Translations under genes and position numbers: made by a program | In this document: in pieces, positions 1 to 33,943 of the stretch | Layout of the letters: the number at the start of each line of letters is the position of its first letter | Position numbering within the stretch: position 1 is the stretch's first letter | Notes under the pieces: model-generated | Told to the model about the DNA's origin: nothing | Databases searched by the model: none | What the model saw: only the letters and a program-made list of their open reading frames with translations | From: Candidatus Omnitrophota bacterium | GTDB taxonomy: Bacteria; Omnitrophota; Gorgyraeia; S143-82 | Direction: 5' to 3' | Assembly: GCA_027065215.1 (NCBI GenBank) | Contig: JAMOOT010000259.1 | Location: forward strand, 1 to 33,943 | DNA: 33,943 nt

Positions 1-245
1 CGCTCTGGTCGAGGCCTTTGATTTCTCCTCTACTGATTTTGTATTTGATATGTGAAAGATAGGCTAAAGTGCCCTTGCCCCAGTGGCGATTTTATTTGCT
101 TTAGATTCTTGTGTAGAGTCCTATTCTCAAGTTATCTATGAATTTCTCTTTTCAGATAATTTCTTTTGTGCTAATGTATTCTGTTTATATCAGTTTTGGT
201 TGTGGTAAAGGTGTCTTTGAATGGTTTTTAAAGGGGGTAATTTCT

Positions 246-1457
246 ATGAAGAAAATAGGTATAATCACAAGTGGAGGGGATTGTGGTGGGCTCAATGCTG
301 TGGTAAAGGGTGCAGGTTTGATGGCCTCTCGTTTGGGAATAACTGCATATGTGATTCCTAATGGGTATGCTGGGCTTTATAATCTTATCGATTTTTCAGA
401 TGAAGAGTTAGTTGCCCTTAATCCAGAAAGAGCAGATTTTATTGATGCCAATCTTGCGGGTTCTGAGGCTGGACACTCAAGAGTAAAGGTGCGAAAGATT
501 GATGACCCAAATAAATATGAGCGAATAAAAAAGGGATTGGAGAAATTTGGGATTGAAGGGCTGGTAATAAGTGGCGGAGATGATACTGGAAGTGTAATGG
601 TAGACTTAACCGAACATGGAATAAAATGTGTGCATGCCCCTAAGACGATGGACTTGGATCTGCAAACGTATTCCGTGGGAGGAGACTCTGCAATAAATCG
701 AATTGCTATGTTTGCCCAAGACTTGAAGACTACTGGACGGACTCACAATAGGATAATGGTAGTGGAGGTATTTGGGCGATATGCTGGACATACTGCATTT
801 AGAGGTGGTATAGCAGCAGATGCCGATGCTATATTGATCCCGGAGATTCCAACTGATTTTGATGTGCTTTATGAGCATTGTAAGCAGAGGTATTTTGATC
901 GCATATTGAATTCCGATGTAAAGGCAGGCACATATTTGATAATTGTAGCCGAGGGGATAAAGGATGCAAGCGGAAGAGAATTGGTGGATGACTCTGCCGG
1001 AACAGATGCCTTTGGCCATAAGAAACTGGCTGGGGCTGGGAAATATGTCTGTCAGGAATTGACTAAAAGGTTTAAGGCCGATCCAGAGATTCCAGATTTA
1101 ATGAAGAAGGCAAGACTCTATGTCCCGGGGATATATGAGATTCCTGAAGTGAGAGACGTGCGACCAGGGCATTTGGTTAGGAGTGGCCATTCTTCTGCTT
1201 ATGATGTGAACTTTGGTAAAGAAGTAGGAGGAGCGGCTGTTCTACTATTAAGTAAGGGGGTAGTCGGAGTTACAGTTGTAGGCGTTTATGGCACAGAGAT
1301 TCGTTATATACCCACTACTGAGGCTATAAGGCAGAGGCATGTGGATCTTGCCCAAGTTTCTTTTCACGAGCAACAAGGTGTGTGTTTTGGAAGGCGTCCT
1401 GAAAATTATCAACCTACATTGAGGTCGATAGAAGGCAAGGTGGAAAGATATATGTGA
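246..1457 (+). CDS. pfp: 6-phosphofructokinase, probably pyrophosphate-dependent (PPi-PFK)
   Basis: Track ORF 138..1457. The PFK-family N-terminus MKKIGIITSGGDCGGLN starts at ATG 246, 8 nt after AAGGGGG (231-237). The upstream 36 codons look like non-coding read-through. The GGDD (ISGGDDTGS) and PKT (APKTMDLD) signatures are those reported to distinguish PPi- from ATP-dependent PFKs. Confidence 0.88.
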   Translation: MKKIGIITSGGDCGGLNAVVKGAGLMASRLGITAYVIPNGYAGLYNLIDFSDEELVALNPERADFIDANLAGSEAGHSRVKVRKIDDPNKYERIKKGLEKFGIEGLVISGGDDTGSVMVDLTEHGIKCVHAPKTMDLDLQTYSVGGDSAINRIAMFAQDLKTTGRTHNRIMVVEVFGRYAGHTAFRGGIAADADAILIPEIPTDFDVLYEHCKQRYFDRILNSDVKAGTYLIIVAEGIKDASGRELVDDSAGTDAFGHKKLAGAGKYVCQELTKRFKADPEIPDLMKKARLYVPGIYEIPEVRDVRPGHLVRSGHSSAYDVNFGKEVGGAAVLLLSKGVVGVTVVGVYGTEIRYIPTTEAIRQRHVDLAQVSFHEQQGVCFGRRPENYQPTLRSIEGKVERYM

Positions 1458-1527
1458 ATGTTTGGTGAGTTTGTTGTCTTGCTTGTGATTTACCTGCTGT
1501 GGTAAGATATCAAATAGGTTTTGCTCT

Positions 1528-1620
1528 GGAGAGGTGCCGGAGTGGACGAACGGGTGCGACTGGAAATCGCATGTACCCCCACAAGGGGTACCCAGGGTTC
1601 AAATCCCTGCCTCTCCGCCA
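1528..1620 (+). tRNA. tRNA-Ser (anticodon GGA), CCA encoded
   Basis: Cloverleaf folded by hand. Acceptor GGAGAGG/CCTCTCC. Anticodon stem TGCGA/TCGCA with loop CTGGAAA (anticodon GGA). Long variable arm GTACCCC/GGGGTAC. T arm CAGGG-TTCAAAT-CCCTG. Discriminator G followed by CCA. Confidence 0.95.
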
Positions 1621-1680
1621 GGGTTGTTTTTCAGTTGATTTTGTTTTGTTAGTGTTCTCGAATAATCAAGGAGGTGACTA

Positions 1681-3078
1681 ATGTTAGAAAGGCTTTCCGA
1701 GGCAATTAGATCTGCAATTGGGGTTGAGGGAAATTCAGTAGTTATTAAGGACGAAACCATGCTTATATCAAAGGCAATAGATGATTTGGTTTATGAGCAG
1801 GCCTTAGGAGATGATGATAATCTTCGGTCATATTGCCGGTATCTTATCTGGGAGATAGCGCGTCAGAGAGGGATATATCCTGCCTCTATTCATGATTTCT
1901 ATATTGCTCGGGCATCGGATGCTTGGGGAGGAACAACCGTGCCTGCTATTAACATACGAGGATTGACCTATGACACGGCTCGTGCTGTATTTAGGGTGGC
2001 TAAAAGGTTGAAGACCAAGTCTTTTATCTTTGAGATTGCCCGCTCAGAGATCGGTTATACTGCGCAGCCCCCTGCTGATTACGCTGGCTCTATTTTGGCT
2101 GCAGCAATAAAAGAGGGTTATACTGGACCGGTCTTTATCCAGGGAGACCATTTCCAGGTCAATGCCAAAAACTATAAGGCTGATCCTGAGAAAGAGATTG
2201 CGGGTCTGAAGGCCTTAATCGATGAGGCTATAGCGGCTGGTTTTTATAATATTGATATAGATACCTCTACTTTGGTGGACTTGTCTTATGAGGATGTAAA
2301 TGAGCAGCAGAGGTTAAATTACGAGGTTTGTGCCCAATTGACTAAATATATTCGGGAAAAAGAACCCGAGGGTATTACTATATCAGTAGGAGGTGAAATA
2401 GGAGAGGTAGGAGAACATAACTCCACCCCTGAAGAGTTGCGGGCGTTTATAGGTGGTTTGAGAAAGGAATTGGGCGACATTATTGGCATTAGTAAGGTCA
2501 GTGTTCAGACTGGGACCTCACATGGTGGGGTTGTTCTTCCGGATGGGTCTGTGGCTAAGGTGAAGGTGGATTTTGATATCCATAAGGCATTAGGGGAGAT
2601 ATGTCGCAAAGAGTACGGTATAGGAGGTACGGTTCAGCATGGGGCCTCAACCTTGCCTGATGAGATGTTCCACAAATTTGTTGAGGTAAATACCTTAGAG
2701 ATCCATTTGGCTACTGGATTCCAAAACATAATCTACGATAGCCCTGCTTTGCCTCAAGAGTTTAAAAAGAAAATATACGATTGGCTCTATGAAAAGTATG
2801 GTTCAACTAAAAAAGTAGATGAGACCGATGAGCAGTTTATTTATAAGAACAGAAAGCGGGGATTTGGCCAGTTTAAAAAGGAGTTCTGGACTCTCCCTGA
2901 TGATGTAAAGGGAAAGATTACAGAGGAGTTAGAAAAGAAATTCGAGTTCTTGTTTAATCAGTTAGGGGCAAAGGATAATGCCGATGTTGTAGAGAAATTT
3001 GTCAAAAAAGTAGAGGTTAAAAAGGGCCCCGCTGATTTTGGGGCAAGTATTGATTATTCCTTTGAAGGAGGCGAGTGA
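1681..3078 (+). CDS. fba: class II fructose-bisphosphate aldolase (long form, 465 aa)
   Basis: Class II aldolase motifs [15 protein letters not shown] and VQHGAST. SD AAGGAGGTG lies just upstream of ATG 1681. Glycolytic context next to PFK. Confidence 0.88.
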
Positions 3079-4733
3079 TGCGAAGTGATGAGGTAAAAAA
3101 GGGGTTAGAGCGGGTTCCCCATCGGGCATTGTTATACGCTACGGGTATTAACGAGAAGGATCTTACTCGTCCGTTTATTGGTGTTGCTTCGGGTTTTACG
3201 GATATAATACCTGGGCATGTGGAATTGCGGTCCTTAGAGAGGTTTGTTGAACGAGGGATTGCTTATGCAGGTGGTGTGCCGTTTATCTTTGGTATCCCAG
3301 GGATATGTGATGGCATTGCTATGGGCCATAGTGGGATGTTCTATTCCTTGCCGTCTCGAGAGTTGATTGCTGATGCTATTGAGTGTGTGGTAGAGGCGCA
3401 TAAGTTTGATGGATTGGTTTGCTTAACTAATTGCGATAAGATTACTCCTGGTATGCTTATGGCTATTGCACGATTAAATATACCAGCAATAGTGGTTACT
3501 GCTGGGCCAATGATTGCTGGTAACTTCGCTGGGCAACGATTGTCTTTGGTGAGAGATACATTCGAGGCCTTGGCCAGATATAAAAAAGGAGAAATAGACG
3601 AGGACACGCTTAACAATTTAGAGATACGCGCTTGCCCGGGGGTTGGTTCTTGCCAGGGGCTTTATACTGCCAATACAATGGCTTGCCTTACTGAGGCCCT
3701 TGGGATGAGTTTGCCTGGTTGCGGGACGGCCCCTGCGGTTTTGGCTGAAAAGAAGAGGATAGCCACTTATAGCGGGGAGCGAATAGTGGAGTTAGTTAGG
3801 GAGAACATTCGACCACGCGATATTATGACAAGAGATGCTTTTGAGAATGCGATTACAGTTGATATGGCCTTGGGGGGGTCTACCAATACTGTACTTCACC
3901 TTTTGGCTGTAGCCCATGCTGCAGAGGTGGATCTGCCCTTGGAGGTCTTTGACCAGATAAGTCAAAGGACGCCTCACATTGCAAGTTTGCGGCCTGGAGG
4001 GGACTATTTTATGGAAGACCTGCATTGGGCGGGAGGAATCCCTGCAGTATTAAAGACCTTGGGAGATAGGATAAAAGATAATCTTACTGTCAGTGGAATG
4101 AAGGTAAGGGATATTCAGAAACGGGCTCGTGTGTTTTACTCAGATGTGTTAAGGCCAATAGATAAGCCTTATCATCCAGAAGGAGGATTAGCGGTTCTTT
4201 GGGGTAATTTGGCTCCAGAGGGAGCAGTTGTCAAGCAATCAGCAGTAAGCGAGAAGATGTTGAAGTTTAAAGGGAAGGCAAGGTGTTTTGATAGAGAAGA
4301 GGATGCACTTAAAGAGATATTGGGAGGAAAGATTCAGGCCGGTACAGTCATAGTTATCAGGTACGAAGGCCCTAAGGGTGGGCCTGGTATGCGGGAGATG
4401 TTGGCGCCTACCTCTGCTGTTATTGGCATGGGGTTGGGAGAGTCAGTGGCCTTGATTACTGATGGTAGGTTTTCAGGGGGAACTCGTGGCCCGTGTATTG
4501 GACATGTCTCTCCTGAGGCCGCTGAAGGAGGACCAATTGCTTATGTGAAAGATGGAGATGAGATAGAGATAGACATCCCTAATAAGAAGATAACCTTACT
4601 TGTTTCGGATAAGGAGTTAGAAGATCGAAAGAAAAAGATGAAATTATTGGGGCCGAAGATTACCAAGGGATATCTTGCTCGTTATTCTAAGATGGTGACT
4701 TCTGCCTCTAAAGGTGCAGTATATATGGATTGA
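3078..4733 (+). CDS. ilvD: dihydroxy-acid dehydratase
   Basis: MRSDEVKKG...RALL N-terminus, the [13 protein letters not shown] motif, and GGPGMREML...[12 protein letters not shown] 3078 is preferred over the in-frame GTG 3075 because GAAGGAGG (3064-3071) sits 6 nt upstream. The stop of fba overlaps the start. Confidence 0.95.
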
Positions 4734-4757
4734 TTGAACAAGAGATGGGAGGTTGTT

Positions 4758-5753
4758 ATGGCTAAGATTTATTATGAGAAAGATGCAGATATGTCGGTTC
4801 TGAAGAACAAAGTGGTGGCGGTTATTGGGTACGGTATTCAAGGCAGGGCCCAGGCCTTGAATCTGAAAGACAGCGGAGTGAATGTGGTGGTTTCAGAATT
4901 AGAAGGGACGCCAAATTACGAACAGGCAAAAAAGGATGGCTTTAATCCGGTCGATGCCAGTTCTGCCGCTGAGAAAGGGGATATTATTCAAATACTTACT
5001 CAAGATCATGTCCAGCCATATGTTTACAAAAATTTTGTTGCCCCACATATGAAAAAAGGCAAGGCCTTGGTATTCTCTCATGGGTTTAACATCCATTTTA
5101 ATCAGATAGTTCCACCACCTGAGGTAGATGTTTTTATGGTTGCTCCTAAGGGCCCCGGGTCTTTGGTGAGAAAGATGTATGAAGAAGGGAAAGGTGTCCC
5201 TTGTTTGGTGGCTATTCACCAGGATGCAAGCGGAAATGCCTTGAAGTTGGCCCTTGCTTATGCTAAGGGTATTGGGGGACTAAAGGCAGGTGTTATAGAA
5301 ACCACATTTAAAGAGGAGACAGAAACCGATCTGTTTGGAGAGCAAGTAGTCCTCTGTGGTGGCGTAAGCCAGCTAATAAAGGCAGGTTTTGAGACATTGG
5401 TCGAGGCAGGTTATCAACCTGAGATTGCTTATTTTGAATGCTTGCACGAATTAAAACTTATAACTGATATGATATATGAAGTCGGTATTGCTGGGATGAG
5501 AAAGCGCGTGTCAGATACGGCTGAATATGGGGATCTGACTCGAGGGACGCGAGTTATAAATGATTCAGTAAGGGCTGAGATGAAGAAAATACTTAAGGAG
5601 ATTCAGAATGGTGAGTTTGCGCGAGAGTGGATTTTGGAAAATCAGGCAGGAAGGCCAGTGTATAATGCCTTGGGTAAAAAGGAGGCCAACCATCTGATCG
5701 AGGAAGTGGGCCGTAAGTTAAGGAAGATGATGCCTTGGATGAAAGGGGAGTAG
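4758..5753 (+). CDS. ilvC: ketol-acid reductoisomerase (class I)
   Basis: [11 protein letters not shown]...[19 protein letters not shown] Rossmann motif, with the typical KARI C-terminal domain. ATG 4758 is preceded by GGGAGG (4746-4751). The track ORF starts earlier, at 4734. Confidence 0.95.
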
Positions 5754-5763
5754 CCGAATAGGA

Positions 5764-6987
5764 ATGCACGATATCATTACCTTTATAATGGCCGGTGGTA
5801 AGGGGGAAAGGCTTTACCCCCTTACCAAGGATCGGGCCAAGCCAGCAGTTCCGTTTGGGGGGATTTATCGGATAATAGATTTTCCTTTGAATAATTGTAT
5901 AAATTCCGGATTGCGCAGGATTTATGTCCTTACCCAGTACAAATCTACTTCCCTCCAGAGGCATATCAGTTTAGGGTGGAATATCTTTACACGCGAGATA
6001 AATGAGTATATAGAGGTAGTTCCTGCCCAGCAGAGGGTGGGGGAGATGTGGTATCAAGGAACAGCGGATGCAATCTACCAGAATTTATATGCAATTAGGC
6101 AAGAGAACCCAGAGGATGTGCTTATTCTTTCAGGTGACCATGTCTATAAGATGGATTATCGAGAGATGATTGATTACCACCGTTATATGGATGCAGATGT
6201 TACTTTGGCCGCTGTCCCAATGAGTAAAGAATTATCCAGCCAGTTTGGGATAATAGAAGTGGGTAAGGGGAATAAGATAATTAACTTCCATGAGAAGCCA
6301 AAGGATCCAGTGGTGATGCCTGATGACCCTGATAGCATATTGGTCAATATGGGAATTTATGTCTTTAAAAGAGATGTTTTGATTGAGGAATTGGAAGAAG
6401 ATGCTCGAAAGAAATCTTCTCATCATGATTTTGGGAAGAATGTCCTCCCTACTATGTTGAAAAAGAAGCGTAAGATGTTTGTCTTTCATTTTCGGGATAA
6501 AAATGGTAAGAAGCCCAAGTATTGGCGGGATATTGGGACAATTCAAGCCTACTATGAGGCCAATATGGATCTGGTAAAGGTTACACCTGAATTTAATCTC
6601 TATGACCGGGATTGGCCGATTAGGACGTATCAAGTTCAGTCTCCGCCAGCCAAGACTGTGTTTGCTGGAGGAGATACTGGAGATAGAATCGGGTTGGTTT
6701 TGGACTCGCTGATAAGTAATGGTTGTATTGTGAGTGGTGGGAAGGTTGTTCGTTCTATCCTTTCTCCGGGAGTGAGGGTAAACAGTTATGCTGTTGTAGA
6801 GGATTCTATTTTGATGAATGGCGTGAATATTGGTAGGTACTCTAAGATTCGACGGGCAATTATAGATAAAGGTGTCCATGTCCCTCCAGGCACGCAAATT
6901 GGCTATGATATAGAGGAAGATAAAAAGAGGTTCTATGTCCATCCGTCAGGTGTGGTGGTAATCCCTAAGGGGACACAGTTGTCGTGA
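5764..6987 (+). CDS. glgC: glucose-1-phosphate adenylyltransferase
   Basis: MAGGKGERLYPLTKDRAKPAVPFGGIYRIIDF N-terminal motif, WYQGTADA, and a C-terminal left-handed beta-helix-like repeat region. Confidence 0.9.
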   Translation: MHDIITFIMAGGKGERLYPLTKDRAKPAVPFGGIYRIIDFPLNNCINSGLRRIYVLTQYKSTSLQRHISLGWNIFTREINEYIEVVPAQQRVGEMWYQGTADAIYQNLYAIRQENPEDVLILSGDHVYKMDYREMIDYHRYMDADVTLAAVPMSKELSSQFGIIEVGKGNKIINFHEKPKDPVVMPDDPDSILVNMGIYVFKRDVLIEELEEDARKKSSHHDFGKNVLPTMLKKKRKMFVFHFRDKNGKKPKYWRDIGTIQAYYEANMDLVKVTPEFNLYDRDWPIRTYQVQSPPAKTVFAGGDTGDRIGLVLDSLISNGCIVSGGKVVRSILSPGVRVNSYAVVEDSILMNGVNIGRYSKIRRAIIDKGVHVPPGTQIGYDIEEDKKRFYVHPSGVVVIPKGTQLS

Positions 6988-7436
6988 TAAAGAAAGCAAG
7001 ATTGTCCCATACTGATCAGATATATGAAATTATAAGTTCATTTGCTAAGAAGGAATTGCTCCTGCCTCGCTCAAAACCTGATATCTATGAACATATTCGC
7101 GATTTTTTTGTTTGGGAAGAGAACGATAAGATATTAGGATGTTCTGCTTTGCATATTGTCTGGCAGAATTTAGGGGAGATAAGGTCTTTAGCAGTTAGAG
7201 ATGAAAACCAAAACGATGGTATTGGACGAGAATTAGTCTTGTCTTGTCTAAATGAGGCCAGAGAGTTGGGATTGAAAGAAGTGTTTGCATTGACTTATGT
7301 GCCGAGTTTTTTTGAGAAGTTGGGGTTTTGTTTGATTGATAAACACCAGTTGCCACGTAAGATATGGACCGATTGTGTAAATTGCCCTTATTTCCCTGAC
7401 TGTAAGGAGCAGGCAGTAATAATAAAGATAAATTAG
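6984..7436 (+). CDS. GNAT family N-acetyltransferase (short ArgA-like)
   Basis: 150 aa. Acetyl-CoA motif LAVRDENQNDGIGRELV (Q/R-x-x-G-x-G/A). GTG start overlaps the glgC stop (GTGA). C-terminal Cys cluster DCVNCPYFPDC. Confidence 0.78.
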   Translation: MIKKARLSHTDQIYEIISSFAKKELLLPRSKPDIYEHIRDFFVWEENDKILGCSALHIVWQNLGEIRSLAVRDENQNDGIGRELVLSCLNEARELGLKEVFALTYVPSFFEKLGFCLIDKHQLPRKIWTDCVNCPYFPDCKEQAVIIKIN

Positions 7437-7459
7437 TGTTTTATCAGGAGGAGATAGAT

Positions 7460-8884
7460 ATGAGTTGGGAATCTGTTATTGGTTTGGAAGTCCATGTGCA
7501 ACTGAACACAGATACAAAGATATTCTGTTCTTGCAAAAATGAGTTTGGAGCAGAGCCAAATACCAATGTTTGTCCGGTATGTCTGGGGTTCCCTGGGGTC
7601 TTGCCAGTATTTAATAAACGAGTGTTGGAATACGCTATAAAAGTGGGTCTTGCCTTGAATTGTAAGATTGCCAGTTATACGAAGTTCGATCGAAAAAATT
7701 ATTTTTATCCTGATTTGCCCAAGGCCTATCAGATCTCTCAGTACGATATGCCAATATGTGAATCCGGGTATTTGGAGATAGAAGTAAATGGGGCCCTTAA
7801 GCGTATTGGGATAAAACGAGTTCATATGGAAGAGGACGCTGGCAAGTTGATACATGAAAAGGATTATTCATTAGTGGACTATAACCGCACAGGGGTTCCC
7901 CTATTAGAGATAGTTTCAGAGCCGGATCTTCGCTCACCTGATGAGGCCTATGAATATCTAACTGAGTTAAAGCAAATCGTGCGTTATCTTGGGGTCTCTG
8001 ATTGTGATATGGAGAAAGGATCTCTAAGGTGCGATGCGAATATTTCAGTGAGGAAAAAAGGCGACACACAGTTTGGGACGAAGACAGAAATCAAAAACCT
8101 GAATTCGTTTAAAGGTGTGCGTTCAGCATTGGAATATGAGATAAGACGCCAGATTAAATTATTAGAAGCGGGAGAGACGGTGATTCAAGAAACCAGACTT
8201 TGGTCGGCTGAAAGGCAGATCACAATCCCTATGCGAAGCAAAGAAGAGGCACACGATTATAGGTATTTCCCAGAACCAGATCTTCTTCCAATAGAGGTTT
8301 CATTAGATATGATAAACAACATTAGAAAAGAGTTACCTGAGATGCCTCGGGAAAGGAGACACCGGTTGGTGAAAGAGTATGGAATCACTGATTATGATGC
8401 TAATGTGATTTGTTTAGAACGAGATTTTGCCGATTACTTTGAATCCTGCGCGAAAGTTTGTAAGAGCCCTAAGCGGTGTGCTAACCTTATGATTACTATT
8501 CTCTCTGAGAAACTTAACGATTTAGGGATAGATATATCTCAGTTAAAAATTAGCCCTAACGCATTGGCTGAATTAGTGGACCTCTGGGAAGAAGGGAAGA
8601 TTAATAATCTGGTGGTAAAACAGGTCTTGGAGGAGATGATAAACACTGGTAAATCGGCCAAAGATATAGTAGAAGAAAAGGGATTGTCGCAGGTCTCGGA
8701 TGAAGGAGAATTAGAGCGTTTCGCTAAAGAAGCGATAGAGAAAAATCCCAAGGTTGTGCAAGATTATCGATCAGGGAAAAAGAATGCAGTTATGTTCCTT
8801 GTAGGACAGGTTATGAAGGCCACTCGGGGTAAGGCCAATCCCCAAAAGGTGAGGGAGTTGTTAGAGGGACTGTTGGAGGATTAA
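7460..8884 (+). CDS. gatB: Asp-tRNA(Asn)/Glu-tRNA(Gln) amidotransferase subunit B
   Basis: WESVIGLEVHVQL, CPVCLGFPGVLP, NYFYPDLPKAYQISQ and a C-terminal YqeY-like tail. ATG 7460 is preceded by AGGAGGA (7446-7452). Confidence 0.95.
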   Translation: MSWESVIGLEVHVQLNTDTKIFCSCKNEFGAEPNTNVCPVCLGFPGVLPVFNKRVLEYAIKVGLALNCKIASYTKFDRKNYFYPDLPKAYQISQYDMPICESGYLEIEVNGALKRIGIKRVHMEEDAGKLIHEKDYSLVDYNRTGVPLLEIVSEPDLRSPDEAYEYLTELKQIVRYLGVSDCDMEKGSLRCDANISVRKKGDTQFGTKTEIKNLNSFKGVRSALEYEIRRQIKLLEAGETVIQETRLWSAERQITIPMRSKEEAHDYRYFPEPDLLPIEVSLDMINNIRKELPEMPRERRHRLVKEYGITDYDANVICLERDFADYFESCAKVCKSPKRCANLMITILSEKLNDLGIDISQLKISPNALAELVDLWEEGKINNLVVKQVLEEMINTGKSAKDIVEEKGLSQVSDEGELERFAKEAIEKNPKVVQDYRSGKKNAVMFLVGQVMKATRGKANPQKVRELLEGLLED

Positions 8885-9186
8885 TGCGACTGGTTTGTGT
8901 AGGAGATAGGATTACTGTGGAGGCCCTGACAATAGTAGGGGCTGAGCCGGTGGAGGTCCAAGATAGGTCCTCTCTATTAGAACAGGTGGAAGGCCTTTTA
9001 AAGAATAAGAATAATATTGTCTTGGTAACTCAAAGTGTAGCAGAAGAGATACAGAATGAACTTGAAATGTGGCAGAAGAAATATTCTGGTAGCATAGTAG
9101 TAGTAATACCCGATATAAATAAAGATGTAGAAGTAGATATAAATCAACTTATGGCAGAAGTAGTGGGGGTGAGTTTTGGGGATTGA
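8884..9186 (+). CDS. V/A-type ATPase subunit F-like protein
   Basis: 100 aa. The pattern MRLVCVGDRITVEALTIVGAE...NIVLVTQSVAEEI...IVVVIPD resembles the ATP-synt_F family layout. ATG overlaps the gatB stop (TAATG). Assignment by eye only. Confidence 0.45.
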   Translation: MRLVCVGDRITVEALTIVGAEPVEVQDRSSLLEQVEGLLKNKNNIVLVTQSVAEEIQNELEMWQKKYSGSIVVVIPDINKDVEVDINQLMAEVVGVSFGD

Positions 9187-9769
9187 ACAGATTAAGAATT
9201 ACATAAAAGATAAGGTTGAAGAAAAGGTTCAGGATGTATTACGCAGGGCTCATTTGGTTAAAGAACGGGAAATAAGCCAAGCAAAGAAGAAATTAGACCT
9301 GTGGATTGAAGAACAGACAAAGGCGTTTATGCGTGAGAAAATATCATTAATAGCGCAATACAAGGCAAGGACTTATAGGGAAATGTCTTTGGAAGAGACG
9401 AAACTAAAAGAACAACTGTGGATAGATTTTTTTGCTGCAGTGAAGGAAAGAGTGGAGTCATTGCGGTCTGACCATCAGAAATATACTACCTTATTACTCA
9501 GGTTTATGGAGTCTGCTCGTAAATATTATTCCAATGGTGTAAATGTCTTGGTTAATCCTAATGATGTGTCTCTGATGAAAGATTTGATTGAGATGCATTA
9601 TAAAGGTGTCGATATATCTGTCTTTCCTGAAAGTTCAGTGCGTATAGGATTTGTCTTGGTTGATAAAGACAGAGGTGCAAAGGTAAATTACGATATTTTG
9701 ACGATCTTAGATGCTGAAAGAGAAAGAATTAAGATGTATTTCTTTTCTAAATTGATGGATAAACGTTAA
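9176..9769 (+). CDS. V/A-type ATPase subunit E-like protein (coiled coil plus C-terminal globular domain)
   Basis: 197 aa. TTG start at 9176, after GGGGGTGA. Long charged N-terminal helix, then a C-terminal ...IGFVLVDKDRGAKVNYDILTILD... region typical of E/stator subunits. FliH/YscL-like stator proteins cannot be excluded. Confidence 0.4.
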   Translation: MGIEQIKNYIKDKVEEKVQDVLRRAHLVKEREISQAKKKLDLWIEEQTKAFMREKISLIAQYKARTYREMSLEETKLKEQLWIDFFAAVKERVESLRSDHQKYTTLLLRFMESARKYYSNGVNVLVNPNDVSLMKDLIEMHYKGVDISVFPESSVRIGFVLVDKDRGAKVNYDILTILDAERERIKMYFFSKLMDKR

Positions 9770-9958
9770 CTTTTAGTGTTATGGAGGAATAGGTTTAGAA
9801 AAGTGAAGTTGTATGCATATTTGCTTTCAGATTTTGGGTATTTGTTTGGCTTAGAAGTAGTTATGTACACAGATGGAGGATTTCTCTGTAAACGAAAAGG
9901 TCAAAAAGGCCTTTTAAAAGAACGGGGAAAATAGGGACAAAATTAAGAGGGGGGAGGT

Positions 9959-10546
9959 ATGCAATCGGTTGCAACATTTTTTGCCTTTATCCTTGTGTTG
10001 TTAATATTAGGAGTAGTAACGGTATGGTTTTTACTTATTTACAATGTGTTAGTAAAGAGAGAAGAAAATGTCAATCAGGCGTGGGCGCAGATACAGGTGC
10101 AGTTTCAACGCAAGTTAGATCTTATACCTGCACTTCTTGATGTTGTGAAATCTTATGCCCAACACGAGAATCAGACGTACAAGGATGTAGCTCAAATAAG
10201 GTCTGAAGCAGAGGAGATGATCAAGAGTACGGCGCAAGAACAGGTAAGGTTATCTAATGAGAAGTTAGAAAAACTAATCCAGTTGCAAGGAGTTCTTCGA
10301 TCAGCATTAAGTAAATTGTTTGCTCTTGTAGAGAATTATCCTGATCTGAAAGCAAATGAGAATTTCTTAACCATCCAGAGACAACTGGAAGAGACAGAGG
10401 ACAGAATTGCGAAGGCACGTGAGATTTATAACCAGAGAGTGAGGTCTTACAACGCCTTTTTAAGAGGCTTCCCTGGCAATTTAGTCGGGACCTTATTGGG
10501 GTTTTCTCAGAAGGCATACTTTGAAACTGAAGGAGGTCTCTCATGA
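9959..10546 (+). CDS. LemA family membrane protein (copy 1)
   Basis: N-terminal TM helix followed by YN.LV...V..AW..I.VQ..R.LDLIP and VENYPDLKANENF...QL...E..I..AR..YN, the hallmarks of LemA. SD GGAGG is upstream of ATG 9959. Confidence 0.9.
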   Translation: MQSVATFFAFILVLLILGVVTVWFLLIYNVLVKREENVNQAWAQIQVQFQRKLDLIPALLDVVKSYAQHENQTYKDVAQIRSEAEEMIKSTAQEQVRLSNEKLEKLIQLQGVLRSALSKLFALVENYPDLKANENFLTIQRQLEETEDRIAKAREIYNQRVRSYNAFLRGFPGNLVGTLLGFSQKAYFETEGGLS

Positions 10547-11151
10547 AACAAGGACGAGCGGTCTTGTCTATTGTATCTACTCTTATAGTGATTGTGGCAG
10601 GTTTGGCTCTCTGGTTTATCTGGGTTTATAATGGCTTGGTATCTTCAGAAAAAGCAGTGGAAGAAGCAAGTGCACAGGTTCAAACGGTCCTTCAGAGAAG
10701 GCTGGACTTGATCCCCAATCTTGTGGAGACGGTAAAAGGATATGCTCAGCATGAAAGAGAGGTTTTAGTTGCGGTAACCAAGGCCCGAGAGAGGGCCCAA
10801 GGAGTGCTGGCGGATATAAGCAAGAAGAAATCCTTAGGGAAAAAAGAGTTAGTTGCGTTAATGGCTTCCCAAGGTGAGATTACCTCAGCATTGAAGAATC
10901 TCTTTTCGTTAGTGGAAAATTACCCTGATTTAAAGGCAAGCCAGAATTTTCTTGCTCTGCAGGATCAGTTGGAAGGCACTGAAAATAGGATTGCAGTTGC
11001 TCGTCAGAGATACAACTATGCTGTGAGAAGGTATAATACAAAGATCAGTACTTTCCCCGGGAATATAATTGCGCCTATGTTTGGTTTTGCAGAGAAGCCT
11101 TATTTTGAGGCGAAAGAAGAAGCGCAGAAACCAATAGAAGTTAAATTCTAA
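10543..11151 (+). CDS. LemA family membrane protein (copy 2)
   Basis: Same LemA architecture (VENYPDLKASQNFLALQDQLEGTENRIAVARQRYN). The ATGA overlap with copy 1 and the GAAGGAGG SD suggest translational coupling. Confidence 0.9.
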   Translation: MKQGRAVLSIVSTLIVIVAGLALWFIWVYNGLVSSEKAVEEASAQVQTVLQRRLDLIPNLVETVKGYAQHEREVLVAVTKARERAQGVLADISKKKSLGKKELVALMASQGEITSALKNLFSLVENYPDLKASQNFLALQDQLEGTENRIAVARQRYNYAVRRYNTKISTFPGNIIAPMFGFAEKPYFEAKEEAQKPIEVKF

Positions 11152-11164
11152 AAATAAGGGAACA

Positions 11165-12247
11165 ATGGGTAAGTACGTTTTTGTCGCGTTAGTTTTTTTG
11201 AGTATCTTTTTAACCTTTTTCTTCGCAATTGGATGGAAAGATAATGTGCCTATGCACCGGCCGATTTTTTCATCTTCCAGGTTTATTTATGACTACGCAC
11301 ATCTTGTTTCTCCAGAAGGTAAAGCAAGACTGGAGAAGTTTCTCGAACATCTTTGGCGAGATTACGATATAGAACTAATTGCAATTACGACCCCATCCTT
11401 AGGCAACTATACTATATCGGAGTGGGCCAACATGATTTTTGAAAACTGGCATGTGGGTAAAAATACACGCGGTGAGAAGGGGATTCTGTTTGTGGTTGCT
11501 CCGTATGAAAAAAAGGTGCGTCTCGAGATAGGTAGAGGTTTGGAGGGAGTTTTTACTGATGCGTTTGTAGGGTATATAGAACGTGAGCAGATGAAACCTT
11601 TTTTTGAAGAGGCAAGGGTCGGTGTGGGGGTTGAAGCGACACTTGAACTTATTGTAAGCAGGATTGAGAAATTTATTAAGGAAGGAAGATACAACCCCAC
11701 AGAAGGTAGAAAACAAGAGGGAGGTTTTGCTTCTTCTGGTGCGGGCGCACAGAAGAATGTGGATATAGGGAGTGTTCATCGTCAGAAGAAGGATGTGGTT
11801 ACCGAAGATTTGAAGGAATATTTCAGTGCGCAACCTACTCCTCAGCTCACATTAGAGAGGTATCTTGAGGCCTGTAGCCGCCATATAAAAGACCCAAATC
11901 TGGGAATATATACTGAGGAGACAAAAGAGTTTTTTAGAAACTGGACAGTGACGAATGCCCAGATGGATAATATGAGAATGTATGAAGGTGTCCCTTTTAA
12001 GTTGATGATAGAAGGAGACTATGCGGTAATTTTCTATCCTGATAAAGACTGGACCTACAGCCCTTTCTTTTTGAAAAAAGGGCCGGCGGGGTGGCAACTT
12101 GACTTTGCTACGATGTCTAAGGTTATAAGATTTAATCAGAACAACTACTGGTTTTTTGTTTCATTTGATCATCCTTATATGTTCGCTTTTCGTAAGTATA
12201 TGATAGATGAGAATGGGTTTGTATGGTTTAAGTATAGGAAGAGGTAG
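11165..12247 (+). CDS. TPM-domain membrane protein with uncharacterised C-terminal domain
   Basis: N-terminal TM/signal anchor. TPM (YgcG/TLP18.3-like) core: YDYAHLVS...IELIAITTPSLG...WHVGKNTRGEKGILFVVAPYEKKVRLEIGRGLEG. A Gly-rich linker is followed by about 175 aa that are homologous to the middle of ORF 12565..14379. Confidence 0.8.
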   Translation: MGKYVFVALVFLSIFLTFFFAIGWKDNVPMHRPIFSSSRFIYDYAHLVSPEGKARLEKFLEHLWRDYDIELIAITTPSLGNYTISEWANMIFENWHVGKNTRGEKGILFVVAPYEKKVRLEIGRGLEGVFTDAFVGYIEREQMKPFFEEARVGVGVEATLELIVSRIEKFIKEGRYNPTEGRKQEGGFASSGAGAQKNVDIGSVHRQKKDVVTEDLKEYFSAQPTPQLTLERYLEACSRHIKDPNLGIYTEETKEFFRNWTVTNAQMDNMRMYEGVPFKLMIEGDYAVIFYPDKDWTYSPFFLKKGPAGWQLDFATMSKVIRFNQNNYWFFVSFDHPYMFAFRKYMIDENGFVWFKYRKR

Positions 12248-12266
12248 TTTTAGTAGGGGGAAGGAG

Positions 12267-12560
12267 ATGATAAGGACTTGGAAAGACAAACTAAAATCAT
12301 TGTTTGTGTTTGGCGGGAGAAAGATTATTACTGAAATTGGAGCCGTTAGTGCTTCAGATAGGAAAAACCTTGGCTGGCGCTATGGTCACAAAACGCTTAT
12401 TAAAGTGTCGTTATTAGAAGAGAAACAAACTGCTGAAAGGAGTTTGGGTATAGAGATTGTATATAAAGGTATTGGTTGCTACAGAGTATCACCAATAGTT
12501 TTGAGCAAACAAGAGGTGCAAGAGTTAATAGAATTACTTAGATCCGCGGTTCAAAGATAA
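12267..12560 (+). CDS. hypothetical small soluble protein (97 aa)
   Basis: ATG 12267 directly follows AAGGAG (12261-12266). It lies 19 nt after the previous stop and 4 nt before the next start. No TM segment and no motif I recognise. Confidence 0.5.
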   Translation: MIRTWKDKLKSLFVFGGRKIITEIGAVSASDRKNLGWRYGHKTLIKVSLLEEKQTAERSLGIEIVYKGIGCYRVSPIVLSKQEVQELIELLRSAVQR

Positions 12561-12564
12561 AAAT

Positions 12565-14379
12565 ATGAAGTGCAAGAAGGAGACAGAAAGAACAGTGAAG
12601 AGTAAGTTGCAAATTTTTTTGGTTAGCCTTATTATTTTATGCACCTCACTGGATTATATTTACGCTTTTTCATCTGACAATTTGGCATACAAAATAGGGA
12701 TGTTTCTTAAAAAAGGTAAAGTGCCGCCGAGAAGGCCTTCCCAGAGCAGATACTGTTTTGATTTTTCCGGTGTGGTTCCGAAAGATGTAGTTAGGGATAT
12801 TGATGGTTATGGCAGAAGCCTGAGAGAGGAGTTTGATATTGATTTTGTCGTTATTGTTACGCCATCTATTCCAGGGGAAGACATCAGTACTTTTGCTGCG
12901 GATATCTTCAGCAAATGGGAAATTGGTAAAGAAACAAAGGGGCGGAAGGGTATTCTTATACTCATCGCTCAGGAAGATCAAAAGGTAAAGATAGAGGTGG
13001 GGTACGATTTAGAGAGCATATATTCTGACCTCTATGTTGCTCGCGTTGAGCGAGAAATACTTGAAGAATTTTTAGCGCAGGCCGACTGGAAGAGAGGGTT
13101 TTTAGCCACTATAGAGAATTTTATAGAACGAACTTATCATATGCAGGATAAAGGGGTAAACGTAAGAGGAGTTACAGGGACAGCAAGACTGGGGTATTAC
13201 TCAGGTGGTGCAGGAGCAAAAGGGACGTTTGATTTCGGAGCAGCGTTGAGTAAACCGTTACCACAGACGCAGCAAGACTTACGCAAGTATTTTGGTGCAC
13301 AGCCAACGCCAGAACTTGCTTTTCGGAGATATATGGAATTCTGTGCGCGTAATATGAAGGATTACACTCTGGATCTGTTTAATGACCGGACAAAATTTTT
13401 CTTCAGTTACTGGCCCACAGCAAGCGGACAAAGGCGTTCGGAGGCCGAAGAGTGGGATGGGTTAAGTTATGAAGTCCGGCAGAAGGGTAAGTGGGCGGTG
13501 GTATTTCATCCTGACTCCGATTATATGAAAATGGCGCAGCATCCCGTATATCTTATTGAAAAAACAGATAAAGGGTGGCAAATGGATTTAGATGCTATGG
13601 CAAGGGGGCTTTCTTATGGAGGAAGGTTTGTCCACTGGGTCAATGGAGCTTGGCTTTATCCTTATGTAGAACTTTTTATGGATGATTATACTTTGAAACC
13701 GAATACCGCCTGTCTTATCAGAAAAAAAACCGATGTTGGTACGTTTGGTATATATTTTCTGGGTACAGGTCTATATAACCCTGCAGAGCCAGGTGTACAT
13801 ATTGGAGTGTGGGAGAAAATACAAGATAAGGACAGGAACGGGTTGCGCACAGGAGATAGCATAGTATCTATTGACGGGAAGAAAGTTCCGCGTGGCAGGG
13901 AAGGCGAGAGAATAGTAACGCGTTATCTTATAAATAATGTAAAAGCCGGAGACCGGCATCACCTGCGTATCTGGCGGGGATGGCGTTTTATTGAGCTGGA
14001 TGTTGAAGCGCAACCTGTTGGTAATGATTCATTCAGCGATTTTAGAAGGTGCCTTGCAGTACCGCGTGTGTGGATGGGTGTATATATCGGGATGACTAAC
14101 GAGGAAGAAGAAAAATATGTAAATGGACCCTCCACAGTTGTGCTGGATGTCTATCCTGGTAGCCCTGCGGATAAAGCAGGACTAAAGAGAGGTGATATCA
14201 TTTGTAAAGTTGGTGGTAAACGCGCTCCCTATGATGAACTTCTCCCGGGCCAGTTTCTGAAGATTTTAAGAAGTCATAAAGCCGGAGATAGGCTTAAGCT
14301 GGAAGTGTTGCGTAACCTCAAAGAGCGAAAAGCGGTAACGGTTGTATTAGAAGAAACAGAGCATAAGGGTTACTATTAG
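12565..14379 (+). CDS. TPM-domain membrane protein fused to the shared unknown domain and two PDZ domains
   Basis: N-terminal TM. TPM core (DIDFVVIVTPSI...WEIGKETKGRKGILILIAQEDQKVKIEVGYDLES). The middle region parallels the C-terminus of ORF 11165 (YFGAQPTPELAFRRYMEFCARNMKD versus YFSAQPTPQLTLERYLEACSRHIKD). PDZ-like GLRTGDSIVSIDGKKV and a classic PDZ, PGSPADKAGLKRGDIICKVGGK. Confidence 0.8.
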   Translation: MKCKKETERTVKSKLQIFLVSLIILCTSLDYIYAFSSDNLAYKIGMFLKKGKVPPRRPSQSRYCFDFSGVVPKDVVRDIDGYGRSLREEFDIDFVVIVTPSIPGEDISTFAADIFSKWEIGKETKGRKGILILIAQEDQKVKIEVGYDLESIYSDLYVARVEREILEEFLAQADWKRGFLATIENFIERTYHMQDKGVNVRGVTGTARLGYYSGGAGAKGTFDFGAALSKPLPQTQQDLRKYFGAQPTPELAFRRYMEFCARNMKDYTLDLFNDRTKFFFSYWPTASGQRRSEAEEWDGLSYEVRQKGKWAVVFHPDSDYMKMAQHPVYLIEKTDKGWQMDLDAMARGLSYGGRFVHWVNGAWLYPYVELFMDDYTLKPNTACLIRKKTDVGTFGIYFLGTGLYNPAEPGVHIGVWEKIQDKDRNGLRTGDSIVSIDGKKVPRGREGERIVTRYLINNVKAGDRHHLRIWRGWRFIELDVEAQPVGNDSFSDFRRCLAVPRVWMGVYIGMTNEEEEKYVNGPSTVVLDVYPGSPADKAGLKRGDIICKVGGKRAPYDELLPGQFLKILRSHKAGDRLKLEVLRNLKERKAVTVVLEETEHKGYY

Positions 14380-14636
14380 GTGAGTTTTAATGGCATAGAA
14401 GACACTGCCCTGTAGGTACTATTGATTGTTTTTTTTGAAGACATTCGATTAGCGTATTATCTCTGATATTTTGCTGTAGATAGATGGTATCCTTTGTTTG
14501 ATTTATTGTTAGATATATTACCTTTTTTTCTTGTCCATAAGTTACTTAGAGCCTCCAGTCGAGTGAAATGAGTTTATCTCCAAACACTTCTTAAGCAGGG
14601 AAGATCCATTGGAGGTTAAAATACTACCTTGTCCAG

Positions 14637-14665
14637 TTGACAGGCCTTATTTGATAGATTTTACT
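14637..14665 (+). promoter_or_regulatory. candidate sigma70-type promoter for the giant ORF
   Basis: Perfect -35 TTGACA (14637-14642), a 17-nt spacer, and a weak -10 TTTACT (14660-14665), about 37 nt upstream of ATG 14702. The -10 lacks the conserved A2, so the call is weak. Confidence 0.25.
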
Positions 14666-14701
14666 TCTATTAGTAGGGGGTTTTATTGTTGAGGGTAAAT
14701 A

Positions 14702-17700
14702 ATGAAGATGATGCATAGGTTATTTCACATTTGTTTGTCATTCTTAGTATTATTTTCGTTTATGCCTACCAATGCTCAATCCTATGGATTGGGTGATTTG
14801 AGTAATATCTCTGGAGTGGTAGGAGTAAAGGTGGAGGGAGGGCTGCCATCGTTGTTGTTCGCTGAGGGGGAAAATAGTGAGGAGATGGAGAGGTTGTTTT
14901 TCCAGTTATATGGGTTAGATGATCCAGAGAGGGAGTTGTGGGTAAATCTAAAGCCCGGAGTGGGGAGCAAGGGATTGATAGGGAGATGGGTAGGGTGTAT
15001 GGATGTGGGGAGGTACTTGTTCGAGACTGATCTGAGGTTGAAAGAGGATGCCACAAGGATGGTTGATGAGGTATTGGAGGATTATGGAATAGATGTGGGG
15101 GAAGTAGGGTTGGAGATGAGATTTTGGATAGAGGGGGGAGATGTAAGGATGAACGAGTATGAGGATGGAATGTTGATAGATGAGGCGAGATTGAAGGTGA
15201 GGGCAGAAGTAAAAGGATCGACTAAAGAGGGGGTAGAGGAATTAAATAGGTTGATTAACGGATTGGTAATACCAAAGTTAAAGGAAGAGGTGAACGAAGG
15301 GAAGAGATATAAAAGGTTAAGGGAATTGTATCGCTTGTATATAGTAAGTAGGTGGTTAAAAGAAAAGGAAGTGGGTAATGGGCTGGTGGAGAGGGTGGCA
15401 TACTATTATGGGAGGGTTGGCAGTAAGGAATGGATGCTGTTGGATGTGTTGAGAAGATATTTGATGATGTATGAAGGCGTTGATGGGGATATTGGGGGAT
15501 GTGTGGTGGGAGGGGTGTATCTTGGTAAAGTAGGAAGGATAATGAAGCGGGTGGCAGAAGGTGGTATGGGAGGCATAAGGAAGATAGGTAGGGTAGGAAG
15601 GAGGATACTATTCAATAAAAAATTTGTTGTGTTTATGGCCAGTTTGATGTTTGCGGTGCAGACCGTGGGTGGAAGTATATCGTTGGCAAGAGGGTTGGAT
15701 TTTGGAGAGATGCGAATTGGACAGTATGTATCTGAGAATAGGGAACTCAAGGAACAAATCCACGAAATACTTAAAGATGTAAAAATTACCTCAAGCAAAG
15801 ATGTTCTAACTTCTTTGTATAGTAGATGGAAAGACCAATTCTCTGTAATAATTCAAGGAAAAGGGGATAAGGTTGATAGTATCGTCATAAAAGACATCAG
15901 AAAGGCCATTATTTTATCTTTTCATCCTATTTACGGTGACCTTTTTGGCAATCTTTTGGTTAAGGCCCAGAGATGTAAAATACAGCAGCAGATAACAATG
16001 GGAGATATCAATTGGATAATGGATTTTTATAGAAACTATTCTAAGTATAGAAATACACGTCGTTATCAGAATTCTATGAGATTACTTGGTAGTTTGTTTC
16101 AGAATGATTCGTTTTTGAAGTTATTTAATCAAATAAAGGGAAAGGAATTATGGGGGCCTAATAAATGGAGGATAGAAGCATTAAATTCATGGCTGTATCC
16201 GGAAACGGCCAAATCTTGGTCCCTTACAGAAGATTCTTCTCTTTTAAAATTTACAAAGGATAAGGAGGAAATTAAAAAGAATCTTGATAAGTATAAGAAT
16301 TTGGCAAAGAGGTTGTTTTATTATTGGGTATATGCAAAATCGGGCGATAGATCGCTTATAGATTCGTATATCAAGAAGGTTACAGAAGAGATTAAGTTGG
16401 AGATGAGAGAGATTGGTGAAAAAGATATGGCAGAATATTCAGTGAAATTTTATGTGTATGAAAGTAAGATACGGGGAAAAGAGATGAAAAAGATATTCCC
16501 TGGGTTATTTGAATTGGCAAACTCAGGGGACCCATATGCTACTGCACTTTGGATAAATGTGGAGTTAGAACTTAGGTATTGGGCTGGTGGCAGATCTGGT
16601 TTTAGATTTAGCAATTTAAAGACTATCTTAAGCGATGTTTATATAAATTTGGGTAAATTAACGGATGAAGAGAAAAGAGATTTTGTTAAGTTTATGTGGT
16701 GGCTTTACTTCCGCTCGGGTAAGAGTTTTGTTCCTCCTAACGTGCGGAAAAAGGTCTTTTCTGAGTTGATTCACCATTTGGATCTGGGAGAATATTTGGA
16801 TACTATAAGTGGTATGACTGATTTTATGAAGGGTTTCAATAAACTTATAGATGATGAAGATTCCATGTTTTCATTGAGATGGGAGTTGATGCTTAAGCAC
16901 TACGAGATTTTAAGAATCGTCAAAACTACTAACGAATGGGAGAAGAATAATTTTGGACATATTGAGAAAAACCCAATTTTCGTCTTACCAATCCCGATTA
17001 TAGATAATCTGGACAGCAGGTGGATAAGATTTTTCATATTAGCGCAGCGATTTGGTTTTGAAGAGAGGTTATTAAGATTGATAGATTTGGATAAGATTAT
17101 TAAGGTTAATCTCGCGATACCATTAAGGTTATCGGATAATTTTTGGAGTGCTAAGAAAGATGAGGTGGAAGATTTCCTTTCGTTTTTCCTTTTTAGAAAA
17201 GGCGTATACGATCCAAGATTTGAGTATGGTACGTTTAATTTTTCCCAATTGTTTTTTCTATATTTTTCGGATATCTTCCAGAAAGGGTTTAAGGATATAA
17301 AGGATAGGCAATTGAAGTTTGTTTTGTTGTGTGGTGTTATGTCTTGGTTGATTGACAATGGGAAATATGATGTGCAAAAAGGAGGATTTGATTTTAATGA
17401 AGATCAGATTAGGTCAGCGATAAAACATGTGAGAAAGAGTTGGGAGTTGATGAAAGACAGAAAAATAACCTTTGCTAAAGGGTTATATAATTTAGTGGAG
17501 ATCTGTGATTCTAATTTTCCAAACACAGGGAAAGACGGATATGAGAAACTTTTGTCACCTAACACTTCGATTAGATATAGAGATAAAGATAAATTCTTAA
17601 AGGGTATTAAGGACATCAAAGGGCCATTGTGGTTGGGAATTATGATCCATGGAGGGGCAGATGTGGCAAAATATAAGGAAGGGGATCGAGATAATGCTTT

Positions 17701-18598
17701 TTATCTTGTCTCGCCAGATAAGAAAGGACGCATTACTGTAGATGAGATGGTAGATGCATTAGAGGGGTATGCTAAAAATAATAACGGGGACCTGTCTAAG
17801 ATGGTTATTGTAGCAGGAAATTGCTATTCTGGTTTTTGGATAAATGTATTAAAGAAATTAGGGAAAAATGTAGAAATCAAAGGCGCCCCGATTGTCCTAT
17901 CTGGGGCCTTGCCGACCTCACCTCAATTGGGATTTACGAATGTCTTTTTCTCCATTTTTGGATCTAATAATATCGGTACATTTTGGGATGTTGCAATACA
18001 GGAGTTTTTAGAAGATCAACATAAAGATGGAAAAACGACTGCCACTATATATGATTTGTTTAACTATTTAGCCGATAAGAAGTTGCCCTTTTTCCCGATG
18101 ATTTATTCGGTGGAAAAAGAAGGTAAAGGGCAGAAGAAAGGAGTTCGTTTTCTCCTTTTATCTCTGGGAACTCCTTTTGGCGTGTTTCCGTGGATGCCTA
18201 CGGAAGAAAAGGAACCGGAGGAATTGTTTAGAGAATTTTTGGACAATATAGAGGATTGGGTAGAGGAGACCGGGTATCAGAGTTTGTTTGTAAACTGGTT
18301 AAGGGAGAATAAGGATAGATTACTTTCGCTTGTGAAGGATAATAGGACCAGGGAAATGGGAAGGGTATCGGTGGAGGGAATTAAGGATTGGGTGGAAAAG
18401 ATAGAGAGGGGAGAGAATCTATTGGAGGAGGATGCGGAAATGGCAATAGTGAAAATAGCAGGGATGATTAGGGATAATCCAGAGGGCTTTGTGAAAGCAG
18501 TTACTGAGAAAATAGAGGAGATATTTGCCCAGTCTAATGAATTGGCTAAGGAGAAGGGAGGCATAGAATTTTCGGATAGGGTTCTCTTGGGGGATTAA
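14702..18598 (+). CDS. orphan 1,298-aa envelope protein with C-terminal caspase-fold (clan CD, C13/CHAT-like) signature
   Basis: Uninterrupted 3.9-kb ORF with GAGGGT 6-11 nt upstream of the ATG. N-terminal hydrophobic signal-like segment (MKMMHRLFHICLSFLVLFSFMPTNA|QS). Second hydrophobic helix at aa 308-329 (15623-15688). LGIMIHGG (His983, 17648-17650) and MVIVAGNCYSG (Cys1041, 17822-17824), each preceded by a hydrophobic strand. Acidic helical tail. No other family recognised. Confidence 0.85.
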   Translation: MKMMHRLFHICLSFLVLFSFMPTNAQSYGLGDLSNISGVVGVKVEGGLPSLLFAEGENSEEMERLFFQLYGLDDPERELWVNLKPGVGSKGLIGRWVGCMDVGRYLFETDLRLKEDATRMVDEVLEDYGIDVGEVGLEMRFWIEGGDVRMNEYEDGMLIDEARLKVRAEVKGSTKEGVEELNRLINGLVIPKLKEEVNEGKRYKRLRELYRLYIVSRWLKEKEVGNGLVERVAYYYGRVGSKEWMLLDVLRRYLMMYEGVDGDIGGCVVGGVYLGKVGRIMKRVAEGGMGGIRKIGRVGRRILFNKKFVVFMASLMFAVQTVGGSISLARGLDFGEMRIGQYVSENRELKEQIHEILKDVKITSSKDVLTSLYSRWKDQFSVIIQGKGDKVDSIVIKDIRKAIILSFHPIYGDLFGNLLVKAQRCKIQQQITMGDINWIMDFYRNYSKYRNTRRYQNSMRLLGSLFQNDSFLKLFNQIKGKELWGPNKWRIEALNSWLYPETAKSWSLTEDSSLLKFTKDKEEIKKNLDKYKNLAKRLFYYWVYAKSGDRSLIDSYIKKVTEEIKLEMREIGEKDMAEYSVKFYVYESKIRGKEMKKIFPGLFELANSGDPYATALWINVELELRYWAGGRSGFRFSNLKTILSDVYINLGKLTDEEKRDFVKFMWWLYFRSGKSFVPPNVRKKVFSELIHHLDLGEYLDTISGMTDFMKGFNKLIDDEDSMFSLRWELMLKHYEILRIVKTTNEWEKNNFGHIEKNPIFVLPIPIIDNLDSRWIRFFILAQRFGFEERLLRLIDLDKIIKVNLAIPLRLSDNFWSAKKDEVEDFLSFFLFRKGVYDPRFEYGTFNFSQLFFLYFSDIFQKGFKDIKDRQLKFVLLCGVMSWLIDNGKYDVQKGGFDFNEDQIRSAIKHVRKSWELMKDRKITFAKGLYNLVEICDSNFPNTGKDGYEKLLSPNTSIRYRDKDKFLKGIKDIKGPLWLGIMIHGGADVAKYKEGDRDNAFYLVSPDKKGRITVDEMVDALEGYAKNNNGDLSKMVIVAGNCYSGFWINVLKKLGKNVEIKGAPIVLSGALPTSPQLGFTNVFFSIFGSNNIGTFWDVAIQEFLEDQHKDGKTTATIYDLFNYLADKKLPFFPMIYSVEKEGKGQKKGVRFLLLSLGTPFGVFPWMPTEEKEPEELFREFLDNIEDWVEETGYQSLFVNWLRENKDRLLSLVKDNRTREMGRVSVEGIKDWVEKIERGENLLEEDAEMAIVKIAGMIRDNPEGFVKAVTEKIEEIFAQSNELAKEKGGIEFSDRVLLGD
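14800..15620 (+). other. cytosine-depleted, G-rich block (5' part of giant ORF)
   Basis: Hand count gives about 43 C in 14821-15600 (about 5-6 %). The 60-nt line 15061-15120 has 0 C and 28 G. Sampled neighbouring genes have about 17-20 % C. Confidence 0.8.
14962..14995 (+). other. canonical G-quadruplex motif on the coding strand
   Basis: GGGG-agcaa-GGG-attgata-GGG-agat-GGG-ta-GGG: five G-tracts with loops of 7 nt or less. A second, looser motif lies at 15485-15515 (GGGG-N5-GGGGG-N9-GGG-N1-GGGG). This is a sequence motif only; folding is untested. Confidence 0.5.
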
Positions 18599-18802
18599 CT
18601 TAAAAATGAGTGGTATGAGGCGGGGAATCTTGATAGAGTGGGGGGAAGAGGAATAGAATAAGTAGGATAAGATTGGGTTTTAACAAGGTATGTGAAGATT
18701 TATTGTTGATTTTGGTGCTTTTTTCTTTTAATTCCCTTGGGGATGATGGGTGGTTTTAATGGGGTTAGGATTTTGTCTTTAATGTGATAGAATAATTGAG
18801 TT
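18230..18802 (+). other. second cytosine-depleted block spanning the 3' end of the giant ORF and the following intergenic DNA
   Basis: Hand count gives about 8 % C in 18241-18598 (coding) and about 5 % C in 18599-18802 (204 nt, non-coding). Confidence 0.75.
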
Positions 18803-19972
18803 ATGGATAATCGTTCTCGAATATCCAAAATAGTTGATTCTTTGCCTCCCTCTGGGATTAGGCAATTTTTTGATTTAGTTATTGGAATGCCTGATGTAGT
18901 CTCCTTGGGAGTGGGTGAGCCAGATTTCCCTACGCCGTGGCATATTTGTGAACGCGCGATTTATTCCATTGAGAGAGGATATACTTCTTATACCTCTAAT
19001 AAGGGATTGAGAGATCTTCGGGTGGCTATCTGTGAGAAAATAAGTAAGGAGTGGGGACTTTCCTATGATCCGGATGCCCAGTGTCTGGTTACGGTAGGGG
19101 TAAGTGAGGGGATGGACCTTGCCTTGAGGGCAATACTAAACCCAGGAGATAAGGTTTTGGTGATACGGCCCTGTTATGTATCTTATGCCCCAGTTGCTAT
19201 AATGGCTGGGGCTAATGTAGTCTACCTTGATTTAGATGAAAGGACGGAGTTTAAACTCCATCCTGAATTGTTGAAATTGATAATGAAAAAAGAAGGCCCA
19301 ATAAAGGCGATGGTCTTTAATTATCCGTGCAATCCGACTGGGGTCTCTTACACTTATGAGGAGTTGTCAGCGATATTCAAGGTTGTAGAGGATTCAGAGG
19401 TTATCCTCCTCAGCGATGAGATTTACGATGGCCTCACGTATGATTTTTCCCATACACCATCTTTTGTGTTTGATGGATTAAAGGATAGATTGGTGTATTT
19501 AAATGGTTTTTCCAAGACTTTTGCTATGACTGGATGGAGAATTGGATATGCTCTTGGCCCGGAAGATATTATATCTGCTATGACCAAGATACATCAGTAC
19601 ACTATGCTCTGCGCCCCTATTATGGGTCAGGTCGCGGCTATTGAGGCTATGGAACATGGCTCTGAGGAATTAGAGCGTATGCGGAATGAATACCGTAGGC
19701 GTAGGAATTTTATTGTTTCGGAATTGAACAGGTTAGGGTTAAAGACGCGACTTCCTGAAGGGGCATTCTATACTTATACAGATATATCTTCCACGGGAAT
19801 GGATTCTATGGAATTTGCTCAAAGACTATTGTGGGAGGAAAAGGTGGCGGTGGTCCCGGGGGTTGCATTTTCCCCAGGAGGTCATAGATTTATCCGTATT
19901 TCTTATGCCTCTTCTTTGGATAAATTAAGGCAGGCAGTTTTTAGAATGGAGGCCTTCCTTGAGCGGTTATAA
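18803..19972 (+). CDS. pyridoxal-phosphate-dependent aminotransferase, class I (aspartate/aromatic type)
   Basis: 389 aa. LGVGEPDFPTP, NPGD, YPCNPTG, and the PLP-lysine motif FSKTFAMTGWRIGY. Confidence 0.9.
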   Translation: MDNRSRISKIVDSLPPSGIRQFFDLVIGMPDVVSLGVGEPDFPTPWHICERAIYSIERGYTSYTSNKGLRDLRVAICEKISKEWGLSYDPDAQCLVTVGVSEGMDLALRAILNPGDKVLVIRPCYVSYAPVAIMAGANVVYLDLDERTEFKLHPELLKLIMKKEGPIKAMVFNYPCNPTGVSYTYEELSAIFKVVEDSEVILLSDEIYDGLTYDFSHTPSFVFDGLKDRLVYLNGFSKTFAMTGWRIGYALGPEDIISAMTKIHQYTMLCAPIMGQVAAIEAMEHGSEELERMRNEYRRRRNFIVSELNRLGLKTRLPEGAFYTYTDISSTGMDSMEFAQRLLWEEKVAVVPGVAFSPGGHRFIRISYASSLDKLRQAVFRMEAFLERL

Positions 19973-20642
19973 CTTCCATAATAGGTTAGTATTAGTCTTT
20001 GATCTGGGACGGGTCTTAGTGGATTTCGATCCAGATATTATCATATCCCGTCTTTCTCCGTATACCAATTGGTCAGCAGAAGATATCCATTATTTGTTTT
20101 CTACTGCTGAGTTTGTTGATGCCTTTGAGAAGGGGAAGTTAAGGCCAGAGGAATTTTTTTCTATCCTAAAGCGTGTACTTAATTTAAGAGATATAAATCA
20201 AGAGACTCTTATTGAGATATGGAATGATATGTTTTCCCCTATTCCTGAAATGTTATCCTTAGTGAGGTGGATTAAGGAGAAGACCGAGGTGGGACTGGTC
20301 CTTTTATCTAATATCTCTTCCGTTCATTATGAATTTTTATATTCGCAGTATCAGGAACTTTCTATGTTTGATGCCTATGTCTTGTCCTATAAGGTGGGAT
20401 ATCGAAAACCAGAAAAGGGGATATATCGATATCTGCTGGATATTACCAAAGGGGCTAATGCCTTGTTTTATACCGATGATATAGAACGATTTGTTTATTC
20501 AGCAAGAGAGTTGGGGATAGATGGTGAGGTGTTTCGAGGATACAGGAAGTTTTTGTCTGATTTGAGGTCTCGAGAGTGCTTTCGCAAGATAGTTGATATG
20601 ATAGACGATGAAAGAGTATCTGAGACTATTAAGAAATCTTGA
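19959..20642 (+). CDS. HAD-superfamily hydrolase (subfamily IA-like)
   Basis: Motif I-like LVFDLGRVLVDFD near the N-terminus, LLSN, and a distal YTDD motif. It needs the TTG start at 19959, since there is no in-frame ATG before the motif. It overlaps the aminotransferase end by 14 nt. Confidence 0.7.
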   Translation: MSGYNFHNRLVLVFDLGRVLVDFDPDIIISRLSPYTNWSAEDIHYLFSTAEFVDAFEKGKLRPEEFFSILKRVLNLRDINQETLIEIWNDMFSPIPEMLSLVRWIKEKTEVGLVLLSNISSVHYEFLYSQYQELSMFDAYVLSYKVGYRKPEKGIYRYLLDITKGANALFYTDDIERFVYSARELGIDGEVFRGYRKFLSDLRSRECFRKIVDMIDDERVSETIKKS

Positions 20643-21894
20643 TTTTATTCTCTTGTGGTTATCCCAGGTCGTCTCTCAGTTCGGGGATAAACTCAATCAG
20701 ATGGCCTTGATTGCTTGGGCCTATTCTGTTATGCCGGGCTCTTCTTTCCAAATGGCCAAGTTGATTTTTTTTACTATAGTTCCAGTATTTATTGTTGGCC
20801 CGTTTGCTGCTACTGCAGTAGATAGGATGGATTACCGCAAGACGATGTATATTTGCGATTTATTGAGGGCATTGGCTATTTTCTTTATTCCGTTTCTTAT
20901 TTTGCCTAAGCAATTGGTGCTCCCGGTCTATCTAATGGTGTTTATTTCGTTTTCGCTGACGCGTTTGTTTATTCCTGCCAAGATGTCCATAGTCCCTAAT
21001 ATAGTTGACGAGAGAGATCTTTTACCGGCTAATTCCCTATTGTCTCTTACAGGGGTGGTTGCGGCTATGTTTGGATTTGGTTTGGGAGGGATAATGGTGC
21101 AACGATTGGGTGTTTCAGCAGGGTTTTATGTGGATGCAGGGACGTTTTTGTTTTCTTCTGTTGCTATCTATATGATTGGGGTTCGCTACCGACCTCGAAA
21201 TATCTCTTTTGCTCAGGAAGCCGTTGGTATCTGGCAGGTTATGTGGAGTGGTATAAAGTATGTCTTCAATGGGGAGATATTAAAGGATATGAAGGAAGGG
21301 ATAACTTATCTTTTTGAGGAGGAGAAGATTAAGCATTTAATTGGTCTCTCTTTTTTGCTTTGGACCCTCTTAGGTGGGGTGTATGCTACGGGTATCGTAT
21401 TTATTCAGGAGAGTTTGGGGAGCGCTACTGCGGATTTGGGTATGTTGGTGGTTTTTTTGGGGGTTGGAGTATTGTTGGGGGCATTGCTTTTGGGTAAGTA
21501 TGCTAAGGCAGTTGATAGATTTTTATTGTTGTATGTTTCCTTGATTGCGGTTTGCTTTTTCTTATTTATTTTTGCGGTTATGATGAGATTTGAACTGCGG
21601 CATAGGTTCGGTTGGGCCTCATTTTTGATATTTTTGATAGGCCTCTCAGGTTCGCCTCTTATGATGATTTCCCAGACCATAGTGCATGAAACAGCAGATG
21701 AGCAGATGTTTGGAAGGATTTTTGGGGTTATGGAGATAATTATTCACCTTGCTTTTGTGGTAGCGATGTTTATTTCCTCTCTTTTGGCTGAGTCATTTTC
21801 CGAAGGGAATATATTAATACTTTGGTCAGGAATAGGGATTGGGATAGGATTTGATAGACTCATACGATGGATAAGACTTAATGGAAAGATTTGA
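20608..21894 (+). CDS. MFS transporter
   Basis: 428 aa with about 12 hydrophobic helices. The N-terminus FILLWLSQVVSQFGDKLNQMALIAW and the VDRMDYRK loop are typical of MFS_3/EntS-like exporters. Confidence 0.85.
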   Translation: MKEYLRLLRNLDFILLWLSQVVSQFGDKLNQMALIAWAYSVMPGSSFQMAKLIFFTIVPVFIVGPFAATAVDRMDYRKTMYICDLLRALAIFFIPFLILPKQLVLPVYLMVFISFSLTRLFIPAKMSIVPNIVDERDLLPANSLLSLTGVVAAMFGFGLGGIMVQRLGVSAGFYVDAGTFLFSSVAIYMIGVRYRPRNISFAQEAVGIWQVMWSGIKYVFNGEILKDMKEGITYLFEEEKIKHLIGLSFLLWTLLGGVYATGIVFIQESLGSATADLGMLVVFLGVGVLLGALLLGKYAKAVDRFLLLYVSLIAVCFFLFIFAVMMRFELRHRFGWASFLIFLIGLSGSPLMMISQTIVHETADEQMFGRIFGVMEIIIHLAFVVAMFISSLLAESFSEGNILILWSGIGIGIGFDRLIRWIRLNGKI

Positions 21895-23086
21895 CCTCAT
21901 CGTTGTTGGTGCAGGCCCAGCAGGCCTTATGGCCACTATATCGGCAAGAAAGAGGAACAAAAGAGTCCTTTTATTAGAACAAAACCGTGAGATAGGGTGC
22001 AAGTTAAAAATAAGCGGGGGAGGGAGGTGTAATCTAACAAATACATTGGAGCCTGGGGAGTTTTTAAATCGATTTAAGAGATGGAAGAATTTTTTTCTCC
22101 CGAGTTTTCGAGCATTTGATAATCAAAAGACTATACGTTTTTTTGAAGAAAATGGTCTTGCCTTAAAGGTAGAAGAAAGTGGGCGAGTGTTCCCTAAAAC
22201 AGGGAAAAGTATTGATGTGATAAGATTCTTTTCCCAGATCTTGAAACTTGTCAAAGCGGAAGTAAAGTTAGGGTGTAAGGTAATTGAGATAGATAAAGCA
22301 GATGATGTCTTTAGGGTAAAATCCAGTAGAGATGAGGTTTATTCTTCGAATGTCTTGATTGCCACCGGCGGAGTAAGTTTTGCTTCTAAGTGTCATACTC
22401 GAGGGGACGGATTTAAGTGGGCCAAGCGTTTTGGCCACACGGTTACGAGATTGGTCCCTCATCTTTGTGAGGTATATACTAAAGAAGATGTTTCAGGATT
22501 AAGGGGAATTACTTTGCATAAGGTAAGGGTTAAGCATAGATGTGAACGGCATAATATAGATGAGTCTGGGCCATTGATATTTACGGATCGTGGTCTTTCT
22601 GGACCGTTAATACATAATTTAAGTATGTATCTTCTCGACTGTTTAGGTGCGTGGATAATATTAGATTTTGTTCCTCACAGGAATTTGGGAGAAGTAACGC
22701 AAGAGATAGGGCAATTGAGGAAAATTTTTCCTACTCGTATGGTTTGGAACCTACCCATTGCTGGGTTACCGGAGAGATTAATTAAGTTTGTATTGAGAGA
22801 TTTTTGTGGTAGGCGTGCAGCAAGTTTGAGTAAAAAAGAGATACAGGGGATTGCTGAGCGATTCAAACATTGGAAACTGTCTATCGAGGGAGGCCCACCA
22901 GTTGAACGGGCATTTGTGACTGCGGGTGGAGTTTCTGTGGAGGAAGTTGACAGGAAGAAGTTAGAGTCTAAATTGGTAAAAGGCCTGTTTTTCGCCGGGG
23001 AGGTCTTAGAAGTAGCAGGCCCCAGTGGTGGGTTTAATATACAGTTTGCTTTATCTACTGGTTGGGCTGTAGGGAATGCGGTCTAA
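21881..23086 (+). CDS. HI0933/BaiN-like FAD-dependent oxidoreductase
   Basis: DLIVVGAGPAGLMA dinucleotide-binding motif, SGGGRCNLTN, and the C-terminal FFAGEVLEVAGPSGGFNIQFALSTGWAVG. Confidence 0.85.
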   Translation: MERFDLIVVGAGPAGLMATISARKRNKRVLLLEQNREIGCKLKISGGGRCNLTNTLEPGEFLNRFKRWKNFFLPSFRAFDNQKTIRFFEENGLALKVEESGRVFPKTGKSIDVIRFFSQILKLVKAEVKLGCKVIEIDKADDVFRVKSSRDEVYSSNVLIATGGVSFASKCHTRGDGFKWAKRFGHTVTRLVPHLCEVYTKEDVSGLRGITLHKVRVKHRCERHNIDESGPLIFTDRGLSGPLIHNLSMYLLDCLGAWIILDFVPHRNLGEVTQEIGQLRKIFPTRMVWNLPIAGLPERLIKFVLRDFCGRRAASLSKKEIQGIAERFKHWKLSIEGGPPVERAFVTAGGVSVEEVDRKKLESKLVKGLFFAGEVLEVAGPSGGFNIQFALSTGWAVGNAV

Positions 23087-23120
23087 TTTTGGAATCTGGC
23101 GAGATTTCTGATAGGGTAGG

Positions 23121-23129
23121 TGATATAAT
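23121..23129 (+). promoter_or_regulatory. candidate extended -10 promoter element upstream of aspS
   Basis: TGaTATAAT is an exact extended -10, 60 nt upstream of ATG 23189 in a 102-nt intergenic gap. No convincing -35. Confidence 0.35.
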
Positions 23130-23188
23130 ATATAAATTATGGATTTAGTGTATTGAATGGGTTAGTAACTCAAGGAGGGATTTGTCTT

Positions 23189-24577
23189 ATGAAGATGAAG
23201 CGCACACATACTTCTAAGGAATTACCTAAGGCCCAGATTGGATCTGAGGTGGTCTTGATGGGATGGGTTCATCGTCGAAGAGATCATGGAAAGATTATAT
23301 TCTTTGATTTAAGGGATAGGTGGGGGCTAACTCAACTGGTTATTGTTCCTAAGGAGTGTGAAAACTATGATGTGGCTAAACAGGTTCGTTCAGAGTATGT
23401 GGTGGCGATAAGAGGTATTGTTAATCAAAGGCCAAAAGGTACTGAGAATCCTAAGATACCTACTGGGCATATAGAAGTCTTGGTAAAGGAGATCGAGATA
23501 CTTAATTCTGCCAATGTTCTGCCTTTTGAGATAGAGGGTGATACTGAGCCTGGTGAAGATGTGCGGTTAAGGTATAGGTATCTGGATATTCGAGAGAGTC
23601 GTATGAGAAATAATCTTATAACTCGCCATAATGTTATGCAGATTACCCGTCGAGTCTTGTCTTCTATGGAGTTTTTGGAGTTGGAGACGCCATTTCTTAC
23701 CAAGTCCACACCTGAGGGTGCAAGGGATTATTTAGTCCCTTCTCGGGTAAATCCGGGTAAGTTTTATGCCTTGCCCCAATCTCCGCAATTGTTTAAGCAA
23801 CTGTTTATGGTTGCAGGTATGGAGCGTTATTTCCAGATTGTGAAGTGTTTTAGAGATGAAGATTTGCGTGCGGATCGTCAACCGGAGTTTACTCAAATAG
23901 ACTTAGAGGCCTCGTTTGTGGATGAAGAGGATATATTCTCCATTAGTGAAACATTGATGAAAGAGATATTTAAGGAGGTAAAGGGGATAGATCTAAAAAC
24001 GCCGTTCCCCAGATTGAGATATAGTGAAGTTATAAAGAAGTATAACACCGATAAACCTGATTTGAGGGAGGAATTTGGAACCGATTATGCATTTGCTTGG
24101 ATAGTAGATTTTCCCCTTTTCGCCTGGAATGAGGAAGAACAGCGTTGGGAAAGCGAGCATCATCCCTTTACATCGGTTCATCCAGATGATTTAGATTATC
24201 TTGACAAGGGAGAGTTGGATAAGGTGAGGGCGAGGTCCTATGATTTGATCTTAAATGGGGCAGAACTTGGGAGTGGGTCAGTGCGTATCCATCAGCAGGA
24301 CTTGCAGCGGAAGATATTTGAAATACTTAGGATGAGTCAATCGGAGATAGAGGCTAAGTTTGGGTTTCTGTTAGAAGCCTTTTCTTATGGTGCTCCCCCC
24401 CATGCTGGGATTGCCTTTGGATTGGATAGATTGGTGGCTATACTGTGCGGGGAGGAGAGTATCAGAGATGTTATTGCTTTCCCTAAGACGCAAAAGGCAG
24501 TGTGTATGCTTACTGGAGCGCCTTCTGATGTGGATAAACGGCAATTAGATGAGTTGTGTATAAAGGTTATGGGATAA
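23189..24577 (+). CDS. aspS: aspartyl-tRNA synthetase, bacterial type but lacking the GAD insertion domain
   Basis: GWVHRRRDHGKIIFFDLRDR, class II motifs (FRDEDLRADRQPEFTQID; GLDRLVAIL), HHPFT. ATG 23189 follows AAGGAGG (23172-23178). 462 aa, against about 590 aa for typical bacterial AspRS. Confidence 0.93.
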   Translation: MKMKRTHTSKELPKAQIGSEVVLMGWVHRRRDHGKIIFFDLRDRWGLTQLVIVPKECENYDVAKQVRSEYVVAIRGIVNQRPKGTENPKIPTGHIEVLVKEIEILNSANVLPFEIEGDTEPGEDVRLRYRYLDIRESRMRNNLITRHNVMQITRRVLSSMEFLELETPFLTKSTPEGARDYLVPSRVNPGKFYALPQSPQLFKQLFMVAGMERYFQIVKCFRDEDLRADRQPEFTQIDLEASFVDEEDIFSISETLMKEIFKEVKGIDLKTPFPRLRYSEVIKKYNTDKPDLREEFGTDYAFAWIVDFPLFAWNEEEQRWESEHHPFTSVHPDDLDYLDKGELDKVRARSYDLILNGAELGSGSVRIHQQDLQRKIFEILRMSQSEIEAKFGFLLEAFSYGAPPHAGIAFGLDRLVAILCGEESIRDVIAFPKTQKAVCMLTGAPSDVDKRQLDELCIKVMG

Positions 24578-24606
24578 TCCTGTGGTTTTTAAAAAGGGGG
24601 ATGGTT

Positions 24607-25269
24607 ATGTCGCGTAGGTATTTATTGGGGATTTTGGTAGTGGCGGGATTGGTACTCCCTGGGTGTGTGGTCAAAGTATATCAAAAGGAGATGCCGAGAG
24701 AGGACATCATAGTTAAGGGGAATCAGGGGTATCTGATTGGTAGCCCGCCAAAGCAGGGATATTCGGTTGAAAAAAAGACACGGAAAATAGTAGTTACGGA
24801 AATAGAATTAGTTAGACCTAAGGAATTTCATATCAAATACTTAGGTGAGAAAAAGATGAATGTGGAAGAAAAAAATCTTTCATCTGGATCTGAAAAAGAG
24901 AAAAATTACGGCTATATTTATAGGAAAGGAGAGGGAGAGAGTGGTGTTTCTCGGCAGGCACAACAATCTGGAGGAGATATTCAACAGGATGAAGGGCTGA
25001 ATCTGACAGAGGAAACAGTCAGTGTGGAAAATAAAGTAGAAAATAAAGTAAAAGATGAAACAGACGAAAAAAAGACCTCTGAAGACAGGGAGTTCGTTAT
25101 TTATAAGGTACAAAAAGGAGATACCTTGCAGAAGATATCTTACAAATTTTATGGGAAATACAGCCTTTGGCCTATGATATTTGAGGCCAACAAGGATAAA
25201 TTAGAACACCCTGATAGTATATATGTTGGGCAGGAGTTGAGGATCCCAGTGCTGGATAAAGAGAAATGA
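24607..25269 (+). CDS. LysM-domain lipoprotein
   Basis: The signal MSRRYLLGILVVAGLVLPGC has a lipobox-like LPGC. C-terminal LysM: YKVQKGDTLQKISYKFYG...YVGQELRIP. ATG 24607 lies 6 nt after AAGGGGG; ATG 24601 is also possible. Confidence 0.8.
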   Translation: MSRRYLLGILVVAGLVLPGCVVKVYQKEMPREDIIVKGNQGYLIGSPPKQGYSVEKKTRKIVVTEIELVRPKEFHIKYLGEKKMNVEEKNLSSGSEKEKNYGYIYRKGEGESGVSRQAQQSGGDIQQDEGLNLTEETVSVENKVENKVKDETDEKKTSEDREFVIYKVQKGDTLQKISYKFYGKYSLWPMIFEANKDKLEHPDSIYVGQELRIPVLDKEK

Positions 25270-26234
25270 TGCGTCGAGTAATAAAGTTTTCCACAATAGA
25301 AGAGGCGTATTTTTTTTCTGGGAGGCAAGATGAAAATATACGGACGTTGGAGGAATTATTAGGGGTTCGAATTACGATAAGGGGGCAAGAAGTTATCATA
25401 GAGATAAAAGATAAGGATGCAGATTTGGTTAACAAGGTAATCGATTTAATGTTGTCTCGAGTCTCTCAGGGTGAACACTTAACCCGGGAAGATGTTGTTT
25501 ATCTTATTAGGGATGTTAAGGCCGAGCCTGAAATTTCTACTGTGGATTTTAAGTCTGAACGGATTCGAGTGGCAAAACGGGGTATGCCGACAATTATGCC
25601 AAAGACAACTGGCCAGAGGCGGTATGTTGCTGCTATACGAAAGTATGATTTGGTGTTTGGATTGGGGCCAGCGGGAACAGGGAAGACCTATCTGGCTATG
25701 GCAATGGCCGTAGAATCGCTTATGAATAAATCAGTTCGAAGGCTTATCCTTACCCGGCCAGCGGTTGAGGCAGGGGAACGGTTGGGTTTTTTGCCTGGTT
25801 CCCTTGAAGAAAAAATGAACCCGTATTTAAGGCCTCTCTATGACGCCCTTTATGATATGATGGAGCCTGAGGATATAGAGGAGTGTATTGATACTGGAGT
25901 GATAGAGGTAGCGCCTCTTGCCTTTATGCGAGGTCGGACACTTAACAATGCCTTTATTATATTGGATGAGGCCCAGAATTGTACCCCTGAACAGATGAAG
26001 ATGTTCCTAACCCGTCTTGGGTTTGGTTCTAAGGCTGTAGTAACTGGAGACCTAACCCAAAGTGACCTAATTGGCGGTAAACCTATGGGATTATCTGAAG
26101 CGGTTCAGATATTGCAGGATGTTGGGGGAATAAAGTTTGTATACTTAACTGGCTCGGATGTGGTGAGACATGAATTGGTTCAGGCGATTATTGAAGCCTA
26201 CGCGCGGTATCAAAAGACGAAAGCAGGTGAATAA
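25266..26234 (+). CDS. phoH: PhoH-family ATPase
   Basis: Walker A GPAGTGKTYLAMA, Walker B FIILDEAQN, TGDLTQ. The ATGA overlap with the LysM gene and the conserved phoH-HD-ybeY gene order support the call. Confidence 0.93.
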   Translation: MMRRVIKFSTIEEAYFFSGRQDENIRTLEELLGVRITIRGQEVIIEIKDKDADLVNKVIDLMLSRVSQGEHLTREDVVYLIRDVKAEPEISTVDFKSERIRVAKRGMPTIMPKTTGQRRYVAAIRKYDLVFGLGPAGTGKTYLAMAMAVESLMNKSVRRLILTRPAVEAGERLGFLPGSLEEKMNPYLRPLYDALYDMMEPEDIEECIDTGVIEVAPLAFMRGRTLNNAFIILDEAQNCTPEQMKMFLTRLGFGSKAVVTGDLTQSDLIGGKPMGLSEAVQILQDVGGIKFVYLTGSDVVRHELVQAIIEAYARYQKTKAGE

Positions 26235-27627
26235 GACCGTCCAACGACCGGGTTGGGTTTATATATTAGAGGTCGTTGTGGTCTTTCTCTTGGTGGAGGC
26301 GGTCTTATTTACGGCAAAAGTGAGTCCTTTGGTTTCTGTTTTTTATTTACTTATCGTTATTTATCTCAAAATCTTACGTGGTAAACGTCGATTGGATATG
26401 CGGTCTTTTCTTTCTCTTTCCCTTCTATTTTTGATTTATGTCCCTATGTGCAGGTTTATTATCAGTCAAGGATGGTCGCCGTATTATGTGCCAGTTCCGG
26501 CTGCTGCTATGGTGGTTATGCTTAATTACAGGGATTTAGAGTTAGTTTTTGTCTTTGCTATGTTGGTGAGTTTTTTGTCCGCAGAGATGTTTGGGGGAAA
26601 TCTCTATTATTTTTGGATTGTCTTTTTGTCATCTGTGGTTGGGGCATTGATGGCACGGAACGTCAGACACCGTAAACATATTTTTCAGGCCGGGGTTGCG
26701 GTAAGCGTTTCAATGGCAATCTTATACCTCCTTTATGTGTATGCCAGCGGGGGCAATATTGTGCGGGGGAATTTAATTGCGGTATTTGTAAATGGTGTCC
26801 TTTCATTTGCTATTACGTTTGTAGGGGTGCCTTTATTTGAGGTGATGTTTGGAACCCTCACTAATATAAGTTTGCTGGAATGGGCAGATACTCAACAACC
26901 ACTTCTTCGCAAATTGATTATGGAGGCACCGGGCACTTATCACCATTCATTGGTGGTAGGGAATCTGGCTGAAGCGGCAGCAGAAGAGGTGGGAGCAAAC
27001 TCGCTATTGGCCAGAGTAGGTGCGTACTACCACGATATAGGAAAAATCCCTCGGGCCGAATATTTTGTTGAGAACCAGGCGAAAGGTCAGAATTCTCATG
27101 AGAAATTGTCGCCCTCAATGAGTAAATTGATATTGATGAACCATGTAAAAGAGGGGTTAGATTTGGCCAGAAAATATCATCTCCCAAAACAGATTACCGA
27201 TTTTATCGCCCAGCACCATGGGACCAGTTTGGCTTATTATTTCTATCAGAAGGCCATCGATGAGGGTAAACAAGATATTCGAGAGGAGGATTTCCGTTAT
27301 CCTGGCCCAAAACCGCAGACTAAGGAGACCGCCATTGTGTTGTTGGCTGATACAGTAGAGGCTGCGGTTAGGAGTTTGCCGGACCCAAACCCGGACAAAA
27401 TTGCCTTGACTGTAAAAAAAGTAATAGATGCAAAGGTGATTGATGGCCAATTAGATGAGTGTGACTTGACCTTCCGAGACCTGGATAAGATAGCCCGTAT
27501 ATTCACCAAGGTGTTAAGTAGTATGTACCACCAACGGATAACCTATCCAGATTCCAAGAATAAGAATGGAAAAGAGAAAAATGGCAAATCGGGAAAAAAC
27601 GGCTTATCTAAGTCCCAGAAGGATTAA
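26170..27627 (+). CDS. 7TM-HD membrane phosphohydrolase (PgpH/YqfF-like), short form
   Basis: About 7 hydrophobic helices, then an HD domain (YHHSLVVGNLAE...GAYYHDIGK...QHHGT). The start is uncertain: ATG 26170 (65-nt overlap with phoH) or GTG 26227 (8-nt overlap). Lys/Gly/Asn-rich tail KNKNGKEKNGKSGKNG. Confidence 0.85.
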   Translation: MNWFRRLLKPTRGIKRRKQVNKTVQRPGWVYILEVVVVFLLVEAVLFTAKVSPLVSVFYLLIVIYLKILRGKRRLDMRSFLSLSLLFLIYVPMCRFIISQGWSPYYVPVPAAAMVVMLNYRDLELVFVFAMLVSFLSAEMFGGNLYYFWIVFLSSVVGALMARNVRHRKHIFQAGVAVSVSMAILYLLYVYASGGNIVRGNLIAVFVNGVLSFAITFVGVPLFEVMFGTLTNISLLEWADTQQPLLRKLIMEAPGTYHHSLVVGNLAEAAAEEVGANSLLARVGAYYHDIGKIPRAEYFVENQAKGQNSHEKLSPSMSKLILMNHVKEGLDLARKYHLPKQITDFIAQHHGTSLAYYFYQKAIDEGKQDIREEDFRYPGPKPQTKETAIVLLADTVEAAVRSLPDPNPDKIALTVKKVIDAKVIDGQLDECDLTFRDLDKIARIFTKVLSSMYHQRITYPDSKNKNGKEKNGKSGKNGLSKSQKD

Positions 27628-28048
27628 GATAGTAAGTCGGATAGACCTTCCGATAGACAGGCATGAAATTCGCAAGTTGGTTAAAGAGGTTTTATCTTTA
27701 ATGGGAATACTACGATGGAATCTGATATTTTACTTTTTAGACGATAAAGGAATTATTGAAGCGAATAAGGTAGTATTTTCCCATAATTATCCTACAGATG
27801 TCATATCTGTGCCTATTGAACAAGATCCGTTAGAAGGGGAGGTTTTGTTGGGGATAGATGAGATAAAGAGAAATAGCGAAGAATATTCTACTGATTTTGT
27901 CTGGGAGATAAAGTTTTGTTTGTTACACGGCCTACTTCACCTCCTTGGTTGGCAAGATGATACAGACGAGGAGAGAAAAAAGATGTTAGAGTTTCAAACG
28001 AAGATCTTGAACCACTATGAATCCGGATTACCTCTTAAGCAACTATAA
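27566..28048 (+). CDS. ybeY: rRNA maturation endoribonuclease YbeY
   Basis: Metal-binding motif HGLLHLLGWQD, plus YPTDVISVP. The start is ATG 27566 or ATG 27581; both overlap the upstream gene. Confidence 0.85.
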   Translation: MEKRKMANREKTAYLSPRRIKIVSRIDLPIDRHEIRKLVKEVLSLMGILRWNLIFYFLDDKGIIEANKVVFSHNYPTDVISVPIEQDPLEGEVLLGIDEIKRNSEEYSTDFVWEIKFCLLHGLLHLLGWQDDTDEERKKMLEFQTKILNHYESGLPLKQL

Positions 28049-29042
28049 TTACAACCTTCCTGAATCCCTTATTGCCTATGAACGGGGAGATGGACCGTCA
28101 GATAGGATGTTGGTATTAGATAGGGGTAGGAATGAGATAACACACTGTCAGGTAAAAGATATATTGAGTTTTATTAATAAAAATGTGTTGGTTGTGTTTA
28201 ACGATACAAAGGTAATTCCTGCCCGTCTTCTGGGCGTAAAGGATAGGACTGGTGGAAAAGTAGATGCAGTTCTGTTGGGTACGGAAGATGGTATTAGGTG
28301 GCGCGCATTGATAAAGCCAAGACAGAGATTAAAAGAAGGGCAGAGGATAATCTTTGAAGGAGTTTTGTCAGCGGTATACATAGGGGGGAATGAACTTGAG
28401 TTTGAGAAGGAAGTTGATATTTCTCTTTTAGAGAAGATAGGACGAATGCCACTCCCTCCTTATATAAAACGTACACCAAGGGAAGATGATAGACTCAGAT
28501 ATCAGACGGTTTATGCCCAACATTATGGGGCTATTGCCTCGCCAACTGCAGGCCTTCACTTTGACAAGTCTTTATTATATGAAATAGAAAAAGTAAGCGC
28601 GGGGGTAGAATTTGTGACATTACATGTAGGTTATGGCACCTTTGCCCCAATAAAGGTAGAAGATATACGAGAACATCGTATGCATAAAGAATGGATATCT
28701 GTTAAGGCAGAGACCATAAAGAAGATACATATGGCCAAAACGTCAGGGAAAGAGGTATTAGCCATAGGGACTACCGTAGTAAGGACACTTGAGGCCATAG
28801 GCTATGAGGTATTATCTCCTTCAGGGAAGGATATAGGATTGTGGACGGACTTGTTTATATATCCGGGATTTGAGTTTAAGGTGGTTGACCATATCTTTAC
28901 TAATTTTCACTTACCTAAGAGTTCTTTGTTAGTATTAGTGAGTGCCTTTGTAGGGCGAGAACGCCTCTTATGGGCTTATAGAGAGGCTGTAAGCAAGGAG
29001 TATAGGTTTTTTTCTTATGGTGATGCAATGTTAATCTGGTGA
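28017..29042 (+). CDS. queA: S-adenosylmethionine:tRNA ribosyltransferase-isomerase
   Basis: YNYNLPESLIA N-terminus, PLPPYIKR, YQTVYA, ASPTAGLHF, GTTVVRTLE, FFSYGDAMLI. Confidence 0.95.
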   Translation: MNPDYLLSNYNYNLPESLIAYERGDGPSDRMLVLDRGRNEITHCQVKDILSFINKNVLVVFNDTKVIPARLLGVKDRTGGKVDAVLLGTEDGIRWRALIKPRQRLKEGQRIIFEGVLSAVYIGGNELEFEKEVDISLLEKIGRMPLPPYIKRTPREDDRLRYQTVYAQHYGAIASPTAGLHFDKSLLYEIEKVSAGVEFVTLHVGYGTFAPIKVEDIREHRMHKEWISVKAETIKKIHMAKTSGKEVLAIGTTVVRTLEAIGYEVLSPSGKDIGLWTDLFIYPGFEFKVVDHIFTNFHLPKSSLLVLVSAFVGRERLLWAYREAVSKEYRFFSYGDAMLIW

Positions 29043-29050
29043 GGTGTAAG

Positions 29051-29926
29051 ATGATAGGTGTAACCATAGGTGATATTCAAGGAATAGGGCCAGAGGTTGT
29101 AGGTAAGGCATTGGCCTCTTTAGAGAAGTCGAAGCGGGAGGAGATAATCGTGATAGGCTATTTGCCAGTTATGTTTAAATATGTTAATGAAAAGGAATTA
29201 GAAGGAGTTAATTTTATAGATACCGGGGAGGGAGAAGAGTCCTTTTCTGGCCTTTTAGCGATAGAGAGGGCAATTGAAATAGCAAAGGCAGGTAAAATTA
29301 AAGGAATCTGTACAGCCCCTGTAAACAAGGCACGGGTATCTAACATAGTGCCATTTGTTGGGCATACTGAATTTTTGCGTGATAGATTCGGGGTTGATAG
29401 AGTGGAGATGATATTTTTGAGTAGGTATTTTAACATAATATTGGCTACGAGACATCTGCCTGTTAAAGAGATTTCAAAGGAAATAACCTTATCACGGATG
29501 CGCGAGGTAATAGATACATCATGGGAATTTACACAGGTAATAAAGAAAGAATTGCCAATTGGGATTTGTGGACTAAATCCTCATGCCGGTGAAACTGGAA
29601 AGATTGGGAGAGAAGAGGTAGATGTGATTATTCCTGCAGTTCAAGAGGCAAGGGATAGAGGAGTAAATATAATTGGCCCGCTCCCTGCAGATACAATCTT
29701 CCGAAAAGGAGAGCATTTTTCTATAATTATAACAATGTATCACGATCAAGGACTTCCGGTTTTGAAACGAATAGACCCAAATTGTGTAAACCTTACCTGG
29801 GGACTTCCTGTGATGCGCACATCACCCCCGCACGGCACAGCTTACGATATCGCTGGCAAAGGCATAGCCGATCATAATCCTATGAAAGAGGCAATATTAT
29901 CATTATTTCGCTTTTCCGTGCTGTAG
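29051..29926 (+). CDS. pdxA: 4-hydroxythreonine-4-phosphate dehydrogenase
   Basis: MIGVTIGDIQGIGPEV, GHTEFL, GLNPHAGE, YHDQG, TSPPHGTAYDIAGKG. ATG 29051 is preferred; GTG 29039, overlapping the queA stop, is the alternative. Confidence 0.9.
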   Translation: MIGVTIGDIQGIGPEVVGKALASLEKSKREEIIVIGYLPVMFKYVNEKELEGVNFIDTGEGEESFSGLLAIERAIEIAKAGKIKGICTAPVNKARVSNIVPFVGHTEFLRDRFGVDRVEMIFLSRYFNIILATRHLPVKEISKEITLSRMREVIDTSWEFTQVIKKELPIGICGLNPHAGETGKIGREEVDVIIPAVQEARDRGVNIIGPLPADTIFRKGEHFSIIITMYHDQGLPVLKRIDPNCVNLTWGLPVMRTSPPHGTAYDIAGKGIADHNPMKEAILSLFRFSVL

Positions 29927-30056
29927 TGAAGAGATCCTTTTGTCTAAATTTGTCTCATTTGGAATTATCCAGAATGATTTTGTCCCATTTTTTCAGTTAT
30001 GTCATCTGCCTTATAGTTTAGGGAGGCAATTGAAGACCTTATGGAATAATTTTATT

Positions 30057-30084
30057 TTGCAATATTTGAAGTTTCTTGTAGAAT
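30057..30084 (+). promoter_or_regulatory. candidate sigma70-type promoter for gltB
   Basis: -35 TTGCAA (30057-30062), 16-nt spacer, -10 TAGAAT (30079-30084), in the 183-nt gap between pdxA and gltB. Confidence 0.35.
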
Positions 30085-30109
30085 GATTAGATTTTAAGTG
30101 CTGGTATAA

Positions 30110-33100
30110 ATGGAGGATGGGATGGATTACTCTTCTCTTCGTTCAGTTGGTTTGTATGAGCCCAGGTTTGAACACGATGCCTGTGGAGTGGGTTTCCTTT
30201 GTGATGTAAAAGGGAATCGGTCTAATAAATTGGTTCAAGATGCCCTTACTGTTTTAAAACGTTTGGCCCATCGAGGGGCGGTTGGGGCTGATCCTAAGAC
30301 AGGGGATGGGGCAGGGATCCTCATTCAGATCCCTCATGAGTTTTTCTTGGAGATTTCTGACTCCATAGGGATCGATCTCCCGAATTTGGGTTACTATGGT
30401 ACAGGTATGGTTTTTCTTCCAAGAAAGAGAGAGGAGAGAGAATACTGTAAGGCTGTGTTCTCAAAGGTGGTTGAAGAAGAGGGACAACATCTTTTGGGGT
30501 GGCGGGAGGTGCCGATAGATGACTCAGATATTGGGAAAGGTGCAAAAGAGGCTGAGCCGATAATAGAACAGGTCTTTATAAAGCGCGCAAAGGGGCTGAC
30601 AAATCAGGTAGATTTTGAACGTCGTCTTTATGTTATTCGTAAACGGGTAGAAAACACGGTTCGTGCTTCCGATATTAGCCAGAAGGGTTTTTTCTATATC
30701 ACAAATCTTTCTTCTCGCACGTTCGCATTTAAAGGGTTGTTAATGCCTCATCAAGTTGAGGATTTTTATGTAGATTTAAAGAATCCCAAGATCAAGAGTG
30801 CGATAGTATTGGTTCATTCTCGTTATAGTACTAATACATTTCCTACTTGGGATTTAGCCCAACCATTTAGGTTTCTTGCTCACAATGGGGAGATAAATAC
30901 CTTACGAGGAAATATTAATTGGATGCGAGCAAGGGAAGGTCTGCTTTCTTCTCCTCTTTTTGGGGATGCAATGGAATTGATAAAACCGATAATTGTTCCG
31001 GGAGGAAGTGATTCAGCCACTATTGATAATGTGTTTGAACTTTTGGTCTTGGCAGGCAAATCTTTGCCTGAGGCTATGCTGATGCTTGTCCCTGCGGCGT
31101 GGGAACAAGATAAATTGATGGATGAGAAGTTGCGCGATTTCTACAAATTCCACGCCTGTCTTATGGAGCCGTGGGATGGTCCGGCATCTATTGCCTTTAC
31201 CGATGGCAGAAGTGTTGGCGCTGTGCTGGATCGGAATGGATTGAGGCCAGCCAGGTATATCATTACCAAAGATGATTTTGTCGTTATGGCATCTGAGATG
31301 GGGGTTTTGGATATAGACCCGAGTAGAATAGCGGTCTCTGGTAGGCTTGAACCTGGTAAAATGTTTTATATTGATACAGAGGAGGGTAGAATAGTCCACG
31401 ATGAAGAGATAAAGGATAGGGTTTCTTCCCGTAGGCCTTATGGAGTATGGTTAAGACAATGGTTGGTTGATGTCAATGATCTTCCTACACCAAAGAAATT
31501 ACCTCCTAAAAGCGATAATCTCCTTAGAGATCTACAGGCCTTTGGGTATTCACGGGAAGATTTGAAGGTGTTAATCAAACCTATGGCTGAGACAGGTAAA
31601 GAACCGATTGGGTCTATGGGCAATGATACACCGCATGCGGTTCTGTCTAATCAGCCTAAATTGCTTTATGATTATTTTAAACAGTTATTTGCCCAGGTGA
31701 CCAATCCAGCCATTGACCCAATAAGGGAAGAGATAGTAATGTCCTTAGATAGTTTTATCGGTCCGCAGAAAAATATATTGGAGGAGACACCTGAGCACTG
31801 CCATAAACTTTATCTTAGAGAACCAATTCTTACCAATGAGATGTTGGAGAGGATTCGAGAGATAGATGAGAGAGGCTTTAAGTGCAAGAGGATTTCTGTG
31901 TTGTTTGATATTGAAGAAAGAGATAATTTCACGAAGGCGTTGGACCGAATATGTAGAGAAGTGGAGGATGCAATAGATGAGGGGTACTCATTTATTATTC
32001 TCTCGGACCGTGGAATATCCGAGAATAGGGCAGCACTTCCTATGCTCTTGGCAGTTGGAGCGGTACACCAGCATCTGGTTAGAAGGGCAAAGAGGACTCA
32101 GATAGGTGTTATAGTGGAAAGTGCTGAGCCAAGAGAGGTGCATCACTTTGCGCTTCTTTTTGGATATGGAGCGGATGCGATTAATCCTTATCTTGCCTAT
32201 GAAACGGTGGAGTACCTTTGGAGAGAAGGCCTATTAGATGTCGGCTCTCTTGAAGAGGGAATTGAGAATTATCGTAAGGCTGTAGATAAAGGGATATTGA
32301 AGATTTTGTCTAAGATGGGGATTTCTACTCTTCGGAGTTATCGAGGAGCGCAGATATTTGAAGCCTTAGGGATTCATGAGGAGGTAATTGAAAGGTGTTT
32401 TACTGGGACGCCCTCTCGTATAGGTGGAGTTGATTTTGATATTATAAGAGAGGAGACAGTTCGTCGGCATAGGATAGCATTTCCAGAAGAAAAGAGGGAG
32501 ATTCATATACCATATCTCGTAACAGGTGGGATTTATCAGTGGAAGAAGGATGGTGAGTTTCATTTGTGGAATCCTGCTACTATTGCTTCCCTACAGGATG
32601 CAGTGCGTAAAAATGATTATGGCCGGTACAAAGAGTTTGCCGGGATGATAAACGATCAGTCTAAACAGCCCACAACTCTTCGAAGTTTGTTGAAGTTTAA
32701 GAAAACGAATCCTATTCCAATAGAGGAGGTAGAGTCAGTAGAAAATATCTTGACCCGTTTTGTTACTGGGGCTATGAGTTTTGGTTCTATCAGCCGAGGT
32801 GCCCACGAATCACTTGCTATTGCTATGAATCGAATTGGAGGCAAGTCTAATACAGGTGAAGGGGGAGAAGATCCAAGGAGGTTTTTGCCTTTGCCAAATG
32901 GTGATTCTACCCGTAGCGCGATAAAACAGGTTGCATCAGGTAGGTTTGGGGTTACCACAAATTATTTGGTGAACAGCGATGAGATACAGATAAAGATTGC
33001 TCAGGGGGCAAAACCGGGTGAAGGAGGGCAGTTGCCGGGCCATAAGGTAAGTGTAATAATTGCTCGGACTCGTTATACTACACCGGGTGTGACGCTTATC

Positions 33101-33943
33101 TCCCCGCCGCCCCACCATGATATATACTCTATTGAGGATCTGGCTCAGTTGATATTTGACTTGAAGAATGTCAATCCCTCCTCTCGGGTGAGTGTCAAGT
33201 TAGTCTCTGAAGTTGGAGTAGGGACGATTGCCGCAGGAGTGGCTAAGGGGCATGCGGATATGATTTTGATCTCTGGAGGGGATGGTGGGACAGGCGCTTC
33301 ACCCCTTAGTTCTATCAGACACGCTGGTCTCCCTTGGGAATTAGGGTTGTCTGAGACACATCAAACCTTAGTCCTTAATGACTTGAGGTCGCGTGTTAGA
33401 CTTCAAACCGATGGACAGATGCGTACTGGTAGGGATGTGGCGATTGCAACGATTTTGGGTGCAGAAGAATATGGTTTTTGCACAGCAGCTCTTATTGTTA
33501 TGGGATGTGTTATGTTGCGTCATTGCCATCTAAATAATTGTTCTGTAGGAGTGGCTACTCAGGATGAGATCTTACAGAAGCGTTTTAGGGGCCGACCAGA
33601 ATATCTGGTAAATTATCTTCGGTTTGTTGCGCAGGAGTTTAGGGAGATTATGGCACAATTGGGTGTTCGCACCGTTGATGAGTTGGTAGGCAGGACAGAC
33701 CTTTTGGAACTTGATACGGCTATATTACCGTGGAAGGCAAAGAAGATAGATTACTCGCGCATACTCTATAAGCCGAAGGTCCCTCCTACAGTTGGGATCT
33801 ATTGTCAGATACCCCAGGATCATGGGATCGATAGGGTTTTGGATAGAAAACTCATTGAGTTTGCTAAACCAGCATTGGATAAAGGAGAGAGGGTAAAGGC
33901 CGAATTTGAGATACGAAATACAGATCGTACAACGGGTGCAATG
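30110..33943 (+). CDS. gltB: glutamate synthase large subunit, 3'-truncated by the window end
   Basis: Missing from the ORF track because it has no stop inside the window. I translated the first ~1.3 kb continuously and spot-checked motifs further downstream, and 30110 to 33943 is exactly 1,278 codons. EHDACGVGF (Ntn Cys at codon 25), [22 protein letters not shown], and the FMN domain [12 protein letters not shown]. An in-frame TAA immediately precedes ATG 30110. ATG 30122, preceded by GGAGGA, is the alternative start. Confidence 0.95.

Follow-up and report, generated by a model that had tools for sequence, protein, structure and literature searches.

The window, that is, the whole 33,943-nt stretch of DNA analysed, carries five genes on its + strand: LemA1 (9959-10546, 195 aa), LemA2 (10543-11151, 202 aa), TPM1 (11165-12247, 360 aa), X (12267-12560, 97 aa) and TPM2 (12565-14379, 604 aa). 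The first three were assigned by their open reading frame calls together with PF04011 (both LemA genes) or PF04536 (TPM1), TPM2 by PF04536 and two PDZ domains, and X by a reading frame that is open from 12207. LemA1 and LemA2 overlap by 4 nt (-4) and the gaps that follow are 13, 19 and 4 nt, a spacing that is operon-like. A sequence-only reading had described five co-directional genes with this overlap and these gaps; the coordinates and the spacing were reproduced, and its domain calls (LemA, LemA, TPM, X, TPM with two PDZ) were all upheld by a Pfam check. Both components are also duplicated, as it had claimed, with the LemA paralogues 45% identical and the TPM paralogues 30% identical over the TPM domain and the domain that follows it. 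When compared with the closest full-length relative (locus L003), the four core genes have dN/dS values of 0.11-0.21 (LemA2 0.11, TPM1 0.15, LemA1 0.21), and the surviving genes of the window are under purifying selection. The PADLOC defence models gave no match at E<=0.01 for six proteins, namely those of the five genes and a giant neighbour.

LemA proteins

PF04011 is matched by LemA1 at 7e-48 (162.6 bits) and by LemA2 at 8e-59 (198.2 bits), against a gathering cut-off of 26.2. LemA2 also matches the four-helix bundle of the T. maritima LemA (PDB 2ETD chain A, 2etd_A) over residues 30-202 with an E-value of 1.8e-45. Each protein has one hydrophobic segment, which is its single N-terminal transmembrane (TM) anchor, and the topologies were assigned by hydropathy and the positive-inside rule. 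In LemA2 the N-terminus ahead of the TM helix is positively charged (MKQGR), and its four-helix-bundle domain is predicted to be periplasmic, like canonical LemA and MamQ. The N-terminal flank holds more K/R than the C-terminal flank in 22 of the 28 canonical 1-TM LemA proteins, some of which have a lipobox, and a functional GFP fusion at the N-terminus of MamQ was also counted toward a periplasmic LemA in canonical systems (PMC4902198). Some LemA2 orthologues show a narrow positive-inside margin.

The LemA1 domain, on the other hand, is predicted to lie on the cytoplasmic side, because the flank N-terminal to its TM helix (residues 9-27) is free of K/R while the C-terminal flank contains them, and because in its orthologues two TM helices come after an N-terminal SHOCT-like module in the cytoplasm, an architecture that is atypical for the LemA family.

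TPM proteins and gene X

TPM1 has an N-terminal signal-anchor (residues 5-23) and a TPM domain at residues 41-164 (nt 11285-11656, + strand; PF04536 1e-27, 96.6 bits, cut-off 22.1). Its C-terminal half has no Pfam match even at E<=10; it is homologous to the middle domain of TPM2, and by this homology a second domain was placed at about residues 205-345 (nt 11777-12199), with an SSGAGA linker between the two. TPM2 is longer and consists, in order, of an N-terminal signal/anchor, a TPM domain (12760..13122, residues 66-186; PF04536 5e-23, 82.0 bits, same cut-off), an S-G-G-A-G-A linker delimited by the family alignment (13201..13218, residues 213-218), the middle domain (13267..13764, residues 235-400; AF2 and Foldseek), PDZ1 (13777..14019, about residues 405-485; Pfam PDZ_2, AF2 secondary structure and Foldseek), PDZ2 (14056..14349, about residues 498-595; PF13180 at residues 507-590 and PF17820 at 525-581) and a conserved C-terminal tail with an aromatic end (14350..14376, ...EETEHKGYY; alignment and AF2), all on the + strand. 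Its AF2 model has a pLDDT of 89.4 and a pTM of 0.85, and it superposes on the TPM structures BA41 (5anp) and Rhom172_1776 (7tbr) with a Foldseek TMt of 0.85-0.88 and an rmsd of about 2 A. TPM2 has 64 homologues, with E-values down to 1e-21, and those with a label are Omnitrophota or Desulfobacterota.

Hydropathy gave no TM helix after the TPM domain in either protein, while 40 of the 43 canonical TPM proteins fetched have one, followed by a Gly/Ser-rich tail. The proposal that the usual C-terminal TM helix and Gly-rich tail are replaced by a soluble domain is thus borne out. A motif like SGGAGA ends the tails of canonical TPM proteins, and the linker of TPM2 appears to be a kept remnant of that tail; S213, G215 and G217 are invariant in 66/66 aligned family members, and the segment has low pLDDT.

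The domain that follows each TPM domain is rare and without a Pfam model. Taken alone, the middle domain of TPM2 is modelled with a pLDDT of 90.1 as a set of four helices leading into a curved beta-sheet, and it has no Pfam match at E<=10. The best Foldseek match in the PDB has an E-value of 0.09, TM-scores do not exceed 0.44, and the recognisable top matches are mostly NTF2-like (2jq5, the CaMKII hub, the PBP2a N-domain, LEH and AtzH, all weak at E >= 0.09), so that the fold looks distantly NTF2-like and the assignment is a weak one. Only 65 clusters among 1.84 billion representatives contain the domain; in the 62 such proteins scanned, TPM was found in 40, PDZ in 18 and TPR in about 7. In TPM1 and TPM2, which their predicted topology makes signal-anchored periplasmic proteins, TPM is paired with this rare, distantly NTF2-like domain.

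Such a pairing could be enzymatic: the TPM domains would have phosphatase or nucleotidase activity in the periplasm, the substrate bound by the NTF2-like cone would be small and either hydrophobic or lipid-linked (a lipid or polyprenyl phosphate, for example), and the PDZ domains would serve only for positioning. We consider this unlikely. The family name and the phosphatase activity reported for plant TLP18.3, as relayed where PMC11237479 cites it, point in this direction, as do the conserved polar residues Q246, E258, Q289, E293, Q339 and D341 of the NTF2-like domain, which recall ligand-binding cones, and weak Foldseek matches to phospholipid binders of the MlaC/Ttg2D type (E about 0.8). 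However, those fold matches are not significant, and the PDZ, TPR and HTH regulator of the relatives described below point to protein clients and signalling. The literature is split on TPM phosphatase activity, and a chaperone-like rather than phosphatase role has been proposed (PMC11237479, PMC12419801); recent analyses consider a phosphatase function of TPM improbable (PMC12419801), and in PMC13456599 a mycobacterial TPM subunit is reported to be without metal and nucleotide binding.

The addition of two PDZ domains, also proposed earlier, is confirmed by Pfam, in which PDZ_2 and PDZ_6 each match two stretches of TPM2, and by AF2 with Foldseek, in which the pair is best matched by the tandem PDZ1-PDZ2 of DegP/DegQ (E about 1e-9). 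In PDZ2 the loop W503-x-G505-x-Y507, which occupies the place of the carboxylate-binding loop, is invariant. The tail has the family consensus EETxHKGYF or ...GKEG[FIMW] and is modelled as an ordered strand (pLDDT about 95; strand 596-598); it is a candidate self-ligand of the PDZ domains.

Like TPM2 by prediction, the HtrA-family proteins DegP and DegQ are periplasmic. TPM2 itself was ruled out as an HtrA protease since no serine protease domain of the trypsin type precedes its PDZ domains: neither Trypsin_2 nor Peptidase_S1 was matched in Pfam, and the NCBIfam HtrA matches cover the PDZ region only and fall far below the cut-off. TPM2 thus has at its C-terminal end a PDZ tandem of the DegP/DegQ kind without a protease. 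It could still serve as an adaptor that regulates a protease encoded at another locus, its tandem presenting substrates as in HtrA, Prc and RseP, instead of being itself a chaperone or sensor. The structural nearness to DegP/DegQ and the partial NCBIfam matches to the PDZ regions of HtrA, CtpA and RseP would agree with this role, but no conserved protease gene occurs in the neighbourhoods examined, and we regard the adaptor role as improbable.

Gene X begins at ATG 12267 behind a strong Shine-Dalgarno sequence, AGGGGGAAGGAG, and its homologues begin at the same Met, which supports the 97-aa start. The protein has no Pfam match and neither a TM helix nor a signal peptide. Only two clusters of homologues were found, with 91% and 65% identity. 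In the 91% relative (L086) the TPM1-X-TPM2 context is identical to that of the window, and in L085 the gene ahead of X has a PDZ domain at its end; a weak homologue lies in L015 at 7340-7600, and none was found in L003. With dN/dS values of 0.14-0.29, X is under purifying selection, and it is an accessory gene, a narrowly distributed addition.

Comparison with related loci

In related genomes the module has the order DUF2089; SHOCT-like/2-TM LemA; 1-TM LemA; TPM/NTF2-like/TPR; TPM/NTF2-like/PDZ-PDZ, where the DUF2089 regulator is composed of Zn-ribbon, HTH and SHOCT-like domains. Omnitrophota-labelled metagenome-assembled genomes have this canonical order, and so does Desulfosarcina widdelii, which is in culture. 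LemA lies within the flank in 11 of the 14 TPM/NTF2-like/PDZ loci and is absent in the other 3, and a tandem LemA pair is present in 8. In all 8 of these LemA-pair loci DUF2089 is immediately upstream of the SHOCT-like/2-TM LemA1, and 6 of them have a second TPM/NTF2-like gene, usually with TPR. The neighbourhood check therefore agrees with the expected co-conservation, the arrangement being kept well beyond the window. Around solitary TPM/NTF2-like loci in Desulfobacterota, LemA is nearby in 0/23; some TPM/NTF2-like loci lack LemA, and so this unit can work without it. The LemA/TPM association in canonical LemA/TPM loci is 36/43.

The window has the LemA pair and the TPM/NTF2-like paralogue pair with one PDZ-ended member, while the upstream DUF2089, the SHOCT-like module and TM1 of LemA1 are absent. 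TPM1 is without TPR, unlike most orthologues, of which those of 550-590 aa have it; in both the window and L003 the first paralogue lacks this TPR end. LemA1 is 366 aa long in L003, where Met174, an internal residue, lines up with the start of LemA1 in the window. With blastn, L003 7501-9895 matches window 9866-12269 at 81%, and the stretch 9866..9958 (+ strand) is a remnant of the ancestral N-terminal extension (SHOCT-like, TM1 and periplasmic loop) that contains two in-frame stops ahead of ATG 9959 and is now non-coding. Neither DUF2089 nor the LemA1 N-terminus was found elsewhere in the window by tblastn. A rearrangement near 9866, whose breakpoint the remnant marks, took out DUF2089 together with ~170 residues from the start of LemA1, so that a 5'-truncated version of the SHOCT-like/2-TM LemA is left.

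These losses raise the question of whether the cluster is functionless after the rearrangement and heading to pseudogenisation. DUF2089, the LemA1 N-terminus and TPR are gone, a stop-containing remnant is left, and LemA1 is the most diverged gene of the set (70% amino acid identity to L003 compared to 80-84% for the others, with the highest dN/dS). Against decay, however, all five reading frames are intact and closely spaced with good ribosome-binding sites, the dN/dS values stay within 0.11-0.21, the truncated LemA1 retains its TM helix and the entire LemA domain with a new start at the former internal Met, and the TPM1-X-TPM2 order is preserved in the 91% relative. Decay is accordingly very unlikely in our view. 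The five genes are better read as a reduced copy of an envelope module that is conserved in bacteria and so far undescribed; DUF2089, half of LemA1 on its N-terminal side and the TPR that TPM1 would carry have been lost from it. The locus had been presented as an elaborated form of the LemA/TPM module; the duplication, the soluble domain and the PDZ domains stand, but it is not the most elaborate form, being a truncated derivative of the canonical one.

Giant neighbour

Downstream of TPM2, after a gap of 322 nt, lies a giant open reading frame on the same strand (14702-18598, +; 1298 aa) with a signal peptide and one TM helix. It appears to be nearly an orphan: only two relatives were found among 5.8 billion proteins, a full-length one with 33% identity and a partial one, both in unrelated neighbourhoods without LemA, TPM or PDZ genes. 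The giant had been called caspase-like, but no caspase or clan-CD homology is detectable by sequence, no peptidase was matched in Pfam, NCBIfam or PDB sequence searches, and residues ~930-1135 gave no match even at E<=10. Apart from the giant itself, only the full-length relative has the H-G ... A-G-N-C motif conserved.

It had also been speculated that the PDZ domains dock this protein, which would make the six genes one system. The position of the giant, its signal peptide and TM helix and its conserved motif are compatible with such docking. However, neither relative stands beside LemA/TPM genes, and no convincing relative occurs in any fetched LemA/TPM locus, the sole match being weak and local (L011, E 4e-4, giant residues 66-121). 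The peptidase searches were negative, and the C-terminus ...RVLLGD is atypical as a hydrophobic PDZ ligand. This proposal was already disfavoured, and we find it scarcely credible.

Discussion

When compared to canonical LemA/TPM loci (YgcG-like; PF04011 and PF04536), the window likewise has both families adjoining on one strand, a TPM protein with an N-terminal signal/anchor and a LemA with a single TM helix. It differs in having two LemA paralogues of opposite predicted topologies, in TPM proteins without the post-TPM TM helix and Gly-rich tail, and in the rare NTF2-like domain and PDZ, to which the relatives add TPR and DUF2089. The B. subtilis ydjFGHL-type PspA operon also brings together a TPM protein (YdjH) and an NTF2-like one (YdjG) in an envelope-stress context, and a chaperone-like role in assembling membrane complexes has been proposed for it (PMC11237479). 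In that operon the two domains belong to different proteins and are accompanied by PspA and a band-7 protein, whereas in the window they form one polypeptide, and LemA and PDZ occur but not PspA; the likeness is one of domain class. In magnetosomes, MamQ (LemA) and MamE (HtrA/PDZ protease) provide a case of LemA and PDZ proteins cooperating at the cytoplasmic membrane. The NCBIfam matches here are partial and far below the equivalog cut-offs (MamQ 98-102 bits against 250, MamE 37 against 800), and no other magnetosome genes are present; the likeness is at family level only.

The relatives also share with the DUF2089-headed contexts of Ravi et al. 2024 (PMC11237479), which involve Toastrack, PspC and LiaI-LiaF-TM, a regulator upstream of a SHOCT-like membrane protein, and by analogy this neighbourhood suggests membrane-to-transcription signalling. 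The partner in the relatives is LemA with TPM/NTF2-like/PDZ or TPR, not Toastrack, PspC or LiaF, and a term search of the main text of that paper found no mention of LemA. For DUF2089 (Zn-ribbon/HTH/SHOCT-like) a Lia-like role in relaying membrane signals has been proposed, and for SHOCT-like domains a site of action at the inner leaflet (PMC11237479, PMC12419801).

The best explanation, which we put forward tentatively, is an envelope complex, anchored in the inner membrane and facing the periplasm, that binds client proteins for assembly or stress sensing, and of which the window has a reduced copy. The TPM/NTF2-like proteins would have no enzymatic function and would assist assembly or quality control on the outer side of the inner membrane, the PDZ domains (and TPR in relatives) would capture C-termini or peptides of envelope clients, and the conserved aromatic C-terminus of TPM2 may compete as a self-ligand. 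The LemA pair would scaffold the complex across the membrane; MamQ has been described as a hub organising cytoplasmic-membrane proteins (PMC4902198). In the canonical form of the relatives, the cytoplasmic LemA1 would couple to the DUF2089 Zn-ribbon/HTH regulator through shared SHOCT-like modules, and this coupling would yield a Lia/Psp-like envelope-stress output. The window copy has lost its regulatory head in the rearrangement, leaving the structural core and the small accessory X; with DUF2089, the SHOCT-like module and TPR all missing from it, the signalling part of the model does not apply to this copy as such. The earlier suggestion of envelope sensing or quality control thus fits the context of the relatives (DUF2089, TPR, PDZ; PMC11237479), but not with the giant as partner. 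The DUF2089 regulator that heads the module in the relatives offers a way to test what LemA/TPM gene pairs do.

Organization of the LemA/TPM cluster

Neighbouring LemA and TPM genes are widespread in bacteria, and neither family has an agreed function. The cluster in the window consists of five consecutive genes on the + strand, namely LemA1 (9959-10546), LemA2 (10543-11151), TPM1 (11165-12247), X (12267-12560) and TPM2 (12565-14379), and the ORFs have the coordinates and spacing described in the sequence-only reading, with a 4-nt overlap followed by gaps of 13, 19 and 4 nt. A Pfam check of the five proteins also confirmed the domains named in that reading: LemA in LemA1 and LemA2, TPM in TPM1 and TPM2, and two PDZ stretches in TPM2. 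X and the 1298-aa neighbour had no Pfam match. Only partial, sub-threshold matches were obtained from NCBIfam, where the LemA proteins matched MamQ and TPM2 matched the PDZ regions of HtrA, CtpA, RseP and MamE. A magnetosome reading based on MamQ and MamE was dropped, since the scores were far below the equivalog cut-offs and the other mam genes are absent; a defence-system reading was dropped because PADLOC gave no matches.

The 97-aa X, in which neither a TM segment nor a signal peptide was found, is a genuine gene: it is preceded by a strong Shine-Dalgarno sequence, its 91% and 65% identical homologues share its start Met, and its dN/dS is 0.14-0.29. It neighbours TPM or PDZ genes again in three other loci (L086, L085 and, weakly, L015) and is missing from L003, the closest full-length relative. 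A promoter/terminator scan of 9500-15000 performed no better than on shuffled sequence (12 sites where 11.5 were expected, and 6 where 3.6 were), and so the transcription unit is not defined by such sites.

TPM proteins and the distantly NTF2-like domain

In the predicted model of TPM2 (pLDDT 89.4, pTM 0.85), the TPM domain fits the experimental TPM structures 5anp and 7tbr (Foldseek, TMt 0.85-0.88), and the C-terminal half resembles the PDZ1-PDZ2 tandem of DegP/DegQ (Foldseek, E about 1e-9). A protease domain was not found in TPM2. TPM2 might be an adaptor for a protease encoded elsewhere, a reading that we consider unlikely.

A domain of about 165 residues separates TPM from the PDZ domains in TPM2. 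TPM1 has the same domain, and the two proteins are 30% identical across TPM and this region. There were no Pfam matches to it at E <= 10. Foldseek with full-length TPM2 gave PDZ and TPM matches only, which masked the middle domain, and hence the domain was modelled separately (pLDDT 90.1); it comprises four helices and then a curved sheet. Its recognisable Foldseek matches are nearly all NTF2-like, including the SEC-C/YchJ-like RPA3114, the CaMKII hub, the PBP2a N-terminal domain, limonene epoxide hydrolase and AtzH. Because these matches are weak (E >= 0.09, TM <= 0.44), we term the domain only distantly NTF2-like, a candidate member of that superfamily. It is also rare, as HMMER found 65 proteins at E <= 1e-3 among 1.84 billion cluster representatives. 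In a domain scan of 62 proteins (the cluster representatives not collected before, together with TPM2 itself), TPM was present in 40, PDZ in 18 and TPR in about 7.

The loss of the usual membrane tail, also claimed in the sequence-only reading, was borne out. In 40 of the 43 canonical (YgcG-like) TPM proteins collected, a TM segment and then a Gly/Ser-rich tail follow TPM, whereas both are absent after TPM in TPM1 and TPM2. A short S-G-G-A-G-A motif is retained in the linker of both proteins (13201-13218 in TPM2 and, as SSGAGA, about 11732-11749 in TPM1), and its S213, G215 and G217 are the most conserved residues in the whole family. Although placed in a flexible linker, this invariant motif is similar to the sequence with which the cytoplasmic Gly-rich tail of canonical TPM proteins ends (...SGGGGAS..W); homology between the two would mean that the motif has come to lie on the opposite side of the membrane. 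TPM2 itself has a conserved aromatic C-terminus (consensus ...HKGYF), which was modelled as an ordered strand and is a candidate self-ligand for a PDZ groove.

Comparison loci and the canonical module

The comparative set was collected by an alignment-based scan with one genome per species and contains 80 loci; for every locus, ORFs were called and then screened using the window proteins and HMMs built locally. The alignment query was needed for this wider set, as a single-protein query gave one close relative only. The loci fall into three classes. The first comprises 43 canonical TPM loci, mostly from Acidobacteriota, and a LemA gene is adjacent in 36 of them, which confirms the general LemA/TPM association. 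The second comprises 14 loci encoding a TPM/NTF2-like/PDZ protein, mostly labelled Omnitrophota and including the cultured Desulfosarcina widdelii PP31; LemA is present in the flank of 11, as a tandem pair in 8, and a second TPM/NTF2-like gene is present in 6. In the third class, made up of 23 Desulfobacterota loci (L017-L039), the TPM/NTF2-like gene is solitary, and its product of about 340-370 aa is most similar to TPM1 of the window. Neither LemA nor any conserved neighbour was found within +/-5 kb of these 23 genes, the sole recurring "cluster" being an antisense shadow ORF. Therefore, LemA is not an obligatory companion of the TPM/NTF2-like unit.

All 8 loci with a LemA pair have, directly upstream, a gene for a DUF2089 protein of 117-129 aa consisting of a Zn-ribbon, an HTH and a SHOCT-like domain. 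The first LemA of these loci (243-366 aa) is ordered as a SHOCT-like N-terminus, a highly basic stretch, TM1, a loop, TM2 and the LemA domain, and the loop is either a short hairpin or TPR-like (about 95 aa). The second TPM/NTF2-like protein has 550-590 aa and terminal TPR repeats in 4 of the 6 loci having it. From these comparisons, the canonical module consists of DUF2089, a SHOCT-like/2-TM LemA, a 1-TM LemA, a TPM/NTF2-like/TPR protein and a TPM/NTF2-like/PDZ(-PDZ) protein. None of the papers found describes TPM-PDZ fusions or this module architecture generally.

A more elaborate cluster is found at 7057-11586 of L015, an Omnitrophota relative, downstream of DUF2089, LemA, LemA and TPM/TPR genes. 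It holds two small ORFs of cytoplasmic type, one of them X-like, a gene for a secreted protein of 192 aa that has the NTF2-like domain as its sole component, and a tandem of two TPM/NTF2-like/PDZ genes.

Truncation of the window copy

The window copy is a reduced copy of a variant of the known LemA/TPM neighbourhood. According to blastn, the window and L003 are collinear only from 9866 onward, and the TPM2 proteins share 80-81% amino acid identity. The segment 9866-9958 is homologous to the L003 LemA1 coding region for residues about 142-173 and has two in-frame stops in the window; the start Met of the window LemA1 aligns with Met174 of L003, immediately ahead of TM2. Neither DUF2089 nor the LemA1 N-terminus was found by tblastn anywhere in the window. 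The upstream synteny is also unlike, with GatB and then isolated V-ATPase F-/E-like genes in the window and other genes in L003. The same junction was found in L002, a contig deposited independently.

Such a truncation could mean that the locus is a decaying remnant. Nevertheless, the dN/dS values relative to L003 are 0.21 for LemA1, 0.11 for LemA2, 0.15 for TPM1 and 0.21 for TPM2, so that purifying selection acts on all four core genes notwithstanding the truncation, and we regard decay as very unlikely.

The two small genes at 8884-9769 resemble V-type ATPase subunits F (PF01990, 2.7e-11) and E (PF01991, weak, 5.8e-4) and have GatB on one side and the LemA operon on the other, with no further V-ATPase subunit in the window. 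As they abut the rearrangement breakpoint (about 9770-9866), a V-ATPase operon may have been split too.

Predicted topology of the LemA proteins

The K/R count of the N-flank exceeds that of the C-flank in 22 of 28 canonical 1-TM LemA proteins, and several canonical LemA proteins have a lipobox in place of a plain anchor; from both features, the canonical LemA domain is predicted to be periplasmic. Functional N-terminal GFP/mCherry fusions of MamQ agree with this orientation (PMC4902198). A lipobox-like L-S-G-C or T-G-C ends the hydrophobic segment in the Acidobacteriota LemA proteins of L042, L060, L063 and L078, which implies a lipoprotein with a periplasmic domain. LemA2 matches the canonical charge pattern (N-terminus MKQGR). 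The LemA1-type proteins begin with a SHOCT-like module, which is also found at the end of the cytoplasmic DUF2089 regulator, and continue with two TM helices, and so their LemA domain should be cytoplasmic. The truncated window LemA1 retains matching charges, with no K/R before the TM segment and KRE after it. The two paralogues are thus predicted to occupy opposite faces of the membrane, which to our knowledge is not a described arrangement.

Giant neighbour and genomic surroundings

The giant ORF (14702-18598, 1298 aa) is separated from TPM2 by 322 nt and encodes a secreted or membrane protein with a signal peptide, one internal TM segment and a Gly-rich region. It had been called caspase-like and suggested as a partner of the cluster. 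Only two relatives were found among 5.8 billion proteins, and both the full-length one (33% identity) and the partial one adjoin unrelated genes, which leaves a partnership highly improbable. An HGG ... AGNC motif is common to the giant and its full-length relative. Pfam and PDB sequence searches with the His/Cys region gave chance-level matches only, to no peptidase family or solved structure. We treat the giant as a putatively unrelated orphan, its caspase-like label having no sequence match. Towards its N-terminus lies a conserved domain (residues about 60-260, with motifs LWVNLKPG, DLRLKEDA and REVNEGK) that matches no family, and its Gly-rich stretch is the GC-skew peak of the window (0.606 at 15001-16000).

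The GC content of the window is 41%. The GC skew is strongly positive, at 0.16-0.6 in every 1-kb step, which is unusually strong and uniform, and the + strand carries every gene identified. The surroundings are of housekeeping type (PFK, IlvD, IlvC, GlmU-like, GatB, an aminotransferase, an AsnS/AspS-type tRNA synthetase, PhoH, YbeY, QueA and PdxA), and the commonest label among named homologues is Candidatus Omnitrophota. ARAGORN called a 93-nt tRNA-Ser(GGA) at 1528-1620, whereas an Rfam scan of the whole window at the gathering threshold gave zero matches, tRNA included. An ORF of >1278 aa from 30110 runs past the window end (33943) with no stop inside it; we take its N-terminal sequence to resemble the glutamate synthase large subunit.

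Proposed mechanism and significance

The earlier interpretation as an envelope-associated sensing or quality-control system is partly supported: its locus, domains and tail loss stand, and its giant partner is not supported. DUF2089 proteins have been proposed to pass membrane signals to transcription in Lia-like contexts, and a role at the inner leaflet has been proposed for SHOCT-like modules (PMC11237479). A term search for LemA in the main text of this paper returned nothing. MamQ has been described as a hub organising cytoplasmic-membrane proteins (PMC4902198). TPM domains have been proposed as chaperone-like assembly factors, not phosphatases (PMC11237479; PMC12419801), and an enzymatic module, whether phosphatase or lipid-binding, seems improbable to us. 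On the basis of the protein anatomy and these proposals, we tentatively favour a complex that is anchored in the membrane, faces the periplasm and serves in assembly, quality control or sensing. Envelope clients would dock on its PDZ and TPR ends, the two LemA proteins would provide a scaffold across the membrane, and the canonical form would be coupled to DUF2089.

A bolder reading, possible though doubtful, is that the canonical module is an undescribed trans-membrane envelope-stress signalling device. The periplasmic TPM/NTF2-like proteins would sense the state of envelope proteins via their PDZ and TPR ends, the periplasm-facing and cytoplasm-facing LemA proteins would form a two-sided scaffold, and the cytoplasmic LemA would hold or release the DUF2089 transcription factor via SHOCT-like contacts. 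If true, this would be the first mechanistic role for the widespread LemA/TPM pair, and the window would carry a "headless" derivative with the effector or scaffold half only.

The window copy is useful chiefly as a natural truncation in which the LemA/TPM core is kept under selection without the regulator. The value lies in the family that it reveals. The variant adds interpretable parts to LemA/TPM, namely peptide-binding PDZ/TPR ends and a rare NTF2-like domain, while its relatives add a DNA-binding regulator, DUF2089, and a LemA paralogue of predicted cytoplasmic orientation, giving a predicted two-sided LemA pair. The full module also occurs in D. widdelii PP31 (L016; NZ_AP021875, about 6,359,200-6,364,300), which is in culture and has been completely sequenced. 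The LemA/TPM question thereby becomes experimentally approachable through the PDZ peptide ligands, the DUF2089 regulon and the orientation of LemA.

Follow-up and report, generated by a model that had tools for sequence, protein, structure and literature searches.

The window, that is, the whole 33,943-nt stretch of Candidatus Omnitrophota DNA that was analysed, carries on its forward strand a complete open reading frame of 1,298 aa plus stop (14702..18598), which begins with ATG and was present just as an earlier sequence-only reading had described it. An upstream spacer of 322 nt (14380..14701, + strand) separates it from the TPM/PDZ gene that ends at 14379, so its position behind the LemA/TPM/PDZ operon also agrees with that reading. 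This spacer contains an SD-like GAGGG (14691-14695), 6 nt 5' of the ATG; promoter and terminator scans remained at chance level and an Rfam scan of the window matched zero families. Searches of Pfam, NCBIfam and PDB sequences with the 1,298-aa protein gave no match. Of the neighbouring genes scanned, all but one, a 117-aa ORF without a Pfam match, match one or more Pfam families at E ≤ 0.001, although two of these matches fall under Pfam's own cut-off. This is in line with the claim that it is the only large gene of the window that cannot be placed. It was also called an orphan, which does not hold: the protein is unannotated, yet at least three other assemblies encode full-length relatives, and more than 2,000 clusters contain its N-terminal domain. 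Because full-length homologues (P0002, with 38% identity, P0009, P0010 and L009; 27-38% identity in other assemblies) exist, and because two assemblies hold two paralogues per genome, we regard the ORF as a true gene that is conserved and encodes a multidomain protein targeted to the membrane.

The protein starts with a Sec-type signal-like N-terminus (aa 1-26, 14702..14779, +; MKMMHR, a hydrophobic core, then PTNA-QS), recognised from a hydropathy peak at aa 3-25 and a cleavage site placed by eye, and the N-termini of its relatives are of the same type. It is followed by a conserved N-domain of about 245 aa (aa 27-271, 14780..15514, +), delimited by cluster search, alignment A7 and AF2, which ends in a G270-G271 β-hairpin. 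At E ≤ 1e-3, the cluster search returned 2,061 clusters, almost all of which match aa 27-271. The 22 sequences of A7 define the invariant residues W80-V-N-L, D110-L-R-L-K114, R140-x-W142, N198 and R207, and the 1,298-aa protein thus displays the superfamily pattern W-V-N-L, D-L-x-L-K, R-x-W, N and R together with the terminal GG. It is the sole match of the A7 HMM in the window (E 1.7e-80), being itself one of the sequences in A7. The AF2 model of the N-domain has a pLDDT of 83 and a pTM of 0.85. The richness in G, E, R and V noted earlier for this part is real (15%, 11.5%, 9% and 11%, respectively, over aa 27-305), whereas its description as a sensing or adhesive ectodomain finds no backing: the region is a lineage-wide N-terminal module that matches nothing in Pfam or NCBIfam and has no credible structural neighbour in the PDB. 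Between the N-domain and a C-terminal motif, the superfamily members differ, with a phosphatase plus FHA, a phosphoglucomutase or nothing recognisable in this place. The protein is a member of a large unannotated superfamily built from a signal-like N-terminus, the N-domain, a variable "cargo" and the C-terminal motif. We call this superfamily mostly Omnitrophota because of the source names of the N-domain relatives, the named ones being almost all Candidatus Omnitrophota.

Kyte-Doolittle windows above the cut-off are confined to aa 3-25 and aa 308-328, in agreement with the proposal of a signal-like N-terminus and one internal helix. The latter (aa 308-329) is preceded by the basic cluster RKIGRVGRRILFNKK, the two together spanning aa 293-329 (15578..15688, +; hydropathy and charge count). 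As had been pointed out, this cluster lies upstream of the second helix, with 7 K/R and 0 D/E among the 20 upstream residues, and the flank upstream of the helix is net-positive in all five family members examined. The pair formed by cluster and helix resembles a signal peptide. Read by its flanking charge, the putative TM helix contradicts a simple topology of exported N-domain and cytoplasmic C-terminal part.

Downstream of this helix extends a K/F-rich middle region (aa 330-918, 15689..17455, +) that is conserved within a six-member subfamily only, with 31% identity to P0002, and in which a Pfam scan shows no known domain. Its reported enrichment in K, F, W, Y and N stands for K (10.5%) and F (7.5%), while the excess of W, Y and N is slight. 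Its last portion (aa 844-918, model residues 4-74) forms helices that pack on the following domain in the AF2 model. That domain, an α/β unit at aa 919-1140 (17456..18121, +) delimited with an AF2 model from alignment A6 and with Foldseek, is the candidate for a caspase/metacaspase-like (clan CD) fold. The cargo of this protein and of its five relatives thus consists of a K/F-rich region of about 590 aa, helical where modelled, joined to an α/β domain of about 220 aa. The protein continues with an acidic tail (aa 1141-1284, 18122..18553, +; E 18%, from composition and alignment) that carries a conserved LFV-W-L..N-D motif and whose modelled portion (aa 1141-1169) is of low confidence. The extreme C-terminus (aa 1285-1298, 18554..18595, +), KGGIEFSDRVLLGD, bears the K-G-G-I-x-[FL] motif of the superfamily, here K1285-G-G-I-E-F, 13 residues from the end and present in 6/6 subfamily members. 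It likewise occurs, 5-18 aa before the end, in 42 long N-domain proteins; for membership of the superfamily, the pattern was taken as K-G-G-[IVL]-x-[FL] over that same distance.

The sequence-only reading had singled out His983 and Cys1041, 58 residues apart and each behind a hydrophobic run, as the dyad of a caspase-fold enzyme. The translation bears out these positions: LWLGIMI precedes H983-G984 (17648..17653, +) and MVIVAGN precedes C1041, the Asn1040-Cys1041 pair lying at 17819..17824 (+), so that in both cases a hydrophobic block leads to the dyad residue. Six sequences, this protein included, are known to have this region, and both pairs are invariant in 6/6, in members that share 26-49% overall identity; none of the other invariant columns (25 out of 326 in total) is a His or a Cys; the proposed conservation check thus came out in favour of the dyad. 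Clan CD peptidases reportedly (Chen et al. 1998; MEROPS) present the His first, as His-Gly after a hydrophobic block, and the Cys after a second such block, and both the order and the hydrophobic strand context are those of His983-Gly984 and Cys1041. The catalytic Cys of clan CD usually comes directly after Ala, Ser or Gly, all of them small, as in QACxG, DSCHSG or EACESG; here, this place is taken by the invariant Asn1040.

The AF2 model of the C-domain, built on the five sequences of A6, has a pLDDT of 76 and a pTM of 0.81 and shows alternating strands and helices. The five models agree (mean pLDDT 75.0-76.4), and 96 residues reach a pLDDT of at least 90, including those of the His- and Cys-bearing strands. 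The candidate catalytic His lies two residues past strand aa 976-981 and the candidate nucleophile three residues past the consecutive strand aa 1034-1038, with a hairpin-plus-helix segment between them, a layout that is metacaspase-like. Foldseek against the PDB places first the chains A, C and B of 3BIJ (probabilities 0.90, 0.77 and 0.51), i.e. GSU0716, a Peptidase_C14 protein with an HG/C dyad (PMC3881575). This top match is marginal (E 7.7e-3, TM 0.24-0.29), as is the entire list, with E > 1e-3 throughout, TM-scores of 0.24-0.30 and large rmsd. The caspase fold recurs in the list with the Csx29/CHAT structure 7ZOQ (rank 11) and c-FLIP (3H13, rank 36), and flavodoxin-like folds (MetH B12-binding, CheY-like) score close to 3BIJ. 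At the sequence level, none of the Pfam families of clan CD (C11, C13, C14, C25, C50, C80, CHAT) was matched at a threshold as loose as E ≤ 10, whether the query was the whole protein, P0002, P0003 or any of the five domain sequences, so that the suggested profile check against C11, C13, C14 and CHAT came out negative; profile searches of PDB sequences were empty. Comparison with the metacaspase alignment A8 by hhalign was not significant (P = 0.27, probability 0.2%), and in its sole alignment the two HG pairs coincide and FYLVSPD..GRITVDEM is matched with VIYPVDF..GPIIDDEM of the metacaspases. The caspase-fold reading is partly supported: it keeps its invariant His-Gly and Cys, its α/β model and 3BIJ as first match, but obtains no clan CD profile and no Foldseek match at E ≤ 1e-3; aa 919-1140 probably have the fold of a caspase/metacaspase protease.

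The strongest competitor, which we consider rather unlikely, is that the domain is a flavodoxin- or Rossmann-like three-layer sandwich without peptidase function (cofactor-, metal- or nucleotide-binding, or receiver-like), whose His and Cys would be ligands or redox residues. MetH B12-binding domains at Foldseek ranks 3-4 (E 0.02-0.05), with CheY-like receivers (probability 0.47-0.57) and SRP GTPases close behind 3BIJ, speak for it, as do the missing clan CD profile match, the insignificant hhalign result and the atypical Asn before the Cys. However, the three highest-probability matches are all chains of the C14 protein, and the succession of His and Cys, each just past one of two consecutive strands, spaced as in metacaspases and with a metacaspase-like strand-helix segment between them, is the arrangement of clan CD. 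Furthermore, the B12 motif DxHxxG is not kept (the aligned segments read IMIHGG, IETHGK, IVLHGQ, VDSHGE and VDTHGF), and inspection by eye revealed no Asp pattern of the receiver type.

The bacterial metacaspase-like proteins and orthocaspases (MEROPS C14, PF00656; e.g. GSU0716, 3BIJ), together with yeast Yca1 (4F6O), offer a close comparison. Their α/β sandwich is the best structural match to the C-domain, in both, a His-Gly lies past one hydrophobic strand and a Cys-x-S/P-G past the next, and their His-to-Cys spacing (51 residues in GSU0716, 56 in Yca1) falls within the 49-58 residues of the five members measured. The segment "short strand - G-x-I-x-x-(D/E)-E-M helix" also resembles its Yca1 counterpart given above. 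They differ by the lack of significant sequence or profile similarity, by a Ser or Ala instead of Asn before the Cys, and by acidic S1 residues, no conserved ones being recognised in the C-domain; in addition, the domain here sits at the C-terminal end of a 1,298-aa chain that starts with a signal-like sequence and contains a TM helix. CHAT proteases such as the TPR-CHAT Csx29 of Craspase share the overall layout, with a long helical part ahead of a caspase-like domain (a candidate one here) at the C-terminus, and 7ZOQ_A has the top query-normalised TM-score among the matches listed (0.30, tied with 3H13). Their motifs, hhhhHG ... hhhhxxxC.sG, are as in the C-domain. In contrast to them, the protein has no PF12770 or TPR match, is membrane-targeted and has no CRISPR, CBASS or gasdermin partner gene nearby.

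A caspase fold could also serve as a non-catalytic scaffold or pseudo-protease, like c-FLIP, whose protease-like domain is among the structural matches, or as a transpeptidase or ligase that, for example, processes the GG C-terminal motif of the superfamily. Clan CD does include transamidases and ligases (GPI8, butelase), and the superfamily-wide K-G-G-I-x-[FL] motif has no assigned purpose. We judge this variant improbable. A pseudo-enzyme is at odds with the dyad, which none of the six members has lost. The caspase-like cargo is known from about four genomes only, while the GG motif extends over a superfamily that exceeds 2,000 clusters, so this cargo cannot be the general GG-processing enzyme. 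Least probable, in our view, is a chance resemblance of the His/Cys pattern in a lineage-specific domain of new function, with a model made unreliable by its shallow alignment: only five sequences stand behind it and all Foldseek and hhalign statistics are marginal, but the pTM, the confident His and Cys strands, the concordance of the five models and the invariance of both residues at such low identity all oppose it.

The suggestion that the protein is an effector of a signalling or cell-death system received no support. PADLOC gave no credible match for it, and no gene neighbourhood is conserved, the neighbours differing in every genome examined (LemA/TPM/PDZ and an aminotransferase; MarR; Glyphos_transf, PF04464, and a CTP-transferase; ParA and Laminin_G). 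It thus has neither the PADLOC model nor the conserved partners of Craspase, CBASS/CHAT or gasdermin-activating proteases. A different parallel is found in the long and giant membrane or surface proteins of Omnitrophota (West-Roberts et al. 2023, 10.1101/2023.11.21.568195; 2026 preprint, 10.64898/2026.06.07.730766), which, as far as the consulted passages of these papers go, share the mostly Omnitrophota lineage (by source names of the N-domain relatives), a signal-peptide-plus-TM architecture and, with the N-domain relatives, enzymatic cargo such as phosphoglucomutase; unlike these giants, the present protein has only 1,298 aa. In the passages of both papers that match term searches, there is no description of the N-domain, of the C-terminal GG motif or of a caspase-like cargo, and "caspase" occurs 0 times in both.

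Based on the above data, we propose that this membrane-targeted member of the superfamily carries a divergent clan CD cysteine peptidase as its cargo, a reading whose chances we place slightly above even. The domain at aa 919-1140 would be a very divergent caspase/metacaspase-like peptidase, in which His983 would act as the general base and Cys1041 as the nucleophile, each at the C-terminal end of one of two neighbouring parallel strands. Regulation or positioning of the peptidase domain may fall to the helical region. Tethered to the membrane, the enzyme would act by cleavage or transpeptidation on protein substrates that are external or part of the envelope, and it would stand outside any dedicated multi-gene system. 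A much bolder view, and in our opinion a long shot, is that the N-domain and the terminal GG-hairpin motif form an undescribed, mostly Omnitrophota bracket that exports, anchors or polymerises enzymatic cargo, here a new divergent family of clan CD proteases on the surface of a host-dependent or predatory bacterium, attacking host envelope proteins. For example, the C-terminal K-G-G-I-x-[FL] hairpin might replace or extend the homologous GG hairpin of the N-domain, in cis or between subunits.

If the domain is a working clan CD protease, its family would be too divergent for any profile now available; the protease would be tethered to the membrane and have no link to the defence or cell-death operons where bacterial caspase relatives usually occur. 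The analysis also brings to light two features common to over 2,000 clusters of large, mostly Omnitrophota proteins: a conserved N-domain for which the PDB offers no structural neighbour, and a C-terminal motif. Together, domain and motif provide a concrete handle on the targeting or assembly of these poorly understood, possibly host-directed long proteins.

The open reading frame at 14702-18598 (+) spans 1,298 codons from an ATG start, carries a Shine-Dalgarno-like GAGGG 6 nt upstream, and is separated by a 322-nt spacer from the end of the TPM/PDZ gene (14379). In its product, Kyte-Doolittle windows above the hydrophobic cut-off are confined to aa 3-25 and aa 308-328, and the N-terminus, in which MKMMHR and PTNA|QS flank a hydrophobic core, is shaped like a Sec signal peptide. 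With His983 and Cys1041 found at the positions first assigned to them, the sequence-only reading of the ORF, its spacer, its signal-like N-terminus and its internal helix is confirmed on the sequence. The composition described there is recovered for the N-terminal part (rich in G, E, V and R) and for the K- and F-rich middle, the enrichment of the latter in W, Y and N being less clear. Another assembly of the same species has the gene called as two ORFs on one 98.8-kb contig, P0004 (566 aa, the N-terminal part) and P0005 (731 aa, the C-terminal part), a split that suggests a frameshift, or else an error in assembly, near aa ~566.

The protein has no match in Pfam, NCBIfam, PADLOC or the PDB sequences. 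Scans of its relatives with Pfam, NCBIfam and PADLOC were equally negative, phmmer and profile searches of the PDB sequences returned nothing for the family, and a literature search with the family's motif strings yielded nothing relevant. Matches to Peptidase_C57 and Forkhead, both at E 0.13, were rejected as chance. No Rfam family and no rRNA are found in the window, where promoter and terminator scans stayed at chance level. Judged by its sequence, the protein belongs to no described family; yet it is not the orphan it had been taken for, as protein-database searches do recover homologues. A word-indexed search covering 5.8 billion proteins gave three matches. One is a nearly identical copy in the same species; P0002 (1,385 aa) is homologous over its full length, at 38% identity in the alignment, and in P0003 the match is confined to the N-terminus.

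The middle and C-terminal parts are common to six sequences only, namely the window protein, P0002 and P0010 from one assembly, P0008 and P0009 from another single assembly, and the metagenome ORF L009:1420-5217. Over aa 844-1169, a five-sequence alignment shows 28-49% identity to the window protein and 25 invariant columns out of 326, H983-G984 and N1040-C1041 among them; the window protein has two more His and two more Cys here, and these are not conserved. The sixth sequence retains both pairs, as THG and ACNC, so that the two candidate catalytic residues are invariant across this subfamily (6/6). Measured in five members, the His-to-Cys spacing is 49-58 residues.

AF2 predictions from the five-sequence alignment gave five models that agree with one another (mean pLDDT 76.4, pTM 0.81). 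A helical segment (aa 847-917) precedes a core of alternating strands and helices, in which a strand at aa 976-981 leads to H983-G984. That pair is followed by a small FYLV / RIT hairpin and by helix VDEMVDALEGYAKN, and another strand (aa 1034-1038) leads to N1040-C1041, after which the chain continues with a helix, a strand and more helices. In clan CD, the His follows one strand of a parallel sheet and the Cys follows the next, an arrangement that the predicted order matches. Foldseek found no match to this model in the PDB at E ≤ 1e-3. The best match was 3BIJ, with three chains (E 7.7e-3; prob 0.90, 0.77 and 0.51; TM 0.24-0.29), the structure of GSU0716, a metacaspase-like Peptidase_C14 protein with His84-Gly85 and Cys135 (PMC3881575). 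A profile-profile comparison of the domain with metacaspase sequences taken from the PDB produced a sole alignment, LWLGIMIHGG on LFLHYSGHGG and FYLVSPDKKGRITVDEM on VIYPVDFETQGPIIDDEM, whose register is the one expected for metacaspases, at P = 0.27 and a probability of 0.2%. Because the order of the model fits but the Foldseek and profile scores are weak, the assignment of a caspase-like fold is plausible and internally coherent, short of statistical significance. What stands of the original caspase-fold claim is thus an alpha/beta model with the dyad suitably placed and 3BIJ as its top match; a significant profile or structure match did not emerge.

Two further matches touch this domain. 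EF-hand_6 (PF13405) weakly matches SPDKKGRITVDEM (E 0.028; window 17708-17776, aa 1003-1025), also in P0002, and was rejected as loop positions 1 and 5 are neither acidic nor conserved; in the alignment with metacaspases, it is this stretch that pairs with 'G-P-I-I-D-D-E-M'. Among viral models (BFVD), the best neighbour is a 232-aa Solivirus protein, A0A3G5AFQ8 (prob 0.97, E 4.7e-3, TMt 0.41), which is uncharacterised and hence uninformative.

Csx29/CHAT (7ZOQ) and c-FLIP (3H13) appear at ranks 11 and 36 of the PDB search, and between these and 3BIJ lie flavodoxin-/Rossmann-like domains, MetH B12-binding, CheY-like and SRP GTPase among them. The domain may alternatively be a flavodoxin-like non-peptidase in which the His and the Cys serve as ligands, a reading that we weigh against the first rank of 3BIJ and the clan CD-like order of the dyad, and that we consider unlikely, if worth keeping in view. 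A caspase-fold pseudo-enzyme, against which the invariance of both residues speaks, or a transpeptidase seems improbable. Chance resemblance or an unreliable model, to which the weak scores could be attributed and to which the agreement of the five models may be opposed, is more improbable still.

The N-terminal domain, encoded at window 14780-15514, has a far wider distribution than the putative peptidase. An exhaustive HMMER search with a two-sequence profile against 1.84 billion cluster representatives (50% identity clusters, E ≤ 1e-3) found 2,061 proteins, nearly all of which match profile positions ~30-250 only (aa ~65-285). Lengths in this set run from 367 to 4,294 aa, the N-termini are signal-like, and the middles differ, containing Metallophos and FHA, phosphoglucomutase, or no known domain. 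Where a source names its members, they are 'hypothetical proteins', almost always from Candidatus Omnitrophota/Omnitrophica MAGs. Such relatives suggest an Omnitrophota-type bacterium as the origin of the window itself. Among the GTDB species representatives, a scan with one alignment (A1) returned a single N-domain locus, in a MAG labelled 'Planctomycetia', and a scan with another (A3) returned no relative. A 22-sequence alignment identifies W80, L83, G103, D110, K114, R140, W142, N198, R207, G270 and G271 as invariant in this domain, which is recognised by neither Pfam nor NCBIfam. AF2 models aa 27-313 with confidence (pLDDT 83, pTM 0.85), as two beta-hairpins and several long helices, with the GG on a hairpin at the end. 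The PDB offers no credible neighbour for this model, the best match (prob 0.13, TM ~0.1) being such that a likeness to ClyA-type toxins (MakE/MakA; prob ≤ 0.13, TM ~0.1) is not credible. Two preprints on long Omnitrophota proteins (10.1101/2023.11.21.568195; 10.64898/2026.06.07.730766) describe, in the passages matched, a signal-peptide-plus-TM architecture with enzymatic cargo and unannotated N-termini; these passages describe neither the N-domain nor the C-terminal motif. Two genes upstream of P0010, with ParA between, L007:3043-6840 encodes a 1,265-aa N-domain protein that ends in SQGGIILN and whose middle is unrelated to that of P0010; such genomes therefore hold several members of the superfamily.

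The closer relatives share K-G-G-I-x-[LF]-S-x-h-S-L, located 5-18 residues from the C-terminus, and K-G-G-I-x-[LF] is found in 42 long proteins of the N-domain set. The motif is present in the C-terminus of the window protein, KGGIEFSDRVLLGD (window 18554-18595), and looks like the GG hairpin at the end of the N-domain. By a crude count, the TM segments between the N-domain and this hairpin are of mixed parity (0, 1, 2, 3, ...), which speaks neither for nor against a requirement that the two lie in one compartment. The window protein has much too narrow a phyletic range to be a general GG-motif processing enzyme, and that idea was rejected. A second N-domain group (P0025, P0039, P0043, P0044, P0052 and many others) has another C-terminal end, the highly conserved module ...LLLCLADIFKLEEENAxESSPELREALVIVDSQ; in P0025, an internal GGIDL motif lies ~110 aa upstream of it.

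The internal helix and its flanks are themselves signal-peptide-like (RRILFNKK / FVVFMASLMFAVQTV / GGSISLA|R), a feature at odds with the simple reading in which the signal peptide is cleaved, the N-domain is periplasmic and the C-terminal part cytoplasmic, with the helix as a stop-transfer segment. The sequence-only reading rightly left the topology unsettled by eye, and this applies to the whole subfamily, the upstream flank being net positive (+2 to +7) in the five members examined (5/5).

Neighbouring genes are not conserved in this family, the neighbourhoods differing in every genome examined: LemA/LemA/TPM/TPM-PDZ upstream and an aminotransferase downstream in the window species, a divergent MarR beside P0002, glycerophosphotransferase and CTP-transferase genes beside P0009, and ParA with a Laminin_G protein beside P0010. 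No operon partner or defence island is evident across these genomes. Among the neighbouring genes scanned in the window, a 117-aa ORF (12207-12560) between the two TPM-domain genes of the LemA/TPM/PDZ cluster is alone in having no Pfam match, all others having one or more at E ≤ 0.001; the position of this ORF is conserved in locus L003. Directly after gatB, two small ORFs (8884-9769) have V-type ATPase matches, to subunit F (PF01990) above the Pfam cut-off and to subunit E (PF01991) weakly, below it; the window contains no further V-ATPase subunits. A long ORF (30110-33943) continuing past the window end looks, by eye, like a putative GltB-like glutamate synthase large subunit. Every credible gene is on the + strand, G+C is ~41%, and GC skew over 1-33943 is positive in each 1-kb window (0.16 to 0.61), with its maximum inside the N-domain region of the target.

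From the gene and its relatives, from the two modules conserved among them, from their invariant pair of His and Cys and from a model with this pair at adjacent strand ends, we propose, at slightly better than even confidence, that the N-terminal module of the superfamily would target the protein to the membrane, where its cargo would be a cysteine peptidase of metacaspase-like type, highly divergent and using His983/Cys1041 as its dyad, that works on its own on envelope proteins or external ones. For the window protein, the homology to clan CD, the catalysis, the location and the substrate are what we infer from these features. By motif and probable fold, it is probably a caspase-like peptidase of a new and very divergent type, placed in a new architecture. 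Arguably of more interest is a by-product, the N-domain, mostly found in Omnitrophota and devoid of a structural neighbour in the PDB, which together with the C-terminal motif frames the variable cargo of more than 2,000 clusters.

Follow-up and report, generated by a model that had tools for sequence, protein, structure and literature searches.

Why is the 5′ part of one very large ORF in a Candidatus Omnitrophota genome almost free of cytosine on its coding strand? The ORF (P0001; positions 14702–18598, plus strand) lies on a 33,943-nt contig, which was analysed over its whole length and is called the window here, and putatively encodes a 1298-aa protein: a signal peptide, an N-terminal family domain, a transmembrane (TM) helix, and then ~970 aa without a recognised family. 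An identical copy of this protein is present in two independent assemblies. A sequence-only reading of the locus had counted, by hand, about 43 C in the 780 nt from 14821 to 15600, and the exact number is 43 (5.5% C, with 40.5% G, 30.0% A, and 24.0% T), against a whole-window baseline of 14.7% C and 26.9% G. The line 15061–15120, said to lack C, contains 0 C and falls within the longest C-free run of the window (99 nt at 15055–15153, plus strand; ~54 nt expected by chance). This C fraction is outside the normal range, as had been proposed: every other 780-nt stretch of the window contains at least 9.0% C (mean 15.0%, sd 2.1). Purines make up 70.5% of the block versus 55.6 ± 3.3% of other 780-nt stretches (maximum 65.3%), and C accounts for 5–6% of each of the three codon positions, compared to 15, 18, and 12% in reference genes. 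Relative to background, G is up by 13 points and A by 1.

The edges of the block are sharp and relate to the layout of the protein. Maximal-scoring-segment analysis placed the block at 14813–15605 on the plus strand (C ~5.4%, G ~40%, purines ~70%, GC skew 0.75–0.82), starting after the signal peptide and ending 18 nt before the TM helix. The signal-peptide-like N-terminus MKMMHRLFHICLSFLVLFSFMPTNAQ (14702–14779, plus strand), judged by eye from the translation, has normal base composition, and the bias sets in ~110 nt into the ORF. The N-terminal domain (aa 28–307; 14783–15622, plus strand) is followed by a TM-like hydrophobic helix, FVVFMASLMFAVQTVGGSISLA (15623–15688, plus strand), which is kept in the only ortholog and forms the 3′ limit of the block. 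In both orthologs, the bias stops abruptly near the protein domain boundary and the synonymous bias drops within ~50 codons. The proposal that the block stops at the TM helix therefore describes its base composition well, but the synonymous bias fades only ~20–40 codons past the helix. The related proposal, that the composition boundary coincides with a domain boundary, was borne out: the block corresponds to a separate N-terminal domain that is shared by >7000 representative proteins with unrelated C-terminal parts.

This domain belongs to a very large, unnamed, Omnitrophota-wide family, as determined by profile search and alignment. The profile search returned 7034 representative proteins at E ≤ 1e-3, in which the domain is always N-terminal while the downstream parts differ, and 361 family loci were confirmed in Omnitrophota genomes. 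BLASTP linked the window protein to the protein P0003 at 8e-22 over aa 51–294; the family alignment (A3) contains 32 invariant columns, the motifs of the family domain include WVNL.P, DL.LK.D, R.WI, LKV, and VN...Y..LR, and by similarity the window protein falls within the family. As in the family, the domain directly follows the signal peptide (MKMM...TNAQ; by eye). A conserved C-terminal module of ~90 aa, beginning GGIDFR, is also typical of the family and is mostly absent from the window protein: the window protein ends in ...KEKGGIEFSDRVLLGD and its ortholog in KKGGIEFGY, so that only the first motif of the module is left. The AlphaFold2 model of the domain is a compact fold (pLDDT 76, pTM 0.79), and neither sequence nor fold searches matched it to a PDB entry; the best fold hits, the ClyA-type toxins MakA/MakE/NheA, were not significant (E = 0.13, TM 0.14). 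Searches of Pfam, NCBIfam, and PADLOC gave no significant match. Likewise, an Rfam scan of the whole window found no matches, promoter and terminator counts in 14000–19000 were at shuffle level with no terminator at the 3′ edge of the block, and direct and inverted repeats were limited to short chance pairs, with no internal repeats in the block.

The composition of the block appears to be peculiar to one small branch of this family. In 79 ordinary members the domain contains 22.6 ± 3.2% C, is C-richer than its flanks, and never falls below 15.3% C. No skew was found in homologs of other lineages, including a high-GC homolog. A search with the full-length protein gave 3 matches; a profile seeded with the window's subfamily recovered thousands of typical members at ~1e-45, and nothing closer than E ~1e-45 was present among 1.84 billion representatives. 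From scans of genomes and metagenomes with subfamily patterns came only L005/L087 and L086, which lack the synonymous bias. The trait is carried by only two sequences: the window protein and its sole ortholog (L001).

Codon choice indicates that the skew is not merely a consequence of the encoded protein, as the sequence-only reading had argued from its estimate of AGR at about 24 of about 26 Arg codons. The exact figure is 24 of 26, the others being one CGC and one CGG, compared to 262 of 508 in a codon-usage reference of 25 neighbouring genes, a local rather than genome-wide set with highly expressed genes not among them. Leu is encoded by TTR in 24 of 31 cases and Ile by ATA in 10 of 13. 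When synonymous codons were resampled 20,000 times from the window's own codon usage, preserving the amino acids, 77.2 ± 6.6 C were expected in 822 nt and 47 were observed, a number as low in none of the samples. An average gene segment of 822 nt would contain ~123 C, and the deficit can be divided into ~60% due to amino-acid composition and ~40% that is synonymous. This synonymous part has a different character from the one first suggested. The scarcity of C is real, but T is also avoided in the third position (T3 0.135 vs 0.349 in reference genes; C3 0.062 vs 0.164), the choice between C and T at 2-fold sites is normal, and purines occupy 0.80 of 4-fold sites (0.49 ± 0.054 in the 25 reference genes), a pattern of purine preference rather than C-specific avoidance. 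In the remainder of the 1298-aa gene, which lies on the same transcript as the block and is replicated in the same direction, 4-fold composition is ordinary, which speaks against a mutation bias acting on the whole gene or strand.

Comparison with L001 answers whether homologues keep the skew: this one does. The two proteins share 33% identity overall and 52% amino-acid identity in the block, and the N-terminal domain is their best-conserved part. At 4-fold sites of identical residues, the third base matches in 38% of cases, as expected when synonymous sites are saturated. Nonetheless, purines occupy 0.825 of the 4-fold sites in the L001 block, compared to 0.51 in the rest of its gene and 0.57 in neighbouring genes, and the L001 block contains 50 C where 71.7 ± 6.2 are expected from its own amino acids and local codon usage. 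The 5′UTR and signal-peptide codons of the ortholog have no skew. Because the bias is found in both sequences despite saturation, it must be under active maintenance. The bias is therefore present at both replacement and synonymous sites, kept independently in the ortholog, and absent from other family members.

The amino-acid make-up of the domain has shifted in the same direction. How far each of the 20 residues is enriched relative to the family correlates with codon G minus C at positions 1–2 (rho 0.75, p = 1e-4; rho 0.66 in the ortholog): the shift tracks the chemistry of codons and not that of residues. Together, Pro, Thr, Ala, His, and Gln account for 5.0% and 7.0% of residues in the two orthologs versus 21.6 ± 1.9% in 146 family representatives. 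It thus seems that selection at the level of the nucleic acid has changed which amino acids the domain is built from, and the locus offers a natural experiment in how far such selection can alter a protein's amino-acid alphabet, with five to six residue types nearly gone while the domain stays conserved.

The combination of these data leads us to favor, with a probability of roughly 0.4, long-lasting nucleic-acid-level selection for a pyrimidine-poor, non-self-pairing coding strand, confined to the N-terminal domain. Nucleic-acid selection is suggested because a distant ortholog keeps the same bias; from the patterns above we infer that the bias is maintained by selection and not by mutation, and that the property under selection is RNA pairing. 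In one small Omnitrophota lineage, the domain has come to be encoded nearly without C, by a purine wherever the code allows. Selection would most probably act on the mRNA, favoring a strand that is poor in pyrimidines and unable to pair with itself, and the result could be viewed as extreme, domain-limited purine loading atop a genome with a strong excess of G over C on coding strands. Possible gains include unhindered translation or export (the domain presumably lies outside the cytoplasm), evasion of an RNA-binding factor or nuclease that depends on C or pyrimidines, and avoided RNA–RNA interactions. The more thorough loss of C than of T can be attributed to the genetic code: the only residues that depend on C (Pro, Thr, Ala, His, and Gln, and Ser in most of its codons) are replaceable, while T at codon position 2 is needed for hydrophobic core residues. 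The rise in G is a counterpoint to the avoidance of pairing, since A would serve as well, yet G gained 13 points and A only 1. If GC content is assumed to be held constant (45% in the block, 42% in the host), this assumption may explain the preference for G.

Predicted folding is consistent with such selection in most of the block. In the core at 15001–15600 (plus strand), where GC skew is 0.76–0.82, the mRNA is predicted to fold onto itself only very weakly: MFE per 120 nt is –4 to –17 kcal/mol (about –11, against controls at –24 to –26), whether or not the energy model includes G-quadruplexes. Folding is predicted to be normal in the first 200 nt of the block (14821–15000). The weak folding follows from composition and is therefore no proof that folding was the selected trait. 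Among the explanations in the sequence-only reading, a C-poor, weakly structured mRNA fits best in view of the core, with the amendment that both pyrimidines are avoided and not C alone. Neither the counts of G4 motifs, G-runs, GGAGG, and GGA nor the dinucleotide odds ratios of the block (~1) show a signal beyond base composition; the selected property would therefore be compositional. Avoidance of YpA steps as a source of RNA lability gains no support from the odds ratios.

A related possibility is that nucleic-acid selection has prevailed over the amino-acid alphabet of an ancient, conserved domain, whose message is almost C-free since C or pyrimidines in this stretch of RNA or DNA are harmful or read by something, or that the skew is a GC-skew/R-loop device for expression or diversification of a surface protein; we regard either as conceivable but doubtful. 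Candidate readers of C would include a terminator resembling Rho, a ribonuclease or toxin specific for pyrimidines or C, and an enzyme that modifies cytosine. Should the former idea be true, the block would be a natural gene segment that is invisible to a base-specific factor. Rho utilisation (rut) sites are C-rich, G-poor RNA, and the sense strand of the block is their compositional opposite: C/G is ≤0.33 in any 78-nt window, YC dinucleotides number 2.3 per 100 nt (7.2 elsewhere), and the antisense strand has a C/G of ~10. Judged from composition only, the sense RNA would make a very poor substrate for Rho, whereas the antisense RNA would make an excellent substrate. However, although 936 nt at the block are free of 78-nt windows with C>G, three other gaps in the window are equally long, and we consider an anti-Rho role special to the block to be speculation only.

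Alternatively, the skew may be a by-product of adaptation at the protein level: a Gly/Glu/Arg/Val/Lys-rich domain with few polar residues could be stable or soluble outside the cell, possibly at high temperature. Amino-acid composition accounts for approximately 60% of the C deficit, charged residues are more frequent (33% vs 26%) and uncharged polar residues (S, T, N, Q, H) less frequent (7.7% vs 17.6%), the domain is compact in its AlphaFold2 model and is the best-conserved part of the protein, and IVYWREL residues reach 0.551, compared to 0.431 in neighbouring genes and 0.405 ± 0.021 in other Omnitrophota. The neighbouring genes are only ~1.2 sd above other Omnitrophota, and a thermophilic reading is suggestive only. 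Such adaptation leaves unexplained the synonymous purine bias and its repetition in the ortholog at saturated sites. Moreover, the depleted residues P, T, A, Q, and S are alike in codon chemistry and not in physico-chemistry, enrichment tracks codon G minus C, and Gly, at 14.6% of block residues, would be an unusual stabilising choice. We therefore consider protein-level adaptation rather unlikely as the main cause. Local, strand-asymmetric mutation toward G and away from C that is limited to the gene's first kilobase, for example through persistent R-loops or single-stranded DNA near the promoter and with amino acids changing passively, is unlikely too. The block is indeed at the 5′ end of a transcription unit, its non-template GC skew is of the kind known to stabilise R-loops, and the background coding-strand skew is unusually strong (gatB 0.25; median of 80 relatives, 0.10). 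But the net change is from pyrimidine to purine, with T depleted as well, the opposite of the increase in T that cytosine deamination would cause; this also removes AID-like hypermutation from consideration. The onset inside the ORF, the abrupt stop near the domain boundary, the unskewed 5′UTR and signal-peptide codons of the ortholog, the unchanged C/T choice at 2-fold sites, and the higher conservation of the domain than of the rest of the protein all point away from a mutational origin. DGR-type mutagenesis, which targets adenines in short 3′ variable regions, was dropped since no repeat template is present.

Another option, that the block is a G-rich functional element (G4 structures, Shine-Dalgarno-like pauses, or GGA protein-binding sites) tuning translation or recombination of a surface protein, draws on the abundance of G-runs, two-tetrad G4 motifs, GGAGG, and GGA, whose density in the block is 2–5 times that elsewhere in the window, and on the GGAGG-type ribosome-binding sites at several genes of this organism. 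The only canonical G-quadruplex motif of the window, (G3+N1-7)x4, is located in the block (14962–14990, plus strand), where shuffles give 0.6 ± 0.7. Yet counts of G4, G-runs, GGAGG, GAGG, AGGA, and GGA show no excess over mono- and codon-shuffles of the block, and the ortholog block has no canonical G4, three GGAGG (~5 expected), and no GGGGG (5–8 expected). Together with dinucleotide odds ratios near 1 and the small effect of G4-aware folding on core energy, these results make selection for G4 or pause sites very improbable. The proposal of an R-loop- or G4-prone strand holds with regard to its extreme GC skew but not to G-runs and G4, which are no commoner than in shuffled sequence. A chimeric or horizontally acquired segment that retains its donor's composition is the least probable origin and in our view scarcely credible. 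The family is modular, its N-terminal domain being fused to many different downstream parts, and the sequence-only reading correctly placed the composition boundary at a true domain boundary; foreign origin as the source of the skew is nonetheless unsupported, because family members are C-richer here and the ortholog keeps the skew. None of the 79 ordinary members falls near the block in C content, no skewed homolog occurs in other lineages, the GC content of the block is that of the host, and a donor signature would have decayed by the time synonymous sites were saturated.

Several known systems resemble the block in part. Purine loading of the mRNA-synonymous strand, reportedly captured in Szybalski's transcription-direction rule and the work of Forsdyke and colleagues and said to be stronger in thermophiles, likewise involves a coding-strand purine excess that includes third positions, comes at a cost to protein composition, and is predicted to reduce RNA self- and cross-pairing. 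The host background itself is skewed toward purines and G, in line with the genome-wide form of such loading (55.6% purine, GC skew +0.27, and co-orientation of all genes). Descriptions of purine loading present it as mild and spread over the genome, whereas the block, with 70% purine, 5% C, and 4-fold purines at 0.80, is limited to one 0.8-kb domain with sharp edges and is the reverse of how relatives usually encode this domain. The mRNA of the Epstein-Barr virus EBNA1 Gly-Ala repeat, whose purine-biased coding sequence restricts translation of the message itself, is similar in its strong synonymous purine bias and in that a property of the nucleic acid, not the protein, is thought to be selected; unlike that low-complexity repeat with G-quadruplexes, the block is non-repetitive, conserved, and globular, with no G4 excess. 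GC-skewed, R-loop-forming regions such as immunoglobulin switch regions and CpG-island promoters likewise carry hundreds of bases of G-rich non-template strand where a transcription unit begins, but they are non-coding or promoter-proximal and depend on G clusters, while the block is protein-coding and its G residues cluster no more than chance predicts.

GC skew, purine loading, and similar asymmetries of composition tend to be weak and genome-wide, which leaves them hard to ascribe to selection. The block differs in being extreme, domain-bounded, opposite to the same domain in thousands of relatives, and kept across saturated divergence. Of further interest is the protein family itself, which is very large and entirely unannotated and belongs to the Omnitrophota, a phylum of putative predators or parasites.

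Two further features of the locus reflect its composition. The long minus-strand ORFs at 14766–15056, 14782–15054, and 15406–15798 had been regarded as spurious products of the skew, and their low-complexity, P/S/T/L-rich translations match what scarce plus-strand C would produce; minus-strand stops are few because plus-strand C is scarce. The second-best G-rich, C-poor segment of the window (18202–18698, plus strand; score 19.5, versus 59.9 for the block) is much weaker and spans the acidic C-terminal tail of P0001 together with the start of the intergenic spacer.

Nucleotides 14821-15600 contain 43 C in 780 nt (5.5%), alongside 40.5% G, 30.0% A and 24.0% T, and 15061-15120 contain none, exactly as counted by hand in the sequence-only reading. 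They lie near the 5' end of a 1298-aa ORF (14702-18598, + strand) composed of a signal-peptide-like start, this C-poor block, a TM-like helix and ~970 aa of ordinary composition. C makes up 14.7% and G 26.9% of the whole window, and outside the block the C content of a 780-nt stretch never falls below 9.0% (mean 15.0%, sd 2.1), making the block an outlier even against the window's own skewed background. Maximal-scoring-segment analysis sets its limits at 14813-15605; the TM-like hydrophobic helix, FVVFMASLMFAVQTVGGSISLA in translation, follows at 15623-15688 (+ strand). C is absent for up to 99 nt in a row (15055-15153), where chance would give ~54 nt. GC content is 45%, the same as the genome's 42%, and only the distribution between strands has changed. 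Two independent assemblies of one organism contain the block, as does one diverged ortholog; the feature is real, statistically extreme and evolutionarily maintained.

Both amino-acid composition and codon choice contribute to the C deficit. An average 822-nt gene segment of the window would hold ~123 C; with the protein sequence held fixed and codons sampled from window usage, the expectation is 77.2±6.6, and the 47 C observed lie below all 20000 such resamplings. The deficit is therefore roughly 60% amino-acid composition and 40% synonymous, and the earlier claim of a skew beyond an amino-acid effect holds, as does the predominance of AGR among Arg codons (24/26, versus 262/508 in neighbouring genes). 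At 4-fold degenerate sites, C and T are each used about 2.6 times less than in the reference (C3 0.062 versus 0.164; T3 0.135 versus 0.349), and purines reach 0.80, versus 0.49±0.054 across 25 genes. Y-ending 2-fold codons show the same C/(C+T) as the reference (0.20 versus 0.21), and R-ending ones favor G over A (0.68 versus 0.55). Since C3 and T3 are both low at 4-fold sites and the 2-fold C/T ratio is unchanged, the synonymous component is a preference for purines, G above all, rather than C avoidance as such. Amino-acid replacements do show genuine C avoidance: Pro, Thr, Ala, His and Gln together form 5.1% of the block versus 19% in neighbouring genes, with enrichment of Gly, Glu, Arg, Val and Met.

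The block encodes aa ~28-307 of a protein in which Pfam, NCBIfam and PADLOC recognized no family. A word-indexed protein search returned just the protein itself, one full-length ortholog (P0002, 33% identity) and one partial match (P0003), whose similarity is restricted to aa 51-294, exactly the block. A profile built from the three N-domains matched 7034 of 1.84 billion representative proteins at E≤1e-3 (6366 at 1e-10), always at the N-terminus (~aa 55-340) of host proteins of 400-4900 aa. Family sequences share the signal peptide and N-domain as well as a C-terminal module from GGIDFR, with middles that differ widely; GGIEF..., apparently what is left of this module, closes both the window protein and its ortholog. 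Among reference genomes, the 361 loci confirmed as family members come from Omnitrophota or from relatives under a wrong label, several paralogs to a genome, and best GatB matches of ~60% identity place the window organism in Candidatus Omnitrophota; every member is named 'hypothetical protein' in the sources. An AlphaFold2 model of the window N-domain, based on 49 aligned sequences, reaches reasonable confidence (pLDDT 76, pTM 0.79). PDB searches with the N-domain, by sequence and by the fold of this model, yielded no significant match; the best fold match, to ClyA-type toxins (E=0.13, non-significant), may serve as a lead only. As proposed earlier, the composition boundary is a domain boundary, and the block encodes a real protein domain that is both conserved and modular.

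The 7034 representatives, at 50% identity, make this a very large, wholly unannotated group of Omnitrophota proteins (window 14783-15622 and 18540-18598; proteins P0004-P0267; loci L088-L166), with no model in Pfam or NCBIfam and no homolog in the PDB. Their layout runs from the signal peptide through a conserved ~290-aa N-domain (consensus FWVNLRPD...EADLQLKKDTA...RPWIVPGEI...LKVMLEQD...EVN.SKRY..LRQVYYSL) and a highly variable middle to a conserved C-terminal module of ~90 aa; by eye, the middles hold stretches like glycolytic and other housekeeping enzymes. The window N-domain model (aa 28-307) predicts long helices beside a long beta-hairpin (strands 111-126 and 129-144), and its top fold matches, all non-significant, are MakA/MakE/NheA, components of ClyA-type pore-forming toxins (E 0.13-2, TM ~0.14). 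Toward the C-terminus, a His-Gly ... Cys pair kept in both orthologs (window ~17640-17830, aa ~980-1045; IHGG ... VIVAGNCYSGFW versus THGK ... VIVAGNCFPGFW) resembles, by eye, a caspase/clostripain-type catalytic dyad, though without a Pfam match.

Relatives other than the ortholog do not retain the skew. In 79 ordinary family loci, the N-domain holds 22.6±3.2% C (minimum 15.3%) and is C-richer than its own flanks; the skew of the domain minus that of the flanks is -0.17±0.07 (maximum +0.025), compared with +0.47 in the window and +0.36 at L001, the locus of the full-length ortholog. At these loci (L088-L166) the N-domain is consistently C-richer and less GC-skewed than the genomic flanks, the opposite of the window copy. 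A 61%-GC homolog (L002) is unskewed, and L005/L087, which carries the same shortened domain version at 29% identity, has 12.3% C and a mild skew from amino acids alone, with synonymous bias absent. Pro, Thr, Ala, His and Gln form 21.6±1.9% of the domain in 146 representatives (minimum 14.3%), compared with 5.0% in the window protein and 7.0% in the ortholog; Gly, Glu, Arg and Val form 20.6±2.2%, compared with 46.6% in the window and 41.0% in the ortholog. Across the 20 residues, log enrichment over the family is correlated with the excess of G over C in the first two codon positions (rho 0.75, p=1e-4, in the window; 0.66 in the ortholog), and the amino-acid shifts of the two orthologs correlate with each other (r=0.81). 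What the lost residues (Q, T, P, A, S) have in common is codon chemistry; their physical chemistry differs.

Whether homologues keep the skew thus has a divided answer: those loci do not, but the ortholog does. Nucleotides 3819-4568 of L001 have 3-9% C and 34-41% G, and its block holds 50 C versus 71.7±6.2 expected from its own amino acids and local codon usage. Its 4-fold purine fraction is 0.825, versus 0.51 over the remainder of that gene and 0.57 in the genes around it, and 2-fold C/T choice is again normal. Codons ~51-350 of both orthologs carry a strong 4-fold purine bias, which falls to ~0.4-0.5 beyond them. Identity between the two proteins is 52% within the block and 34% outside it, and at identical residues the 4-fold third base agrees in just 38%, indicating saturation. 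Because synonymous sites are saturated between two orthologs that both show the bias, this sequence comparison shows that the bias is actively maintained and is no mere inheritance.

The reading we favor, at roughly 40%, is that the nucleic acid itself has been selected to have few pyrimidines and much G on its coding strand, a trait that rests on two sequences. The block would be an extreme, local version of purine loading already present in the genome; C would be nearly eliminated because the genetic code renders it the most dispensable base, and T would be retained at position 2 (hydrophobic residues) and wherever a codon has to end in T or C. Only one physical consequence is verified, a core mRNA predicted to be nearly structure-free: minimum free energy per 120 nt over 15001-15540 is -4 to -17 kcal/mol (mean ~-11), compared with -26±5 in GC-matched windows elsewhere, and an energy model with G-quadruplexes changes little (-11.6 core versus -24.5 control). 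Predicted folding is normal over the block's first 200 nt. Of the causes proposed in the sequence-only reading, a C-poor, weakly structured mRNA is favored, except that its synonymous part is purine preference and not C-specific avoidance. Adaptation of the protein itself could underlie the residue shifts, but it leaves the codon component unexplained, and pure protein-level selection gives no account of a synonymous bias replicated in the ortholog; we consider it unlikely.

A local mutational regime seems somewhat less likely still. Strand- or transcript-wide mutation bias is contradicted by the other 3 kb of the gene, normal at 4-fold sites, and by edges that are sharp and domain-tied in two lineages; cytosine deamination is contradicted because T falls instead of rising. 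A motif-based G-rich element is improbable: G-runs, canonical and two-tetrad G4, GGAGG, GAGG, AGGA and GGA are 2-5 times denser in the block than elsewhere, but their counts match mono- and codon-shuffles, and the ortholog has zero canonical G4 and zero GGGGG, leaving the proposed R-loop/G4 cause unsupported. Dinucleotide odds ratios are near 1, searches for Rfam matches, repeats and terminators found none, and the signal is purely compositional. C/G in the block never exceeds 0.33 in 78-nt windows (antisense average ~10), but three other stretches of the window are equally long without C>G windows, so Rho-type reasoning gains no specific support. A chimeric or horizontally acquired segment, also proposed earlier, is very hard to credit, contradicted as it is by the skew maintained in the saturated ortholog and by the C-rich domain of ordinary relatives.

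Among known systems, genome-wide purine loading shares the block's compositional character, whereas the block is local and extreme. The purine-biased EBNA1 repeat mRNA is a near concept, but the block is not a repeat; GC-skewed R-loop regions are another, but the block has no excess of G4 or G-clusters over its composition; and rut sites (C-rich, G-poor) are its mirror image. In the literature, we found no account of a conserved globular domain whose coding sequence was rewritten almost without C. West-Roberts et al. (bioRxiv 10.1101/2023.11.21.568195) described complete Omnitrophota genomes with nearly all genes of a replichore on one strand, which the window background matches: the + strand carries 26/26 long ORFs and has a positive GC skew nearly throughout (~+0.27). 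Across the window, antisense RNA would be uniformly rut-like and sense RNA almost never, because C>G holds in 90% versus 7.5% of 78-nt windows. The gatB skew of 0.25 is near the top among 80 Omnitrophota relatives (median 0.10).

Other patches are also C-poor. The second-longest C-free run (85 nt, 12192-12276) coincides with the start of a small ORF (12207-12560, 117 aa) with 10% C, AGR in 10/11 Arg codons and no family match, flanked by two TPM-domain genes. A second G-rich, C-poor segment (18202-18698, skew 0.55-0.62) spans the 1298-aa ORF's acidic C-terminal tail and the spacer start, and the ortholog likewise has C-poor patches near its 3' end (L001 7419-7568, 3% C). A glutamate-synthase-like ORF of at least 1278 aa (30110-33943) continues past the window's 3' end and is absent from the ORF list because of this truncation. 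The IVYWREL fraction of neighbouring window proteins is 0.431, versus 0.405±0.021 in other Omnitrophota flanks; taken literally, the Zeldovich regression gives ~69 °C, a weak hint of a warm habitat.
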